Below are positions 1 through 64,000 of a DNA stretch of 64,000 nt, in pieces. Numbering within the stretch: the first letter of the stretch is position 1; every line of letters begins with the position of its first letter. Both the position numbers and the translations under genes were made by a program. The notes beneath the pieces are model-generated. The model saw only the letters and a list, made by a program, of their open reading frames with translations, made no database searches and was not told the DNA's origin. This DNA comes from Candidatus Krumholzibacteriia bacterium (GTDB taxonomy: Bacteria > Krumholzibacteriota > Krumholzibacteriia > JAJRXK01): the NCBI GenBank assembly GCA_041484665.1, contig JBGPIA010000008.1, forward strand, positions 64,001-128,000, read 5' to 3'.

Positions 1-2908
1 CCTCGACCGAGCCTGGCTCGAGGCTCCAGTTCGCCGGCGGCCCCTGATCGGCGGACGGCCGGACGTCGGCAGGCCTGGCCTCGGCCGGCCTGAAGTCTGA
101 CACCCGGACGTCCGGCGGCCTACCAGCGGCTGCCCTGGGATCGAAAGCCCTGTCGTCGGATCGGCCGTCCGACGGTCTGGAGTCGGTCCTTGAGTCCGAT
201 GGCTTGGACTCGTCCGCCGGGCGCCCGGACTCGGCCCTGCGCCCGCCCTTGCCGCGCGCGTCGCTGCGTGCGTCGCCGCGCACCGGCCTGGATTCCTCCT
301 CGCGCACAGGCGCACCCTCCTCGCGCACAGGCGCGCCCTCCTCGCTCCGGCGGGCCGCCGCGAATCGTGACCGGCGCCGGCGCCGCGACCGTCCAGACAG
401 CCCTGCGTCGGGTTCCCGCAGCACTGCTCCCGCGATGTCGCCGACCTCCTCGTCCCCACCCGTTTCCGGGCCCGTCCTCACACGGAAGTCGTCGTCCAAA
501 TCTGCGCCCGGCGCATCGAAGGGCAGCTCCGCCGGGCGGGCGCGCTCGAGCGGTGATCCCGTCGAACGCTCGCCCCCGATGGATTCGCCCTCAGCCTCCG
601 GGCGCCCGGTCTCCGGCCCCCCCGGACGCTCCTCACTGCGGCGGCGTCCACGCCTGCCACGGCGTCCACGCGGGCGATCCTCGGCCGTCTCTGGCCGCGG
701 GGCGCCGGTGTCGCGCGCATCCACCCGATCGTCACGATCGTCTCCGGCGGCAGCGCGCCGGGCGCGATCGCGACGTCCTTCCAGCTCGGGAGGCGTCGCG
801 GCCTCGTCGGACCGGGCACCTGGTACCCGCCCGGAGCGAACGTCGCGCCCCGCGCGCTCGGTGCCGCGGTCCCGCCCGCGGTCGCGACCGCGACCACGGT
901 CCCGGCTGACGTCACGATCGCGGCTGACGTCGCGAGTCGCGTCGCGGTCGCGGCTGACGTCGCGAGTCGCATCGCGGCTGACGTCGCGGGTGGCGTCGCG
1001 GGTCGCATCGCGGCTGGCGTCGCGGTCAGGGGTCACATCGCGGTTCGTGTCGCGGTCACGGGTCACATCACGGGTAGTGTCGCGCGTGGCGTCCCGATCG
1101 CGGTCACGACCCCGGCCACGCTCACGTCCGCGCCCGCCCTCCGCCGAGGCTTGCGCCGAGCGTCCCCGCCCGCGCGCGCCCCCCCGCTCCGCCATCCGCC
1201 CGCCACCGCGCTCGCCGTCGGCGCGCTCGCCGCGCTCCCGGCGCTCACCGCGCTCGGCACGGTCGCCGGGCTCGGCGTGCTCGCCGCGCTCGCGGCGATC
1301 GCTCCGGCGGTCGTCGCGCGGTCCGCGCCGCAGCTCGCCGACGTGGCGGCGGCGCGTCTCGAACGCGCCAGCCGGAACCCCGTCGAGCTCGGTGGTGAGG
1401 TCCTTGCGCCGGACCAGCGACACGATCTTGAAATCCTCGCGGTGGATCCGCGGGTCATCAAGGATATCAAGCTTCATGTCGTAGCGGGTGGCGATCTGCG
1501 CGATGCCCTCGTGGCGCTCGTTGAGCAGATGGATGGCCAGGCTTGGATTGGCTTGGACCTGCAGCGTCCGCTCCGCGGTGGTGGCACCCGCCTTGATGAG
1601 CAAGCGCTCCACTTTGTTCGCCAGTGTGTCCAGCGAGAGCACCTGTCCGGTCCCCTGGCAGAACGGGCAGTCGTCGGAGAGGAGAGTCTGCAGGCTTTCG
1701 CGCACACGCTGGCGGCTCATCTCCACCAGCCCCAGCTCGCTCACGGCGAACGTCTTGGTGCGGCTGCGGTCGAGTCTGAGATGGGTGCGCAGCTCGTTGA
1801 GCACCTTGCGCCGGTCGTTCTCGTTCTCCATGTCGATGAAATCGATCACGATGATGCCGCCGATGTCGCGCAAGCGCAGCTGGCGGGGGATCTCCCGGGC
1901 GGCCATCATGTTCGTCTGGAGGATCGTCTCCTCCTGGTTCTTCTTGCCGGTGTAGCGGCCGGTGTTCACGTCGATGGCGACCAGGGCCTCGGCCTCGTCG
2001 ATGACGATGTAGCCGCCCTTCTTCATCCAGACCTTCCGCTCCAGGCTGCGCTTGAGCTCGGCCTCGATGCCGAACTTGTCGAAGATGGGTGAGTCGCCGG
2101 CGTAGTAGTGGATGCGATCTTTGAGCTCCGGGGCAAAGGTCTTCACGTACTCGACCAGGCGCTGGTGGTCCTCCTTGTTGTCGATGTGCAGCGCCGTGAC
2201 GTCGTCGGTGAAGATGTCGCGCACCATTCCCACCATCAGACCGACGTCCTCGTGGACCAGGGCAGGAGCCTTGGCCGGGGTGGCCCGCTCCTTGAGCTGA
2301 TCCCACAGGTTGCGCAAGTACTCCATGTCGTTGCGCAGAAGCTTTTCGCTGATCCCCTCGCCGGCGGTCCGCACGATGTAGGCGCCTTCGGCCGGACGCA
2401 GGCTGGCGAGCAGCTCCTTGAGCCGCCCCCGCTCCGTGCGATCCTCGATCTTGCGGCTGACGCCCACGTGGTCGCCCATGGGCATCAGCACCAGGAACCG
2501 CCCGGGCAGGCTGATGTCCGCCGTGAGACGGGGCCCTTTGGTGCCGATGGCTTCCTTGGTGGCCTGGACGAGGATGGTGTCCCCTTCCCTGATCATGCTC
2601 TCGATTGGGCGCAGGCCCTCACGCGGGCGGCCGCGCCCGCGGCGGCCACGGCCCGCTTCCTCGTCGTCATCGGGCGAGTCGTGGACCAGGTCGCTGACGT
2701 GGAGGAAGCCGGCCTTGTCGACCCCGATATCGATGAAGGCGGCCTGCAGCCCGGGACGGACTGCGGTCACCACACCTTTGTAGACGTTGCCCACCATGCG
2801 CCGCGAATCGGCGCGCTCCATGGAGAACTCCACGAGGTCGTGATCCTCCAGGATCCCGACGCGGATCTCGTTGGGGGTGGAGTTGACGATGATTTCCTTT
2901 TGCATCAT
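1..2908 (-). CDS. rne: Rne/Rng family ribonuclease (RNase E/G) with long disordered C-terminal tail; 3' end lies beyond the window
   Basis: Manual translation from ATG 2908/2905 gives (M)MQKEIIVNSTPNEIRVGILED..., S1-domain GNVYKGVV...LQAAFIDIG, catalytic DVNTGRY and GGIIVIDFIDM, and Zn-link CPFC. Absent from the ORF track, consistent with the frame running off the edge. The tail is R/D/E/G/P-rich. Confidence 0.95.
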   Translation of the reverse strand, partial: MMQKEIIVNSTPNEIRVGILEDHDLVEFSMERADSRRMVGNVYKGVVTAVRPGLQAAFIDIGVDKAGFLHVSDLVHDSPDDDEEAGRGRRGRGRPREGLRPIESMIREGDTILVQATKEAIGTKGPRLTADISLPGRFLVLMPMGDHVGVSRKIEDRTERGRLKELLASLRPAEGAYIVRTAGEGISEKLLRNDMEYLRNLWDQLKERATPAKAPALVHEDVGLMVGMVRDIFTDDVTALHIDNKEDHQRLVEYVKTFAPELKDRIHYYAGDSPIFDKFGIEAELKRSLERKVWMKKGGYIVIDEAEALVAIDVNTGRYTGKKNQEETILQTNMMAAREIPRQLRLRDIGGIIVIDFIDMENENDRRKVLNELRTHLRLDRSRTKTFAVSELGLVEMSRQRVRESLQTLLSDDCPFCQGTGQVLSLDTLANKVERLLIKAGATTAERTLQVQANPSLAIHLLNERHEGIAQIATRYDMKLDILDDPRIHREDFKIVSLVRRKDLTTELDGVPAGAFETRRRHVGELRRGPRDDRRSDRRERGEHAEPGDRAERGERRERGERADGERGGGRMAERGGARGRGRSAQASAEGGRGRERGRGRDRDRDATRDTTRDVTRDRDTNRDVTPDRDASRDATRDATRDVSRDATRDVSRDRDATRDVSRDRDVSRDRGRGRDRGRDRGTERAGRDVRSGRVPGARSDEAATPPELEGRRDRARRAAAGDDRDDRVDARDTGAPRPETAEDRPRGRRGRRGRRRSEERPGGPETGRPEAEGESIGGERSTGSPLERARPAELPFDAPGADLDDDFRVRTGPETGGDEEVGDIAGAVLREPDAGLSGRSRRRRRSRFAAARRSEEGAPVREEGAPVREEESRPVRGDARSDARGKGGRRAESGRPADESKPSDSRTDSRPSDGRSDDRAFDPRAAAGRPPDVRVSDFRPAEARPADVRPSADQGPPANWSLEPGSVE
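295..345. repeat. 21-bp tandem repeat (~2.4 copies) encoding (E)EGAPVR units in the RNase E tail
   Basis: cctcctcgcgcacaggcgc(a/g)c at 295-315 and 316-336, partial copy at 337-345. Confidence 0.85.
868..1110 (-). repeat. Degenerate 12-bp coding repeat array, ~14 x RD[ATV][TSN] interspersed with RD/RG dipeptides
   Basis: Manual translation: RDATRDTTRDVTRDRDTNRDVTPDRDASRDATRDATRDVSRDATRDVSRDRDATRDVSRDRDVSRD. Confidence 0.9.
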
Positions 2909-2920
2909 GCCTCGGCGCGT

Positions 2921-5407
2921 TCACGCGCAGTGTTTGGCTTTGTCTCTCAGCTCACGCTTTGCCGCCGCGATCAGCTCGATCGGTGTCAAGAGCACGCCGG
3001 GCTGCGCCTGGCGGCGCGCGAGGAGGCGGGTCCGACGGACCCGTAGTGTGCGGACGTCCGTGACGAGGTCGCCCAGGAGCAGCGAGAGCAGCTCCAACGC
3101 GCCCAGCTTCGGCCCGGGTGCGGCGAGGTCCAGCGCAAACGCCAGGACCGCGGCGCCGTCGCCCTGCGGCTTCAGACGGAGTTCCGTGACCCGAGCCTTG
3201 GGATCGATCCCCTCCCGCGACGGCGCCGGCCACTGCCCGCCGTCCTGCAGCTCGCGCACGCGCCGCTCCAGCGCGGCCACGTCCGCCATCCGGTCGCGCC
3301 AGCAGGGCGCGGGGAGGTCAGCCTCGTAGTGGGCGACCACAAGCTGCGTCAGGGATCCGCAGCTCCCCCCGGGCGGGACCCACCGTGCGTGGGTCGCCTG
3401 CAACCCTTCGGGGAGCCACTCGTTGAGCAACGGGAGCAGGTGCGGGGTCTTGTGGGTGAGGCTCAGGTCGACGAATTCCTGACACCCTTCGACCCCGGCC
3501 GGAAGCGGCGGTCCGAACGTCACCTTAGGGCGCGGCCGGGCCACGCCCGAGATGGCCAGCGGGAGCCCCGAGCGCTCGCACGCCAGCAGGAACGCCTCCG
3601 ACAGTTCCCTGTGGTTGAGATGGCGCAGCCGTCCGCGCTTCTCATATTGCACGCGATACTCGAAGTAGCGCGGCACCAGCGTCTGCCAACGGCGCCAGCG
3701 ATCGGAAAGCGCGCGGACGCCCTCCTCGCGGGCCACCGTGCGTGCGGCAGGAGCGCCGGGCGCGCTGTGCGCCGTTGCCGGCGTCGCGTTCGCCGTCGAT
3801 CCGGACTGCTGTCCGGGCTGCTGTGCGGCCTGCTGTTCTGCCACCAGGCCTACCAATCCCTCCAGCCCCGTGCGCTCGGCCGCTGCCTCGGCCGGTCGCG
3901 CCCCAGCGCCGACTTCGCCGGCCACAGCGGCCGCCGTCGTGGGGGCGTGCCCTGAGGCGGCGAGCGCCAGCTGCCACACCTGCCGATCGTGCGCGAGCGG
4001 CCGCCCGGGCGTCAGCGGCGCGCGGCGCACCACGTCCTCCACGACCGTCGCGAGGTCGGCGCTGCCCGCCGCGAGCGCACCGCAGATCCACGCAGTGTCT
4101 TCATCCAGTGGATCCGCCTGCTGCAACGGTCGCGCGCCGTCTCCCTTCAAGGACTCGCGCTGTGCTTCCCAGTCGCGCCACGCCGGCGACGGGTGCGGCG
4201 GAGCATCAGGTGCCAGGTACGGAACCACCGAGATGCTGAGCCCCATTCCCGACGCCGCGCAGAGGGCCTGCAGCTGCTCCACCAAGGGTCGGATCGCGGC
4301 GCGGTCGCGCGCGTCCTCTTGGGGCAGCCCGACCGCGAGCCGAACGGTGAGCTGGCCCTGCTTGCGCGCGAGCAGGCTTTCGCACGCCACCTGCAACTCT
4401 TGGCCGTCGATCAGACCGAGCGCGGCCCGCAGTCGCGCGCTGGCGGCCCACAGGTGCAGCACCGCGCGCCCGCGCTGCTGCTCCACCCAGGGCGGGGCCA
4501 GGTGCCCCGCGAAAACCGGCAGGGCAACTCTCGCGCTGCCGGAGCTGACCGGCGCAGGGCTGCCGACCGGACTCGTGCTGAGGCCGGGCGCGCTGCCGAT
4601 GGCCAGCCCAGCGCTGCCCGGCTGCCCATTGTCGTCGGCCGGCCTGGCGTCGTGCCCGGGTGCTGTGTCGTGGCCTGGTGCTGTGTCGCAGACCTGCGCC
4701 GCGTCGCCGGCCGTGCGACGAGGGTCGATCCGGACGGCGGGCTCGACGGTTCGGCCGGCGGTCGCCAGCGCGCGCAGGCCGCGGCGCAGGTCCGCCATCT
4801 CGTGGTCGAGCAGGAGAACCACGGCCTGTGCGGCGGCCTCCACCGTGCCGATGGCCAGAACCGCGTCGGCGAACACGCGCGCCAGCTGCGGCAGACTGGC
4901 GGCGCAAGGCCCTGCGGCCAGTAGCAGCGGCGACTGCGCGGCCCGCTCGCTCGCGCGCCCGGCCAGGGCCTGGACTCTCAGAAGCGCCAGAAGACCTACG
5001 AGCTGGGTCGGCTCCTCCAGCCAGACCAGCCACAGCGGATGCTGGAGCAGCGGGATCCAGTCGGGCAGCGAGAACGGCTGTAGGCGCTGGCGGACGAGCT
5101 CCGCGAGCAGATCCGGTGGCGGGAGGTAGGCGACGTGGAAGGAGACGCCCGCCTGCCGCTCGAGCGCGTCGCGCAGCCGGAACGGGGGCGAGCAGACGTC
5201 GGCGCTCTCTGGCAGCGAAGGCCAGAGCAGCAGCGGTTGGTGCGTGTTCGCGGGCTCCAGCTCGATCCGGCGAGCCCGCAGTGGCTCGATGAAGCGTCCC
5301 GGGCGCTCAAGACGAGGGAGAATCTCCTCGTCGAGCAGCCGATGCATCCGGGCCAGCTCCGGATCGACCCTTCGCCCGCCAGCCACCACAGGGTGGTCGT
5401 AGGTCAC
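2921..5407 (-). CDS. TIGR03936/DUF2344 radical-SAM-linked protein fused to a degenerate TIGR03960-like N-terminal region lacking CX3CX2C
   Basis: C-terminal YRVQYEKRGRLRHLNHRELSEAF...PRPKVTFGPPLPAGVEG..EFVDL matches DUF2344. N-terminal ILPRLERPGRF...LLLAAGPCA resembles the TIGR03960 family. Lies directly upstream of rne, the usual context for this family. Confidence 0.8.
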   Translation of the reverse strand: MTYDHPVVAGGRRVDPELARMHRLLDEEILPRLERPGRFIEPLRARRIELEPANTHQPLLLWPSLPESADVCSPPFRLRDALERQAGVSFHVAYLPPPDLLAELVRQRLQPFSLPDWIPLLQHPLWLVWLEEPTQLVGLLALLRVQALAGRASERAAQSPLLLAAGPCAASLPQLARVFADAVLAIGTVEAAAQAVVLLLDHEMADLRRGLRALATAGRTVEPAVRIDPRRTAGDAAQVCDTAPGHDTAPGHDARPADDNGQPGSAGLAIGSAPGLSTSPVGSPAPVSSGSARVALPVFAGHLAPPWVEQQRGRAVLHLWAASARLRAALGLIDGQELQVACESLLARKQGQLTVRLAVGLPQEDARDRAAIRPLVEQLQALCAASGMGLSISVVPYLAPDAPPHPSPAWRDWEAQRESLKGDGARPLQQADPLDEDTAWICGALAAGSADLATVVEDVVRRAPLTPGRPLAHDRQVWQLALAASGHAPTTAAAVAGEVGAGARPAEAAAERTGLEGLVGLVAEQQAAQQPGQQSGSTANATPATAHSAPGAPAARTVAREEGVRALSDRWRRWQTLVPRYFEYRVQYEKRGRLRHLNHRELSEAFLLACERSGLPLAISGVARPRPKVTFGPPLPAGVEGCQEFVDLSLTHKTPHLLPLLNEWLPEGLQATHARWVPPGGSCGSLTQLVVAHYEADLPAPCWRDRMADVAALERRVRELQDGGQWPAPSREGIDPKARVTELRLKPQGDGAAVLAFALDLAAPGPKLGALELLSLLLGDLVTDVRTLRVRRTRLLARRQAQPGVLLTPIELIAAAKRELRDKAKHCA

Positions 5408-5455
5408 GGGCGTTTCCGAGCGTCAATGCCATTGGTCGAAGGAGGCGGCGGGTTT

Positions 5456-6838
5456 CTAGGCTCGCTCGCCCCCCACAGTGATCGACGGGATACGCAGCGT
5501 GGGCTGGGCATCGGCCACGGGGACTCCCTGGCCGTCCTTTCCACAGGTGCCCAGATCGAACCCAAGATCGCTGCCGACCATGTCGATCTGCTCCAAGATT
5601 GTGGGGCCGTTTCCGATCAACGTGGCGCCTCTCACCGGGGCCCCGACCTTCCCATCCTCGATCAGGAAGGCCTCGTTCACCTTGAAAACGAAATTTCCGG
5701 TGGTCGTGTCGACCTGCCCTCCACCCATCCTCGTCACCAGAAGGCCGTGGGGCGTGGCCTGTACGATCGCGCCCGGCTCGTGCTCGCCGGGGGCGATCAA
5801 CGTGTTGGTCATACGGACGATCGGTCGGTGACGATAGGACTCCCGCCGTCCGTTGCCGGTACTTACTACGCCATCCCGCCGGGCCGTCAACCTGTCATGC
5901 ATGAAGCCTCGCAGGACTCCATGCTCCACCAAGACGGTCTTCTGGGCCGGGCTTCCCTCATCATCCACGTTCAGGAAGCCGCGGCGGCCGACGAGCGTGG
6001 CATCGTCGAGCACCGTGATCGCTGGGGCCGCGACGCGGGCTCCGACCCTGCCATGATAAACAGAAAGGCCTTTCTGGACCAGGTCCGCCTCCAGCCCGTG
6101 CCCGATGGCCTCGTGGACCATCGTGCCCCCGGCCCTGCTGTGCAGGACGACGGTCATGGGCCCGGCGGGCGCCGGCGCGGCGCCCAGCATCCGGACCGCT
6201 TGCTCGGCGATCTCCATTGCCCAAGCCCGCACGCGGTCGGGTACGAACAGCTCGAAGCCCGTGGCGCCTCCCATCACGCCGTAGGCGGACTCCAGCCGCA
6301 CGCCATCCCGGGCGATGCAGCGCAGGGTGACGGCGACCTGCACCCGGTCGTCCTCCACCGGCCCGACCTCGCCGCTGACGATCACGATCCGGCGCCGCAC
6401 ATCGGACCAGGCGACCTGCACCTCGCAGAGGCGGGGACCCACGGCGCGCGCCCAGCGCTCGACGTCGGCCAGCAGCTGGGCCTTGACCGGCAGCGCGACA
6501 GCGTCGGGGTCCTGCTGCGCTGGCACAACGAACGTGCGGGGTGGAGGCACCAGGGCCTCGATCGTCTCGCCGGGCACTACCCCGTGGAGCTGGGCTGCCA
6601 GCGCGTGGATCGACGCCTCGTCCAGCTCGTTGGTAAACCCGTAGCTGGTGCGGTCGCCCACCACCCGCCGGACGCCCAGTCCGATCTCCTGGCCGCTGTG
6701 GGCGCGCTCGAGCCGGCCGCCCTGGCGGGCCAGGACCGTGCTGCGGCGGTCCTCGAAGAACGCGTCGGCGTCGTCGGCTCCTCCGCCGCGCAGCAGCGCG
6801 ACGGCTGCGGCCATCGGCGCGAGCGGCGTCGCCCTCAC
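5456..6838 (-). CDS. tldD: TldD/PmbA family metalloprotease (TldD type)
   Basis: HEAIGHGLEAD metal motif, DDEG, TGNGRRESY, RMTNT, CGKDGQGVPV. GTG start overlaps the purF stop. Confidence 0.95.
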   Translation of the reverse strand: MRATPLAPMAAAVALLRGGGADDADAFFEDRRSTVLARQGGRLERAHSGQEIGLGVRRVVGDRTSYGFTNELDEASIHALAAQLHGVVPGETIEALVPPPRTFVVPAQQDPDAVALPVKAQLLADVERWARAVGPRLCEVQVAWSDVRRRIVIVSGEVGPVEDDRVQVAVTLRCIARDGVRLESAYGVMGGATGFELFVPDRVRAWAMEIAEQAVRMLGAAPAPAGPMTVVLHSRAGGTMVHEAIGHGLEADLVQKGLSVYHGRVGARVAAPAITVLDDATLVGRRGFLNVDDEGSPAQKTVLVEHGVLRGFMHDRLTARRDGVVSTGNGRRESYRHRPIVRMTNTLIAPGEHEPGAIVQATPHGLLVTRMGGGQVDTTTGNFVFKVNEAFLIEDGKVGAPVRGATLIGNGPTILEQIDMVGSDLGFDLGTCGKDGQGVPVADAQPTLRIPSITVGGERA

Positions 6839-8577
6839 TCGTCATCCTCGAGGAACGAAAGCGAGGGCTCACCCGCGTCGGGCGCGGCGCCGGCCTGCTC
6901 CCCGGAGTCGAGATCGGTGCGATCGGCTACGGCAACGTCCGGTGCGGCCACCGCCCCAGTCGGCACCACGCCGACCGCCAGCTCGGGCCGGGCGCCGCGT
7001 GCCCGGGTCGGCCGGCGGCGCGCGCCTTCGGCTTCGGCCTCGAAGACCTCCTTGGAGATCTGCTGCTCGAAGCGCACCGGGTAGTCTCCGGTGAAGCACG
7101 CACGGCAGAAGCCGGGGCCCCCGCCAACGGCCTCCATCATCCCGTCCAGGCTCAGGTAGCGCAGGCTCTCCACGCGCATGTAACGCGTGATCTCCTCGAC
7201 GCTGTGGCTGCTGGCGATCAACTCGCGGCGCACCGGCGTGTCGATGCCGTAGTAACAGGGATTGGTCATGGGCGGGGAGCTGATACGCAGGTGGACTTCG
7301 CGCGCGCCGGCGCCGCGGACCATCTTCACCAGCTTGCGCATGGTGGTCCCGCGCACGATCGAGTCGTCCACCAGCACGATCCGCTTGCCCTCCAGCACGC
7401 GGCGCACGGGGTTGTACTTCTTGCGCACGGAGAAGTCGCGCAGCTCCTGGGTGGGCCGGATGAACGTGCGCCCGACGTAGTGGTTGCGGATCAGGCCCAG
7501 CTCCCACGGAATGCCCGTGGCATGGCTGTAGCCCAAAGACGCCGTGTTGCTGCTGTCGGGCACGCCGACCACGTAGTCGGCGTCGCAGGGGGCCTCGCGC
7601 CCGAGGATCTCCCCCAGTCGCCGTCGCACGGCGTCCACGCTGCGGCCGTAGATGAAGCTGTCGGGGCGGCTGAAGTAGACGTACTCGAAGATGCACATCG
7701 CGTGTTCGGTGACTTCGACGAATCGGTAGGAGTCCAGCCCGCCGTCGCCGTGGAGCACGACCATTTCCCCGGGCTCCACGTCGCGCACGTAGGTAGCTCC
7801 CAGGATATCCAGAGCGCAGGTCTCGCTGGCGGCGATCCAGGCCTCCTTGAGCTTGCCCAGGCAGAGCGGCCGGAAGCCCCGCGGGTCGCGCGCCACCAGC
7901 ACCTGCTGCGGGTCGATCACGAGCACCGAGTAGGCACCCTCGACCTGGCGCAGCGCCTCGGCGCAGGCGCGGTCTACGGTCTCCTGCTTGCTGCGCGCGA
8001 TCAGGTGCAGGATCACCTCGCTGTCGTTGGTCGTGTTGAAGATCGAGCCCACGCCCTCCATCGCACGCCGCAGCTGCGCCGCGTTGACGAGGTTGCCGTT
8101 GTGGGCGACCGCCAGGCTGCCGCGCTTGTAGGTGACCTGGATCGGCTGGGCATTGAGCAGGTTGCTGCTGCCGGTCGTGCTGTACCGCACGTGACCGATG
8201 GCCATGTGCCCGCGCAGCCCGGCCACGGCCTCCTGCGTGAGCACGTCGCTCACATGTCCCATCTGTTTGAACGAGGTGAGGACGTGGCCGTCCGCAACGG
8301 CCAGACCGGCCGACTCCTGCCCGCGGTGCTGCAGCGCGGCCAGTCCGATGGCCGCCAGGCTCGCGGCCTCGGGATGGCCCACCACGGCCATGATACCGCA
8401 CTCTTCGTGCAGGCGATCGCCGTGCAGGCGATCGCCGTGCGGCGGATGGCCATGCGAGCGATCGCGCTGCGGCACGGCGCGGCGCGGGCAGTCGTCGTTC
8501 AGCGCGCCGTCGCCCGGGGCCCCGCCAGCGGGCGACCCCTCGTCGCGACGATCTCCTGGCGCGTACGGCGCGCTCAT
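6835..8577 (-). CDS. purF: Amidophosphoribosyltransferase (Bacillus type, 4Fe-4S, with propeptide)
   Basis: EE|CGI processing site, LQHRGQES, GHVRYST, HNGN, VDDSIVRGTT, Fe-S Cys in CIFEY, PCYYGID and CRAC. ATG 8577 has a GAGGAGG RBS and an ATGA overlap. Confidence 0.97.
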   Translation of the reverse strand: MSAPYAPGDRRDEGSPAGGAPGDGALNDDCPRRAVPQRDRSHGHPPHGDRLHGDRLHEECGIMAVVGHPEAASLAAIGLAALQHRGQESAGLAVADGHVLTSFKQMGHVSDVLTQEAVAGLRGHMAIGHVRYSTTGSSNLLNAQPIQVTYKRGSLAVAHNGNLVNAAQLRRAMEGVGSIFNTTNDSEVILHLIARSKQETVDRACAEALRQVEGAYSVLVIDPQQVLVARDPRGFRPLCLGKLKEAWIAASETCALDILGATYVRDVEPGEMVVLHGDGGLDSYRFVEVTEHAMCIFEYVYFSRPDSFIYGRSVDAVRRRLGEILGREAPCDADYVVGVPDSSNTASLGYSHATGIPWELGLIRNHYVGRTFIRPTQELRDFSVRKKYNPVRRVLEGKRIVLVDDSIVRGTTMRKLVKMVRGAGAREVHLRISSPPMTNPCYYGIDTPVRRELIASSHSVEEITRYMRVESLRYLSLDGMMEAVGGGPGFCRACFTGDYPVRFEQQISKEVFEAEAEGARRRPTRARGARPELAVGVVPTGAVAAPDVAVADRTDLDSGEQAGAAPDAGEPSLSFLEDDE

Positions 8578-9326
8578 CGCGCGACCTCCTCGGACAGGGG
8601 CATCGGTTCCCGCAGCTGCGCCCAGCCCTGGATGTGGGGATGGATCAGCAGGCCCTGGCTGCGCGTGCGGGTGATCGACGCCTCCTGGGCCACGGCCGCC
8701 GCCTCCGAATCGGTCGCGGTGCGCAGCACGAGGGTCCACAGCTGCATGCGCAGCAGGCGCGCGTCCGGCGCCGGCCAATGCCCCTGCGGCAACGGCCCGA
8801 CGGGCTGGTCGCGCTCCCACGCCGCGAGCGTCACCGCCCAGGCGCCCCCCACGGGCGGCGGAGCCAGCCACGCATCAAGCTCGTCACGACCGCGCGCCGC
8901 GGCCAGATCGCGGCGGTCCGTCCCCACCAGCGCTCGCAGCCACGGCACCGGCCAACGGCCCGCCGCGCTGGCGGCGCCCGCCGCGCTGGCGGCCGTGGCA
9001 GTTGCGGCAGCGAGCGCGCCGGGAGCGGCTTCGTAGAAGGCGTAGCGATGCTTGTTGGGATTGACCCAGTCGGCTCGCGCCAGGCAGGCCAGCTCCCACT
9101 GACGGGGCGCGCCCTGTAGCTCGCTGCGCGCAGCACCCGGGCGCGCCTGCGGGCCGCCGCCAGAGTCAGCTCGCGCCGTGGCGGCGCCACCGAGCACGTA
9201 ACCGTCGTCGCGCAGCACGGCCACTAGCCGGTCGCCCAGACCGCACGGGCCGCGCAACGCAGTGGCGGCGCTCATCGCCACCAGATCCACGCCGCGGAAG
9301 CGCACGAGCAGGGCCAGCTCGCTCAC
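8574..9326 (-). CDS. purS: Probable PurS-like protein with two tandem PurS-like units
   Basis: Lies between purQ and purF. GTG 9326 follows a GAAGAGGA RBS. Unit 1 is LLVRFRGVDLVAMSAATAL...WVNPNKHRY and unit 2 is LWTLVL...AAAVAQE...GLLIHPHIQ; both resemble the PurS LLANP C-terminal signature. Confidence 0.65.
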   Translation of the reverse strand: MSELALLVRFRGVDLVAMSAATALRGPCGLGDRLVAVLRDDGYVLGGAATARADSGGGPQARPGAARSELQGAPRQWELACLARADWVNPNKHRYAFYEAAPGALAAATATAASAAGAASAAGRWPVPWLRALVGTDRRDLAAARGRDELDAWLAPPPVGGAWAVTLAAWERDQPVGPLPQGHWPAPDARLLRMQLWTLVLRTATDSEAAAVAQEASITRTRSQGLLIHPHIQGWAQLREPMPLSEEVAR

Positions 9327-9348
9327 GATTGCACCGTCCTCTTCGGTC

Positions 9349-10173
9349 TTACGACCCGCCTCGCGCGCCCAGGCGGGCAAACGCGCGCAACAAACGCATG
9401 CCGGGTCCGTCGGCCGACAGCGCCGCGAAATCGCTCGCCGCACGCCGGCGGCGCTCGCCCCAGGGGCCGGGCAGGTCCTCCGGGACGTGCCAGAGGCGTG
9501 CCGCCCGCTCGGGATGCGGCATGAACGCAAGCACCTGGCCGTCGAGCCCGGCGAGCCCGGCGAGGGCGTGGGTCGACCCATTGGGGTTGTCCGGGAACGC
9601 GGCGGCCTCCTCCCCGTCGGGCGTGCAGTAGACGAGCGCGCGCAGCCCGCGCCGCTCGATCTCGCGGTCCACCGCCGGGTCGCCAAACAAGAAGCGCCCC
9701 TCGCCATGGGCGACGGGCATCGGTAGCGGCTCGGCGAGCCCTTCGGTGAAGAAGCAGCGCGCTCCCGTCGGGGCCCGCACGAACACCCAGCGCGCGTGAT
9801 AGCCCTCCCAGCCGGCGATGTTGTTGCGCGCCAGCGCGGCATCCACGTGGCCGGCCGCAGTGGCCGGGGCCAGTCCGGCTTCCACCAGGATCTGCGCGCC
9901 GTTGCACAATCCCAGGACCGGCTTGCCACGCTCCGCCTGGCGCGCCAGCTCGTCCATGAGCGGCGACTTGGCTGCGATCGCCCCCGCGCGCACGCGGTCC
10001 TGATAGCTGAAGCCGCCGGGGATGACGTAGCCCGCATACGTGGCCAGACGGGTGGCGGGCTCGTTCCAGCGCACGAGCTCGCCGTCGACGCCGGCCCAGC
10101 CCAACGCCCGCAGCGTCTCGGTTTCGCAATTGAGCCCGGGAAACTGCAGGACGCCGATGCGCACGCGCGTCAT
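9349..10173 (-). CDS. purQ: Phosphoribosylformylglycinamidine synthase glutaminase subunit
   Basis: FPGLNCE, PGGFSYQD, GLCNG nucleophile, AHGEG, NPNGS, MPHPER. ATG 10173 overlaps the purL stop. Confidence 0.97.
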   Translation of the reverse strand: MTRVRIGVLQFPGLNCETETLRALGWAGVDGELVRWNEPATRLATYAGYVIPGGFSYQDRVRAGAIAAKSPLMDELARQAERGKPVLGLCNGAQILVEAGLAPATAAGHVDAALARNNIAGWEGYHARWVFVRAPTGARCFFTEGLAEPLPMPVAHGEGRFLFGDPAVDREIERRGLRALVYCTPDGEEAAAFPDNPNGSTHALAGLAGLDGQVLAFMPHPERAARLWHVPEDLPGPWGERRRRAASDFAALSADGPGMRLLRAFARLGARGGS

Positions 10174-12551
10174 GCCAGAACCCCCCGGGCCAGCAGCCGC
10201 GGCATCGTGCGCTCGCGCGCCTGCGCCAGCCGCGCCAGGGGGACGCGCAGCGGCGGACCGCCCAACCCGTCCACGTGCAGCTGGGGCTGTGCAACCACCT
10301 CGCCCAGGTGCGCGCACTGTGCGCCGTGCTGGGCGGCGAGCCGCTCGAACGCCGCCGTGCCGGCGGCTTGGACCTCCACCAGGAAAGCGCCCGCCTCGCC
10401 GAACGCGGCCGCGCCGGCTCCAGCGGTTCCGGCGAAGGGCGCAAGGTCGACGTGTGCGCCCAGGCGGCCACGGCTCTCCGGCCCCAGTGCCATCTCGGCG
10501 AGGGCCGCCAGCGTTCCGCCCTCGGACACGTCGTGCACGGCGACGGCCAACCGATCGCGCAGCGCGTCGAGTACGGTCGCGATCTCGGCGCGGATCGCCG
10601 CGTAGTCCGGTGGCGGGACGTCGCCCACCCAGGAGGCCTCGATCCAGCGCGCGTAGAGGCTGCCACCCAGTTGGGGAGCGAAGGCGCCCAGGCGGTAGAG
10701 CCCGTCGCCGGCCGCCTTGAGGGTGAGACTGCGGCAGCGCGCGATGTCCGGCACGATGCCCACGCAGCAGACGATCGGCGAGGGATCGATCGCTGCGCCG
10801 TGCGCGCTCTGGTTGTAGAAGCTGACGTTGCCCGAGACCACCGGCAGCGGTTCGCCGGGCGCGTCCATCCGCCCCAGCCCGCGGCAGGCATCGCCGATCC
10901 CGCGCACGCCCGCGACGAAGGTGTGGAAGACCTCGGGGACCTCGGGATTTCCGTAGTTGAGGCAGTCGGTGATCGCCGCCGGCACGCCGCCGACACAGGC
11001 CACGTTGCGGGCCGCCTCGATCACCGCGCAAGCGCCCCCCAGATAGGGATCGACGCGGGCGATGCGCGGGTTGCCGTCGCAGCTCACCGCGACCCCGACC
11101 GCAGCGCCGGGCAATGGCGCCAGCACGCCAGCGTCGGCCTCGCCCGGCCTCAGCACGGTGCGCCCTTGCACCTCGCTGTCGTAGTGCTGGAACAGAGCCC
11201 GCCGGCTGCACAGGTGAGGCGAGGCGAGCAGCGCGACGAGATCCTCGCCGAGGTCACGGCCCTGCGTCCGCAGCGGAGTCGGCGAGCGGGCCGGCGTGCC
11301 GTCGCGGCTGTCGCGCTCGTAGCGGATGCCGTCGACGATCGTGTGGATGGGAGCGTCCACGACGACCTCGCCGCCGCGCACCATGCGGTAGCGCGGAACC
11401 TCCCCGGCGGAAGGCACGAGGATGCGCCCGACGCGGCGCGCGCCGGCGCCCTCGCTGATGCCGGGCAGGTCGTAGGTCTGGTTGTACAGCCGCAGCAGCT
11501 GGTCGGTGATGCGCGCGGGGACCGCCAGCCCGAAGCGCTCCTGCGTCTCGCTGCAGGCAGCCACGCGGCTGGGCAGTGCCGGCTCGGCCAGGTTGGCCAG
11601 CGACAGATCGAGCTCGATCCCCACCTCGCCCGCGGCGGCCAACTCGCTGCTGACGCAGGCGATACCACCCGCGCCCAGGTCCTTGAAACCGATCGGCGCG
11701 TCGTTGCGCCGCGCCAGCTCGAGCATGGCCGCATTCGCCAGTGCCAGCACGCGCTTGAGGAAGGGATCGGCTACCTGCACGCTGCCCTTGTTCTCCTGCG
11801 CGGCGGCCAGGTCGAGATCGGCCGAGGCGAAGGCGGCCCCTCCCATCCCGCTCCAGTCGGTGGCCTTGCCCACCAGGATGAAGTCGTACGGCTCCCGGCG
11901 CGCCTGCTCGGGCACGCGGCTGCGCACGATGTGGTCGGCGCGGACCAGGCCCAGCGCCACGACGTTGACCAGGCAGTTGTCGTCGAAACAGGCGTCGAAC
12001 ACGACGTCGCCGCCCAGGTTGGGGATGCCCAGCGCGTTCCCATACAGGGCGATGCCCTCCATCACCTCGCGGGCGATCTCCAGGCTGCGCTCGCCGTTGC
12101 TCCCGGCCGGGTCGCCGAAGCGCAGCGGATCGAGCGTGGCGATCACCTCGGCGCCCATGCAGTAGATGTCGCGCACGATTCCGCCGATGCCCGTGGCCGC
12201 CCCCTCGACCGGCATCACCTGGGAGGGGTGGTTGTGGCTCTCGTGGCCCAGCACCAGTGCCCAGCGTACGCCGTCGATCTCGGCCAGCTCGACGATCCCC
12301 GCGTCCTCGCCGGGGCCCAAGATGACGTTGCCGGCCTCGGTGGGCAGGAAGCGTTTGAGGACCGCGCGGCTGCTCTTGTAGGAGCAGTGCTCGCTCCACA
12401 TGGCGTCGAACAGGGTGAGCTCGGTGTCGGTGGGGTCGCGGCCCAGCAGCTGTGCCACGCGACGTGCCTCGGCGAGCTTCAGCGAGAGCGACAGCTCGCG
12501 CAAGGCGGCGGAGAGCGGCGCGTCATCGAGCGTGCCGACCGGGACGATCAC
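10170..12551 (-). CDS. purL: Phosphoribosylformylglycinamidine synthase small PurL subunit
   Basis: WSEHCSYKS, ESHNHPS, GAATGIGGIVRDI, DLGAGG, SETQER, TDCLNYGNP, VSGNVSFYN, HDVSEGG. GTG 12551 overlaps the purB stop; the ORF-track extension to 13538 is not real. Confidence 0.97.
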   Translation of the reverse strand: MIVPVGTLDDAPLSAALRELSLSLKLAEARRVAQLLGRDPTDTELTLFDAMWSEHCSYKSSRAVLKRFLPTEAGNVILGPGEDAGIVELAEIDGVRWALVLGHESHNHPSQVMPVEGAATGIGGIVRDIYCMGAEVIATLDPLRFGDPAGSNGERSLEIAREVMEGIALYGNALGIPNLGGDVVFDACFDDNCLVNVVALGLVRADHIVRSRVPEQARREPYDFILVGKATDWSGMGGAAFASADLDLAAAQENKGSVQVADPFLKRVLALANAAMLELARRNDAPIGFKDLGAGGIACVSSELAAAGEVGIELDLSLANLAEPALPSRVAACSETQERFGLAVPARITDQLLRLYNQTYDLPGISEGAGARRVGRILVPSAGEVPRYRMVRGGEVVVDAPIHTIVDGIRYERDSRDGTPARSPTPLRTQGRDLGEDLVALLASPHLCSRRALFQHYDSEVQGRTVLRPGEADAGVLAPLPGAAVGVAVSCDGNPRIARVDPYLGGACAVIEAARNVACVGGVPAAITDCLNYGNPEVPEVFHTFVAGVRGIGDACRGLGRMDAPGEPLPVVSGNVSFYNQSAHGAAIDPSPIVCCVGIVPDIARCRSLTLKAAGDGLYRLGAFAPQLGGSLYARWIEASWVGDVPPPDYAAIRAEIATVLDALRDRLAVAVHDVSEGGTLAALAEMALGPESRGRLGAHVDLAPFAGTAGAGAAAFGEAGAFLVEVQAAGTAAFERLAAQHGAQCAHLGEVVAQPQLHVDGLGGPPLRVPLARLAQARERTMPRLLARGVLA

Positions 12552-13852
12552 GGTTGCACCGTCGCGAGCACGCGCTCGAAGATGGTGTCGACGTGGCGGA
12601 GGTGGCGCTCCCGATCGAAGCAGGCGTCCAGCGCCTTGGGCGCGAGCCATTGGCCGATCTGCGCGTCGGCGCGGATCAGGGGCTCGAACTCCAGCTGCTC
12701 CTCGAAGGCACGCATGGCGTGCTGCTGGACCACCGCGTAGGCATCCTCGCGGCTCACGCCGGCGCGGGCCAGCGCCAGCAGTACGGCGCCACTGTGGTGG
12801 AGGCCACGGCCGTTCTCCAGATTGGCGCGCATGCGCTCGGGCGACACGCGCATGCCGTCCACGATGCCGGTCATCGTGCGCAGCATGTAGTGCAAGAGCG
12901 TCGTGCCGTCGGGCAGCACCACGCGCTCGACGCTGGAGTGGCTGATATCGCGCTCGTGCCACAGCGCCACGTCCTCCAACCCCGCGATCAGATGCCCGCG
13001 CAACAGGCGCGCCATGCCGCAGATGCGCTCGCACAGGATCGGGTTGCGCTTGTGGGGCATGGCGCTGCTGCCCTTCTGCCCCTTGGCAAAGGGCTCCTCC
13101 ACCTCGCCCACCTCGGAGCGCTGCAGGTGGCGGATCTCGGTGGCGAAGCGCTCGAGCGCCGCGCCGACGAGGGCGAGAGCGGCCAGCAGCTCGGCGTGGC
13201 GGTCGCGCGCCACGACCTGGGTGCTCACGGGATCGGGGCTGATTCCCAGCCGGCGGCAGACCCTCTCTTCGACCTGGGGGTGGATGTGGGCGAAGGTGCC
13301 CACCGGTCCGCTGAGCTTGCCCACCGAGACCGCGGCCACGGCCGCTTGCAGCCTGCGGCGCCCGCGGCCCAGCTCCGCCGCCCAGCCCAGGAGCTTCAGC
13401 CCGAAGGTGGTGGGCTCGGCGTGCATGCCGTGGCTGCGCCCCATCATCACGGTGCGTCGGTGCTCCTGCGCGCGGCGCAGGATGGCCGTGCTGAGGGCGT
13501 CCAGCTCCCGCAGCAGCAGCACGCCAGCCTCCTTGCATTGGACGGCGAGCGCGGTGTCCAGCAGATCGCTGCTGGTCAGGCCGAGGTGGACGAAGCGGCT
13601 CTCCTCGCCGATGTGCTCGGCCATGCTGGTCAAGAACGCGATGACGTCGTGGTGGACCGTCTCTTCGATCGCGAGGATGCGCGCCTCATCGAAGCCGGCG
13701 CGAGCCCGGATGGCGGCGGCAGCTTCGGCCGGGATCTCGCCCAGTTCGGCGAGGGCATCGCAGACCGCCACCTCGATGTCGCGCCAGATCTCGTACTTGC
13801 GGCGGTCGGACCAGAGCCGCTGCAGTTCGGGGGTCTGGTAGCGGTCGATCAT
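12548..13852 (-). CDS. purB: Adenylosuccinate lyase
   Basis: MIDRY, HDVIAF, HLGLTSSD, GRSHGMHAEPTTFG, GSSAMPHKRNP signature. Confidence 0.98.
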   Translation of the reverse strand: MIDRYQTPELQRLWSDRRKYEIWRDIEVAVCDALAELGEIPAEAAAAIRARAGFDEARILAIEETVHHDVIAFLTSMAEHIGEESRFVHLGLTSSDLLDTALAVQCKEAGVLLLRELDALSTAILRRAQEHRRTVMMGRSHGMHAEPTTFGLKLLGWAAELGRGRRRLQAAVAAVSVGKLSGPVGTFAHIHPQVEERVCRRLGISPDPVSTQVVARDRHAELLAALALVGAALERFATEIRHLQRSEVGEVEEPFAKGQKGSSAMPHKRNPILCERICGMARLLRGHLIAGLEDVALWHERDISHSSVERVVLPDGTTLLHYMLRTMTGIVDGMRVSPERMRANLENGRGLHHSGAVLLALARAGVSREDAYAVVQQHAMRAFEEQLEFEPLIRADAQIGQWLAPKALDACFDRERHLRHVDTIFERVLATVQP

Positions 13853-14080
13853 GACGGGCGGGACCGTAGCATAGCCCTTGCGGGTGCGCCAGCGCAGGGC
13901 TCCGGGATCTCCGCGCAGCGACTCAACCCTGCGTCAGGGCCGCGCCGCAGGCTTGTCGTCGGGCTGCTCGTCAGGCTGCGCCGCGGACTGCGCGCCGGGG
14001 TGGCGGTGCGGCGGCGCGCCGGCGCGAATCCGCGATGGCAGTGGGCGGCCGCCAGTGGCCGCCAGTGCCCCCCGAGACAG

Positions 14081-15394
14081 CTAGCGGCCGTCGCTGCGGT
14101 TGGCGTCGGGAGCCTCCACGAGCGTCAGCTTGGTTTCGAAGCTCTTGCTGCCGCGGGACACGGTCAGCTCGAGCACCGACCCCACGCGCGCCTCATAGAA
14201 CTGTCGATAGGCCAAGTGGGGATCGCTGATCGCTACGCCGTCCACCTTGCGCACGATGTCGCGCGCGCGCAGGCCGGCGTCCGCGGCGGGGCTGTCCGGA
14301 TCGACCTGCTCCACGAAGAAACCGCCGGCCTCTGTGGGGTCGATGTCACGCTCGCGCGCCGCGTAATTGGTGAGGTAGACGCCGTTGAGGCCGCTGAAGG
14401 TCGGCCGGATGCGGCCGTACTTGAGGATCTCCTCCATCACCCAGCGCCCGCGATTGATGGGGACGGCGAAGCCGATCCCGATCGAGCCCCCGCTCTGGCT
14501 GATGATGAAGGTGTTGATCCCGACAACCTCGCCGCGGCTGTTCACCAACGCCCCGCCGCTGTTGCCCGGATTGATCGCGGCGTCGGTCTGGATCATGTCG
14601 AGGTATTGATTCTCGCCCTCGCGCGCCTTGATGTCGCGGTGCAGCGCGCTGACGACGCCCAAGGTCACGGTGGGGTTGGTGTCCTCCAGCAGGTAGCCGA
14701 ACGGCGAGCCGATAGCGATGGCCCATTCGGCGATGTCCAGCGTGTCGCTGTCGCCCAGAGACGCCACCGGAAGGTCGTCGGGAGGGTCCTTGATCTTGAG
14801 CACCGCCAGATCGTGGTCGGGCGAGCTGCCGATCAGCTCGGCGCCGAAGCGCCGCCCGTCGCTGAGGTTCACCAGGATCTCGGCGTTGCCGGGCACGACG
14901 TGGTGATTGGTGAGCACGTAACCGCGCCGGTCGACGATCACACCGCTGCCCAGCCCCTCCACGGTGCGCTTGGCGGTGCGCGGCTGGCGCACCCCTGGAT
15001 AGTAGAAGTTGAACCACTCGTCGTAGGGCGTGGGGAAGACCCGGTACACCTGCGTCTGGAATACGTTGATGCTGACCACCGAGGGGCTCGCCTTACGGGT
15101 GGCCTCCACGATGGCGCCGCGCCGCTCGCCGGCGATCGGATCGCCCTGGGCCGACGCGGCCGCCGGCTGCTGCCCATCCTGCGCCACGGCAAAGTGGGCC
15201 GGGAGCCCCGGGCTTGTCGCCGCGGTGGTCGCGCTGCCGGCCGCGGAGCGGACCGCCGCGAGCGCCCGGGCGCCCAGCAGACGGCTGCCCCAGCCACCGG
15301 TATCGGTCACCACGACCGCCAGCAACGTCGCCAGCCCCACCGTGGCTCCGATCAGACATCCGACGATGTAGGGAAGAGCTCGGTTGTGGCTCAT
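14081..15394 (-). CDS. HtrA/DegP-family serine protease with N-terminal membrane anchor and one PDZ domain
   Basis: GLGSGVI, LTNHHV, DLAVLKI, QTDAAINPGNSGG. ATG 15394 follows GGAGG. Confidence 0.95.
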   Translation of the reverse strand: MSHNRALPYIVGCLIGATVGLATLLAVVVTDTGGWGSRLLGARALAAVRSAAGSATTAATSPGLPAHFAVAQDGQQPAAASAQGDPIAGERRGAIVEATRKASPSVVSINVFQTQVYRVFPTPYDEWFNFYYPGVRQPRTAKRTVEGLGSGVIVDRRGYVLTNHHVVPGNAEILVNLSDGRRFGAELIGSSPDHDLAVLKIKDPPDDLPVASLGDSDTLDIAEWAIAIGSPFGYLLEDTNPTVTLGVVSALHRDIKAREGENQYLDMIQTDAAINPGNSGGALVNSRGEVVGINTFIISQSGGSIGIGFAVPINRGRWVMEEILKYGRIRPTFSGLNGVYLTNYAARERDIDPTEAGGFFVEQVDPDSPAADAGLRARDIVRKVDGVAISDPHLAYRQFYEARVGSVLELTVSRGSKSFETKLTLVEAPDANRSDGR

Positions 15395-15569
15395 GCTTGC
15401 CTCCATCGCGCGGGCCCGTCAGCTCCGCGGTTTGTACGGAGGGCGCAGGGACCGGTTCCGCCCGACCTGGCCGTTGCGCGCACGGGCGGCCGCGCAGCGG
15501 ACGGCTGAGTTACGGGCTGGTGCGCCGGGGGCGGCCGCGTCGCCGGTCCCGGCGTCGCGCGTGGCTGCG

Positions 15570-16214
15570 TCAATTCTGCGCCCGGCGCCACGACTCGCGA
15601 AACCCCAGACGGCCCTGCTCGGTGAGCGGGTGGTCGGCGAGCTGGCGGAGCAACGCGAGCGGAAACGACGACGCGTCGGCCCCCATGCGCGCCGCCTCGG
15701 CCACGTGGCCGGGATGGCGCAGGTCCGCGGCCAGCACGCGCGTCTTGATATCGTACTGGTCGTAGGTGGCGATGATGTTGCCCACCAGGGCGAGCCCGTC
15801 GCCCCCTGCCTCATCCAGCCGGCCGACGTACGGAGAGACGTAGCGGGCGCCGGCCTTGGCCGCGAGCAGCGCCTGCGGCAGCGAGAAGCAGAGCGTGGCG
15901 TCGACGGGGATGCGTCGCTCGGCCAGCGCCGCGATCGCCGGGATCCCCGCGGGCACGCACGGCACCTTCACCACGATCCGCTCGTGGATGTTCGCGAGGG
16001 TCTCGGCCTCCTCGATCATGCCCTGGGTGTCGGTGGCGATCACCTCGGCCATCACCGGGCCGCCCACCAGGGTGCACAGCTCCGCGAGGATCTCGTGGGG
16101 GTCCCCCTCCTCACGGGACAGCAGGGTGGGGTTGGTATTGACCCCGTCGATCACCCTCCAGCTGAGCGCCTCGCGCAGGTCCGCCAGGCTCGCCGACTCC
16201 AGGTAGAGCTGCAT
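15570..16214 (-). CDS. Small transaldolase / fructose-6-phosphate aldolase family protein with divergent active site
   Basis: GVNTNPTL, IVVKVP Schiff-base Lys, AAKAGARYVSPYVGRLD, HPLT. ATG 16214 follows AAGGAAAGGA. Confidence 0.9.
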   Translation of the reverse strand: MQLYLESASLADLREALSWRVIDGVNTNPTLLSREEGDPHEILAELCTLVGGPVMAEVIATDTQGMIEEAETLANIHERIVVKVPCVPAGIPAIAALAERRIPVDATLCFSLPQALLAAKAGARYVSPYVGRLDEAGGDGLALVGNIIATYDQYDIKTRVLAADLRHPGHVAEAARMGADASSFPLALLRQLADHPLTEQGRLGFRESWRRAQN

Positions 16215-16230
16215 CGGTCCTTTCCTTGGT

Positions 16231-17115
16231 TCACTCCAGCGCCGGATGACCGTCCGCGGCCCCCGCGGAGATCGGGGCGCGCCCCACCTCAGGCGGGTAC
16301 TCCACCCGCTCCAGGCACAGCCCAAGCGCGGCCGCCGTGACGCCTGCAGCGCGCCGATCGCGCGCCTGCAGTATAGCCGAGATCGATCCGGCCGCCCGGC
16401 GGCCGCGCCCGATCTCCAGCAGGGTCCCCACGATCGACCGCACCATCGAATGGAGGAAGCGGTCGGCGGCGATCTGGTAGGTCAGAGCGTCGCCGGAGGG
16501 CTCCGCCACGAGCTCGGAGCGGCGGATCCGACAGACGGTCTTTCCTTGCTCGGCCGAAGTCGCGACGCAGAAGCTCGCGCAGTCGTGATCGCCCACGAGC
16601 GTCGCCGCGGCCTCGCGCATGGCCGCGACGTCGAGGTGGCCGCGCACCAGCAGGTGGTCGCGGCGGCGCAGCGGGTCGGGGCGCAGGAGCATGCGGTACG
16701 CGTAGTGGCGCGCCCGGGCGCTGAAGCGCGCGTGGAATCCCTCGGGCTCGCCGCCCACCTCGAGCGCCACCACGTCCTCCGGAAGCAGCCGGCGCAGCGC
16801 GCGGGCCAGCCGCTCGACGGACTTGTGTCCGGCGACGGGAGCGCTGGCGACCTGGCCGCGGGCATGCACGCCCGCGTCGGTGCGACCCGCTCCGGGCGGA
16901 AGAACGTCGAGGGGTATGATGCGGCGCAGGGCCGTGGCCAGCTCTCCCTGCACCGTGCGCAGCCCCGGTTGCGCCTGCCAGCCGTGGAAGTCGGTGCCGT
17001 CGTAGGCGAGCACGATGCGCGCGACGCGCACCGATCCGGCGTCGCCGCCGCCCGTTGCGCAACTGCGATCCGTGGATGCAGGATCGCCTTCGTTCGCCGT
17101 TGGACCGTGCCTCAC
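16231..17115 (-). CDS. truA: tRNA pseudouridine(38-40) synthase
   Basis: YDGTDFHGWQ, GAGRTDAGVHA, FHARFSA, FLHSMVRSIVG. Start is 17115 (GTGA overlap with asd) or 17031. Confidence 0.96.
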   Translation of the reverse strand: MRHGPTANEGDPASTDRSCATGGGDAGSVRVARIVLAYDGTDFHGWQAQPGLRTVQGELATALRRIIPLDVLPPGAGRTDAGVHARGQVASAPVAGHKSVERLARALRRLLPEDVVALEVGGEPEGFHARFSARARHYAYRMLLRPDPLRRRDHLLVRGHLDVAAMREAAATLVGDHDCASFCVATSAEQGKTVCRIRRSELVAEPSGDALTYQIAADRFLHSMVRSIVGTLLEIGRGRRAAGSISAILQARDRRAAGVTAAALGLCLERVEYPPEVGRAPISAGAADGHPALE

Positions 17116-18134
17116 GGCTGCACTGTCAATCCCAGCCGGGCTTCGACCAGCTCGATGGCGTTGAGCGCCGCGCCCCGGCGCAGGTTGTCCCCCACCGCCC
17201 AGAGCGCCAGCGCCTCGGGATCACCCGTGGGACGCCGGATGCGGGCCACCAGCACGGGGTCGCGCCCCTGCGCGTCGCGTGGCGTGGGAGGCAGACGGTC
17301 ATCGTCCCAGACCTCCACCCCCTCGCTCTGGCGCAGCAATGCCGCCACCGAGCGCGGGTCGACGTCGCGGGCAGGCCAGAGCGTGATCGCCAGCGCATGC
17401 CCCACACGCGTGGGCACGCGCACCGCCGTGGCCGAGATTCCCACCCCGTCGAGCCCCAGGATCTTGCGGAGCTCATCGACGATCTTGCGCTCTTCCAGGC
17501 TCTCCCCGCCCTCCATGGGCCCGATCCATGGCAGCACGTTCTCGCGCAGCGGAGCCCCCGCGACCCAGCCGGCGGCGGGCGGGAGGTCGCCCGGCGCGGC
17601 GTCCAGTTCGGCCAGCAGCTCGCGACCCGCCCCACTGGCGGACTGATAGCTCGCGATCGCCAACCGCCGCAGGCCCCAGCGTGCCTGCAGCGGCCCTACG
17701 ACCGTGGCCGCAATGGCCGCGGTGCAGTTTGGATTCGCCAACAGGTTGGACGGCGGATCGGTGCGCAGGCGGTGGAGGTTGACGGGCGCCACGACCAACG
17801 GCACGTCGGGCGCCATCCGCCAGACGCTGGTCATGTCCACGACGATCAGCCCGCGTGCCGCCAGCGTCCGCGCCTGGCGCCGGCTGACCTCCTCGCCCGC
17901 GCACAGCAACACGGCATCGGCGCCGCGCAAGGCCGCGACATCGATCGGGCCCACGGGCGCCGGCTCGCCGCGGAACGAGAGCGTCGACCGGCTCTGCCCG
18001 CTGGCCTGCAGCAGTGGCGGCTCGCGCAGCCAGGGCCGACTCTCCAGGATCGAGAGCGCGGTGCGACCCACCAGGCCGGTGGCCCCCACGACGGCAATGC
18101 GCGCGACGGCGGTGGTCGACCTGGGCTGCGTCAT
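17112..18134 (-). CDS. asd: Aspartate-semialdehyde dehydrogenase
   Basis: VVGATGLVG, NPNCT catalytic Cys, YQSASGAG, RVPTRVGH, DNLRRGAALNA. Confidence 0.93.
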   Translation of the reverse strand: MTQPRSTTAVARIAVVGATGLVGRTALSILESRPWLREPPLLQASGQSRSTLSFRGEPAPVGPIDVAALRGADAVLLCAGEEVSRRQARTLAARGLIVVDMTSVWRMAPDVPLVVAPVNLHRLRTDPPSNLLANPNCTAAIAATVVGPLQARWGLRRLAIASYQSASGAGRELLAELDAAPGDLPPAAGWVAGAPLRENVLPWIGPMEGGESLEERKIVDELRKILGLDGVGISATAVRVPTRVGHALAITLWPARDVDPRSVAALLRQSEGVEVWDDDRLPPTPRDAQGRDPVLVARIRRPTGDPEALALWAVGDNLRRGAALNAIELVEARLGLTVQP

Positions 18135-18171
18135 GGCCCGTGAAAAGTAGCAGGGGGGGAGGCGAGCCACC

Positions 18172-20433
18172 ATGCCAGGGTTGCACGAGGACGACTCGGC
18201 GGATACCCTCGCGCCGCACGGCCGCGCCCCAGCGGGAGGACCCAGCGGGAGGATCGAGCGGCAGACGATGGTGCGCAGCGCTCCACTTCGATGCGCGCGA
18301 CCGCGGGCGAGCGAGTCCGCGGCCACCGTGACCGTGTGGGCGGCCGGCGCCTGCACCGCGCTGCTCGCATGCGCCACGCTGCATGGCTGCGCTCCCACCG
18401 ATCCCGAGGTGCAGCTCCACGACATCCGCCGCTGGGAGGACGCCCGTACCCTGCCGGCGGACAGCCTGGCCATCTTGCTGCGCCGCGCCAATCCGATGAT
18501 CCGCTCCGCGGCCGCGCGCGCCATCGGGCGCATCGGTGACCCGCGCGGCGTGGAGGCGCTGGCGCAGGCCCTGGGGGACGATCCGCGCGCGGTGGTCCGC
18601 GCCGAGGCCGCTTTCGCCCTGGGAATCCTCGGCGCGCCGGAGGCCACGCCCGCGCTGGTGCGGGCCGCCACCGGCGAGCCCGAGGCGCGCACCCTGGGCG
18701 AGATCGCGCTCGCCCTGGGCCGGTTGCAGCAGCCCGGCACGACCGAGGTGTTGACGCACCTGCTGCAGAGCGGGCACCCGTTCGTGCGCGAGCAGGCGGC
18801 GGAAGCCCTCGCCCTGGTCGCCGACACCACCTCGGTCGGCGGGTTGCTGGCCGCGACGCAGGACTCCTTCGAGAGCGTCGCGTGGCGCGCGGTGTACGCG
18901 CTGGAGAAGGTGCCCACGCCGGCATCGATCCCGCGGCTGACGGCGATGGCCGACGCGCCCTCGCCACTGATCCGCGCCTATGTCGCGCGCACGCTCGGGC
19001 GCATCGCAGACGAGCGCGGCGCCCCGGTGGCCGCCCACATCCTCGAGCGCGCGCGCAGCGACTGGCACGTGCGGGCGAATGCAGCCCTCGCGCTGGGGCG
19101 CATCGGCGGTGAGCGCGCCATCCGGGCGCTGCAATCGGCGCTGGGCGACAGCATCTTCCATGTGCGGGCAGCGGCGCTGGCGGGGCTGGAGCAGGCGTCG
19201 TCGAAAGCGGCGGCCCCGCGCGTCACGGCCGCGACGGCCGGCGCGGCCGCCGCTGCGGGGGCAGCAGGCGCGGCCGCTGCGAGCGCCGCGCCCATCCCGG
19301 CGGCCCTCGCCGCCGCCATCGCGGGGGCGGCGGCGGCCGTCGAGCGGGCGTGCGCCGACTCGGTGGTCGACGTGCGCGCGGCCGCCTACTCGGCGCTGGC
19401 GGAGTGCGAGCATGCCGGTGCCTACTCCTGGCTGTTGCGCGGAATCGGGGATCCCGCGCCGCACGTGGCTGCGATCTGCATGGAGGCCCTGGGCCGTTGC
19501 GGCGATCCGCGCGCGCGGACGGTGCTGAGTGCCGCCCTCGCCGACACGACGCTGCCTCGCCAGCGCGTGGCGGCGGCGAGCGGGCTGGGTCACACGGGCG
19601 ATGGCGAGGCGGCGGGCCCTGCCCTGCGGGCGTGCGTCGATGCCCGCGACTGGGTGCTGGCCGCGACCGCGATCGAGGCGCTCGGGCTGCTGGGTGACAA
19701 GCAATGCGTCCCGCAGCTATTGCGCGCGTTCGCAGAGCGGCAGGGCACGGGCCGCCTGGACGTTCGCTGGCAGGTGGTGCAGACGCTGGAAGCGCTCAAG
19801 GACCCCGCCGCGGTCCCCCTGCTGCGCTCGGCCCTCGACGACGACGACGTGCGGGTGCGCGTGGTGGCGCGCAAGGCGCTGGCCGCGATCCTGCCCGAGG
19901 TGGAGGCCGCGGGGCTGCCAACCGAGCAGAAGCTGCGCCGCGACGTGCGCCCCGCGCGCCGCTCACCGTCGCAGCCGGCGCTGGTCATCCACACGCGCGC
20001 GCGGCAGCTCGTGCTCGAGACAGCGCGGGGCCGCATCAGGATCGAGCTGTTGCCCGAGGAGGCGCCCCAGACCGTGGAGAGCTTCGCGCGGCTGGCCGAG
20101 CGCGGCTTTTTCAACGGCCGCACGTTCCACCGGGTCGTGCCCAACTTCGTGATCCAGGGGGGCGACCCGCTGGGCAACGGCTGGGGGGACGCCGGCTACA
20201 GCCTTCGCTGCGAGTGGAGCCCGCAGCGCTACGATGCGGGTACGGTGGGAGTCGCCCATTCGGGCAAGGACACGGGTGGCTGCCAGCTCTTCATCACCCA
20301 CTCGCCGCAGCCCCACCTCGACGCGCGCTACACCGTAATCGGCCGCGTGGTCGAGGGTATGCGCGTGGTCGACGCTGTCCGCATCGGCGATCGCTTCACC
20401 GCGAGCGTCGTGTGGGAGGACGCAACGCCCTGA
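18172..20433 (+). CDS. HEAT-repeat lipoprotein with C-terminal cyclophilin-type peptidyl-prolyl isomerase domain
   Basis: Lipobox-like LHGC; many VRxxAAxALG HEAT repeats; APQTVESF, FHRVVPNFVIQGGDP, DTGGCQLFITH, HLDARYTVIG. Start uncertain (18172 or 18268). Confidence 0.9.
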   Translation: MPGLHEDDSADTLAPHGRAPAGGPSGRIERQTMVRSAPLRCARPRASESAATVTVWAAGACTALLACATLHGCAPTDPEVQLHDIRRWEDARTLPADSLAILLRRANPMIRSAAARAIGRIGDPRGVEALAQALGDDPRAVVRAEAAFALGILGAPEATPALVRAATGEPEARTLGEIALALGRLQQPGTTEVLTHLLQSGHPFVREQAAEALALVADTTSVGGLLAATQDSFESVAWRAVYALEKVPTPASIPRLTAMADAPSPLIRAYVARTLGRIADERGAPVAAHILERARSDWHVRANAALALGRIGGERAIRALQSALGDSIFHVRAAALAGLEQASSKAAAPRVTAATAGAAAAAGAAGAAAASAAPIPAALAAAIAGAAAAVERACADSVVDVRAAAYSALAECEHAGAYSWLLRGIGDPAPHVAAICMEALGRCGDPRARTVLSAALADTTLPRQRVAAASGLGHTGDGEAAGPALRACVDARDWVLAATAIEALGLLGDKQCVPQLLRAFAERQGTGRLDVRWQVVQTLEALKDPAAVPLLRSALDDDDVRVRVVARKALAAILPEVEAAGLPTEQKLRRDVRPARRSPSQPALVIHTRARQLVLETARGRIRIELLPEEAPQTVESFARLAERGFFNGRTFHRVVPNFVIQGGDPLGNGWGDAGYSLRCEWSPQRYDAGTVGVAHSGKDTGGCQLFITHSPQPHLDARYTVIGRVVEGMRVVDAVRIGDRFTASVVWEDATP

Positions 20434-20509
20434 GCGCGTGACGTCGGGACGAGACGGTGTCCAAAGTGTCGCGCTGCCCACAGCGCGACGCGGCCCCACG
20501 CGGCGCCGC

Positions 20510-21751
20510 TCAGCGCATGGACCCGCCGTGACTCTGTCCCTTGTCGGCGGGGCTCGTCAGCGCGCCGGGCGGCGCGGGACGCTCCTGGCCCTGCTTGGCG
20601 ACGTCGGCGCCCGGCGCCCCGGCGTCGGGCGCGCGGGCCAGGACTTGCGTCTGCGGAAAGGCGGCCAAGAGCCCCGCGATGGATGGACGCGGCAGCGCGA
20701 CCCGGTGCGACCCGCGAGGGAGGTAGGATCGCAGAAGCGCAGGGTTGAGGTCGTGCAGCCTGCGGTAGGACAGCCCGGCGGCAGCGGCGAGATCCCGCAG
20801 CGCAAGCCGTTCGCCTTGCACCTTCAGCAGCAGCGTGTCGCAAGGCACCGTGGGCGCTGCCGGCAACAGCGGCGGGAAGTCGTAGGTGGCCGGGTGCTCG
20901 AACAAGAGCTTCACCGCCGCGGCGCGGAACCAGTAGGCCTCGGTCTCGCGGGGCAGCACCATCGAGTAGAAGTCGCGCGTGCCCTGGTCCATCACGGCGT
21001 TGCGGATGCGCTGCTCGCCCGCGTTGTAGCCAGCCAGGGTCAGCGGCCACGATTCGAACTCCCCGTGCAGATCCCGCAGGTAGGCGATGGCAGCGTCGGT
21101 GGCCTTGATCAGGTCCCGCCGCTCGTCCACCGTATCGTCGCGACGCAGCCCGTAGCGGCTGCCGGTCGGCAGCACGAATTGCCAGTAGCCCACCGCCTCC
21201 GCGGGGCTCACCGCGCGCGGATCCAGCGCGCTCTCGATCACCATCACGTACTTGAGATCCTCGGGCAGGCTCGCGGCGCGCAGGCGCTCCTCCACCAGCG
21301 GGAACACCGCCGGCGACCGCTCCATCCAGTTCAGCACCCAGTGGCGATTGGTGAGCAGGCGGTAGAACTCGGCGGTGAAGCGCGCGCGGATGTCGGCCTG
21401 CTCCAGCGGGAGCTCCTCGCCGCAGAAGCGCAGCGATCCGGGCACGGGGTACAGCTGCAGCGGCCGCAGGTAGACCGGCGCTGCCGCGACCGCGTCGGCG
21501 GGGGCGGTCGGGCTGTCGGCGACCGCTGGCGTCAGCAGGGCGACGCGCTGCTCCAGCCGCGCGTTCAGCTCCTCCAGGCGGGTGAGGCGGCGCAGCAACC
21601 CCGCGCGCGAATCATCGCGCCGGGAGCCGGCAGCCACGGCCGAGCCCGTCGGCGAGCCGCCCCACACCCAAGGCTGCAGCCCGGCGAGGCTGTAGCCCAG
21701 TCCGAAGAGCAGGCCGCCCAGCAGGCAGGAGATCCAAAGTTGGCGTCGCAT
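20510..21751 (-). CDS. Lytic transglycosylase (SLT domain, MltD-like)
   Basis: IESAL, AVGYWQF, VDERRD, LAGYNAGE, LPRETEAY, LNPALL; N-terminal hydrophobic anchor. Confidence 0.92.
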   Translation of the reverse strand: MRRQLWISCLLGGLLFGLGYSLAGLQPWVWGGSPTGSAVAAGSRRDDSRAGLLRRLTRLEELNARLEQRVALLTPAVADSPTAPADAVAAAPVYLRPLQLYPVPGSLRFCGEELPLEQADIRARFTAEFYRLLTNRHWVLNWMERSPAVFPLVEERLRAASLPEDLKYVMVIESALDPRAVSPAEAVGYWQFVLPTGSRYGLRRDDTVDERRDLIKATDAAIAYLRDLHGEFESWPLTLAGYNAGEQRIRNAVMDQGTRDFYSMVLPRETEAYWFRAAAVKLLFEHPATYDFPPLLPAAPTVPCDTLLLKVQGERLALRDLAAAAGLSYRRLHDLNPALLRSYLPRGSHRVALPRPSIAGLLAAFPQTQVLARAPDAGAPGADVAKQGQERPAPPGALTSPADKGQSHGGSMR

Positions 21752-22032
21752 CGTGGGCGTTTCCAGCTGGGGCGTGCTCCGTGCATCGGCTTCGCGCCGC
21801 GGCCCGCGGGCCGGCGTCGCGCTGCGACCATCCCATCGAGTATACGCGTCTGGCGCTACAGTTTCGACAGGTGGTCTGCTAAACTGCCGCCCGCGCAGAG
21901 GGCCCGGCCGGCCTCTCCACGTAGGCAGGGGCCGGGCGGCGCGCCACCATCCGCCGCGATCGGCCCTCGACCGCCGCAGCCGACCGCTTCCGCGCTCAAC
22001 AGGGACGCCCTGGGAAGGAGTCGCACGTCGCC

Positions 22033-22641
22033 ATGCGCATGCGGTCGCTTGCCGGAATTGTGATCCTGGTGATCGTGCTGGGGCTGCTGGGCTGCGGCGC
22101 GCTGGGCTGCAGCGCCTACAACCAGCTGGTGGGCCTGGAGGAGCAGGTGAACGCGGCCTGGGGCCAGGTCGACAACGTCTACCAGCGCCGCGCCGATCTC
22201 GTCCCCAACCTGGTCGAGACCGTCAAAGGAGCCGCCAACTTCGAGCGGCAGACGCTGACGGCGGTGATCGAGGCCCGCGCCAAGGCCACCCAGGTGCAGG
22301 CCACCCTCGGCACCGATGTCATCGAGGACCCCCAGGCGTTCGCCCGCTTCCAGAAGGCCCAGGGCGAGCTGGGCGGGGCGCTTTCGCGGCTGCTGGTGAC
22401 CGTCGAGCAGTATCCGGAGCTCAAGGCCAACCAGAACTTCCTCGCGCTGCAGGCGCAGCTGGAGGGCACCGAGAACCGGATCGCCGTCGAGCGTCGCAAC
22501 TACAACGACGTCGCGCGCGGGTTCAACACGCGCATCCGCCAGTTCCCGCAGAATCTCGTGGCGTCGCTGGGCCACATGCAGAAGAAGCAGTATTTCGAGG
22601 CGCAGCAGGGAGCCGAGCAGGCGCCCAAGGTCCAGTTCTGA
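22033..22641 (+). CDS. lemA: LemA family protein
   Basis: YQRRADLVPNLVETVKG, YPELKANQNF, LEGTENRI, APKVQF. Confidence 0.97.
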   Translation: MRMRSLAGIVILVIVLGLLGCGALGCSAYNQLVGLEEQVNAAWGQVDNVYQRRADLVPNLVETVKGAANFERQTLTAVIEARAKATQVQATLGTDVIEDPQAFARFQKAQGELGGALSRLLVTVEQYPELKANQNFLALQAQLEGTENRIAVERRNYNDVARGFNTRIRQFPQNLVASLGHMQKKQYFEAQQGAEQAPKVQF

Positions 22642-23558
22642 TGCGTCGCGTGGCCGGGCGGGTTGCCGTGGCCGCGGTGGCCGCAGCCGCGCTTGCCCTT
22701 CCCGCGTCCGCCAGCGCGCCGCCGCGCGCCGCCAGCGCGGCGCCTCCCACCGCCGGCGCACCGCCGGCCGCTGCCAGCGCAGGGCCCGCCTCCGCCGGCG
22801 GTTCGGCCACGGACGCTGGCACTTCGGCCGAGAACGCGCGGCGCGCGCTTCCACCGGCTCCATCCGACTTCGTCTACGACGAAGCGGGCTGGCTCTCGGC
22901 CGGCGAGCGGCGCACGTTGGTGCAGCAGCTGCTCGAGTACGAGCGCGCCTCCAGCAACCAGATCATCGTCGCCATCTTCCGCTCGCTGCGGGGCGCCGAG
23001 CTCGCGGACTTCAGCAACCGGGTCGCCAACGCCTGGGGCATCGGGCGCAAGGAGCACGACAACGGCATCCTGCTGGCGATCTATGCCGACGAGCGCAAGA
23101 TCGACATCGAGGTGGGCTACGGTCTGGAGGGCAAGGTCACCGACCTCACCAGCGACCTCATCATCCGCGAGCGCATCGGGCCCGCGTTCCGCGAGGGCCG
23201 TTACTACGACGGCATCCGCTCCGCCGTCGATGCCCTCATCGCCGCCAGCCACGGCGAGTTCACGGGGACCGGGCGTGCGCGCGCCGATCGGCAGCGCGGG
23301 GGCAACCCGGCGTGGCTGTTCTGGGCCGTGTTCCTGGTGCTGATGGTGCTGGGGTCGGTGGGCCGGCGGCGCAGTCTGCTCGGACCGTTGATCCTGGGCA
23401 GCGCGATGTCGCGCCGGGGTGGTCGTTGGGGCGGCGGGTCCGCGTGGGGAGGCTTCGGCGGCTTCGGCGGGGGCTTGGGCGGCGGGGGCGGCTCCGGGGG
23501 CACCTTCAGCGGCGGTGGCGGGAGCTTCGGCGGTGGCGGCGCGCGGGGCGGATGGTGA
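22641..23558 (+). CDS. TPM-domain (YgcG-like) membrane protein with Gly-rich C-terminus
   Basis: VYDEAGWL, WGIGRKEHDNGILL, IEVGYGLEG, GGGGSFGGGGARGGW. ATG overlaps the lemA stop. Confidence 0.93.
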   Translation: MRRVAGRVAVAAVAAAALALPASASAPPRAASAAPPTAGAPPAAASAGPASAGGSATDAGTSAENARRALPPAPSDFVYDEAGWLSAGERRTLVQQLLEYERASSNQIIVAIFRSLRGAELADFSNRVANAWGIGRKEHDNGILLAIYADERKIDIEVGYGLEGKVTDLTSDLIIRERIGPAFREGRYYDGIRSAVDALIAASHGEFTGTGRARADRQRGGNPAWLFWAVFLVLMVLGSVGRRRSLLGPLILGSAMSRRGGRWGGGSAWGGFGGFGGGLGGGGGSGGTFSGGGGSFGGGGARGGW

Positions 23559-23562
23559 CGCC

Positions 23563-24129
23563 ATGGCGGGCAGGCGCAGCACGCGCCCGCGCGACTTCCT
23601 GGCAACACAGGAGGCGCGGCGGGTCGTGCAGGCCATCGAACGGGCGGAGCACCACACCAGCGGGGAGCTCCGCGTGCAACTGGAGCACCGCTGCGCGGGC
23701 GGCGACCCCTACGCTCGGGCGCGCATCGTGTTCGAGCGGCTCGGACTCACCGACACCACCGCGCGCAACGGCGTGCTGATCTACCTCGCCACCCGCGACC
23801 GCGTGTTCGCGGTGCTGGGCGACGCCGGCATCCACGAGCGCGTGCCGGCCGGCTTCTGGGACGGGATCGTGGCCGGCCTGGCTGCGCGCTTCCGCGAGGA
23901 TGCGTTCGCCGAAGGACTGATTTGGGGCATCGGCGAGATCGGGGAGCAGCTCGCTCGCTACTTCCCGTACGCGGGTGAAGGCCTTGACCAGAACGAGCTG
24001 CCCGACGAGATCAGCCTGGGCGATGCGCCACTGTGGCCGCGGGAGCCGTCAGCGGCGTCACCGCCGCCGCGGGACGAGCCCGCCGATTCCGGCGCGCCCG
24101 ACGAGACCCAACCGCAGCCCCGGCCGTAG
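23563..24129 (+). CDS. Short TPM-domain protein
   Basis: AIERAEHHTSGELRV, RNGVLIY, GDAGIH, NELPDEIS; third gene of the lemA-TPM-TPM cluster. Confidence 0.9.
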   Translation: MAGRRSTRPRDFLATQEARRVVQAIERAEHHTSGELRVQLEHRCAGGDPYARARIVFERLGLTDTTARNGVLIYLATRDRVFAVLGDAGIHERVPAGFWDGIVAGLAARFREDAFAEGLIWGIGEIGEQLARYFPYAGEGLDQNELPDEISLGDAPLWPREPSAASPPPRDEPADSGAPDETQPQPRP

Positions 24130-24238
24130 CGGCGCGGCCGGCCGCCCACCCGCCAGCTCTGCGCGCGCCCCTCCCCCGGCGGCCGCCCGTCCCCTGGCGT
24201 CGTCCGTCCCCTACCGTTCGCTTGGCCCAGCCGTCCGA

Positions 24239-25582
24239 TCAGTCCGCCGTTCGCAGCAGCTTGACGATCTGTGGCCAGGTCGGCGCTTTGCCGAACGACA
24301 GGATCCCCAGCCGGAAGATCTTCGCGGCGGCCCTCACCATCAGCAGCACGCTGACGCCCAGCAGCACGATGCTCGCGAGGATCTGCCACAGCGGCGGCTT
24401 GCCCAAGGCGATGCGGATGAACATCAGGATGGGCGTGAAGAAGGGGATCAGCGAGAGCACCACGTTGTGTGTCGCGTCGGGATCCTGCATGACGACCTGC
24501 AGCAGCGCGATGGGGATCACCACGAAGATCGTGATGGGCCACACCAGCTGCTGGGACTCCTGGATGGTGTTGCACATGGCGCCCACGGCGGCGTAGAGCG
24601 ACGAGTACAGCACGAAGCCCATCACGTAGAACAACGTGAAGAAGATCCACAGCGAGGGCGTGAGGAAGGAGAGGTCGATGTTGGCGGGCAGGAAGCGCCC
24701 GGCCTGCCCCGCCATCCCCAGGGCGCACGTGCCCCAGATGGCGAACTGCGTCAGACCGACCAGGCCATTGCCCACCAGCTTGCCCATCATGAGCTGCGCG
24801 GGCGTCACGCTGCCCAGCATGACCTCGACCACGCGGCTGGTCTTCTCCTCGACCACCGCTTGCATCGAGGTCTGCCCGTACATGAGGATCATCATGTACA
24901 GCATCATGATCATGACCAGCGCAGCGATCAGCCGCCCCTCCATCGCGCCGCCGGCCTTTCCGCCCTCGCCGACCTGCAGGGTCTTGAGCTCCGCACCACG
25001 CGTGATCCGCATCAGCAGACTCTCGTCCAGCCCCGCCTCCTTGAGGCGCTCCCGCGCCAGCACCTTGTCCAGGGCGCCCTCCAGCCGGTCGGCCCACACC
25101 ACGCTGCTGAGGTTCTCGCCGTAGTACATCGCCTTGCCGGTCTGCACGAAGTCCGGCGGGAGCACCAGGTAGCCGTCGAGCTCTCCGCGCTTGACCTGCG
25201 GATTGAGCTCCGCGCGGGCGGCCTCCAGGTCGGTGCCCGGTCCGCCGTAGAGGGACAGCACGACCTTGTTGCGTGTCGCCGCAGTCCGGCCGCCCGTGCC
25301 GCCAGGCGCGGCGGAGGGCTCTTGCGCCGCGGTGGTGTCCGCCCCGCGGCCGTGCTTGCGGACGTGCTCGAGCTCCTGCCGCAGCATGGTGACCGCGTCG
25401 GCACCGGACTGGTCGACGACGGCGACCTTCCGCTCGCCGACGCCCGATTTCTCCGCCAAGAGCGCCGGGCCGATCATCAGCGCGGCCATCCCCAGGGGAC
25501 CCAGGATCGTCCCGAGCATGAACGCCCGGCTGCGCACCCGCTCGAGGTACTCCTTGCGGACGACCAGCAGCAGCTTACGCAC
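24239..25582 (-). CDS. ABC-2 type transporter permease (NatB/YhaP-like)
   Basis: KEYLERVRSRAF, VVEEKTSRVVEVML, LMMGK, SLIPFFTP; multiple TM helices. Confidence 0.92.
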   Translation of the reverse strand: MRKLLLVVRKEYLERVRSRAFMLGTILGPLGMAALMIGPALLAEKSGVGERKVAVVDQSGADAVTMLRQELEHVRKHGRGADTTAAQEPSAAPGGTGGRTAATRNKVVLSLYGGPGTDLEAARAELNPQVKRGELDGYLVLPPDFVQTGKAMYYGENLSSVVWADRLEGALDKVLARERLKEAGLDESLLMRITRGAELKTLQVGEGGKAGGAMEGRLIAALVMIMMLYMMILMYGQTSMQAVVEEKTSRVVEVMLGSVTPAQLMMGKLVGNGLVGLTQFAIWGTCALGMAGQAGRFLPANIDLSFLTPSLWIFFTLFYVMGFVLYSSLYAAVGAMCNTIQESQQLVWPITIFVVIPIALLQVVMQDPDATHNVVLSLIPFFTPILMFIRIALGKPPLWQILASIVLLGVSVLLMVRAAAKIFRLGILSFGKAPTWPQIVKLLRTAD

Positions 25583-26528
25583 GTCCTTCCTCCTTCAGTT
25601 GGGGCAGCGCGCCTGCCGGCAGGGCGGGCCCGGCTCCCTCCACCTCGCGGATGAAGATCTCATTCAGCGTGGGCCGCACCGCCGAGAAGCGGTCCACGCG
25701 GCCGGCCGCGATCAGCCCGGCGAGCAGGCGCTGGTGGTCGGCGCCGGGGCGCAGCCCGATGCGGATCTCGTTGCCCACGCGGGCGGCGGCGGCCACCTGC
25801 GGCAGGCGCTCGATGGTCTCCAGCGGTGCGTCGCAAACGGCGGTGATGCTGTCCACGGGATAGGCGTTCAGGATCTCGTCCAGACGGCCGTCGAGCACCT
25901 TGCGGCCGCGGTGGATGAGGAAGATGTGGTCGCACAGCTGCTCGGCCTGCTCCATCATGTGCGTGGAGAACAGTACCGTGCGTCCGGCGCGCTGGTACTC
26001 CATGATCGTCTCGCGCATCGCCTTGACGTTGATGGGGTCCAGCCCGCTGAACGGCTCGTCCAGCACCAGCATGTCCGGCTCGGCGAGCACGGTGCCGATG
26101 AACTGCACCTTCTGCTGCATCCCCTTGCTCAGCTCGTCCACCTTGGCCTCGGCGCGATCGGCGAGCCCCATGCGCTCGAGCCATTCGTCGGCCTTGCGCC
26201 GCGCGGTGGCCCGGTCCATGCCCTTGAGTTGACCCAGATAGACGATGTGGTCCCGGATCTTCATCCTCCGATAGAGGCCGCGCTCCTCGGGCAGGTACCC
26301 GACGCGGTCGATGGCGGAGCGGTCGACCGGCGCTCCGTGCAGCCGGATCGTCCCGGCGTCGGGAACGTAGATGTTCATGATCATGCGGATCGTGGTCGTC
26401 TTCCCCGCGCCGTTGGGCCCGAGGAACCCGTAGATCGAGCCGGCGGGCACGGTCAGGTCGAGACCCTCGACGGCCACGAAGTCGCCGTAGGTCTTGCGCA
26501 CGCCTTCCAGCTCAAGAATGGGTTGCAC
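25575..26528 (-). CDS. ABC transporter ATP-binding protein (NatA/YhaQ-like)
   Basis: GPNGAGKTT, LSKGMQQK, LDEPFSGLDP, STH. GTG 26528 follows GAGAGGA. Confidence 0.95.
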   Translation of the reverse strand: MQPILELEGVRKTYGDFVAVEGLDLTVPAGSIYGFLGPNGAGKTTTIRMIMNIYVPDAGTIRLHGAPVDRSAIDRVGYLPEERGLYRRMKIRDHIVYLGQLKGMDRATARRKADEWLERMGLADRAEAKVDELSKGMQQKVQFIGTVLAEPDMLVLDEPFSGLDPINVKAMRETIMEYQRAGRTVLFSTHMMEQAEQLCDHIFLIHRGRKVLDGRLDEILNAYPVDSITAVCDAPLETIERLPQVAAAARVGNEIRIGLRPGADHQRLLAGLIAAGRVDRFSAVRPTLNEIFIREVEGAGPALPAGALPQLKEEGRA

Positions 26529-26698
26529 GGCGTGGTCCTCTCTCGGTGAATCGGGCCGCACGGTCCGGTCGTGCGGCCGATCGGGTTTGCGTGACTTCAA
26601 TCAGCGTCCTGCGGGCAGACAGCGCCGTACGTACGCAGCACCGCGCCCGCCGGATACGGCTCCGCCCAGGCGCGCCCGGTCGGGTGCGCGCGCCCCGC

Positions 26699-29368
26699 TC
26701 AGCCGGCCAGCCGGGCGCGGACCCACTCCAGGCCCCGCTCCAGCGCGGGCCCCACGCGCGACGGATCCTTGGCCCCGGCCTGCGCCATGTGAGGCTTGCC
26801 GCCGCCGCTGCCGCCCGCCACCGCGGCGACCTCCTTGATCAGGTCACCGGCCTTGAGCCCGCGGTCGCGCACCAGGTCGTCGGTCACGACGGCCAGGAAC
26901 GATACCTTGCCGTCCAGCTCCGCCGCCAGCACTGCGACGCCGCTGCGCAGCTGCTCGCGCAGGCTGTCCCCCAGCTGCAGCAGCGAATCGCGGTCGGCCA
27001 CCTGCACCTGGCTGGCCACCACCCGCGCAGTACCGGCCAGCGTGGCCGAGGCGAGCAGCCCATCGACCAGGCCGCTCGCCTGCTGTCGCCGCGTGGCCAA
27101 GCGCTCGGCCTGCAGCGTCTTGAGCTCGGCCTGCAGCGCCGCCACGCGCAGCTCGACCTCCTCGGGACGCGCCGCCAGCCGGTCGCCCAGGGAGCGCAGC
27201 AGATCGCGGTCGCGCGTGGCCGCGCGCAGCGCCGCCTCGCCGGTGACGGCTTCGATGCGCCGGACCCCCGCCGCAACCGAGCTCTCACCCGTGATGCGCA
27301 TCAGCCCGATCTCGCCGGTGTGGTCGCAGTGGGTCCCGCCGCAGAACTCGACGGAGACGCCGGGCACCTCGATCACGCGCACCTTGTCACCGTACTTCTC
27401 CCCGAACATGGCGATGGCACCCATCTGGCGCGCCTGCGCCAGCGGCACGTCGATGTGCTTGGTGACGGCCCGGTCCTCGAGGATGTGCACGTTCACCTCC
27501 TCCTCGAGGGCGTCGAGGCGGTCACGCGAGAGCGGCCCGTCGTGGTGGAAGTCGAAACGCAGCTTCTCGGCGTTCACCAGGCTACCAGCCTGCTGGGCAT
27601 GCTCGCCCAGTTGGCGCCGCAGCGCGGCGTGCAGCAGGTGCGTAGCGGTGTGGTTGCGCATGGTGGCGCGGCGCAGCTGTGGATCGACCTGCGCCACCAG
27701 CGGCAGCGCTCCCAGGTCGGCGACCCGTTCCAAGTCGCCGTCGTCCAGCTCCACGCGCGCGACCGGCCCGCCTTGGCCCTGGACCGTATCCAGCACGCGC
27801 AGCAAGAGGCCCTCCCCCTCGATCGTTCCCTGGTCGCCCACCTGGCCGCCCGCCTCGGCGTAGAACGGAGTGCGGTCGAGCACGACCTCGTAGCGCCCCG
27901 CTTCCTCCAGAGGGCGGATGCCGATGATCCGGCAGGGGGTGGCCAGCGCGTGGTAGCCGACGAACACGCTGGCCGGGCGGTCCACGCCGGGCTCACCGCC
28001 GTCGAGCCAGCGCCACGGCGCGCCGGGACCCGCCGTGCCGAAGCGGCTCGCCGCCCGCGCGCGCTCGCGCTGCTCTGCCATCGCCTGCTGGAAGCCCTCG
28101 GCGTCCACGGTCAGACCGCGCTCCTGGGCCATCACCTGCGTCAGGTCGAGGGGGAAGCCGAAGGTGTCGTGGAGCAGGAACGCGTCGCGCCCCGGGATGA
28201 CGCGGCCGCCGCTGCGGCGCGCCTCCTGCTCGATCTCGTCGAAGCGCAACAGCCCGCGGTCGAGCGTCTCGTTGAAGCGCACCTCCTCGTTCTGGATCAC
28301 GCGCAGTACGTGGTCGCGGCGTTGGTAGAGCTCGTGGTAGTGGCCGCCCATGAGCTCGATCACGCGGCCGGCGGCCGCGTGGAGGAACGGCTCGCGCAGG
28401 CCCAGGCGCCGCCCATGGCGCGCGGCCCGCCGCAGGATGCGCCGCAGCACGTAGCCGCGCCCGTCGTTGCCGGGGCGGCCGCCGTCGGCGACGGTAAACG
28501 TCAGCGCCCGGGCATGGTCGGCGATGACCTGCATCGAGACGCGGCTCTCGGGATCGGCGGGCGAGGCGCCGCTCTGCGCGGCGACCCAGTCGATGATGGG
28601 AGTGAACAGGTCGGTGCCGTAGTTCGTGGCGACCCCGGCCTTGAGTGCGGCCACCCGCTCCAGGCCCATGCCGGTATCGACGCTCTGCAACGGGAGCGGC
28701 GAAAGCGAGCCCGCCGCGTCGCGGTCGAACTGGATGAACACCAGGTTCCAGATCTCCAGGTAGCGGTCGCAGTCGCACAGGCCGATGCCGCAGCGCGGCC
28801 CGCAGCGCCTGGCCTCGCCCTGGTCGTAGATGATCTCGGTGCAGGGGCCGCACGGGCCGGTCTCGCCCATGCTCCAGAAGTTCTCCTCGTCGCCCTTGGA
28901 CAGATCTCCCAGCCTCACGATGCGCGCGGGGGACAGTCCGATCCGCTCGCGCCAGAACCCCACGCTCTCGTCGTCGTCCTTGTACACCGTGGCCCACAGG
29001 CGCTGCGCGTCCAGCTTCAGCCGGTCGACCAGGAACTCCCACGCCCACCCGATTGCCTCGCGCTTGTAGTAGTCGCCGAAGGACCAATTGCCGAGCATCT
29101 CGAAGAAGGTGTGGTGGCGCCCGTCGCGTCCCACGGCCTCGAGGTCGTTGTGCTTGCCGCTCACGCGCATGCACTTCTGCGCCGAGGCCGCCCGCACGTA
29201 CGAGCGTCGCTCCTGGCCCAGCAGCACGGCCTTGAACTGGTTCATGCCGGCATTCGTGAACAAGAGCGTCGGGTCATCGTGGGGGATGAGCGAGCTGCTG
29301 GGCACCACGGTGTGTCCGCGCTCGGCGAAGAAATCGAGGAAGGCTTGTCGGAGCTCGTGGCTGGTCAT
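26699..29368 (-). CDS. alaS: Alanine--tRNA ligase
   Basis: LLFTNAGMNQFK, HHTFFEMLGNWSFGDY, DTGMGLER, NHTATHLLH, EFCGGTH, GGGKPHMAQAG. Confidence 0.99.
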   Translation of the reverse strand: MTSHELRQAFLDFFAERGHTVVPSSSLIPHDDPTLLFTNAGMNQFKAVLLGQERRSYVRAASAQKCMRVSGKHNDLEAVGRDGRHHTFFEMLGNWSFGDYYKREAIGWAWEFLVDRLKLDAQRLWATVYKDDDESVGFWRERIGLSPARIVRLGDLSKGDEENFWSMGETGPCGPCTEIIYDQGEARRCGPRCGIGLCDCDRYLEIWNLVFIQFDRDAAGSLSPLPLQSVDTGMGLERVAALKAGVATNYGTDLFTPIIDWVAAQSGASPADPESRVSMQVIADHARALTFTVADGGRPGNDGRGYVLRRILRRAARHGRRLGLREPFLHAAAGRVIELMGGHYHELYQRRDHVLRVIQNEEVRFNETLDRGLLRFDEIEQEARRSGGRVIPGRDAFLLHDTFGFPLDLTQVMAQERGLTVDAEGFQQAMAEQRERARAASRFGTAGPGAPWRWLDGGEPGVDRPASVFVGYHALATPCRIIGIRPLEEAGRYEVVLDRTPFYAEAGGQVGDQGTIEGEGLLLRVLDTVQGQGGPVARVELDDGDLERVADLGALPLVAQVDPQLRRATMRNHTATHLLHAALRRQLGEHAQQAGSLVNAEKLRFDFHHDGPLSRDRLDALEEEVNVHILEDRAVTKHIDVPLAQARQMGAIAMFGEKYGDKVRVIEVPGVSVEFCGGTHCDHTGEIGLMRITGESSVAAGVRRIEAVTGEAALRAATRDRDLLRSLGDRLAARPEEVELRVAALQAELKTLQAERLATRRQQASGLVDGLLASATLAGTARVVASQVQVADRDSLLQLGDSLREQLRSGVAVLAAELDGKVSFLAVVTDDLVRDRGLKAGDLIKEVAAVAGGSGGGKPHMAQAGAKDPSRVGPALERGLEWVRARLAG

Positions 29369-29447
29369 GGATCGATCGGTCCTCTCGTGCGACAGCGGCG
29401 CAACCCGCGGGCGAAGCCGCACCCGCGGCCACGACGGCGGCGAACGC

Positions 29448-32282
29448 CTACTGCGGCGCGGGCGTGGCCACGCTGCCGGCGGTGCCCACCACCAGCCCCA
29501 CACCGTAGGGATGATCCCGGAAGTAGGTCGCCGCCACGCGCGACAGGTCATCGCGCGTCACCGCCGCGATCCGTTGCGGATACCGGTCGTACTCCGCGAG
29601 GTCCAGCCCCAGGAGCTCCAGCGCGGCCAACCGGCCCGCCTGGCCGCGAGTCGTCTGCAGGGAGATCTCGTAGACCCCCGTCAGGTAGCGCACCGCGCGC
29701 TGCAGCTCCTCGGCCGTCGGGGGCTCCTGCGCGAGCCGCGCAAACTGGTCGAGCACCAGACTGCGCACGCTCTGGGCGCTGTCCGGCGTGCAGGCGACGA
29801 AGCACCCGAAGTAGCCTCCGACGGCGCGCGGCGCCGAGAACGTGGAAACCTGATAGGCCAGCCCACGCCGCGTGCGGATCTCCTCGAAGAACGTCCCTCC
29901 CATGCCGCCGGTGATGCTCTCGAGCACTTCGAGCGGATACTCGTCGGGATGCCCCTCGGGGACGGTGGGAAAGGCCACCATCATCGCCGACTGGGCGCGG
30001 TCGCGGCTGGCCTCCTTGACCTGGGGGCCCGTCAGCGCCGCGGGCGGCGGGAAGCGGTCGGGCGCGTAGAACTCCTTGGCGGTCCCGGGCAGCGGGTCGC
30101 CGCCAGGGCTCCAACGCTGCAGGTACTCGGCGAGCAGGTCGCGCACCGCGGGTGGCTCCACGTCGCCGGCCACGCTGATCACCATCGCCTCCGGCCGCAC
30201 GCTCTCGTCGTGCAGGCGCTCGAGCCGATCGAGCAGGACGTATTGGATTACGGGCACGGCGCCCAGCTCGGGCTGCCCGTAGGGGTGATCGCCGAACAGG
30301 GCCTGGCGCAGCAGCTGGTGCGCGTACGAGCCGGACTGGTCCTCCACCCCTCGGATCGCCATCAGCTGCGCCTCTTTCTCGCGATCGAGCTGGTCGACGC
30401 TGAAGCGCGGGTTGGCCACGACGTCCATGATCAGGTCCGCGGCGTAGGGGAGATTGCGCGCCAGCGTGCCCAGCGTGAAGCCGAACCAGTCGTCGCTGGC
30501 GGGGCGTCCGATGGCGGTCCCCAGCGCCTCGGTTTCCTGCGCGAGCTGCTCCACGCTGCGGTTGCGCGTCTGCTTGCTCATCAGCCGCTGCATCAATCGC
30601 GCGCGTCCCGCGGTGTTCTGCGACTCGTCGATCCGCCCGCCGCGGAAGTAGACCCCCAGCGAGACCGTAGGCGCCTTGTGGTCCTCCTTCACCAGCAGCA
30701 CCGCGCCATGGGCCAGCGTGAAGCGGGCCACGCCGCTGCTGCCGCGGACGGGGGCGGCGAATCGCTGCGCCCACCGGTCGAGCGCTGCGCGGTCGAGGAA
30801 GCTGGGCGCCTCGAGAGCCGGCGAGGGCGGGTCCATCACCGCCGCGGCTGCCAGCACGGCGCCTTGGAGATGCCCGGCCAACTCGTCCGCGGAGCGTCCC
30901 TCCGGCGCGCGGGGCATGCAGTACTCCACCAGCGTGGCGTTGCGCAGGTTGAGGTATTCGCGCGCGACGCGCTGGACGTCCTCCGATGTCACCGCCTCCA
31001 GCTCGCGCATCTCCTTGTCGGCCAGCCGGTAGTCCCCCAGCGCCTCGTAGCCCGCCAGGGTGCTCGCCTGCCCCAGGACCTCCTCGAGCTCGAAGCCGCG
31101 CGCGGTCTCGATCAGGCTGCGCGCACGCTGCAGCTCCTGCGCAGTGACGCCGAACTGCTTGATGCGCTCGATCTCGACCATCACCTCGCGGGTGGCACGG
31201 TCGAAGTCGTTGAGGTTGAGGATGGCGTCGATCTCGAACAGCCCGACGTCGTCGAACTGGAAGCTGGACGCGCTGACGTTGGTCACGACGCCCAGCCGCT
31301 CCTTGAGAGCGAGGTTCAGCCTCGAGCTGGTGCCGGCGCCCAGGATCGTCGACAGCACGTCCAGCGCCGGGTTGTCCTTGTGGAGCACGCCCGGCGTGTG
31401 GAAGCCGAGGAACAGGTAATTGCGGCTGATGTCGCCGGTCATGCGCCGGTAGCGGAACTCCTGCTGAGTGCCCTCCGAGGGGCCCGTGTGGCGGCGCAGG
31501 GCTCCGCGCGGCTGCGCTCCGTAGAGCGACTCGGCCGAAGCGATTGCGTCGGCTGCCTTCACATCGCCCACGATGGCCAGCACCGTGTTGGCCGGTCGGT
31601 AGAGGTCCTCGTAGTAGCGCAGCAGATCCTCGCGCGTGAGCTTCTGCAACTGCTCGGCGAGGCCGATGCGCCAGCGGCGCATGCGGTGCTTGGTAAAGGC
31701 CAGCTCGAACATCTTTTCACGGCCGAACGACGACGGCTCGTCGAGCTTCTTGCGAGCCTCCTGCAAGATGGCCTGCATCTCCTTGTCGAGGACCTTGGCG
31801 TCGAACAAGGGGTGCTGAAAGGCGTCGGCCTGCACCGCGAGCGCCTCGGCGAAGCGGGCACTGGGCAGGACGACGTAGTAGCTGGTGTGGTCGTAGATCG
31901 TCCCGGCGTTGAGCTCGCCCCCGCAGCCCTTGGTCTCGCGGCTGATGGCCTCCGGATCGGGCCGGGTCGGAGTCCCGTTGAAGTACATGTGCTCGATGAC
32001 GTGGCTGATCCCCGCCACGCGGTCGTCCTCGTTGAAGTAGCCGGCCTTCACCCAGGTCACGATGGCGACCACGGGCGAGCCATGCTCCTCCTTCACGAGC
32101 ACCGTCAGGCCGTTGGGAAGGACGCGGCGCTGCACGCCCTCGGCGAGGGACAACGACTGCGCGGGGGCCTTGGACATGGCGCTCCTCGGGACAAGCGGGA
32201 GTACGGATGAGGCGGCCGCAAGGACGGCGAGAGCCGCGCGAGCCCCGCCGCCGAGGCGGCGCCGGCGCATCGGGATGGACAA
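29448..32282 (-). CDS. Secreted M16 (insulinase/pitrilysin) family Zn peptidase, four-domain
   Basis: Signal peptide; LPNGLTV, GISHVIEHMYF (HxxEH), NAGT..DHTSY; the second half lacks HxxEH. TTG 32282 follows AGGAGG. Confidence 0.93.
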   Translation of the reverse strand: MSIPMRRRRLGGGARAALAVLAAASSVLPLVPRSAMSKAPAQSLSLAEGVQRRVLPNGLTVLVKEEHGSPVVAIVTWVKAGYFNEDDRVAGISHVIEHMYFNGTPTRPDPEAISRETKGCGGELNAGTIYDHTSYYVVLPSARFAEALAVQADAFQHPLFDAKVLDKEMQAILQEARKKLDEPSSFGREKMFELAFTKHRMRRWRIGLAEQLQKLTREDLLRYYEDLYRPANTVLAIVGDVKAADAIASAESLYGAQPRGALRRHTGPSEGTQQEFRYRRMTGDISRNYLFLGFHTPGVLHKDNPALDVLSTILGAGTSSRLNLALKERLGVVTNVSASSFQFDDVGLFEIDAILNLNDFDRATREVMVEIERIKQFGVTAQELQRARSLIETARGFELEEVLGQASTLAGYEALGDYRLADKEMRELEAVTSEDVQRVAREYLNLRNATLVEYCMPRAPEGRSADELAGHLQGAVLAAAAVMDPPSPALEAPSFLDRAALDRWAQRFAAPVRGSSGVARFTLAHGAVLLVKEDHKAPTVSLGVYFRGGRIDESQNTAGRARLMQRLMSKQTRNRSVEQLAQETEALGTAIGRPASDDWFGFTLGTLARNLPYAADLIMDVVANPRFSVDQLDREKEAQLMAIRGVEDQSGSYAHQLLRQALFGDHPYGQPELGAVPVIQYVLLDRLERLHDESVRPEAMVISVAGDVEPPAVRDLLAEYLQRWSPGGDPLPGTAKEFYAPDRFPPPAALTGPQVKEASRDRAQSAMMVAFPTVPEGHPDEYPLEVLESITGGMGGTFFEEIRTRRGLAYQVSTFSAPRAVGGYFGCFVACTPDSAQSVRSLVLDQFARLAQEPPTAEELQRAVRYLTGVYEISLQTTRGQAGRLAALELLGLDLAEYDRYPQRIAAVTRDDLSRVAATYFRDHPYGVGLVVGTAGSVATPAPQ

Positions 32283-32314
32283 CGAGCCCTCCTCCTGGCT
32301 GAAGAAGTCGTAAG

Positions 32315-32343
32315 AGGGTAGAAACCGCTTCCACGCCCGTCAA
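32315..32343 (-). promoter_or_regulatory. sigma70-type promoter for the M16 peptidase gene
   Basis: TTGACG-N17-TACCCT on the minus strand, ~33 nt upstream of the start. Confidence 0.6.
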
Positions 32344-32460
32344 GCAAGGCGGCAACGGCCGAGCGGCGTTCCGCAGGGGCGCGCGGTGGCGGGCGCGACG
32401 CCGTGGCTGCCGCCTCGCCGTCCTCACGCCGGTCGATTCTCCGCTTGGAATCGCTGGGTA

Positions 32461-32597
32461 GGAACCCTTATGCTTCATGGTGGCCGAAGAGTTGAATGCG
32501 GCCACGCGGAGCACGCTTGCGCGGGGGGCGGGGAGGCAACTGCACGGTCTCCAGCGTCCCCCGGGCAGGCAGTCTGGCACGGCAAGGCATGATCGGG
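32461..32597 (+). ncRNA. Candidate stand-alone structured ncRNA, family unassigned
   Basis: Nested stems with G-U pairs that work only on the + strand: 32465-75/32585-97, 32480-86/32499-505, 32515-20/32565-70, 32522-30/32555-63, 32532-37/32547-52. Followed by a terminator and antisense to both flanking genes. Confidence 0.6.
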
Positions 32598-32626
32598 AAC
32601 CCCGCGGCAGCGGGGTTTTGTCGTTT
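32598..32626 (+). terminator. Intrinsic terminator
   Basis: AACCCCGC-GGCA-GCGGGGTT followed by TTGTCGTTT; U-tract on the + strand. Confidence 0.7.
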
Positions 32627-32674
32627 CTGGCCCCGCGGCAGCCCTGGCGCGAGTCAACCGCCAGCGCCGCGGGT

Positions 32675-33289
32675 TCACCGGCCGGCGTCGCTCGAAGCGA
32701 GCCACAGCTGGTGCCAGCGCGGGTCGCCCCGGAGCTCGGGATGGAAGGTGAGCGCCATGTGGCGCCCACTGCGCACCGCCACGGGCTCCTGCTCATGGAC
32801 GGCGAGGACTTCCACTCCCTGCCCCAGAGCCAGGATGCGCGGCGCGCGGATGAAGACCCCCCGGGCCGGCTGCGACTGCGCGAAGTCTTGGGGCAGCGTG
32901 ACGGTCGTGCCCAGCTCGGCCTCGAAGCTGTCGACCTGGCGACCGTAGGCGTTGCGCTGCAGCGTGACGTCGAGAATGCCCAGCGGCTCGACGCCGCCGG
33001 AGTCGGTGATAACGCGCGCCATGAGGATGGCCCCGGCGCAGGTGCCCAGCAGCGCGTGCCCGGCGGCGAACTCCAGCAGTGGCTGCCACAGTCCGCTGCT
33101 ACGCAGCAGACGGTGCATCGTGGTGGTCTCCCCGCCTGGCAGCACCAGGGCCCGGCAGCGCGCCAGCTCGTCGGTGCGACGCACGAGCAGCGTGGGGACG
33201 CCCATGCGCGACAGGAGCTCCGCGTGCAACGCAAAGTCGCCTTGCAGCGCCAGCAACCCCACGGGCCGGGGCGAGCAGTCGGACTCCAT
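32675..33289 (-). CDS. pdxT: Pyridoxal 5'-phosphate synthase glutaminase subunit
   Basis: GLLALQGDF, LPGGETTT, GTCAG, RNAYGRQVDSF, FIRAP, FHPEL. Confidence 0.97.
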   Translation of the reverse strand: MESDCSPRPVGLLALQGDFALHAELLSRMGVPTLLVRRTDELARCRALVLPGGETTTMHRLLRSSGLWQPLLEFAAGHALLGTCAGAILMARVITDSGGVEPLGILDVTLQRNAYGRQVDSFEAELGTTVTLPQDFAQSQPARGVFIRAPRILALGQGVEVLAVHEQEPVAVRSGRHMALTFHPELRGDPRWHQLWLASSDAGR

Positions 33290-33304
33290 CAGGAAGGTCT
33301 GCTC

Positions 33305-34201
33305 CTACCAGCCGCGTCCGGCCAGCAGCTCCTCGGCGGGCAGCTGCTTGGCCTGCAGGCCCGCCATCGCCGGGCCGAGATCCACGCTGATCTCGGCGAG
33401 CTTGCGCGGGTCGTCGGAGTAGGTGACGGCCTGGACGATCGCCTTGGCGCGCTGCGGCGGGTCCTCACTCTTGAAGATGCCGCTGCCCACGAACACCGAC
33501 TCGGCCCCCAGCTGCATCATGAGCGCGGCGTCGGCAGGCGTCGCCACGCCCCCGGCTGCGAAGTTCGGCACCGGCAGGCGCCCGTTGCGATGCACCCAGA
33601 GCAGGACGTGGTAGGGAGCCCCGAGGTTCTTGGCCTCGCTCATCAGCTCGTCCTCGCGCAAGACCTTCAGGCGACGGATCCCCTCCTGGACTGCGCGCAT
33701 GTGCCGGACCGCCTCGACCACGTCGCCCGTGCCCGCCTCGCCCTTGGTGCGGATCATGGCCGCGCCCTCGCCGATCCGGCGCAGCGCCTCGCCCAGATCG
33801 CGGCAACCGCACACGAAGGGCACCTGGAACGCGAACTTGTCGATGTGGTGCTGCTCGTCGGCGGGCGTGAGGACCTCGCTCTCGTCGACGAAGTCGACGC
33901 TGATGGCCTCCAGGATCTGCGCCTCGACGAAGTGTCCGATGCGACACTTGGCCATCACCGGGATCGAGACCGCCTTCTGGATGGCCTGGATCATCCCTGG
34001 ATTCGACATGCGGGCTACGCCGCCCATCGTGCGGATGTCGGCGGGTATGCGCTCCAGCGCCATGACCGCCACCGCGCCGGCGTCCTCGGCGATGCGGGCC
34101 TGCTCCACGTTCGTGACGTCCATGATGACGCCACCCTTGAGCATTTCGGCCAGGCCGACCTTCAGCCGCAGCCGTTCGTCGATCAGGTTGTCACTCGCCA
34201 T
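33305..34201 (-). CDS. pdxS: Pyridoxal 5'-phosphate synthase lyase subunit
   Basis: [53 protein letters not shown]-terminus. Confidence 0.99.
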
Positions 34202-34349
34202 GATCGGTCTTCACCCCTCCTGGATGCGGCGGTGCTGGGTCGGGCCACGCCGCGCGCTCGGCCAGGTCTGCGCCCGGCTGGCGTGCGGCCTCCGCAGGGG
34301 AGCGCAGGGTTCGGGCGCCGGGTGGCCGAGCGCACGCCGCGCCGTCGAT

Positions 34350-34378
34350 AGTATAGGTGGCGGCCCGGGCACGGGCAA
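34350..34378 (-). promoter_or_regulatory. sigma70-type promoter of pdxST
   Basis: TTGCCC-N17-TATACT on the minus strand; implies a ~140-nt leader. Confidence 0.7.
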
Positions 34379-34516
34379 CGCACGCGCAAGCGCGGCGCGC
34401 GCGCCCGGCGCGATTGGATGGGCGCAGCCGCCGGTACGATTGGTGGGTCCCCGGCGCTCGCGTGATGGGTGGGGCTCCGCCGTCCGCGCGACGGGCGGGA
34501 CACTTGCGCTCGCCGG

Positions 34517-35884
34517 TCAGAACAGCAGGACCACGACGACGCCCGCTGCCAGCACGGGCAGGGCCATCAGCCAGGTGACTGGCCAGCGGCGGCCCTCCCA
34601 CACGCGCGCGATTCCGTAGCCCGCCATCAGACACAGGAACGGCAGCGCCACGATCTGGGCAGTGAGCGACGCTCCGGCCAGCACCGCGGTCACCCAGGGC
34701 AGCAACAGACCACCGAACAGCGGAACGTAGGCCCGTACGCTGCCGGCCAGCGCCACGCAGCCCAGCCACGACAGGGCGAGGATCGCTCCGATCGGCACCA
34801 TGGGCAGCTGCGAGGGTTTCCAGACGGAGGCCGGCAGCCACGCGCTGGGGGGCACCGGGAGCGGCCCGCCAAGATAGGCCACCGCCCGCCGCAGGTACGA
34901 CGTCAGCGCGGATCCGGGATGCCGTGCGAGCTCGCCCGCCGCTAGGCGCAGCCACGCGCAACCGCGGCCGAGCTCGCGACGGGTCCGGCCAGGCTCCAGG
35001 CGCTCGAGCAGCAGCAGCCCGTACTGCCGGCGGGCGAGCAGATCGCTCACGTTGGCCAGACCCTCCCGCGAGGCGAGCCCCCTGCTGGCCGCTCCGAGGT
35101 AGAGCTCGAAGGGCGCGTTGGCGCACGGTGCCACCAGGTCGCGCTGCGTGAGCGCGTTGTGCAGGAGCACCGGACTGAGCACCGCCAGGTGGCCGGCCAG
35201 CAGGTAGCCTGCGCCCACCGCCAGGCGCCATCCCCGGAAGGCCCTCGCACGCATCGCCATCCACACCAGCGCCACAGCGGTCCACAGCACGCCCAGCCCG
35301 CTCAACAGCGAAAGCGCGCCCGAGCCCAGCCCCAGGCGCAACGCGTGCTGGCCGGTACTGCGCGCGTGCAGGCGCGAGAGCATGGACGCGAACAGCAGGC
35401 AGCCCAGGCTGATTGCTACCGCGGGCACGATCGCCATGCATGCCATGAGCGATTGCCGGCTGAGAGCGCACAGCAGCCCGGCCAACACCGCGCCGCGGTA
35501 GCCAATCCACCGCTCCCCTACGTGGAAGGTAGCGGCCGCCAGCAGGCTCCCGAGCAGCCACTGCAGCACCAGCACCAGCACTCCGCCGCCATGCAGCGAC
35601 GAGTCCAGCGCGACCCCGAGCAGATACAGGGGGCTGCCCACCCAAGCGACCTCCGGTCGCACGAGGAAGGCGCCCAGGCCGAAGTCCTGCAGCGTGAAGG
35701 GAACAGGAACCGCGGCCTCCATGGCCACCCGCAGTTCGTCGGGCGCGGTGCGGAGCACGCGCAGCACCGGGACCAGGCGCCACACGACCGCGAGCAGCGC
35801 GATCGCCAGCGCGGTCTTTCGCCGCACGCTGGCCGAGACGACGCCGCTGTCGAGGGTCGGTGTCGAGCCGCTGCGTGAGACCAA
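34517..35884 (-). CDS. Polytopic membrane protein, divergent GT-C (ArnT/PMT-2, GT39-like) family
   Basis: About 10-12 hydrophobic segments; SPLY motif after the first loop; HNAL...NAPFELYLG loop resembling GT39-like proteins. Start uncertain. Confidence 0.55.
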   Translation of the reverse strand: MVSRSGSTPTLDSGVVSASVRRKTALAIALLAVVWRLVPVLRVLRTAPDELRVAMEAAVPVPFTLQDFGLGAFLVRPEVAWVGSPLYLLGVALDSSLHGGGVLVLVLQWLLGSLLAAATFHVGERWIGYRGAVLAGLLCALSRQSLMACMAIVPAVAISLGCLLFASMLSRLHARSTGQHALRLGLGSGALSLLSGLGVLWTAVALVWMAMRARAFRGWRLAVGAGYLLAGHLAVLSPVLLHNALTQRDLVAPCANAPFELYLGAASRGLASREGLANVSDLLARRQYGLLLLERLEPGRTRRELGRGCAWLRLAAGELARHPGSALTSYLRRAVAYLGGPLPVPPSAWLPASVWKPSQLPMVPIGAILALSWLGCVALAGSVRAYVPLFGGLLLPWVTAVLAGASLTAQIVALPFLCLMAGYGIARVWEGRRWPVTWLMALPVLAAGVVVVLLF

Positions 35885-35926
35885 AGTTAGCCTGTCCGAT
35901 CCGCGCTCCGTCGCGCCGGTTGCGCG

Positions 35927-37492
<1,566 letters not shown>

Positions 37493-37589
37493 TCAGGCTC
37501 GACAGCGGCGCGGCGCGGGGGCGCGCATTGCGGCAGCGGACTGCGCATCACCATCCGACGCCTTGCGTGGGGCGCAGCGCGGTGGCGGC

Positions 37590-40274
37590 CTACTTGGCCA
37601 GCAGGAGCTTCTTCTGCTGCGCGAACCCGCCGGCGGCCATCCGGTAGAAGTACAGCCCGCTGGCCATAGAGCGGCCGGCATCGTCTCGGCCGTCCCACAC
37701 CACCTGGTGGTAGCCGGCCGTCACGCTACCGTCGACCAGCGCGCGCACCACGCGGCCACGCACGTCGTAGATCTCCAAGCGCACGCGGCCGGCAGCCGGG
37801 ACGTCGTAACGGATGGTCGTGGAGGGATTGAATGGATTGGGGAAGTTCTGCGCGAGCGCGTACGCCGCTGGCAGCACGACCACCGGCGGCGCCGCGGTAG
37901 CGGACGACCGGACCTCGAACGCGCCCTCCACCATGGCGGTCTGGCCGTCGGGGTTCTCCACGACGACGGAGTAGGTGCCGGGGTAGGCGTGCAGCAGGTC
38001 GAACGCCGCGCCGACCACCGCGCGATCCTCCCACACGACGCGCGTGGCCCGCACCGGTGGGAACTCCGGCCGGACCAGGCGCACCGTTGACCCGTGCTGC
38101 ACCTCGGCCGCGCCCAGCAGCGTGACCAGCTGCTCGGCCGAGCCCTTGGCGGCCGAGTCGGGCGTGACGCCGGTGAACGCCGGAGCGGGATCGCCGGCCG
38201 TGAACGTTGCAAGGATGTTCTCCCCCGCCGCGTCGATGTTGCGGACGGCGATGATCGTGGGATGCCCGCTGTTGGAGACGCTGCTCGGGTTGCTCGCGGC
38301 ATCGAAGGTGACCTTTGCGCTGCTCCCCGGAAAGGCGTCGCCGCCGTCGCCGCGGTTGAGGCCGGTGAGCAGGCTGCGCAGCCCGTCGGCCTCCTCGATC
38401 ACCACGCCGCGCACGCTGTCGTTGCTCATGCCACCGGTGTTCTCGTTCCCCGAGTCGATGACCTCCTGGTCGACATGGTAGATCACCAGGCCCTTCCCGG
38501 GGACGAAGGCGTCGTAGCCCACCGCCTCGCGGTTCTCCACCAGCCAGCGCTCCGAGCGCGGATTGTCACGCTGCGTATCGGGCTGGTACCAGCCCTGCAG
38601 GTGCTGCTCGAAGTCCGCGGCGTAGCTCTCCCCACCGCCCTGCACGCGCAGGTCGTCGACAACGAAGGGGCTGCACGCGGCGGTGTAATGCCCGTCCTCG
38701 TTGGAGAAGTAGGCATCACTGATGAAGCGGAACTTGACGCGGTAGTCCGTGGGCGCGCTCCCCAAGAGCGGGGTGAGCACGATGCTCGCCGTGCCGGTGG
38801 CGGTGCCATCGTAGACCGCCACCGCCGACTCGTTGTCGCCGACGTCCACCAGGGCGAAGGCGTAATCGTAGAGCGCTTCGGTCTGGACGGCGTAGCGGTA
38901 CGACAGGCTCACCGGGCCGGCGCCGCTGAAGTGGAAATCGTGCGCCACGGTTTCGCGCCAGCCGTTGCCATAGCCCTTGCTCGCCGCCCAGCCACGCGCG
39001 GCGCTTTCGTCCTGGGTGAGCCCCACCGCCAACGACGCGGCCCCCGCCAGCGGACAGTCGGTGCGCCGCCGCCAGCGGTCGTCGGTGAAGCCGAGCTCGT
39101 AAACCACGGACGATTGCTCCACCGGCCTCACTTCGATCGGCGTACCGCGCCAGTCCACCGCCACGGTGTTGACCCACCCCAGCTCCCGCTTGCTCCACGC
39201 GCTCATGTGCGCGGGCGAGGAGGGCACGTTCCAATTGCCGCTAGCCATCAGGCACCAGTGGCCCAGTCCGGAGCTGCCGCCGTTGATGTCGTAGAGATCG
39301 GGCAGCCCGAAGGCGTGGCCGAACTCGTGGCAGAAGACGCCGATCTCGATGCGCTGGCTGGTGCCGACACAGGAGTAGGCCGGCTGGATGGTGTAGTCGT
39401 CGATGAGGATGTAGCCGCCATTCGCCGCAGCATCCTGCGTCTGGTAGGGGGCGCCGCCGCTGGCGTTCCAGGCGCGATACACCCAACGGTGCGACCAGAT
39501 GTTGCCGCTGCCGCCGCACTCGCCACCCTGCTCGGGGTGCACGAAGGCCACGAAGTCGACATAGCCATCGTCATCGCCGCTGTTGGGAATGCCGTCGGGC
39601 CCGTCGTTGTCGTACTGGCCGAAGTCGACCTGGGCGTCGTAGGCGTCCAGCGTGTGGCGGATCAGGTCGCCGACGTGGGCATTGGACGGGTTCGACCCGT
39701 AGGAGGAGCCCTCGTACCAGGTGTCATTCTGGGGGAGCTGGTGCCATCCGTAGACCTGGCCCACCGCGTGGACGCGGCCGCCGCTGATCTCCGTGTAGAA
39801 GTCGGTCAGCGTCCGCGGCGAGGCGCCGCCGCCGAACAGCTCCTGCTCGAGGTCTTGCGTGGGGTACGGGTCGGCCGGCGTGTTGGCGAACTTCACCATG
39901 AACACCGGGATGTGGAACGTGCCGCCGACGGCGGTGGCGACCGCTGTGACCGGGACCGCCGTCGACTGCGCCAGCGATCCCGGCGGCGCGGCCGAGCCCG
40001 ACTGCAGTGCCGGCGACGGGCGCTGCGCCGATCCCGCCTGCGGCGCCACGTCCACCTGCCCCAGGCGCGCGCGGGCCTGCGCGGCGCGCTGGGTCTTCTG
40101 GATCCAGGCGCGGCGCAGCTGGAAGGCGTCGGGATGCTCGCTCAGAAACGCCCGCAGCTGCGCGGGAACCTCAACGCCGGGCGCGGGTGGGCAGATCTGC
40201 CCAGCGGCTGGGGAAAGCGGCGCAACGGCAGCCATGGCGAGCAGGGCGCCGACAGGTAGGAGCGACCGTGGCAT
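37590..40274 (-). CDS. Secreted M6 (immune inhibitor A-like) metalloprotease with C-terminal FlgD-Ig-like domain
   Basis: Signal peptide; DFGQYDNDGPDG, IWSHRW, CHEFGHAFGLPDLYD, WCLMASG; C-terminal QNFPNPFNPST...WDGRDDAGRSMASGLYFY...KKLLLAK. Confidence 0.93.
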   Translation of the reverse strand: MPRSLLPVGALLAMAAVAPLSPAAGQICPPAPGVEVPAQLRAFLSEHPDAFQLRRAWIQKTQRAAQARARLGQVDVAPQAGSAQRPSPALQSGSAAPPGSLAQSTAVPVTAVATAVGGTFHIPVFMVKFANTPADPYPTQDLEQELFGGGASPRTLTDFYTEISGGRVHAVGQVYGWHQLPQNDTWYEGSSYGSNPSNAHVGDLIRHTLDAYDAQVDFGQYDNDGPDGIPNSGDDDGYVDFVAFVHPEQGGECGGSGNIWSHRWVYRAWNASGGAPYQTQDAAANGGYILIDDYTIQPAYSCVGTSQRIEIGVFCHEFGHAFGLPDLYDINGGSSGLGHWCLMASGNWNVPSSPAHMSAWSKRELGWVNTVAVDWRGTPIEVRPVEQSSVVYELGFTDDRWRRRTDCPLAGAASLAVGLTQDESAARGWAASKGYGNGWRETVAHDFHFSGAGPVSLSYRYAVQTEALYDYAFALVDVGDNESAVAVYDGTATGTASIVLTPLLGSAPTDYRVKFRFISDAYFSNEDGHYTAACSPFVVDDLRVQGGGESYAADFEQHLQGWYQPDTQRDNPRSERWLVENREAVGYDAFVPGKGLVIYHVDQEVIDSGNENTGGMSNDSVRGVVIEEADGLRSLLTGLNRGDGGDAFPGSSAKVTFDAASNPSSVSNSGHPTIIAVRNIDAAGENILATFTAGDPAPAFTGVTPDSAAKGSAEQLVTLLGAAEVQHGSTVRLVRPEFPPVRATRVVWEDRAVVGAAFDLLHAYPGTYSVVVENPDGQTAMVEGAFEVRSSATAAPPVVVLPAAYALAQNFPNPFNPSTTIRYDVPAAGRVRLEIYDVRGRVVRALVDGSVTAGYHQVVWDGRDDAGRSMASGLYFYRMAAGGFAQQKKLLLAK

Positions 40275-40363
40275 GGAATCTCCGGGAAGGGGACGAAGCC
40301 GCACTTCGGCAGGCCGCGGCCGGTGAATACCCTTCTCGCAGGAGGTACGCCAATGGTACCGGG

Positions 40364-41755
40364 TCAGAATTCCACGCGCAACGCGAGATTGGCCAGGGTG
40401 AGGCGGTTGTCGTCCTGCGCGCGCGCGTGCGACTCGGGCTCGTCGCTCACGAACGCGTGGAGCGATACCTGGGGCCGCAGCTGGACGGATCCCACGAGCG
40501 TGCTGCGCAGGAACGTGTAGTCACTGTAGATGCTCAGCTCGTCGCCGCTGTGACCGTAGAAGCGGCGTCCCACCTCCTGGGACACGCTGACCCAGACGTG
40601 GCCGGCCGAGAACCACTCCACTTGCAACAGCACGCTGGGCTCCCGGTACTTCTCCTCGACGCTGCGGGGGGAGGCCAGCCACGTCCAGCGCGGCTCGACG
40701 CCGACGCGCAGCGCGCCGCCGGCGTGGGTGGCGCGCACTCCCACCCGCCCCGCCCACAGGTCGTAGTAGACCTGCGCCGTGTCCTCCACATCGTAGAAGA
40801 GGGCCTGGTGCGAGGTCCGCAGCTCGAGCTCCCAGCGTGGTGAGAGGTCGGCGCGCAGCACGGGCTCCACGATCGCATCCCAGAATGGGCTGCGCGCGCG
40901 GGGATTCTGGTAGACCCGGCGCTCGACGCGGCCGGGCAGATCGAGCCGCCAACGCTCGGAGAGCTGCAGCGACACGTCGGCGGTGGCCCAGCCTCGCTGG
41001 TAGCTGATCGCCGACGAGTCGGGCACGTCGCGGAAGCCGCCACCGCTCTCGAGATCGGCGGCCACGCGATCGGTGTGCGCAGCGGCGGTGAGGCTGAAGT
41101 CCATGCGCGTCTGGTCCTGCTCGAACGTCGAGCGACGCCGGAAGTTGGTGGCGTCCAGCCGCTCCCTCACTCCCACCTCCCAGCGCGTGCTGACCTCGCG
41201 GCGCAGCTGGGCCTGCTGCTGGATGCGTCCGTAGTTGCTGCTGAGGCTGAAGTCGCTGTCAGCGCGGAACTGCCGGCCTTCCACATCGAGGCTGAGGTCG
41301 GCGCGCGTGGGCCGCTCGACCGGCCGCCAGCGATACTGCAGGGCCAAGCTCTCGCGGTAGAGGTCGGTGCCTGCGGAGAGTCGCGTCCGAGCCTGCCAGC
41401 GGTGCTGCCGGCCGGTCCCCGCCAGCGAGAGCTCCAGCTGTGCGCGGGCCTCGGTGAAGACGTCGGTGGTGTCGCGTAGCGCGGAGTTGCTCCCGATCAG
41501 GTCGCCGGGAGTGGTCCCCTCCAACAACAGCTCGTCGGTGAGGGTGAACGACTGGAAGAAGCTGTCGAAGCCCAGCTCCAGCGCCGCGCCGGGGTCGAGG
41601 CCCGAGGCGAGCACGCAGGGGGCGAGCGCCGCCAACGCAAGCAGCGCCAGCGCCGCGGTCGGCCCGGCAGCAGCCGGCCCGGCCGCGCGGCATTGGGCGC
41701 GCAGGCGGGTGCGGAAGGTGGAGGACAGGTCGGCTCGGGGCCGGTTCGGGTGCAC
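40364..41755 (-). CDS. Hypothetical outer-membrane beta-barrel protein
   Basis: Signal peptide AALALLALAALAPCVLA; alternating amphipathic strands rich in R/Y/W; C-terminal ...ANLALRVEF fits a BAM beta-signal. Start uncertain (41755 or 41851). Confidence 0.7.
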   Translation of the reverse strand: MHPNRPRADLSSTFRTRLRAQCRAAGPAAAGPTAALALLALAALAPCVLASGLDPGAALELGFDSFFQSFTLTDELLLEGTTPGDLIGSNSALRDTTDVFTEARAQLELSLAGTGRQHRWQARTRLSAGTDLYRESLALQYRWRPVERPTRADLSLDVEGRQFRADSDFSLSSNYGRIQQQAQLRREVSTRWEVGVRERLDATNFRRRSTFEQDQTRMDFSLTAAAHTDRVAADLESGGGFRDVPDSSAISYQRGWATADVSLQLSERWRLDLPGRVERRVYQNPRARSPFWDAIVEPVLRADLSPRWELELRTSHQALFYDVEDTAQVYYDLWAGRVGVRATHAGGALRVGVEPRWTWLASPRSVEEKYREPSVLLQVEWFSAGHVWVSVSQEVGRRFYGHSGDELSIYSDYTFLRSTLVGSVQLRPQVSLHAFVSDEPESHARAQDDNRLTLANLALRVEF

Positions 41756-41816
41756 GGGGCGGCGCGCGGGCCCCCGTGCGCGTCCCTCGGGTTTGGGTTG
41801 CGCGCGGCGCGGCGCC

Positions 41817-42932
41817 TCAGCGCCGCAGCTCCTCCAGCCGGCGCGCGGCACGGCCCAGCAGGTCCAGCCCTACGCGCAGCTGGGCCAGCGCGCTGTCGTA
41901 GCTGCTGCGCGCCAGCTCGGCCTGCGCGCGGCCGCGTGCCTCGAGCGCCTGCTGGATCACAGCCCCCACCTCCTGCGGAAGCTCGGGCTCGCCGGCGGTG
42001 CGCAGCTGCTCGAGCTTGGCGTCGAAGCGGTCCATGGCCTGGCGCACGTCGCTCTCGGTGACCTGGCCGCCGAGCGCGTCGAGCAGATCGCGGACGATGC
42101 CGCGGCTCTGCAGCGTGAGCCGCAGGGCCATGAACGGATGCTCCGTGCGCAGCGCGTCCTCCGAGCGGTCCTGCAGGCGCAGCGCCTGGTGCAGGCGCTG
42201 GCGCTGCGAGTCGGAAATCGCTTCCTCGCGCTGCTGCGCGCGGTCGAGCAGGTCGCGGGTGCGGCGCAGCTCCTGCTCGAGACGCTCGTGTCCGTAGGCC
42301 CCCGGCTCGCGGTCGCCGGCGAGGCCGCGCAGGATGGCGTTCGCCGAATCGGCCAGCCGCAGAGCCACCTCGAAGCTCTGATCGTGGAACTGGCGCTCGG
42401 CGGAGTCCAGCAGTCGCGCCGCCTCGTCCAGCAGGCGCCGCTGCTGCGCGTCGCCCTCCTGCGCCAGCGCGTCGGTGAGCTCGTCGTACACGCGCCGGCC
42501 GCGCTCGATCTGCAGCCGGGAGCGCTCTTCCAGCGTGCTCTGCTCGCGCAGCACCCGCTCGGCCTGCCGGCCGAGGTCGCGGGCGCGCTGCGTGTTCGCC
42601 AGGACCCGCTGGCCCATGTCGCGCCGGGCGGCCAGGCCGAGGTTGTCGATGCTGGCGCTCAGCTGGTCGAACATCTCGCGGGCGAGTTTCTGCAGCCGCA
42701 CCGCATCGTCGAAGAGGCTCTGGGCCTTGGGACGATTGGACTCGGTCACCATGGAGCCGACGCGCTCCAGGACGTCATCGGTGCGGTCCAGCTGGTTCTG
42801 GAGCAGCTCGAGCAACTCCGAGCCGGCGGCCGCGCGGATCGGCGGTTGTGCCGCGGCGGGGGGGGCCAGGCCCAGGTTGACGGCGCACGCCAGCAGCGCC
42901 ACTGCAACCGGATGCCTCAACGATGCGCCCAT
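41817..42932 (-). CDS. Exported all-alpha repeat protein (4 x ~80-aa helical repeats), function unknown
   Basis: AGGAGG RBS, signal peptide, four alignable repeats. Confidence 0.8.
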   Translation of the reverse strand: MGASLRHPVAVALLACAVNLGLAPPAAAQPPIRAAAGSELLELLQNQLDRTDDVLERVGSMVTESNRPKAQSLFDDAVRLQKLAREMFDQLSASIDNLGLAARRDMGQRVLANTQRARDLGRQAERVLREQSTLEERSRLQIERGRRVYDELTDALAQEGDAQQRRLLDEAARLLDSAERQFHDQSFEVALRLADSANAILRGLAGDREPGAYGHERLEQELRRTRDLLDRAQQREEAISDSQRQRLHQALRLQDRSEDALRTEHPFMALRLTLQSRGIVRDLLDALGGQVTESDVRQAMDRFDAKLEQLRTAGEPELPQEVGAVIQQALEARGRAQAELARSSYDSALAQLRVGLDLLGRAARRLEELRR

Positions 42933-43004
42933 GGCTCAGCCTCCTGCAGCAGCCCCCGCCTGCGCCGGGAGCGACCCATCCCCCCGTCTCCACGCGCAGG
43001 AGCC

Positions 43005-43020
43005 TGCATGGCCCGTTCCG
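43005..43020 (-). promoter_or_regulatory. Putative sigma54 (-24/-12) promoter
   Basis: Minus strand CGGAACG-GGCC-ATGCA has exact GG-N10-GC spacing and 3 mismatches to TGGCACG-N4-TTGCA. Confidence 0.6.
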
Positions 43021-43050
43021 TGCGAACAGTGGTTGCCGTCGGCCGGATCA

Positions 43051-43098
43051 CACTATCGTAAGTATCGTATTTACAATTAATTGCAACCATATGTGCAA
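43051..43098. promoter_or_regulatory. AT-rich IHF-like bending site plus TTGCA-N8-TGCAA palindrome
   Basis: cgtaagtatcgtatttacaattaattgca is the most AT-rich patch seen in the window; ttgcaaccatatgtgcaa at 43081-43098. Confidence 0.55.
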
Positions 43099-43138
43099 GC
43101 GATCCCTGATGCGGAGCGCGCAGCGCCCGCTGGCGGGC

Positions 43139-43173
43139 TGTACGCGCGGGGACAGGCTGTCCCCCCAGGGGCG
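43139..43173. promoter_or_regulatory. Putative tandem enhancer (UAS) for a sigma54 activator
   Basis: TGTACG-N4-GGGACA (TGT-N10-ACA) at 43139-54 and TGTCCC-N4-GGGGCG at 43158-73. Confidence 0.5.
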
Positions 43174-43214
43174 CGCGAGGAGCGGCCGCCGCGCGACGCC
43201 GCCTTGCCTCTGCG

Positions 43215-44561
43215 TCAGGCCGGGGTCTCATCGAGTGGAAGCCCCAGCCGCTCCATACGGCTGTACAGCGCGCGGCGCGTCAGTCCCAGGTGCTGGGCCG
43301 CACGGGTTTTGTTGCCGGCGCTGCGCTTGAGCGCGATGCCGATCAGGCGCTTCTCGTGCTCGTCCAGATTCAGGCTGGCCGGCTCGCGCCCGCCCAGCTC
43401 CTCGCCCGCGGCGGCGCTGGGCAGGAGGATGTGCGCGAGCCCGACCGGGTCGGATCCGGCCAGGATGTGCGCCCGCTCGACGATGTTGCGCAGCTCGCGC
43501 ACGTTTCCCGGCCAGGGGTAGGCGCGCAGCCGCGCGATCACCGCCGGATCGACGGCCGCCGGATCGCGCCCCAGCTCGCCCATGAAGTGGGCGACCAGGA
43601 GCTGCAGGTCCTCGAGCCGGTCGCGCAGCGGCGGCAGATCCAGGGGGAAGACGTTGAACCGGTAGAAGAGATCCTCGCGGAAGCGCCCGTCGGCGATGCG
43701 CTGCTCGAGGTTCTGGTGCGTCGCCACCAGGATGCGCACGTCCACCGCCACTTCGCGGTGGCCCCCCACCGGGATGAAGGTGCGCCCCTCCAGCGCGCGC
43801 AACAGCTTGACCTGCACCGCCGCGTTGGCCTCCGCGATCTCGTCGAGGAAGATCGTGCCGGTGTGCGCCATCTCGAACAGCCCGGCCTTGTCTTTGTCGG
43901 CCCCGGTGAAGGCGCCCTTCACGTAACCGAACAGCTCGCTCTCCAGGAGCGTCTCGGGGATGGCGGCGCAGTTGACGGCGACGAACGGCCGGTCGGCCCG
44001 CTTGCTGCCGCGATGGATGGCCTTGGCCGTGAGCTCCTTGCCCGTGCCGCTCTCGCCGCGGATCAGCACGGTGGCGTCGGTGGGCGCAACGCGGGAGATC
44101 AGCGCGTGGACGCGGCCCATCGCCGGGCTTTGGCCGCGGATCTCCCAGCGCGCGACGTGACGGTCGTGCATCTGGCGCCAGCGGCTGTTCTCGTCCTGCA
44201 GGTCGCGCTCCTTGCCCACGCGCTGCGCCAGCAACTGCACCTCGTCGAGCTCGAGGGGCTTCTGCAGGTAGTCGTATGCGCCGGCCTTCATGGCGTCCAC
44301 CGCCTCCTTCACGCCGCCATGACCGGTCATCATGACCACGTGTGTGCGCGGGTGTTCGTCGCGCACGTGACGCAGCAGCGTGAGCCCGTCCATGGGGACC
44401 ATTCTGAGATCGGTGAACACGAGGTCGGCGGGCTCCTTCACCAGCTGATCGAGCGCCTGCTGTCCGCTGTGAGCGGCGCGCACCGTGTGGCCCTTGCGCT
44501 TGAGCGACTCGGCCAGCAGCACGCACATCTTGGGCTCGTCATCCACCACCAGGATCCTCAC
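43215..44561 (-). CDS. sigma54-dependent response regulator (NtrC/ZraR family)
   Basis: Receiver ILVVDDE...TDLRM; GESGTGKE, ESELFG, intact GAFTGA, FLDEI, FREDLFYR, WPGNVREL; Fis-type HTH. GTG 44561 follows AAGGAG. Confidence 0.96.
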   Translation of the reverse strand: MRILVVDDEPKMCVLLAESLKRKGHTVRAAHSGQQALDQLVKEPADLVFTDLRMVPMDGLTLLRHVRDEHPRTHVVMMTGHGGVKEAVDAMKAGAYDYLQKPLELDEVQLLAQRVGKERDLQDENSRWRQMHDRHVARWEIRGQSPAMGRVHALISRVAPTDATVLIRGESGTGKELTAKAIHRGSKRADRPFVAVNCAAIPETLLESELFGYVKGAFTGADKDKAGLFEMAHTGTIFLDEIAEANAAVQVKLLRALEGRTFIPVGGHREVAVDVRILVATHQNLEQRIADGRFREDLFYRFNVFPLDLPPLRDRLEDLQLLVAHFMGELGRDPAAVDPAVIARLRAYPWPGNVRELRNIVERAHILAGSDPVGLAHILLPSAAAGEELGGREPASLNLDEHEKRLIGIALKRSAGNKTRAAQHLGLTRRALYSRMERLGLPLDETPA

Positions 44562-44605
44562 CGCAGTCTCCTTCGGGTCGCGCTCGGGTCGCGCTCGGCT
44601 CGCCT

Positions 44606-46075
44606 TCAGGCCACCGCGGGGCCGCCGGGCGTGGCTGGGGCGGCGGGCGGAGGTCCCGCCGCGCTCTGCTCGGACAGCGGGAGCACGAGGGTCACGGTCG
44701 CCCCCGCACCCGGGCGGCCGTCGATCTCGATGCGACCCCCGTGGTCCTCCACGATCTGGCGGGCGATGCTCAGCCCCAACCCGCTCCCCTTCTCCTTGGT
44801 CGTCACGAACGGCTCGAACAACCGGCCGCGCTGGGCGGGGTCGATGCCGACCCCGGTGTCCGCCACCTCCACGGTGATCGCGCGTCCAAAGGGTCGCAGC
44901 GTCAGGCGCAGCTCCCCGCCGTCGGGCATGGCCTGGATCGCATTGAGGAAGAGATTGAGGAACACCTGCTGCAGCCGCCGCGGATCGGCCGTGAGGCGAA
45001 CCTGCTCCACCTCCAGGAGATTGTCCAGCACCCGCACCCGGGCGGCCTGGAAATCGGGCGTCATGATCTGCAGGATGCGCCGCACGAGCTGCACGAGTTC
45101 CAGCGGTACCGGACGCGGCGGAGCCTGCTTGGCGAAGTCGAGGTAACCGGTGAGGATGTCGTTGAGCCGGTCGACCTCCTCGGGGATGAATTCCAGCAGC
45201 TGCGCCTGGGCCGTCCCGTCGGCCAGCTCGCCGCGCAACAGCTGCGCCGTGTTCTTGATGATCCCCAGGGGATTGCGGATCTCGTGGGCGATCCCGGCCG
45301 CCATCCGCCCCATGGCCGAGAGACTCTCGCTGCGCAGCAGCGCGGCCCGCGTGCGGGCCAGCCGCAGCTGATAGCCGATCGTAATGGTGGTGAGCACGGC
45401 CACCAGCAGCACCAGCATCGCCCCCACCGCCCACAGCCGCTGACGCAGCTTGCCCAGCGCCTGGAAGAAGTCGGCGCTGGCCTCCACGCCGGTGAAGCCG
45501 CTCACATCGCCGTACGCATCGAAGACCGGCGCATAGGCGGCTTTGAGCCAGGTGCCGCCGATGCGCACAAGCTGCGTGACGCTGGCCGTGCCGGCACGCG
45601 CCTGCTCCACCGCGCCGAGGTCGAGCTTGAGGAAGGGGTCCTGGGTCTCGCGGGACAGCGAGTGGCTGGTGTCGACGATCGGCCGGCCATCCAGAGCGTA
45701 GATCGCTACGCGCGAGAGCGCGTTGTCCGCAACCACGCGTGAGAGCTGGGTCTCCAGCAACAGCGCGTTCACCGGCACGCTGGCCGCCAGGTCCCAGGAC
45801 AACAGCGAGTCACCCTCGACGGTGGCGGCCGCGGCGACGGCAATGTTGCGCAGTCGGATCCCCAGCTCCTGGTCGAGATAATGCTGCGCGTAGGCGTGGA
45901 CCCGCCAGAGTCCCAGCAGAAAGGCCGCCGTCAAGAGCGCTGCCAGCAGCAAGACGCCCAGCCACTGGCGGCGCGGCAGAGCGCCCGAGGGATGGTGGAC
46001 GCGGCCGTGCGCGAGGGGGCGCGCGGGCTCGCCCGCCAGCGGCCGCGCGGCGTCGTCCGCGCCGGCGCTAGCCAA
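44606..46075 (-). CDS. Membrane sensor histidine kinase
   Basis: Two TM helices around a periplasmic domain; AHEIRNPL, NLFLNAIQA, DTGVGI, FEPFVTTK, GSGLGL. Start uncertain (TTG 46075 overlaps the lipA stop). Confidence 0.93.
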   Translation of the reverse strand: MASAGADDAARPLAGEPARPLAHGRVHHPSGALPRRQWLGVLLLAALLTAAFLLGLWRVHAYAQHYLDQELGIRLRNIAVAAAATVEGDSLLSWDLAASVPVNALLLETQLSRVVADNALSRVAIYALDGRPIVDTSHSLSRETQDPFLKLDLGAVEQARAGTASVTQLVRIGGTWLKAAYAPVFDAYGDVSGFTGVEASADFFQALGKLRQRLWAVGAMLVLLVAVLTTITIGYQLRLARTRAALLRSESLSAMGRMAAGIAHEIRNPLGIIKNTAQLLRGELADGTAQAQLLEFIPEEVDRLNDILTGYLDFAKQAPPRPVPLELVQLVRRILQIMTPDFQAARVRVLDNLLEVEQVRLTADPRRLQQVFLNLFLNAIQAMPDGGELRLTLRPFGRAITVEVADTGVGIDPAQRGRLFEPFVTTKEKGSGLGLSIARQIVEDHGGRIEIDGRPGAGATVTLVLPLSEQSAAGPPPAAPATPGGPAVA

Positions 46076-47063
46076 GCGACTCCGCTTGCTGGGCGGCGTG
46101 GTAGGAGCTGCGCACGAGCGGCCCGGACTCCACGTGGGGGATGCCCAGAGCCCTGCCTTGCCGGCCAAGCTCGGCGAACTCGTCCGGGGTGTAGAAGCGC
46201 TCGACGCGATGGTGCGCCGCCGACGGCTGCAGGTACTGTCCGATGGTCAGGATGTCGACGCCGACCTCCCGCACGTCGGCCAGCAGCGCCGTCAATTCGT
46301 CGGGCTCCTCGCCCAGGCCGACCATCAAGCCCGTCTTGATCGCCATGCGCGCCGGGGCGCCACCCGCCGCGGGCGCGCGTTCCGCGTCTAGAGCAGCCCC
46401 TGCGGCGAGCGCGCCGCCGGCCGCGGCGGTGGCGCAGGCGCGGCGCAGGATGCCCAGGGAATGGGCGTAGCTGCTGCGCGGGCGCACGCCCGGGTAGAGG
46501 CGCTGCACGGTCTCCAGGTTGTGCGCGAGCACGTCGGGCCCGGCGGCCATCACCCGCTCCAGAGCCCCCGCCTTGCCGGCGAAGTCGGGAACGAGCAGCT
46601 CGATGCGCGTGCCGGGACACCCGGCGCGGATGCGCTCCACGCTCTGGACGAAGATCGAGGCGCCGCCGTCGGGCAGATCGTCGCGATCGACCGAGGTGAT
46701 CACCGCGTGGCGCAACGAGAGCGTCGCCACCGCCTCGGCGAGGCGCCGCGGCTCGTCTTGGTCGACGCGTCCGCTCCAGCCGTAGCCGACGTTGCAAAAG
46801 GTGCAGCGGCGCGTGCAGCGGTCGCCCAGGATGAGGAAGGTGGCCGTGCGCGCGTTCCAGCACTCGGCCTGGTTGGGGCAGCGCGCCTCGGCGCAGATGG
46901 TGTGCAGGTCGTGGTCGCGCACCAGCCGGCGCAGGGCGATGTAGTCCTGCCCGCTGCGGGGCGCCATGGTCAGCCAGCCCGGCTTGCGCACGCGCGGCTC
47001 GCCCATGACGTGGCGGGTCCGCGAGCGCACCGGGAGGGCGCCGCCGCGCTCGTCGGCGCTCAC
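46068..47063 (-). CDS. lipA: Lipoyl synthase
   Basis: RKPGWL, CAEARCPNQAEC, CTRRCTFC, TSVDRDDLPDGGA, HNLETV, RSSYHA. Start is 47063 or 47006. Confidence 0.97.
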   Translation of the reverse strand: MSADERGGALPVRSRTRHVMGEPRVRKPGWLTMAPRSGQDYIALRRLVRDHDLHTICAEARCPNQAECWNARTATFLILGDRCTRRCTFCNVGYGWSGRVDQDEPRRLAEAVATLSLRHAVITSVDRDDLPDGGASIFVQSVERIRAGCPGTRIELLVPDFAGKAGALERVMAAGPDVLAHNLETVQRLYPGVRPRSSYAHSLGILRRACATAAAGGALAAGAALDAERAPAAGGAPARMAIKTGLMVGLGEEPDELTALLADVREVGVDILTIGQYLQPSAAHHRVERFYTPDEFAELGRQGRALGIPHVESGPLVRSSYHAAQQAESLG

Positions 47064-47905
47064 AGCTGCACCTCTTCGCGCAGCACGAAGCCGTCGTCGC
47101 GATACTCGATGGTGCAGGCCTGCACGCGCGGATCGTGGTCGAAAGCGAGCACCCAGCCCTCGGCGTTGGCCTGGGCCAGGATCTGCTTCTTCTCCGTCAG
47201 CGTCAGCAGGGGATTGAGGTCGAAGGCCATCGTCCACGGCACGCGCAGCTGGCTGGCGAAGGGGATCAAATCGGCGCAGAAGAGCAGCGTTGCGTCGCGG
47301 TCCCCGATGCGCGCCAGCTGCTGGCCCGGCGTGTGCCCGTTGACCACCATCACCGTCAGGCCGGGCAGGATCTCCCGCGGCCCCTGCAGCAGCCGCAGTT
47401 GGCCCTCGTGCTCCAGCAGCGTCTCCCAATCCACGCTACGGAAGCTGCGCCGGTCGCGCTCGGTGGGCTGGCGCGCCCACTCCAGATTCTGCCCCTGCAC
47501 CCAATGCGTAGCCCGCGGAAACGTCGGGCGCGGCGCGCCGCCCTCGCGCGTCACCGCGCCGCCAGCGTGGTCGAAGTGCAGATGGGTGAGCACGACATCG
47601 GTCACGTCCTGCGGCGCCACGCCCTGGCGCTGCAGGTCCGCGAGCAGTCCGCCGCCATCGCGTCGGATGTCGTAGATCCGGCGCTCGCGCTCGCCCCAGC
47701 CGTCGCCCATGCCGCAGTCCACCAGCACCACGTGCCCCTCGCCGCGCACCAGCAGGCAGCGCAACGCGAGTTCGATGCGATTGTGCTCGTCGGCCGGGTG
47801 GATGCGTTCCCAGAGGATCTTGGGCACGACGCCGAACATGCTCCCGCCGTCGAGGCGGTAGCTGCCGTCGGTGACGACCGAGACGTCGTAGGGGCCGAAG
47901 CGCAC
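47060..47905 (-). CDS. MBL-fold metallo-hydrolase (YtnP-like)
   Basis: LDGGSMFGVVPK, THLHFDHAGG, GHTPG, ADLIP, HDP. Confidence 0.93.
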   Translation of the reverse strand: MRFGPYDVSVVTDGSYRLDGGSMFGVVPKILWERIHPADEHNRIELALRCLLVRGEGHVVLVDCGMGDGWGERERRIYDIRRDGGGLLADLQRQGVAPQDVTDVVLTHLHFDHAGGAVTREGGAPRPTFPRATHWVQGQNLEWARQPTERDRRSFRSVDWETLLEHEGQLRLLQGPREILPGLTVMVVNGHTPGQQLARIGDRDATLLFCADLIPFASQLRVPWTMAFDLNPLLTLTEKKQILAQANAEGWVLAFDHDPRVQACTIEYRDDGFVLREEVQL

Positions 47906-48001
47906 TGCGTGCCTCCGCCGCGTCAAGGGGCCGGGCGGCGAGCGCAGGCCTCTCCGCCGGATCCGGACCCGACGGAGATTAGCCCATGCGTTGCGGGGGT
48001 G

Positions 48002-48889
48002 CTAGGGCTCTCGTCCGGCCCGGCCTCGCGCAGCCATCTGCGCTCTCGCCCGCTCGGCGCGCCGGCGCGTGCGCCCGGCGAAGCGCCGCACCACCAGATC
48101 CAGCAGCCACGGCGTCCAGCGCGCTGCGACCTCCACCGCCTGGCCGCGCCACGATACGACCACGCGCCGGCTTCCGGGCCGCGCGGCGGCCACCACCGCG
48201 CGAGCGACCGCCTCGGCCGCGATCATAGGCGTAGCCGAGCTGGGCGCGATCTCGCCGTGCATCGCGGCTGCAAAGAACTCGGTGTCGGTGCCCGGTGGGC
48301 ACACGCTGCGAACGCTGATGCCCTCCCGCGACAGCTCGCCGCGCATCGACTGCGTGAGACCCTCGATGGCGTGCTTGCTGGCGCAGTAGACCGCCGAATC
48401 GGGGATCCCGACGAAGCCCACCACGCTCCCCACGTTGACGATGGCTGGGCGTCGCCCCCGCCGCAGCAGTGGCAGGGCCGCGCGCGAGCACCAGATCACG
48501 CCCAGCACGTTCACGGCGAGCACCCGCTCGATGTGCTCGGGGCGGCAGCTCTCCAGCCGGTCGTACAGCCCGACGCCAGCGTTGTTGACCAGCACGTCCA
48601 GTCCACCCCAGCAGCGATCGAGCGTCGCAAGGGCCGCCTCAACCGCAAAGCGGTCGGCGACGTCGCACGGCAGCACCACGCTGTGCGGACCGAGCTCCGC
48701 AGCGAGGGCGCGCAAGCGATCCGCGCGGCGCGCCAGCAGCGCTACGCGCGCGCCCCGCGAGGCGAACTGGCGAGCCGTCGCCCGCCCGATCCCGGCGGAG
48801 GCTCCCGTGACCAGGACGCGCAGCGAGCCGCCGGGCGTGGGAGAGCTCGCCGCGGAGCCGGCTGGCGAATTGCGGTCGGGCCGGTCCAT
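48002..48889 (-). CDS. Short-chain dehydrogenase/reductase
   Basis: TGASAGIG, VNNAG, YCASK; GGAGG RBS. Confidence 0.93.
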   Translation of the reverse strand: MDRPDRNSPAGSAASSPTPGGSLRVLVTGASAGIGRATARQFASRGARVALLARRADRLRALAAELGPHSVVLPCDVADRFAVEAALATLDRCWGGLDVLVNNAGVGLYDRLESCRPEHIERVLAVNVLGVIWCSRAALPLLRRGRRPAIVNVGSVVGFVGIPDSAVYCASKHAIEGLTQSMRGELSREGISVRSVCPPGTDTEFFAAAMHGEIAPSSATPMIAAEAVARAVVAAARPGSRRVVVSWRGQAVEVAARWTPWLLDLVVRRFAGRTRRRAERARAQMAARGRAGREP

Positions 48890-49049
48890 ACCGAACCTCC
48901 GGACTGCGCACGGCACTGAAGGGACTCGCGCGTGGGCGCCGGCAGCAGGCCGGGCTCGCCCGCCGCTGCATTCTCGCGGCCCACCCCCGCCGGGGCAAGC
49001 CTGGCGGCAGAGCACGCCGGCGATACGCACCCTGAGCGGTCGAGCGTTG

Positions 49050-49083
49050 GTTCGACCGTTGGGTCTGTTCGACCGTTGGGTCT
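49050..49083 (+). repeat. Perfect 17-bp tandem direct repeat abutting the -35 box
   Basis: gttcgaccgttgggtct at 49050-66 and 49067-83; degenerate copy ggtcgagcgttgg at 49038-50. Confidence 0.9.
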
Positions 49084-49111
49084 TGCCAAGCACGGGGCGC
49101 CGTCGTAGGCT
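49083..49111 (+). promoter_or_regulatory. sigma70-type promoter for riboswitch-btuB
   Basis: TTGCCA-N17-TAGGCT, just upstream of the riboswitch. Confidence 0.65.
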
Positions 49112-49132
49112 GCCGCTCGACTCCACCAAAGT

Positions 49133-49296
49133 CTAGGAGTCACGCCCGGCGGGACGAATCGGGAAGCTGGTGTGAGTCCAGCGCGGCCCCGCCACTGTCA
49201 CCGGCGACGACTGCTGCACGATGCCACTGGGGCGCAGGGCCCTGGGAAGGCGCAGCCGGTCGGCCTGAGCCGGGAGCCAGGAGACCGACCCCGGGC
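49133..49296 (+). promoter_or_regulatory. Cobalamin riboswitch
   Basis: AATCGGGAAGCTGGTGTGAGTCCAGCGCGGCCCCGCCACTGT, GCCACTGG...GGGAAGGC, and B12-box GAGCCAGGAGACCGACC; lies upstream of a TonB-dependent receptor. Confidence 0.95.
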
Positions 49297-49421
49297 GTTG
49301 CAACCGTACCTTCGCAGGGAGGGTCGGTGGTGCCGCCTCACGCGCCCCGCTGCCACATGCTCGTCCCGTTGGACCGGCCTCCGCGAAGGTGTCCGCCCAG
49401 GACCGCTCGAGGAGGACGGGA

Positions 49422-51710
49422 ATGCATCCCCGCACGCGCCGCACGCCCGCCGGCCTGGGGCTGATCTGCCTCCTGTCGGTGGCTGTGCAGCAGGCCGCGG
49501 CCGCCGACATGGGTCGGGGCTCACAGACGGCGACGGCGCTCCCCGACTCGGGCGCGATCTACCGCGTGCCCGAGATCGAAGTGCGCGCACGCCGGCTCGA
49601 TCGCCAGGAGCTCCTGGACAGCGCTCCCGCATTTGGCTCGGTGCTCAGTGCGTCGAGCTGGGCGGGCGGCGTGACCACTGCCGCCACGGCGCTCGCCGGA
49701 GCGGCGGGCGTCAACGTCCGCGAAAGCGGAGGCATCGGCAGCTACAGCACGGTCAGTCTGCGCGGGTCCAGCGCGGGTCAGGTGCCCATCTACCTGGATG
49801 GTGTTCCGCTGAACGCGCCACAGCGCGGCGAGGTCAATCTGGCCGATCTCCCGCTGGCGGGACTCGAGCGCATCGAGGTGTATCGCGGCGCGGCGCCGCT
49901 GATCCTGGGCGGCGCGTCTCTGGGCGGCGCGATCCACCTTTTCAGCGGCAGCACCGCTGTGCCGCCATGGCTCTGCGCGGCGCGGTCGAGCTTCGGCACC
50001 GCCGAGCTGCAGGGCGGCGCGGGCGCGCGCCTGCGCGGATGGACCGTCGCGCTGCGGGGGCGGCTGGTCCGCAGCCGCGGCGACTGGCGCTTCCCCACTG
50101 ACAACGGCACGCCCTACAACCAGGAGGACGACGGAATCGCCACGCGGGCCAACAACGACGTGGGCGGCGCGGGTGGGCTGCTGAGCGCGCGCCGGCCGCT
50201 GCGCGGCTGGACGTTGGTCGCAAGCGAACTGCTCGATGGCCGCGAGCAGGGTGTCCCGGGCTACGCGATCAGCCCGGCGCAACATGCGCGCAGCAGCAGT
50301 TTCACGCATCAGCTGCGCGTGGCGCTGGAGCGGCCCCGCTCCCTCGGCGGGGCGGCGCGCGGGCTGCGCAGCGTCGAGCTCTACCACCGTCTCGACCGCC
50401 AGGGCTTCTTTGACCACGCCGGCGAGCTGGGGCTGGGGCCGGCCGACCGCAAAGACTGCACGGCGAGCCTGGGCGCCGCGGCCATCGGTCGGCTCGCTGG
50501 GTGGCTGCAGCGCTGGCCGGCACTCCAACCCGCGTGGCGGCTCGAGACGCAGTGGTCGCGCTTGCGCAGCGAGGACGGCCTCGCGGCCGACCCGCGCGGA
50601 GCGCCGCAGACCCGTTGGACCCTTGCGGCTGCCGTGCAGCCCGCGCTGCACCTGCTCCACGATCGCCTGGAACTGGTGCCTGGCGCGCGTGTGGAGATGG
50701 ATGCCGATCGCTTCCACGGCGTGCCGTTCGGGACCAGCCTGCCCGGCGGGCCGGCCGACCGGCGCACGAGCTGGGCGCACACCTGGCAGCTGGGCGCGCG
50801 CTACGCGTTGGGGGGTGGGGTGGAGCTCAAGACCAACCTCGGCGCGTACGACCGGGTGCCGACCTTGCTGGAGCGCTTCGGTGCGCGCGGCACCGTGATC
50901 GGCAACCCTGGCCTGCAGCCCGAGCACGGCGTCAACCGCGACCTGGGGTTCGTGTGGAGCGGCGCCGGTCAGGCAGCGCCGTGGGCGCGCCAGCGTATCG
51001 CCGTGAGCGTGTTCCATAACGACGCGCGCGATCTGATCGCCTTCGTGCGCAACAGCCAGCGCACGGCGGTGCCGCTCAACATCGGTGCGGCCGAGATCCA
51101 GGGGCTGGAAGTCGAGGCGGAGCTCGGCGTGCCGGGCGTGGTCACCTGGCAGGCGAACTACACCCGCCTGCTGACGCGCGACCGCACGAACACGCGCTAT
51201 GCAGCAGGCAAGCAACTCCCGGGTCGGCCCGGCCACGAGGCCGCAGTGCGCATCGGGTTCGGCGCGGCGGGCCGCAGCGCTCCCGGCGCGCCACCCGTCT
51301 TCGGCTACACCATCGCGGCGCTCGCCGAGGACTACCTCGATCGCGCCAACCGCGACCGCGTGCCCAGCCGCGTGCTGCAGGGCGTGTTCGCCAACCTGGC
51401 GCTGCACTGGCCCGCGCGCGCGGCGTTGCTCAGCGCGCGCGTCGACAATTTGACCAACGAGCAGGTTTTCGACCTCGCCGGCTGGCCGCTGCCCGGACGT
51501 ACGCTGACGGTATCGCTGTCGGTGGGAGGACGCGGCTCGCCTGTGCCAAGCGCGACGATCGAGCAGGACAACCCCCCGAGCGCAGGAGGACGGGATGCGC
51601 AGCCAACTCCAGACGAAGTGCACGCTGAACAAAACGACCGGCAAGCCGCAGGACCTGATCCAGATGCCGCACGACAGGCATCCCAAGCCGCACGATACGA
51701 TGGGCGGTAG
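49422..51710 (+). CDS. btuB: TonB-dependent receptor, probable cobalamin transporter
   Basis: GGAGGA RBS; signal peptide; plug SLRGSSAGQVPIYLDGVPLN...ERIEVYRG; GNPGLQPE; RVDNLTN...PLPGRT; under a cobalamin riboswitch. Confidence 0.9.
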   Translation: MHPRTRRTPAGLGLICLLSVAVQQAAAADMGRGSQTATALPDSGAIYRVPEIEVRARRLDRQELLDSAPAFGSVLSASSWAGGVTTAATALAGAAGVNVRESGGIGSYSTVSLRGSSAGQVPIYLDGVPLNAPQRGEVNLADLPLAGLERIEVYRGAAPLILGGASLGGAIHLFSGSTAVPPWLCAARSSFGTAELQGGAGARLRGWTVALRGRLVRSRGDWRFPTDNGTPYNQEDDGIATRANNDVGGAGGLLSARRPLRGWTLVASELLDGREQGVPGYAISPAQHARSSSFTHQLRVALERPRSLGGAARGLRSVELYHRLDRQGFFDHAGELGLGPADRKDCTASLGAAAIGRLAGWLQRWPALQPAWRLETQWSRLRSEDGLAADPRGAPQTRWTLAAAVQPALHLLHDRLELVPGARVEMDADRFHGVPFGTSLPGGPADRRTSWAHTWQLGARYALGGGVELKTNLGAYDRVPTLLERFGARGTVIGNPGLQPEHGVNRDLGFVWSGAGQAAPWARQRIAVSVFHNDARDLIAFVRNSQRTAVPLNIGAAEIQGLEVEAELGVPGVVTWQANYTRLLTRDRTNTRYAAGKQLPGRPGHEAAVRIGFGAAGRSAPGAPPVFGYTIAALAEDYLDRANRDRVPSRVLQGVFANLALHWPARAALLSARVDNLTNEQVFDLAGWPLPGRTLTVSLSVGGRGSPVPSATIEQDNPPSAGGRDAQPTPDEVHAEQNDRQAAGPDPDAARQASQAARYDGR

Positions 51711-53259
51711 AGGGGGGGATCGTGCGTGGGGTGGGCCACCGACCGCCGCACGATCGTTCGCAGGGCCATTCGCGCGGGCGGGCGCGCTCGCGGGCACGAT
51801 CGCCGCGGCCTGCGCCGCGGGCATCGCCGCGCCGGGCCCGGCGAGCGCCGACGACCTGTTCGTCACGACCACGACCTACGAGATCACCGGCTCGTGCAGC
51901 GTGATGGCGATGGAGCCACCGTTCAGCGTGCAGCTCGATCTCTACACGATCCACAGCGATGCCGTCGCGCGTCGCTTCGGCAACTACGTTTTCGTCGTGA
52001 ACCGCCAGCCGGCGAACAACATCCTGGTCCTGGACGCCGCCAATTCGTATGGGCTGGTCAAGCAGTACAGCACCGGCGCCGGGTCCGACCCCACCGACAT
52101 CGAGGTGGTCGCGGCGGACAAGGCGTACATTCCACTCTACAACACGACGCTGCTGAGCATCGTCGAGCCGCTCACAGGAGCTGTGCTGGGGAGTATCGAC
52201 CTCTCGCGCTTCGCCGACGCCGACGGGCTGCCGGAGATCGATCAGGTCGCCGTGGTCGGCGGTCGTGCCTTCGTGTCGTTCCAGCGCCTCGACCGCCCCG
52301 GGGGCTGGCTACCCGCGGGCGGTTCGGGCCTCGCCGTCATCGACGTGGCCAGCGACGCGTTGATCGACGCCGATCCCGCCACATCCGAGCTCGACCCGAT
52401 CCGTCTCCAGCTGCAGAACCCGTTCTGGTACCTGACCTACGATCGCTCGCTCCACCGGCTGATCGCCGTCTGTCCGGGCTCGTTCCTGGCGCTCGATGGC
52501 GGCATCGAGGCGATCGACCCATTCACGCTGCGCAGCGACCGCGTGCTCATCACCGAGCAGGCCCTCGGCGGCGAGCTCGATGGCGCGGCGATCGTCTCCC
52601 CCACGCTCGGCTACGCCATCATCAGCGATTCCTCGTTCAACACCTGCCTGGTGCGCTTCGACCCGTCCACCGGGACGCGGCTGGATACGGTGATGTGCTC
52701 CAGCGGCTTCTGGCTCTCCGATCTGGAGGTTTCGGACGCCGGCCGCGTGTACGTCGGTGACCGCACGCCGTCGGCACCGGGCATCCGGATCTTCCAGGCA
52801 CTCACGGCGCAGCCGCTCGTGCAGAGCCCTGTCGACGTCGGGCTGCCACCCTTCGACATGGTGCTCCTGGAGAGCGTCCCGACGGCCACGTCCGCCTTGG
52901 AGCTTGCCCCGGCGCGCCTGCGCCTGGCGGCGCATCCCAATCCCTTCAACCCGTCGGTGACCATCGAGCTGCGCGCGGAGGCGGGCGCGGCGCGTGCGCC
53001 CGGCGCTGCACGCGCGACCGGCGCGGCTTTGCCGCCGCTGCGGATCGTCGACGCGCGCGGACGGCTCGTGGCGACGCTCGCTCCGTCGGGCGCACCTGTC
53101 GGGGACAACGGCGGTCCGGCTGCCGGCGAGGACGTCGTCGCGCTCGTCTATCACTGGAACGGCACCAACGGTGACGGGATCCCCGTGGCCAGCGGCTGCT
53201 ACCGCGCCATCCTCGAGGACGGCTCGACGCCGGCGATCCCGCTGCTCCTGTTGCGCTGA
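51595..53259 (+). CDS. Exported beta-propeller (YncE/BtuG-like) protein with C-terminal FlgD-Ig-like domain
   Basis: Blade-like repeats (VFVVNR, KAYIPLY, RAFVSFQR, LGYAII, RVYVGDR); C-terminal AHPNPFNPS...DARGRLVATL...WNGTNGDGIPVASGCY...LLLLR. Start is 51595 or 51700. Confidence 0.8.
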   Translation: MRSQLQTKCTLNKTTGKPQDLIQMPHDRHPKPHDTMGGRGGDRAWGGPPTAARSFAGPFARAGALAGTIAAACAAGIAAPGPASADDLFVTTTTYEITGSCSVMAMEPPFSVQLDLYTIHSDAVARRFGNYVFVVNRQPANNILVLDAANSYGLVKQYSTGAGSDPTDIEVVAADKAYIPLYNTTLLSIVEPLTGAVLGSIDLSRFADADGLPEIDQVAVVGGRAFVSFQRLDRPGGWLPAGGSGLAVIDVASDALIDADPATSELDPIRLQLQNPFWYLTYDRSLHRLIAVCPGSFLALDGGIEAIDPFTLRSDRVLITEQALGGELDGAAIVSPTLGYAIISDSSFNTCLVRFDPSTGTRLDTVMCSSGFWLSDLEVSDAGRVYVGDRTPSAPGIRIFQALTAQPLVQSPVDVGLPPFDMVLLESVPTATSALELAPARLRLAAHPNPFNPSVTIELRAEAGAARAPGAARATGAALPPLRIVDARGRLVATLAPSGAPVGDNGGPAAGEDVVALVYHWNGTNGDGIPVASGCYRAILEDGSTPAIPLLLLR

Positions 53260-53359
53260 CTAGGGAGCGCCCGTGCGGCCTGGCACCGCGGGTTGCGCGC
53301 ATACCAGGCCGCACAGTCACTCGATCAGCGGTGACGCGAGCCGACGAGCTCGCCCTGCG

Positions 53360-54199
53360 CTAGAAGAGCGCTGACGAGAACGGCCGCCGGTACTGCTGCG
53401 TGACGGGGTGGCCCTCGCCGAACAGCTCGAACAGCGCCACGCACGCCCTGCGCGCGCCGTCGTCGTCGACCTTGCGGTCGCGACGGATCGACGCGATCCA
53501 GGCCTCGATGGCCGCGCCGAAGTGGCCCGCAGCGAAGGCCTGCGCGCCCTCGACATAGCTCGTCCAGGCCTGGGGCGAGCCGGCCCCCGCGGCGGGGCCG
53601 GCCCCTGCGCCCGGCGCCATTGGCTGCGCCAGCTCGATGACGCGCGCGAGGTTGCGCAGCGCCTGCGCCCGGTCGTGCAGCGGGTGCTCCTGCGGCACCG
53701 ACTCCGTCAGCCGCACGCCCTCCGCCGGTTCTTTGGGGAAGAGCAGCTCGGCCAGCTCGACGGCCGCCTCGACATCGTCCGCGTTCTGCGCGAGAGCCTC
53801 GCGGAGCAGCGTCTGCGCGCGATTCAGATCGCCGCCCGCGCGCGCCTCGCGCGCCTCCCGCAGCAGGGGCGGTGGCGACGCCGGGAGATTCTCCTGCAGC
53901 CAGCGCTCGACCTCGCGCTCCGGAAGGGCCCCTAAGAACTCCGCGACGACCTGCCCATCGCGGAACAGCTTCACCGCCGGGATACTCTGGACCTCGAACT
54001 GGATCGCCAGCGCTGGATGCTCCTCGATGTCGACCTTGGCCAGCGTCCAGCGGCCCTGCGACTCCGACGCGAGGCGTTCGAGCACCGGGCCCAGCACGCG
54101 GCACGGCGCGCACCATTGCGCCCAGAAGTCCACGAGCACCGGCCGCTCGAAGCTGGCCTCGAGCACGTCGGTGGTGAACTCGCGTACGGCCACAACCAT
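53360..54199 (-). CDS. cnoX: Thioredoxin-TPR chaperedoxin (CnoX/YbbN family) with intact CxxC
   Basis: VLVDFWAQWCAPC, VQSIPAV, GALPE, TPR helices, C-terminal YRRPFSSALF. Confidence 0.9.
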   Translation of the reverse strand: MVVAVREFTTDVLEASFERPVLVDFWAQWCAPCRVLGPVLERLASESQGRWTLAKVDIEEHPALAIQFEVQSIPAVKLFRDGQVVAEFLGALPEREVERWLQENLPASPPPLLREAREARAGGDLNRAQTLLREALAQNADDVEAAVELAELLFPKEPAEGVRLTESVPQEHPLHDRAQALRNLARVIELAQPMAPGAGAGPAAGAGSPQAWTSYVEGAQAFAAGHFGAAIEAWIASIRRDRKVDDDGARRACVALFELFGEGHPVTQQYRRPFSSALF

Positions 54200-54233
54200 G
54201 GGTCCTTCTCCCGCGGCGCAGCGGTGGCGTTGC

Positions 54234-55394
54234 TCAGGCCAGGAACATCGGCTCACCTTCGACGCGGTCCAGCTTCACCCGGTAGCGCTCCCCGTCGTAG
54301 AACGACTCGACGTCCACGTGCCGGGGGCCCGCGGTCACGCGCTGCAGCGGGACGGCCGCATAGCAGCCATCCACGATCGCCGTCATGACTCCGTGGCGGC
54401 CGGCCCGCAGCAGCTCGAAGGCGAAGTTGCCGTAGTTGATGGCCACGATGCGGTCGAGCGAGTCGGGGCTGCCGGCGCGCATCAGATAGGCCAGCCGCTG
54501 CACCATGGTTTCGCGCCCGCTGCGCTTGCGGATCTCCTCGCTGAGCCACTCGCCGACGCCGCCGAGCTTGCGGTGGCCGTACGCGTCGGGCTCGCCCGAC
54601 TCCATCACCACACCGCCCACCGGATGCGCCCCTTCACTGATGACGATCACGCAGTAGCGGCTGGGGTTGGCGTCCTGGTCCTCGCGGGCGAAGCGGACGA
54701 CCTTCTCGACGTCGAAGGGGACCTCGCTGATGAGCACGCGGTCGGCCCCGGAGAGATAGCCCGTCAGCAGCGCGCTCTCGCCGCTGGTGCGCCCGAACAG
54801 CTCGATGATGGCGATGCGCTCGTGGCTGCCGGCGGGGGTGCGCAGGTCCGTGATGAAATCCACGCTGCGGGTGACCGCCGTGCTGAAGCCGATGCAGTAG
54901 TGGGTCCCCGTGACGTCGTTGTCCATCGTCTTGGGGATGCCGACCGTTGGGAAGCCTTCCAGATCCAGGCGCGCGGCGTAGCTGAGGGTGTCGTCGCCGC
55001 CGATGACGACCAGGGCGTCGAAGCGCAGCCGCTCGAGCGTACGCAGCACGCGCGCGGTGAGGTCGTAGCGCCCCTTGGCGTCGCGGTGGGCAGGATCCAA
55101 CACGTAGCCAGCGGGCAGCACCTTCTCCTTCATCTTGCTCGGATTGGTGCGCGCGCTATGCAGCATCGTCCCGCCGAAGCGGTCGATGGTGCGCACCACG
55201 TTGGGGGTCAGCTTGACCAGGGCCTGCTCGTCAGCCGCGCCGTTGTCGGGGTCGAGGTCGACCACCCCCTGCCAGCCCTTGCGGATGCCCAGGATCTCCA
55301 CGTGCTCGTCGGCGCAGCGCATGGCCACGGTCTTGATGCACGCGTTGAGCCCCGGGACGTCTCCCCCGCCGGTCAGGATGCCGATCCGCTTCAT
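54234..55394 (-). CDS. pfkA: 6-phosphofructokinase (PfkA family), PPi-dependent signature
   Basis: ILTGGGDVPGLN, GGTMLHSAR, GGDDT, PKTMDND, ELFGR, DAYGH. Confidence 0.93.
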   Translation of the reverse strand: MKRIGILTGGGDVPGLNACIKTVAMRCADEHVEILGIRKGWQGVVDLDPDNGAADEQALVKLTPNVVRTIDRFGGTMLHSARTNPSKMKEKVLPAGYVLDPAHRDAKGRYDLTARVLRTLERLRFDALVVIGGDDTLSYAARLDLEGFPTVGIPKTMDNDVTGTHYCIGFSTAVTRSVDFITDLRTPAGSHERIAIIELFGRTSGESALLTGYLSGADRVLISEVPFDVEKVVRFAREDQDANPSRYCVIVISEGAHPVGGVVMESGEPDAYGHRKLGGVGEWLSEEIRKRSGRETMVQRLAYLMRAGSPDSLDRIVAINYGNFAFELLRAGRHGVMTAIVDGCYAAVPLQRVTAGPRHVDVESFYDGERYRVKLDRVEGEPMFLA

Positions 55395-55480
55395 GCCCCC
55401 CTCCGCTCTCGGTCTGCGCCAAAGGCGTGCCTGATGGAGCCCTGAGACCCGCGCGGGCGCCCCCGAGCTGCGCGTCCGCG

Positions 55481-56734
55481 CTACTGCACCCGCAGCACCA
55501 TGCACTTGAGGTAGTACGTCTCGGGCACGGTGAGGCGGATCGGGTGGTCCGCCGCCTGGGTGCGCTTCTCCAACAGTGTGACATCGCGGCCCGCGTCGCC
55601 AGCCGCCTCCCCCAGCACCTGGAGGAAGGCGCCCTCGTGGACGTGGTAGCTGCACGTACTGGTCACCAGCACTCCGCCTGGCCGCAGGATCCGGAAGGCG
55701 CGCAGGTTGATCTCCTTGTAGCCGCGCAGCGCCGCCTCCAGCGAGGCGCGGTTCTTGGCAAAGGCAGGCGGGTCCAGCACGATCGTGTCGAAGCGGCGCT
55801 GCTCGTCGTCGAGCAGGCGCAGCGCGTCGAATGCGTTGCCCTCGGTCCAGGTAACGTCCACGCCGTTGAGCTGGGCGTTGGTCCGCGCCCGCTCCAGCGC
55901 CGGCGCCGATGATTCGATGGCCAGCACGGAGGTCACGTCGTTCGCCAGCGCCATCCGCACGGCGAACGCCCCCTCGCCGCAGAAGGCGTCCAGCACATCG
56001 CCGCGTGCCAGCTTCGCCGCCGCCTCGCGATTCTCCTGCTGGTCGAGGAAGGCGCCGGTCTTCTGACCTCGCAGCGGCGACACGCGCAGGCGCGCCGGGC
56101 CCTGGTGAACCTCCACCTCGCCGGGGTCCTCCCCTGCCAGGATTCCGCTCACGCGCGGCAGCCCTTCCAGCTCGCGCACGCGGGCGTCGTTGCGCTCGAC
56201 GATGGCGCGCGGCCGAAGGCGCTGCTGCACCAGCTCGCACCATAGCGGCTTGAGACGGTCCATCGCCTGCGAGAGCGTCTGCAGCACGACCACGTCGGCG
56301 TAGCGGTCGATCACCAGCGACGGCAAGCCGTCCCCCTCGCCGTTGACCAGGCGCAGCGCGTCGCGCCCCGGCATGACCCGCTCGCGGTGCGCCAACGCCT
56401 CGTCCAGCCGCCGCGCCCAGAACGCGGCGTCGACGGGGGCGTCGCCGATGGAGACGACACGCAGTGCGATCTCGGAGCGGTCGCTGTAGAGCGCCCGCGC
56501 CCGCAACCTGCCTCGCGCGTCGAGCAGGTCGACCACGTCGCCCGGCCGCGCGCGGGAGGAGTCGGCAATATCGCTGCGGTAGATCCAGGCGTGGCGGGCT
56601 CGCAGGCGATCCAGACCTCGCGGGCGCAGGGCGACGGCCGCAGTTGCAGCGGGCGTGGCGGAGGGCGCCGCGCCGTGGCTCGCGGTGGGGGTTGTCGCCG
56701 AGGTCGCGGAAGGGAGGCTACCGGTCGGGTCCAT
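55481..56734 (-). CDS. rlmI: RlmI-like class I SAM-dependent rRNA methyltransferase (PUA domain)
   Basis: HAWIYRSD, GEGDGLPSLVIDRY, GQKTGAFLDQ, LDPPAF, STCS, PETYYLK. Confidence 0.92.
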   Translation of the reverse strand: MDPTGSLPSATSATTPTASHGAAPSATPAATAAVALRPRGLDRLRARHAWIYRSDIADSSRARPGDVVDLLDARGRLRARALYSDRSEIALRVVSIGDAPVDAAFWARRLDEALAHRERVMPGRDALRLVNGEGDGLPSLVIDRYADVVVLQTLSQAMDRLKPLWCELVQQRLRPRAIVERNDARVRELEGLPRVSGILAGEDPGEVEVHQGPARLRVSPLRGQKTGAFLDQQENREAAAKLARGDVLDAFCGEGAFAVRMALANDVTSVLAIESSAPALERARTNAQLNGVDVTWTEGNAFDALRLLDDEQRRFDTIVLDPPAFAKNRASLEAALRGYKEINLRAFRILRPGGVLVTSTCSYHVHEGAFLQVLGEAAGDAGRDVTLLEKRTQAADHPIRLTVPETYYLKCMVLRVQ

Positions 56735-56877
56735 AGGGGGCTCCTTCGCCAGAAGTACCAATCTACGGCGGTGCACCTCCGAAGGCGACCGCGGATGCGG
56801 CTGCAGCGTCCGGCCGACCTCCCTGACGGTACTCCGGCGCGCTGGGGCGAGAGTTCTGGTAAGCTAGCTGGACAGTC

Positions 56878-58050
56878 ATGCGAATCCTGACCGACCCCTC
56901 CTCGCTGGCCGCCTTCTGCCGGGAAGCGACCGCCGCCGGCTCCATCGCCCTGGACATGGAGTTCGAGCGCGAACGCACCTACCGGCCCATCCTGCAGCTG
57001 ATCCAGATCGCCACCCCCAGCGACGCGGTCATCGTGGACCCGCTGGCGCTTGCGGACCTCTCCGCGCTGTGGGAGGTTGTGGGCTCCCCCGACGTGGAGA
57101 CGATCCTGCACGCCGCTGCGCAGGACATGGAGATCTTCTACGACAAGACCGGCTGCGTCCCGCGCCGCTTGTTCGATACCCAGGTGGCCGCCGCGCTGTT
57201 GGGCATGGGCGAGCAGCCGGGCTACGCCGACCTGTTGCGCCGGGTGCTGGGCCTGCGCCTGAAGAAGCACGAGCGCATCACCGATTGGGGGCGCCGCCCG
57301 CTTTCCCCCGCGCAGCTGGACTACGCGCTGGACGACGTGCGCTACCTGCCGCAGTTGCGCGACCGGCTCCATGCCGACCTGGAGCGCATGGGGCGGCTGG
57401 AGTGGCTCGAGGAGGAGCTCGCCCATTTCGCACAGCTGCGCAACTACGAGCGCGATCCGCAGACCCTGTGGATGCGCGTGGCGCGCCATCGCTCCCTCGA
57501 TGGGCGCGGGCTGGCGGTCCTGCGCGAGCTGGCGATCTGGCGCGAGGAGGAGGCCCGGCGGCGCAACGTGCCCCGCGGCCGCGTCGTGCAGGACGACGTG
57601 CTGGTGGAGGTCGCCCGCCGGCAGCCGCGCCAGGAGGACGACCTGCGCGTGCTGCGGCGGCTCAATCCCCGTGAAATCGAGCGCAGCGTGGAGGTGATCC
57701 TCGCGACGGTCCGGCGCGCGCTCGAGATCCCGCAACAGGACTACCCCGTGCTGCCGCCGCTGGGCGAGGACGATCCCGAGCTGGACGTCACCATCGACCT
57801 GCTGAGTGTGTTCGTCCGCAACCGCGCCCGCGAGGCCAAGATCGCCGCCAGCTACCTCGCCACCAAGCGCGAGCTGTCCGATCTGGTGGCCGCCGCGCGT
57901 CACCAACGCAACCGCAACGGCACGCCCCTGCTGCTGCAGGGCTGGCGCTACGAGCTGGTGGGGCGCGACCTCCTGCGACTGATGCAGGGACAAATGGTCC
58001 TGCGCGTGGACCCCCGGACCAGCCGCGTGCAGATCATCGAGCGGGAGTGA
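56878..58050 (+). CDS. rnd: Ribonuclease D
   Basis: ALDMEF, LQLIQI, HAAAQD, FDTQVAA, TDWGRRPL..QLDYALDDV, HRDC WREEEAR, LQGWR. Confidence 0.95.
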   Translation: MRILTDPSSLAAFCREATAAGSIALDMEFERERTYRPILQLIQIATPSDAVIVDPLALADLSALWEVVGSPDVETILHAAAQDMEIFYDKTGCVPRRLFDTQVAAALLGMGEQPGYADLLRRVLGLRLKKHERITDWGRRPLSPAQLDYALDDVRYLPQLRDRLHADLERMGRLEWLEEELAHFAQLRNYERDPQTLWMRVARHRSLDGRGLAVLRELAIWREEEARRRNVPRGRVVQDDVLVEVARRQPRQEDDLRVLRRLNPREIERSVEVILATVRRALEIPQQDYPVLPPLGEDDPELDVTIDLLSVFVRNRAREAKIAASYLATKRELSDLVAAARHQRNRNGTPLLLQGWRYELVGRDLLRLMQGQMVLRVDPRTSRVQIIERE

Positions 58051-58076
58051 GTGTGGCGCGGCTCGGCGTAATCGAC

Positions 58077-58110
58077 CGCTGGAGCCATCCACACGCTGGA
58101 GTCATCCATA
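58077..58110. repeat. 17-bp tandem repeat, each unit containing TGGA-N4-TCCA
   Basis: cgctggagccatccaca at 58077-93 and cgctggagtcatccata at 58094-110. Confidence 0.8.
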
Positions 58111-58450
58111 AGAATCTGCTGAGCGCTCGCTGGGCTGGCCCTCTGCCCGTGCAGCCGGGCTCGGGGTCCGCGGCCGCAGCTCCGACAAGGGGCTGGAGCA
58201 AACGGACCGCGGCGGGGTAGGATACGCGCCGCGCGCCGGCGCGTCCCCCGGGGAGAGGCTCGGCGGCGCAGGGATCGGCGCGGCCGCCCCAACGCACGAG
58301 GCGGCGTCCCGGCCGGGCCGCCTCCACCGGCACGCGGACCGCATGTAGGGTCCGCCAGGATGGCTCTCACCTTCCTTGAAGACGACGAGTGCCGTTGAGC
58401 CGGTTCGCAGTTCAAGTCGAAAAACTGCGCAGCGGATGGGAGCGGAGCAG

Positions 58451-59203
58451 ATGAAGCCGCACCTGCAGCGATGGATCCAGGGCCGCGCGCGGTCGCTCGG
58501 ATACGAGCTACAGCCCGTGTGGAAGATGCGCGACCTCCCACTCAGCGCGCATCTGCGTCAGCTCTTCGACCTGCTGAAGATCGACACGGTCCTGGACGTG
58601 GGCGCCAATATGGGCCAGTACCACGACTTCCTCCGCAAGCACGTGGGCTTCACCGGCACCATCGTCTCCTTCGAGCCGGTGCGCAAGTGCGTGGCCGCGC
58701 TGCGCGAGAGCGCGGCGAGCGATCCGCACTGGAAGGTCGTCGACGTCGCCCTGGGGAGCGCCGATACGACCATGACGATCAATGTGATGAAGTGCGACGA
58801 TTTCAGCAGTTTCCTCGAGCCGGCAGCCTCTGCCCCCGGCGAGTACCGGGACATGAACGCCATCGACCACCAGGAGAACGTCCCGGTGCGGCGCCTGGAC
58901 GGGATCCTCGGCCAGCTCCTGGCGGAGAACGCCAACCCTCGCCTCTACCTGAAACTGGATACCCAGGGCTTCGACCTGCAGGTGGTCGAGGGAACGAGCG
59001 GAGTGCTGGACTGCGTCTACGCCCTGCAGACGGAGATCGCCGTGCAGCGGATCTACGATGGCATGCCCGACTACCTCGCGTCGATCCAGACGCTCAACCA
59101 GAAGGGCTTCCAGCTCACCGGACTGTTTCCCGTGAGTCGCGATGCCTCCCTGCGCCTGGTGGAGCTGGACTGCGTCATGATCAACGCAGCGAAGCGGACG
59201 TAA
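58451..59203 (+). CDS. FkbM family methyltransferase
   Basis: VLDVGANMGQY, SFEP, VRRLD, LKLDTQGFD. Start is 58451 (GGAG RBS) or 58436. Confidence 0.92.
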   Translation: MKPHLQRWIQGRARSLGYELQPVWKMRDLPLSAHLRQLFDLLKIDTVLDVGANMGQYHDFLRKHVGFTGTIVSFEPVRKCVAALRESAASDPHWKVVDVALGSADTTMTINVMKCDDFSSFLEPAASAPGEYRDMNAIDHQENVPVRRLDGILGQLLAENANPRLYLKLDTQGFDLQVVEGTSGVLDCVYALQTEIAVQRIYDGMPDYLASIQTLNQKGFQLTGLFPVSRDASLRLVELDCVMINAAKRT

Positions 59204-59254
59204 GCCGCGGCCGCCTCGCCGCGCGCCTCCCACCCGACGGCGGGACGAGCACCG

Positions 59255-59551
59255 TTACTTCCCCACCACCAGCTTCCCGCGCGTGAACACGTCGGCCAGC
59301 GTGAACGCGATGAGAATCACCAGGAAGATGAAGCCCGAGGCCGCGGTGATCTTCACCACGCGTGTGCTGTAGCGCACGTGCATGAAGAAGAGGATCACCA
59401 GAGTGGACTTGATGCCGGCGATGGCCAGGGCGATCACCACGTTGAGCGGGCCGAAGTCGTGGAAGGCCACCCACACGGTGATCGCGGTGAGCACCAACAG
59501 TATCGTGAACACTGTCAGATAGACTCGCGGAGGGATGACGTGCGCCGCCAT
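59255..59551 (-). CDS. ctaF: Cytochrome c oxidase subunit IV
   Basis: Three TM helices; LLVLTAITV, KSTLVILFFMHVRY; operon position. Confidence 0.92.
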   Translation of the reverse strand: MAAHVIPPRVYLTVFTILLVLTAITVWVAFHDFGPLNVVIALAIAGIKSTLVILFFMHVRYSTRVVKITAASGFIFLVILIAFTLADVFTRGKLVVGK

Positions 59552-59564
59552 GGCCGCGTACCTC

Positions 59565-60266
59565 TCAGTGCCGCCCGATCAGGTAGAGCAGCGGGAACAG
59601 GAAGATCCACACGATGTCGACGAAGTGCCAGTAGAGCCCAGTGCCCTCGACGGGGTGGTTGTAGTCGGGGCCGAAGCGTCCCTTCCAGCACTTGGGGATG
59701 AGCGCCGCCACCAAGCCGATGCCCACGATCATGTGCAGTGCGTGCAGCCCCGTCATGGTGAAGTAGAGGTTGAAGAACATGCGCACGTGGGGCGCGTCCG
59801 GCCCGTGCCAGGCGAAGTGGGGCCCGGGCACCACGTGCTCGTGCCACTTGTGGGTGTACTCGATGGCCTTGATGCCCAGAAAGGTGGATCCCAGCAGGAT
59901 GGTCAGCACCAGGTAGACCACCTGCGTCCGCGCTCGCCCCACCTGCGCGGCCCAGACGGCCATGGCCATCGTGACCGAGCTGGTGATCAGCACCACGGTG
60001 TTGGTGGCGCCCATGCGGATGTCGAGCAGGTGGCTGCCGGCCGCGAAGTCGTGCGGATACCAGATCCGGTACAGGATGTAGGCCATGATCAGACCACCGA
60101 AGAACATGATCTCGGTGGCGAGGAACAGCCAGACGCCGAACGCGACCGATTCGCTCTGCTGCTCGAGCGTCTTGAAATGGTGCGCCAGGTGCGGCGGGTG
60201 CACTGCCGCGCCGGCCGGAGCGGTCCCGTGGGCGTCGTGCGCGTCGTGGGCGTCGGGCTCACGCAC
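59565..60266 (-). CDS. ctaE: Cytochrome c oxidase subunit III
   Basis: [53 protein letters not shown] 60266 follows AGGAGG. Confidence 0.96.
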
Positions 60267-61935
60267 GGCCGGCCTCCTGGGCGGCCCGCACGCGCTCGGC
60301 GCTGTAGTCATAGGCCTCGGTGGTGACCACCGGCTCGACGGCGAAGTTCTGTGTGATGGGCGGTGAGGCGGTCTGCCATTCCAGGCCCACCGCGCCCCAC
60401 GGGTTGGGCGCGCAGCGCCGGCCGTAGCGCAGCGACCACGTGAAGTAGATCATCGGGATCAGGTACCCCACACCCAGGACGGTGGCCCCTGCGCTGGACA
60501 TGACGTTGAGCACCTGGAACTCCGGTGGATACGAGTGGTAGCGCCGCGGCATGCCCAGGTAGCCCAGGATGAATTGCGGAAAGAAGGTGAGGTTGAAGCC
60601 GATGAAGATCACCAGAGCCGACACCTTGGACCAGAAGGCCGGGTAGAGCTTGCCCGTCATCTTGGGCCACCAGTAGTGCAGCCCGCCCAGGTAACCCATG
60701 ATCGCCCCGCCGACCATGATGTAGTGGAAGTGGGCCACCACGAAGTAGGTGTCGTGCACGTGGATGTCGATCCCCAGGGTCGCCAGCATCACGCCCGTCA
60801 GGCCGCCGATGGTGAACAGCCCGATGAACCCCAGGGCGTAGAGCATGGGGGTCTCCCAGGAGATCGAGCCCTTGTAGAGGGTGGCCGTCCAGTTGAAGAC
60901 CTTCACCGCCGACGGCACCGCCACCAGCATGCTCAGCACCGAGAAGATCGTGGCGGCGTACGCCGATTGCCCGGTGGTGAACATGTGGTGCCCCCACACC
61001 AGGAACCCCAGGACCGCGATCCCCACGCTGGCGTAGGCCACGAACCGATAGCCGAAGATGCGCTTGCGGGCGAAGGCGGCCACGATCTCGCTCACCACCC
61101 CCATCGCTGGCAGGATCATGATGTAGACGGCCGGGTGCGAGTAGAACCAGAACAGATGCTGGAACAGGATCGGGTCGCCGCCCTGCGCCGGGTCGAACAC
61201 TCCGATGTGGAAGACGCGCTCCAGGGCCACCATCAGGATCGTCACCGCGATCACCGGAGTGCCCAGGACCTGGATGATGCTCGTCGCGTAATGGGCCCAC
61301 ACGAACAACGGCAGCCGGAACCAGGTGAGCCCCGGCGCCCGCATGCGGTGGATGGTCACGATGAAATTCAGCCCGGTGAAGATCGAGGCGAAACCGGCGA
61401 TGAAGATCCCCAGCGCCGTGGTGACCACGTAGGTGTTGGAGAACGTCGTGCTGAAGGGCGTGTAGAACGTCCAGCCGGTGTCCACACCGCCATGCAGGAC
61501 CGACCACAGGGTGAACAGCCCGCCCAGGCTGAAGATGTACCAGCTGGCCAGGTTCAGCCTCGGGAACGCCAGATCCTTCGCCCCGATCATCATCGGGATG
61601 AGGAAGTTCCCCAACACCGCCGGGATGCCCGGGATCAGGAAGAAGAAGATCATCAGGATCCCGTGCATCGTGAACAGCCGGTTGTACATGTCCGGCTGTA
61701 CCAGGTCCCCCTGCGGCGTGACCAGCTCCAGGCGGATCAACACCGCCATCAGCCCGCCCAGGAAGAAGAAGAAGGTCACCGAGAACATGTAGAGGATCGC
61801 GATGCGCTTGTGGTCGCGCGTGAGCAGCCACGACTTGATGCCGTACCCGTCGTTGAGGTAGTCGGGGGCGGCTCCCGCGGCTGGGGCGGCCCCGGCCGCC
61901 GCGGCACTCTCGTGGGAGCCAGCATGTGCGTTCAT
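60259..61935 (-). CDS. ctaD: Cytochrome c oxidase subunit I, A2 type
   Basis: [48 protein letters not shown]. Confidence 0.98.
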
Positions 61936-61939
61936 GGCT

Positions 61940-62935
61940 TCATCTCCCCTTGCCGCCGGGTGCGGCCCCGCCGGCCGCTTCCCTGCCCGCGGGCGCCTGC
62001 CCTGCGGACCCCAGGGACTTGATGTAGGTGATCAGCTCCAGGACGTCCTGCTCGGTGAGCTGCCCCTTGAAGGTGGGCATGATCGGCTGGTAGCCCGCCA
62101 CGACCTTGCTGGCCGGCATGAGGATCGACTCGCGCAGGTAGTCCTCGTCCGCCCTGGCGGTCTTGCCGCCCAAGAGCGCCACCTGCCTGCCGAACAACCC
62201 CTGTAGGTACGGCGCGCGTGCGTCGGAATCGGGCCGGTGGCAGGTGTTGCATGCGCGGGCGTCGAACAGCTGGGCGCCGGTCAGCGACATGCCCTGCTGG
62301 CCCTTGGCGCCGTAGAGCCACTGCTCGTACTCCTGCGGCTGCTGGACGATGATGCGGCCCGACATCAACGAGTGCTCCGCCCCGCAGTACTCGGCGCAGA
62401 ACAGCTTGTAGACGCCAGGCTTGGTCGCCGTGAACCAGGTCGTGGTGTAGGTGCCAGGGATCACGTCCTGTTTGATGCGGAAGGCCGGGATGTAGAGCGC
62501 GTGGATCACGTCCTCCGAAGTCATGGTGAGCTTGATGGGGCGTCCCACCGGGACGTGCAGCTCGTTGATCTCGCGGTGCCCCTCGGGGTGCTGGAACTTC
62601 CACATCCACTGCCGGCCCACCACGAAAAACTCCTCGGCGTCGGCCGGCGGGCGCGACGCGTGGAAGAAGACCCGCGCGCCCCAGGCGAACATGAACAGCA
62701 AGATGCACAGCGGCACGACCGACCACACAATCTCCAGGACCGCGGGCGCGTGCCCGGGCTGGCCGACGTCGCCCTCGGCGCGCCGGCGGTACCGGACGGC
62801 GAAGAACAGGATCAGGGCCGCGATCAACAGCGAGAAGACGACGGCCACGCCCAGGCCGAACAGGAAGACCGAGTCGACCTCCTTGGCCAGCGTGGAGGCC
62901 TGCTCCGGGAACAGGGGAAAGTCGGTGCGGAACAC
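61940..62935 (-). CDS. ctaC: Cytochrome c oxidase subunit II with fused cytochrome c (caa3)
   Basis: QWMW, DVIH, Cu[13 protein letters not shown], heme c CNTCH and MP. Confidence 0.97.
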
Positions 62936-62937
62936 GC

Positions 62938-63912
62938 TCAGGCCACTCCCGCCGCGGCGCGGCGCTGCATCCGCTTGTCGCGCCGGCGCATTGCAAGGAT
63001 GGAAGCGGCGATCGCCAGCATCGTGATCACGCCGCCCGCGCGGACGATGGCCAGGGTCGTGGCGCTGTAACGGCCCAGCTGCGGGTCGTAGTGGAAGCAG
63101 TAGAGCATCAGTTGGTCGACCACGTTGCCGATCTTGCCGTCGGCCGCCTCCACCAGCGCCAGCCGCAAGTCCTTGGGCGGGTAGTCGATCCCGAACAGGT
63201 AGCGGGCCACCTTGCCTTGGGGCGTCAAGATCGTGATGCCGGTCGCGTGGGCGTACTGCTTGGCCTTCTCATCGTAGACGTAGCGGAAGCCCACGGCCGA
63301 GGTGAGCGCCGCGATCGACTCGGGCGGCCCCGTGAGGAAGTGCCAGCCGGCGTCGGTTCCGGCGCGGCCGAAGCTTGCCAGGTAGTTGGCCCGCTTGGCG
63401 GCGGCGAGCTGCGGCCCCTCGGCGGGGTTGAAGCTCACCACGACCAGCTCGAAGTCCTTCCCGGGATCGAACGTGAGCGGCTTGAGCGTGCTCACCACGC
63501 CGTTGAGTACCATCGTGCACAGCATCGGGCACTCGTAGTAGACCAGCGCGAGCAGCACCGGCCGCTTCCCGAAGTAGCGGCCCAGCGTGACGTCCTGGCC
63601 CAGCTCGTCCTTGAAGCGCGCGTCCAGGGGCACCTGCGCGCCCAGCAGCTGGTCGAAGCCAACCTCGCGCAGCTGTGTGGGCAGCGTGCTGGCGGGGCCC
63701 TCGCGCAGCGTCGTCGCCGACGGCAGGCGCGACGCTGGTGTCACCGGTTGCGCCCGCGCGAGCGGCCAGGGTGACGGCGCGACGGCCAGCAGCAGCGCAA
63801 TGGCCAGCCGGACGCACGCCGGCGGCGCGGCAGACCTCGGCACGGGCGCCCGCCGCAGGGGAGTGAACGGAACGCGCGCCGGGCGCGCGCAGGTCTGCGT
63901 CATGATGCTCAC
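62938..63912 (-). CDS. SCO/SenC family Cu chaperone
   Basis: YYECPMLC, WHFLTG, QYAH, CFHYDP, C-terminal TM helix. Confidence 0.93.
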   Translation of the reverse strand: MSIMTQTCARPARVPFTPLRRAPVPRSAAPPACVRLAIALLLAVAPSPWPLARAQPVTPASRLPSATTLREGPASTLPTQLREVGFDQLLGAQVPLDARFKDELGQDVTLGRYFGKRPVLLALVYYECPMLCTMVLNGVVSTLKPLTFDPGKDFELVVVSFNPAEGPQLAAAKRANYLASFGRAGTDAGWHFLTGPPESIAALTSAVGFRYVYDEKAKQYAHATGITILTPQGKVARYLFGIDYPPKDLRLALVEAADGKIGNVVDQLMLYCFHYDPQLGRYSATTLAIVRAGGVITMLAIAASILAMRRRDKRMQRRAAAGVA

Positions 63913-64000
63913 CAGCTTCTGGGCGCCTTTCCCTTAGCCGGGCGGCTCGCTGCGGCGCCGGGCGAGGCGCCTGCAGGGTTGGAGGCCGCCGCGGAGTCCG
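63909..64000 (-). CDS. 3' end of an upstream gene (partial)
   Basis: Frame ...DSAAASNPAGASPGAAASRPAKGKAPRSW* ends in a TGA that overlaps the SCO GTG. Confidence 0.45.
   Translation of the reverse strand, partial: DSAAASNPAGASPGAAASRPAKGKAPRSW

What the first reader, a model, noticed from the sequence alone, without database searches (positions are those of the whole stretch)
32455..32626. Stand-alone ~140-165 nt structured RNA with its own terminator, antisense to both neighbours
Seen: between two minus-strand genes, the + strand folds into a closed structure. P1 is CCC-UUAUGCUU/AGGCAUGA-UC-GGG. A side hairpin GUGGCCG/CGGCCAC carries the loop AAGAGUUGAAUG. A long arm follows: CGGA/UCUG, GCUUGC/GCAGGC, CGGGGGGCG/CGUCCCCCG, GGAGGC/GUCUCC with loop AACUGCACG. 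Several pairs are G-U, which works only on +. The two loops are complementary (AGUU(G) 32490-94 with (C)AACU 32537-41), suggesting a kissing pseudoknot. A + strand terminator follows directly. The M16 gene has its own promoter at 32315-43, so this is not its 5' UTR. I do not see the hallmarks of tRNA, SRP, RNase P, tmRNA or common riboswitches. Inference from memory, unverified: the first hairpin loop and the 3' GCAGGC-AGUCUGG segment resemble the raiA-motif RNA core, described from Bacillota and Actinomycetota. It could be a compact relative in a new lineage, a divergent 6S RNA, or a new family.
Basis: partly seen in the sequence, partly recalled or inferred. Interest (0 to 1): 0.82.

Follow-up and report, generated by a model that had tools for sequence, protein, structure and literature searches.

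The report
Orphan small RNA candidate, no relatives
A short folded stretch between two genes looks like a small RNA gene with its own start and stop signals, but no related copy turned up elsewhere, so its function is unproven and it is not the known RNA types first suspected.

Summary
Partly confirmed. On the + strand, hairpin H1 (32480-32505), the long arm H2 (32515-32570) and a U-tailed terminator (32596-32619) are robust (z -4.7; minus strand -1.3). A sigma-70-like promoter (32445-32474) points to a start near 32480. P1's 5' strand would then be the -10 box, and the RNA about 140 nt. It is not raiA: no Rfam or HMM match, and 217 of 300 shuffles score as well. It is not the cell's 6S: a canonical 6S sits beside zapA. 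No homologue was found in 207 genomes of the phylum or in the metagenome, viral, plasmid and phage searches, so covariation is untested, and no RNA run was listed. A same-family genome joins pdxT to the M16 gene without it. Best reading: a lineage-restricted stand-alone small RNA. Main rival: a relic of a lost divergent operon, because H2 resembles a hairpin in a pga-like operon at this spot in relatives.

The parts
29448..32282 (-). M16-family peptidase gene (left neighbour; start codon not fixed)
   Evidence: ORF; Pfam Peptidase_M16 and M16_C
32315..32343 (-). M16 promoter, -35 TTGACG, 17 nt, -10 TACCCT
   Evidence: sequence; same -35 word at this place in 9 of 9 family genomes
32445..32474 (+). 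candidate sigma-70-type promoter, TTGGAA, 18 nt, TATGCT; implies a start near 32480-81
   Evidence: only TAnnnT on + in 32345-32674; 49% GC against 79% and 71% on either side; 8 of 12 consensus matches, below the scanner's cut-off (one search found none)
32456..32467 (.). short inverted repeat with an AGGA loop in the promoter spacer; possible operator, or a CsrA-type site if transcribed from upstream; 10 of 11 identical to 32316-32326 in the M16 promoter
   Evidence: 3 copies of the 11-mer genome-wide, 1.9 expected; pattern chosen after the fact
32480..32505 (+). hairpin H1, 7 bp, 12-nt purine-rich loop
   Evidence: pair probability 0.87-1.0
32515..32570 (+). long arm H2, 6+9+6 bp, 9-nt loop
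   Evidence: pair probability 0.98-1.0; outer arms resemble a hairpin in a pga-like operon of relatives
32571..32595 (+). weakly structured 3' linker
   Evidence: unpaired-probability profile
32596..32619 (+). intrinsic-terminator-like hairpin with U tail; no U tract on the minus strand
   Evidence: no competing antiterminator (12.9-20.2 kcal/mol penalty)
32675..33289 (-). pdxT, PLP synthase glutaminase subunit (right neighbour, convergent with the RNA)
   Evidence: TIGR03800 over cut-off
33305..34201 (-). pdxS, PLP synthase lyase subunit
   Evidence: NF003215 and TIGR00343 over cut-off

Best explanation
A stand-alone, lineage-restricted small noncoding RNA gene. RNA polymerase starts near 32480 from a sigma-70-type promoter, makes about 140 nt that fold into a short hairpin, a long arm and a loose linker, and stops at the intrinsic terminator 55 nt short of the pdxT stop codon. 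The most likely mode of action is in trans, as a folded RNA presenting two exposed loops to a protein or RNA partner; the loops may also touch each other. It is unlikely to be an Hfq-dependent base-pairing RNA, an mRNA or a switch. Shown: folding, strand bias, terminator-like and promoter-like sequences, single copy, absence at this locus in relatives. Inferred: transcription, the ends, any function, the partner.
For: Strand-specific folding that survives removal of the terminator. A + strand U-tailed hairpin between two minus-strand genes; only 41 such hairpins by my criteria occur in the 5.4 Mb genome. The promoter candidate is the only TAnnnT on + in the gap, a pattern found at 0.32 per kb in intergenic and 0.046 per kb in coding DNA. 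It sits in an AT-rich dip and places +1 on the first base of H1. Several tRNA promoters of this genome show the TTGAC-16/18-TAnnnT layout (read by eye). The 40-codon ORF inside it is not coding-like. No Hfq found with PF17209 (genome 93.65% complete). No antiterminator.
Against: No homologue in any search, so no conservation or covariation. z <= -4.5 windows occur in 7 of 55 sampled gaps. The -35 box departs from the genome's usual TTGAC, and the scanner reported no promoter. Part of the AT-rich patch resembles the M16 promoter, so it may have another origin. The U tail has only four U's in a row. No partner or target was identified. The interval is an insertion hot spot in the family, which also fits a relic.
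Confidence: 0.35

Rival explanations
1. Relic of a deleted divergent operon: promoter, a hairpin-rich fragment and a terminator left after loss of genes that relatives carry on this strand at this spot. It may still be transcribed but has no function of its own.
For: In 7 of 9 family genomes a gene or operon starts divergently from the M16 promoter on the RNA's strand. In G001, G004, G006 and G009 it is a pga-like operon between pdxT and M16. A hairpin early in its TPR/porin gene matches H2's outer arms at 19 of 21 and 14 of 17 positions, same strand. A model of that hairpin ranks H2 first in the window, 22 bits, E 0.0014 per 64 kb. G000 has no pgaA-like gene by tblastn.
Against: The hairpin was found by searching with the element, so the reciprocal hit is not independent. 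Scaled to the genome the E-value is about 0.1, and another G000 site scores 22.7 bits. One-arm alignment scores are reached by 1-6 of 40 shuffles. A sequence-only HMM does not place the element in its top 15. H1, the promoter type (sigma-54-like in those relatives, read by eye) and the terminator do not align.
Confidence: 0.22
2. Cis-acting antisense or insulator transcript: convergent transcription and full complementarity to pdxST read-through uncouple pdxST from the M16 and alaS genes.
For: No terminator-like site on the minus strand after pdxT in 32000-33000, so read-through across the gap is possible. G003 has pdxT 131 nt from M16 without the element. Precedent for antisense control from the 3' end of an operon: PMC2566862 (abstract).
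Against: The RNA stops 55 nt before pdxT and overlaps no coding sequence. M16 has its own conserved promoter. The elaborate fold is not needed for interference. Rho-dependent termination of pdxST was not tested.
Confidence: 0.15
3. Chance GC-rich folding in spacer DNA, not transcribed; the hairpin at 32596-32619 serves pdxST or nothing.
For: 70% GC genome; 7 of 55 gaps fold as well; no homologues; weak -35 box.
Against: Promoter-like site, fold and U tail all lie on the same strand in the right order and spacing. The minus strand has no U tract.
Confidence: 0.17
4. Riboswitch or attenuator (for example sensing vitamin B6) that gates antisense transcription into pdxT.
For: Position and orientation match the S-box antisense arrangement in PMC2566862 (abstract only); the neighbours make PLP.
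Against: No alternative fold disrupts the terminator (12.9-20.2 kcal/mol penalty). Nothing similar beside pdxT in 0 of 29 relatives' loci. No Rfam riboswitch match.
Confidence: 0.04
5. mRNA for a 40-residue peptide (32470-32592) with an AGGA ribosome site upstream.
For: The ORF ends just before the terminator; AGGA lies 6 nt before the ATG.
Against: Codon score -0.51, below the 5th percentile of real genes (-0.09) and below the intergenic median (-0.34). Atlas best score 0.82 with recognition 1236. Only weak partial hits in 8 of 207 genomes, best E 5e-4. The start codon lies in the predicted -10 box.
Confidence: 0.04
6. Reduced raiA-motif RNA or a second, divergent 6S RNA.
For: Two short segments resemble the Rfam raiA consensus by eye. 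Minimal raiA forms exist (PMC12968392; PMC10861870).
Against: See membership tests: no model match, core blocks absent, similarity at shuffle level. Canonical 6S elsewhere in the genome.
Confidence: 0.03

Closest known systems
raiA motif RNA (RF03072; ModT)
   Same: Stand-alone, structured, single-copy RNA of similar size to the small subtypes (113-163 nt, PMC12968392); short look-alike segments near H1 and the 3' foot of H2.
   Different: No P3a/P3b, PK1, PK2 or conserved linker; no bulged P1; invariant blocks match at 10/17, 8/15, 5/7, 5/9 and 11/19 and not in order; no raiA found in 0 of 151 genomes of this class.
6S RNA (RF00013)
   Same: Long imperfect helix, independent transcript.
   Different: No closing stem with central bubble; no match to an HMM of 15 relatives' 6S, which finds the genuine copy at G000:C2:212055-212230.
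CsrB/RsmY-type CsrA sponges (clan CL00106)
   Same: Size, terminator, CsrA present in the genome, weak RsmY hits driven by the terminator (13-14 bits against cut-off 57).
   Different: No array of GGA-loop hairpins; the one AGGA-loop hairpin lies in the promoter; csrA follows a gene I read as fliW in a flagellar cluster (ORFs; names from my own knowledge).
Riboswitch-controlled antisense RNA of the C. acetobutylicum ubiG operon (PMC2566862)
   Same: Structured RNA downstream of and convergent with a biosynthetic operon.
   Different: No known aptamer, no antiterminator, not conserved beside pdxT.

Membership tests
raiA motif RNA (RF03072) | Match to the covariance model (cut-off 101.3 bits) | tested here: not met
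   Not listed at E <= 10 on 32200-32900; own-genome search gives 2 weak matches elsewhere; the same search finds real raiA in 1 of 5, 0 of 5 and 11 of 101 other genomes
raiA motif RNA (RF03072) | Core of P3a/P3b, P4, PK1, PK2 with its invariant nucleotides | tested here: not met
   HMM of 11 fetched raiA (12 fetched, one contig-end fragment left out) gives no hit; gap-tolerant score 16.5 against shuffle mean 17.9, 217 of 300 shuffles as high
raiA motif RNA (RF03072) | Closing P1 of conserved length with GU and GGU bulges | tested here: not met
   Consensus ends are absent; the proposed P1 is low-probability
raiA motif RNA (RF03072) | Abundant independent transcript | not testable with these tools
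   No RNA run listed
6S RNA (RF00013) | Rod with central bubble and conserved flanking motifs | tested here: not met
   No Rfam hit; lineage HMM does not hit it
6S RNA (RF00013) | Fills the genome's 6S slot (next to zapA in this family) | tested here: not met
   Canonical 6S next to zapA, 54.3 bits over cut-off 46.4
SRP RNA, RNase P RNA, tmRNA, tRNA | Family model match; slot not already filled | tested here: not met
   No match at the element; genuine copies elsewhere
CsrB/RsmY sponges | Several GGA motifs in hairpin loops | tested here: not met
   None in the loops of the predicted 32480-32619 RNA; RsmY 13-14 bits against 57
Transcriptional riboswitch / attenuator | Mutually exclusive terminator and antiterminator | tested here: not met
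   No alternative fold within 12.9 kcal/mol; protein- or pseudoknot-aided switching not modelled
Stand-alone bacterial sRNA gene | Own promoter and intrinsic terminator | tested here: inconclusive
   Terminator-like site found; promoter-like site 8 of 12; no transcript data
Stand-alone bacterial sRNA gene | Conserved structure with covariation | tested here: inconclusive
   No homologue found; no same-genus genome is held

The most novel reading that the evidence does not exclude
First member of an undescribed class of structured bacterial RNA with a loop-loop tertiary fold, confined to one genus of a little-studied phylum, and possibly born recently from an mRNA hairpin of a lost pga-like operon that kept a promoter and gained a terminator.
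Probability: 0.12. Interest if true: 0.7.

Novelty: new member of a known kind. Interest (0 to 1): 0.3.

Why it matters
If real, it adds a structured RNA from a poorly studied phylum that matches no Rfam family. The comparison with relatives would offer a case of a small RNA arising at a gene junction, possibly from the remains of an operon. As it stands it is one uncorroborated sequence. It does not extend raiA or 6S to a new lineage, so it makes no open question directly testable.

Tried and rejected
Homologue searches, all negative. BLAST-type: 4 of 60 relatives had 31-61 nt pieces at E <= 0.01, judged chance on reading; 1 of 207 genomes of the class, which is the whole phylum held, had a 37-nt piece at E <= 0.001. 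Covariance model R1 was built from this one sequence (two identical rows), so it is weak. With it, 21 of 100 relatives matched at E <= 0.5, best 23.8 bits, only 33 candidates scored per genome; the top 10 alignments and 8 contexts were partial and looked coding. The 9 family genomes, with up to 150 candidates each, gave at best 21.2 bits; the most tempting hit lies inside a 494-codon ORF and folds at z -0.7. Synteny: 0 of 29 pdxT loci; 80 of 362 metagenomic M16 relatives kept, best 66% identity, best R1 score 16.1 bits. Pattern scans: genome contigs 105 stretches, 100 scored, best 15 bits, all printed and none with H1 plus H2. Plasmids 16 and phages 35 records, none covering 80%. These scans need exact motifs and would miss diverged relatives. 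The genome search missed the genuine 6S of this genome, so its RNA negatives are soft. Three motifs of the element were not found in the raiA alignment supplement of PMC10861870 (gaps can break motifs). No second copy in the genome. No CRISPR spacer match over 10 nt. No perfect match over 16 nt elsewhere in the genome; a proper target-duplex scan was not run. Literature: four searches showed no description of this element; the phylum name used was my guess and taxonomy was not determined. The supplement of PMC12968392 could not be read; it holds the minimal raiA sequences, which I could not compare directly. The scan's earlier notes held nothing on this stretch; the one listing was unrelated.

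Full report
Setting. The stretch lies in a gap between two minus-strand genes: an M16 peptidase (29448-32282) and pdxT (32675-33289), preceded by pdxS. The window is G000:C8:64001-128000, in a 5.45 Mb, 69.5% GC, 93.65% complete genome. It is the only genome of its genus held; its family has 9 others and its phylum 207 others. Taxonomy was not determined.

Observation. The + strand of 32455-32626 folds at z -4.72 and the minus strand at -1.31. The bias remains without the terminator. H1 (32480-32505) and H2 (32515-32570) are stable in all three contexts tested (pair probability 0.87-1.0). CGGA/UCUG reaches 0.04-0.06, or about 0.3 if the RNA starts at 32480. The loop-loop match is 4 pairs, or 5 if a closing pair opens; shuffled loops do this 11% and 2% of the time. 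The unequal arm lengths (7 against 21 bp) make the contact geometrically awkward (inference). The fold alone is not rare: 7 of 55 sampled gaps reach z <= -4.5 (15 shuffles per window, crude gene calls that mislabelled this very gap as coding). The U-tailed hairpin is rarer: 41 in the genome by my criteria, 29 of them inside called genes.

Ends. TTGGAA at 32445-50 and TATGCT at 32469-74, 18 nt apart, form the only TAnnnT-containing promoter-like site on + in the gap. It lies in a 49% GC patch between 79% and 71% GC DNA. It scores 8 of 12 and was not reported by the scanner. It would put +1 at about 32480-81, the first base of H1, and would make the 5' strand of P1 the -10 box. The predicted RNA is then about 140 nt. 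No fold competes with the terminator. The 40-codon ORF is not coding-like.

Known families. Rfam gives nothing above 16 bits at E <= 10; the only curated match in the window is a cobalamin riboswitch 16 kb away. SRP, RNase P and tmRNA lie elsewhere. The genome search missed 6S, but 26 of 30 relatives have one. An HMM from 15 of them found G000's copy beside zapA, confirmed by Rfam at 54.3 bits. For raiA I read parts 1-4 of 6 of PMC12968392 (supplement unreadable) and passages plus one supplement search of PMC10861870. These define a core of P3a/P3b, P4, PK1 and PK2 with a bulged P1, kept in the 113-nt minimal form; about 20 rare members have only P1, P3 and P4. I fetched 12 real raiA loci and used 11. 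raiA was found in 0 of 151 genomes of the class.

Relatives. No homologue was found; counts are under Tried and rejected. The searches are limited by a one-sequence model, capped candidates, exact-motif scans and the lack of a same-genus genome, so this is 'not found', not 'absent'. Synteny is informative. In G003 pdxT lies 131 nt from the same M16 gene (67% identity), 12 nt from the conserved -35 box, against 331 nt in G000. The junction varies across the family: genes on the pdxT strand in G002, a divergent gene in G005 and G007, and a four-gene pga-like operon on the RNA's strand in G001, G004, G006, G009 and apparently G008. Early in that operon's TPR/porin gene is a hairpin whose outer arms resemble H2. 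A model built from four copies ranks H2 first in the window at E 0.0014. The lead arose from a search with the element, the genome-scale E-value is about 0.1, and sequence-only tests are not significant. I treat it as suggestive. The four copies show no compensatory change.

Mechanism. Promoter-like site, fold and terminator line up on one strand, so I put transcription at about 0.65-0.7. Given no Hfq hit, no antiterminator, no GGA-loop array and two exposed loops on stable stems, the most likely function, if any, is binding a partner in trans (0.35). Rivals are a relic of a lost operon (0.22), chance (0.17), cis antisense or insulation of pdxST read-through (0.15), a vitamin B6 switch modelled on PMC2566862 (abstract and outline only; 0.04), a peptide (0.04), and raiA or 6S (0.03). 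All functional steps are inference.

Verdict. A credible but uncorroborated orphan small RNA gene. It is not raiA and not 6S. Four literature searches (listings only apart from the three papers named) showed no description of it. Interest 0.3.

Noticed in passing
G000:C2:212055-212230 (L085 1256-1439, minus): Canonical 6S RNA next to zapA, over the Rfam cut-off, missed by the whole-genome family search.
   Followed up: yes
L427-L430 about 3990-4110, minus (G006, G004, G001, G009); also G008:C43:1-85: A 20-bp GC-rich hairpin in the signal-peptide region of a pgaA-like gene, nearly invariant at synonymous sites in four genomes; no compensatory changes seen.
   Followed up: partly
L427-L430 and L433, just past the M16 promoter: Sigma-54-like promoter (read by eye) ahead of a pga-like operon (GT2 glycosyltransferase, TPR/PgaA-like barrel, polysaccharide deacetylase) between pdxT and M16.
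   Followed up: partly
window 32316-32326 and 32456-32466: An 11-nt near-direct repeat shared by the M16 promoter and the candidate RNA promoter, 140 nt apart; 3 copies genome-wide, 1.9 expected. Possible shared operator or old duplication.
   Followed up: partly
window 49119-49307, +: Cobalamin riboswitch, 91.3 bits.
   Followed up: no
G000:C42:3-about 960: CRISPR-like array, 16 repeats at 61-nt spacing.
   Followed up: no
G000:C2:70290-70442 (L442): csrA in what reads as a flagellar gene cluster; no Hfq found.
   Followed up: partly
G000:C4:88065-88329, C17:92178-93158, C16:113615-114661: Other intergenic windows with very low folding z-scores (-9.9, -6.9, -6.4; 15 shuffles).
   Followed up: no
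window 32477-34351, +: A 624-codon frame antisense to pdxT and pdxS begins inside the element; taken as a shadow ORF of GC-rich DNA.
   Followed up: partly
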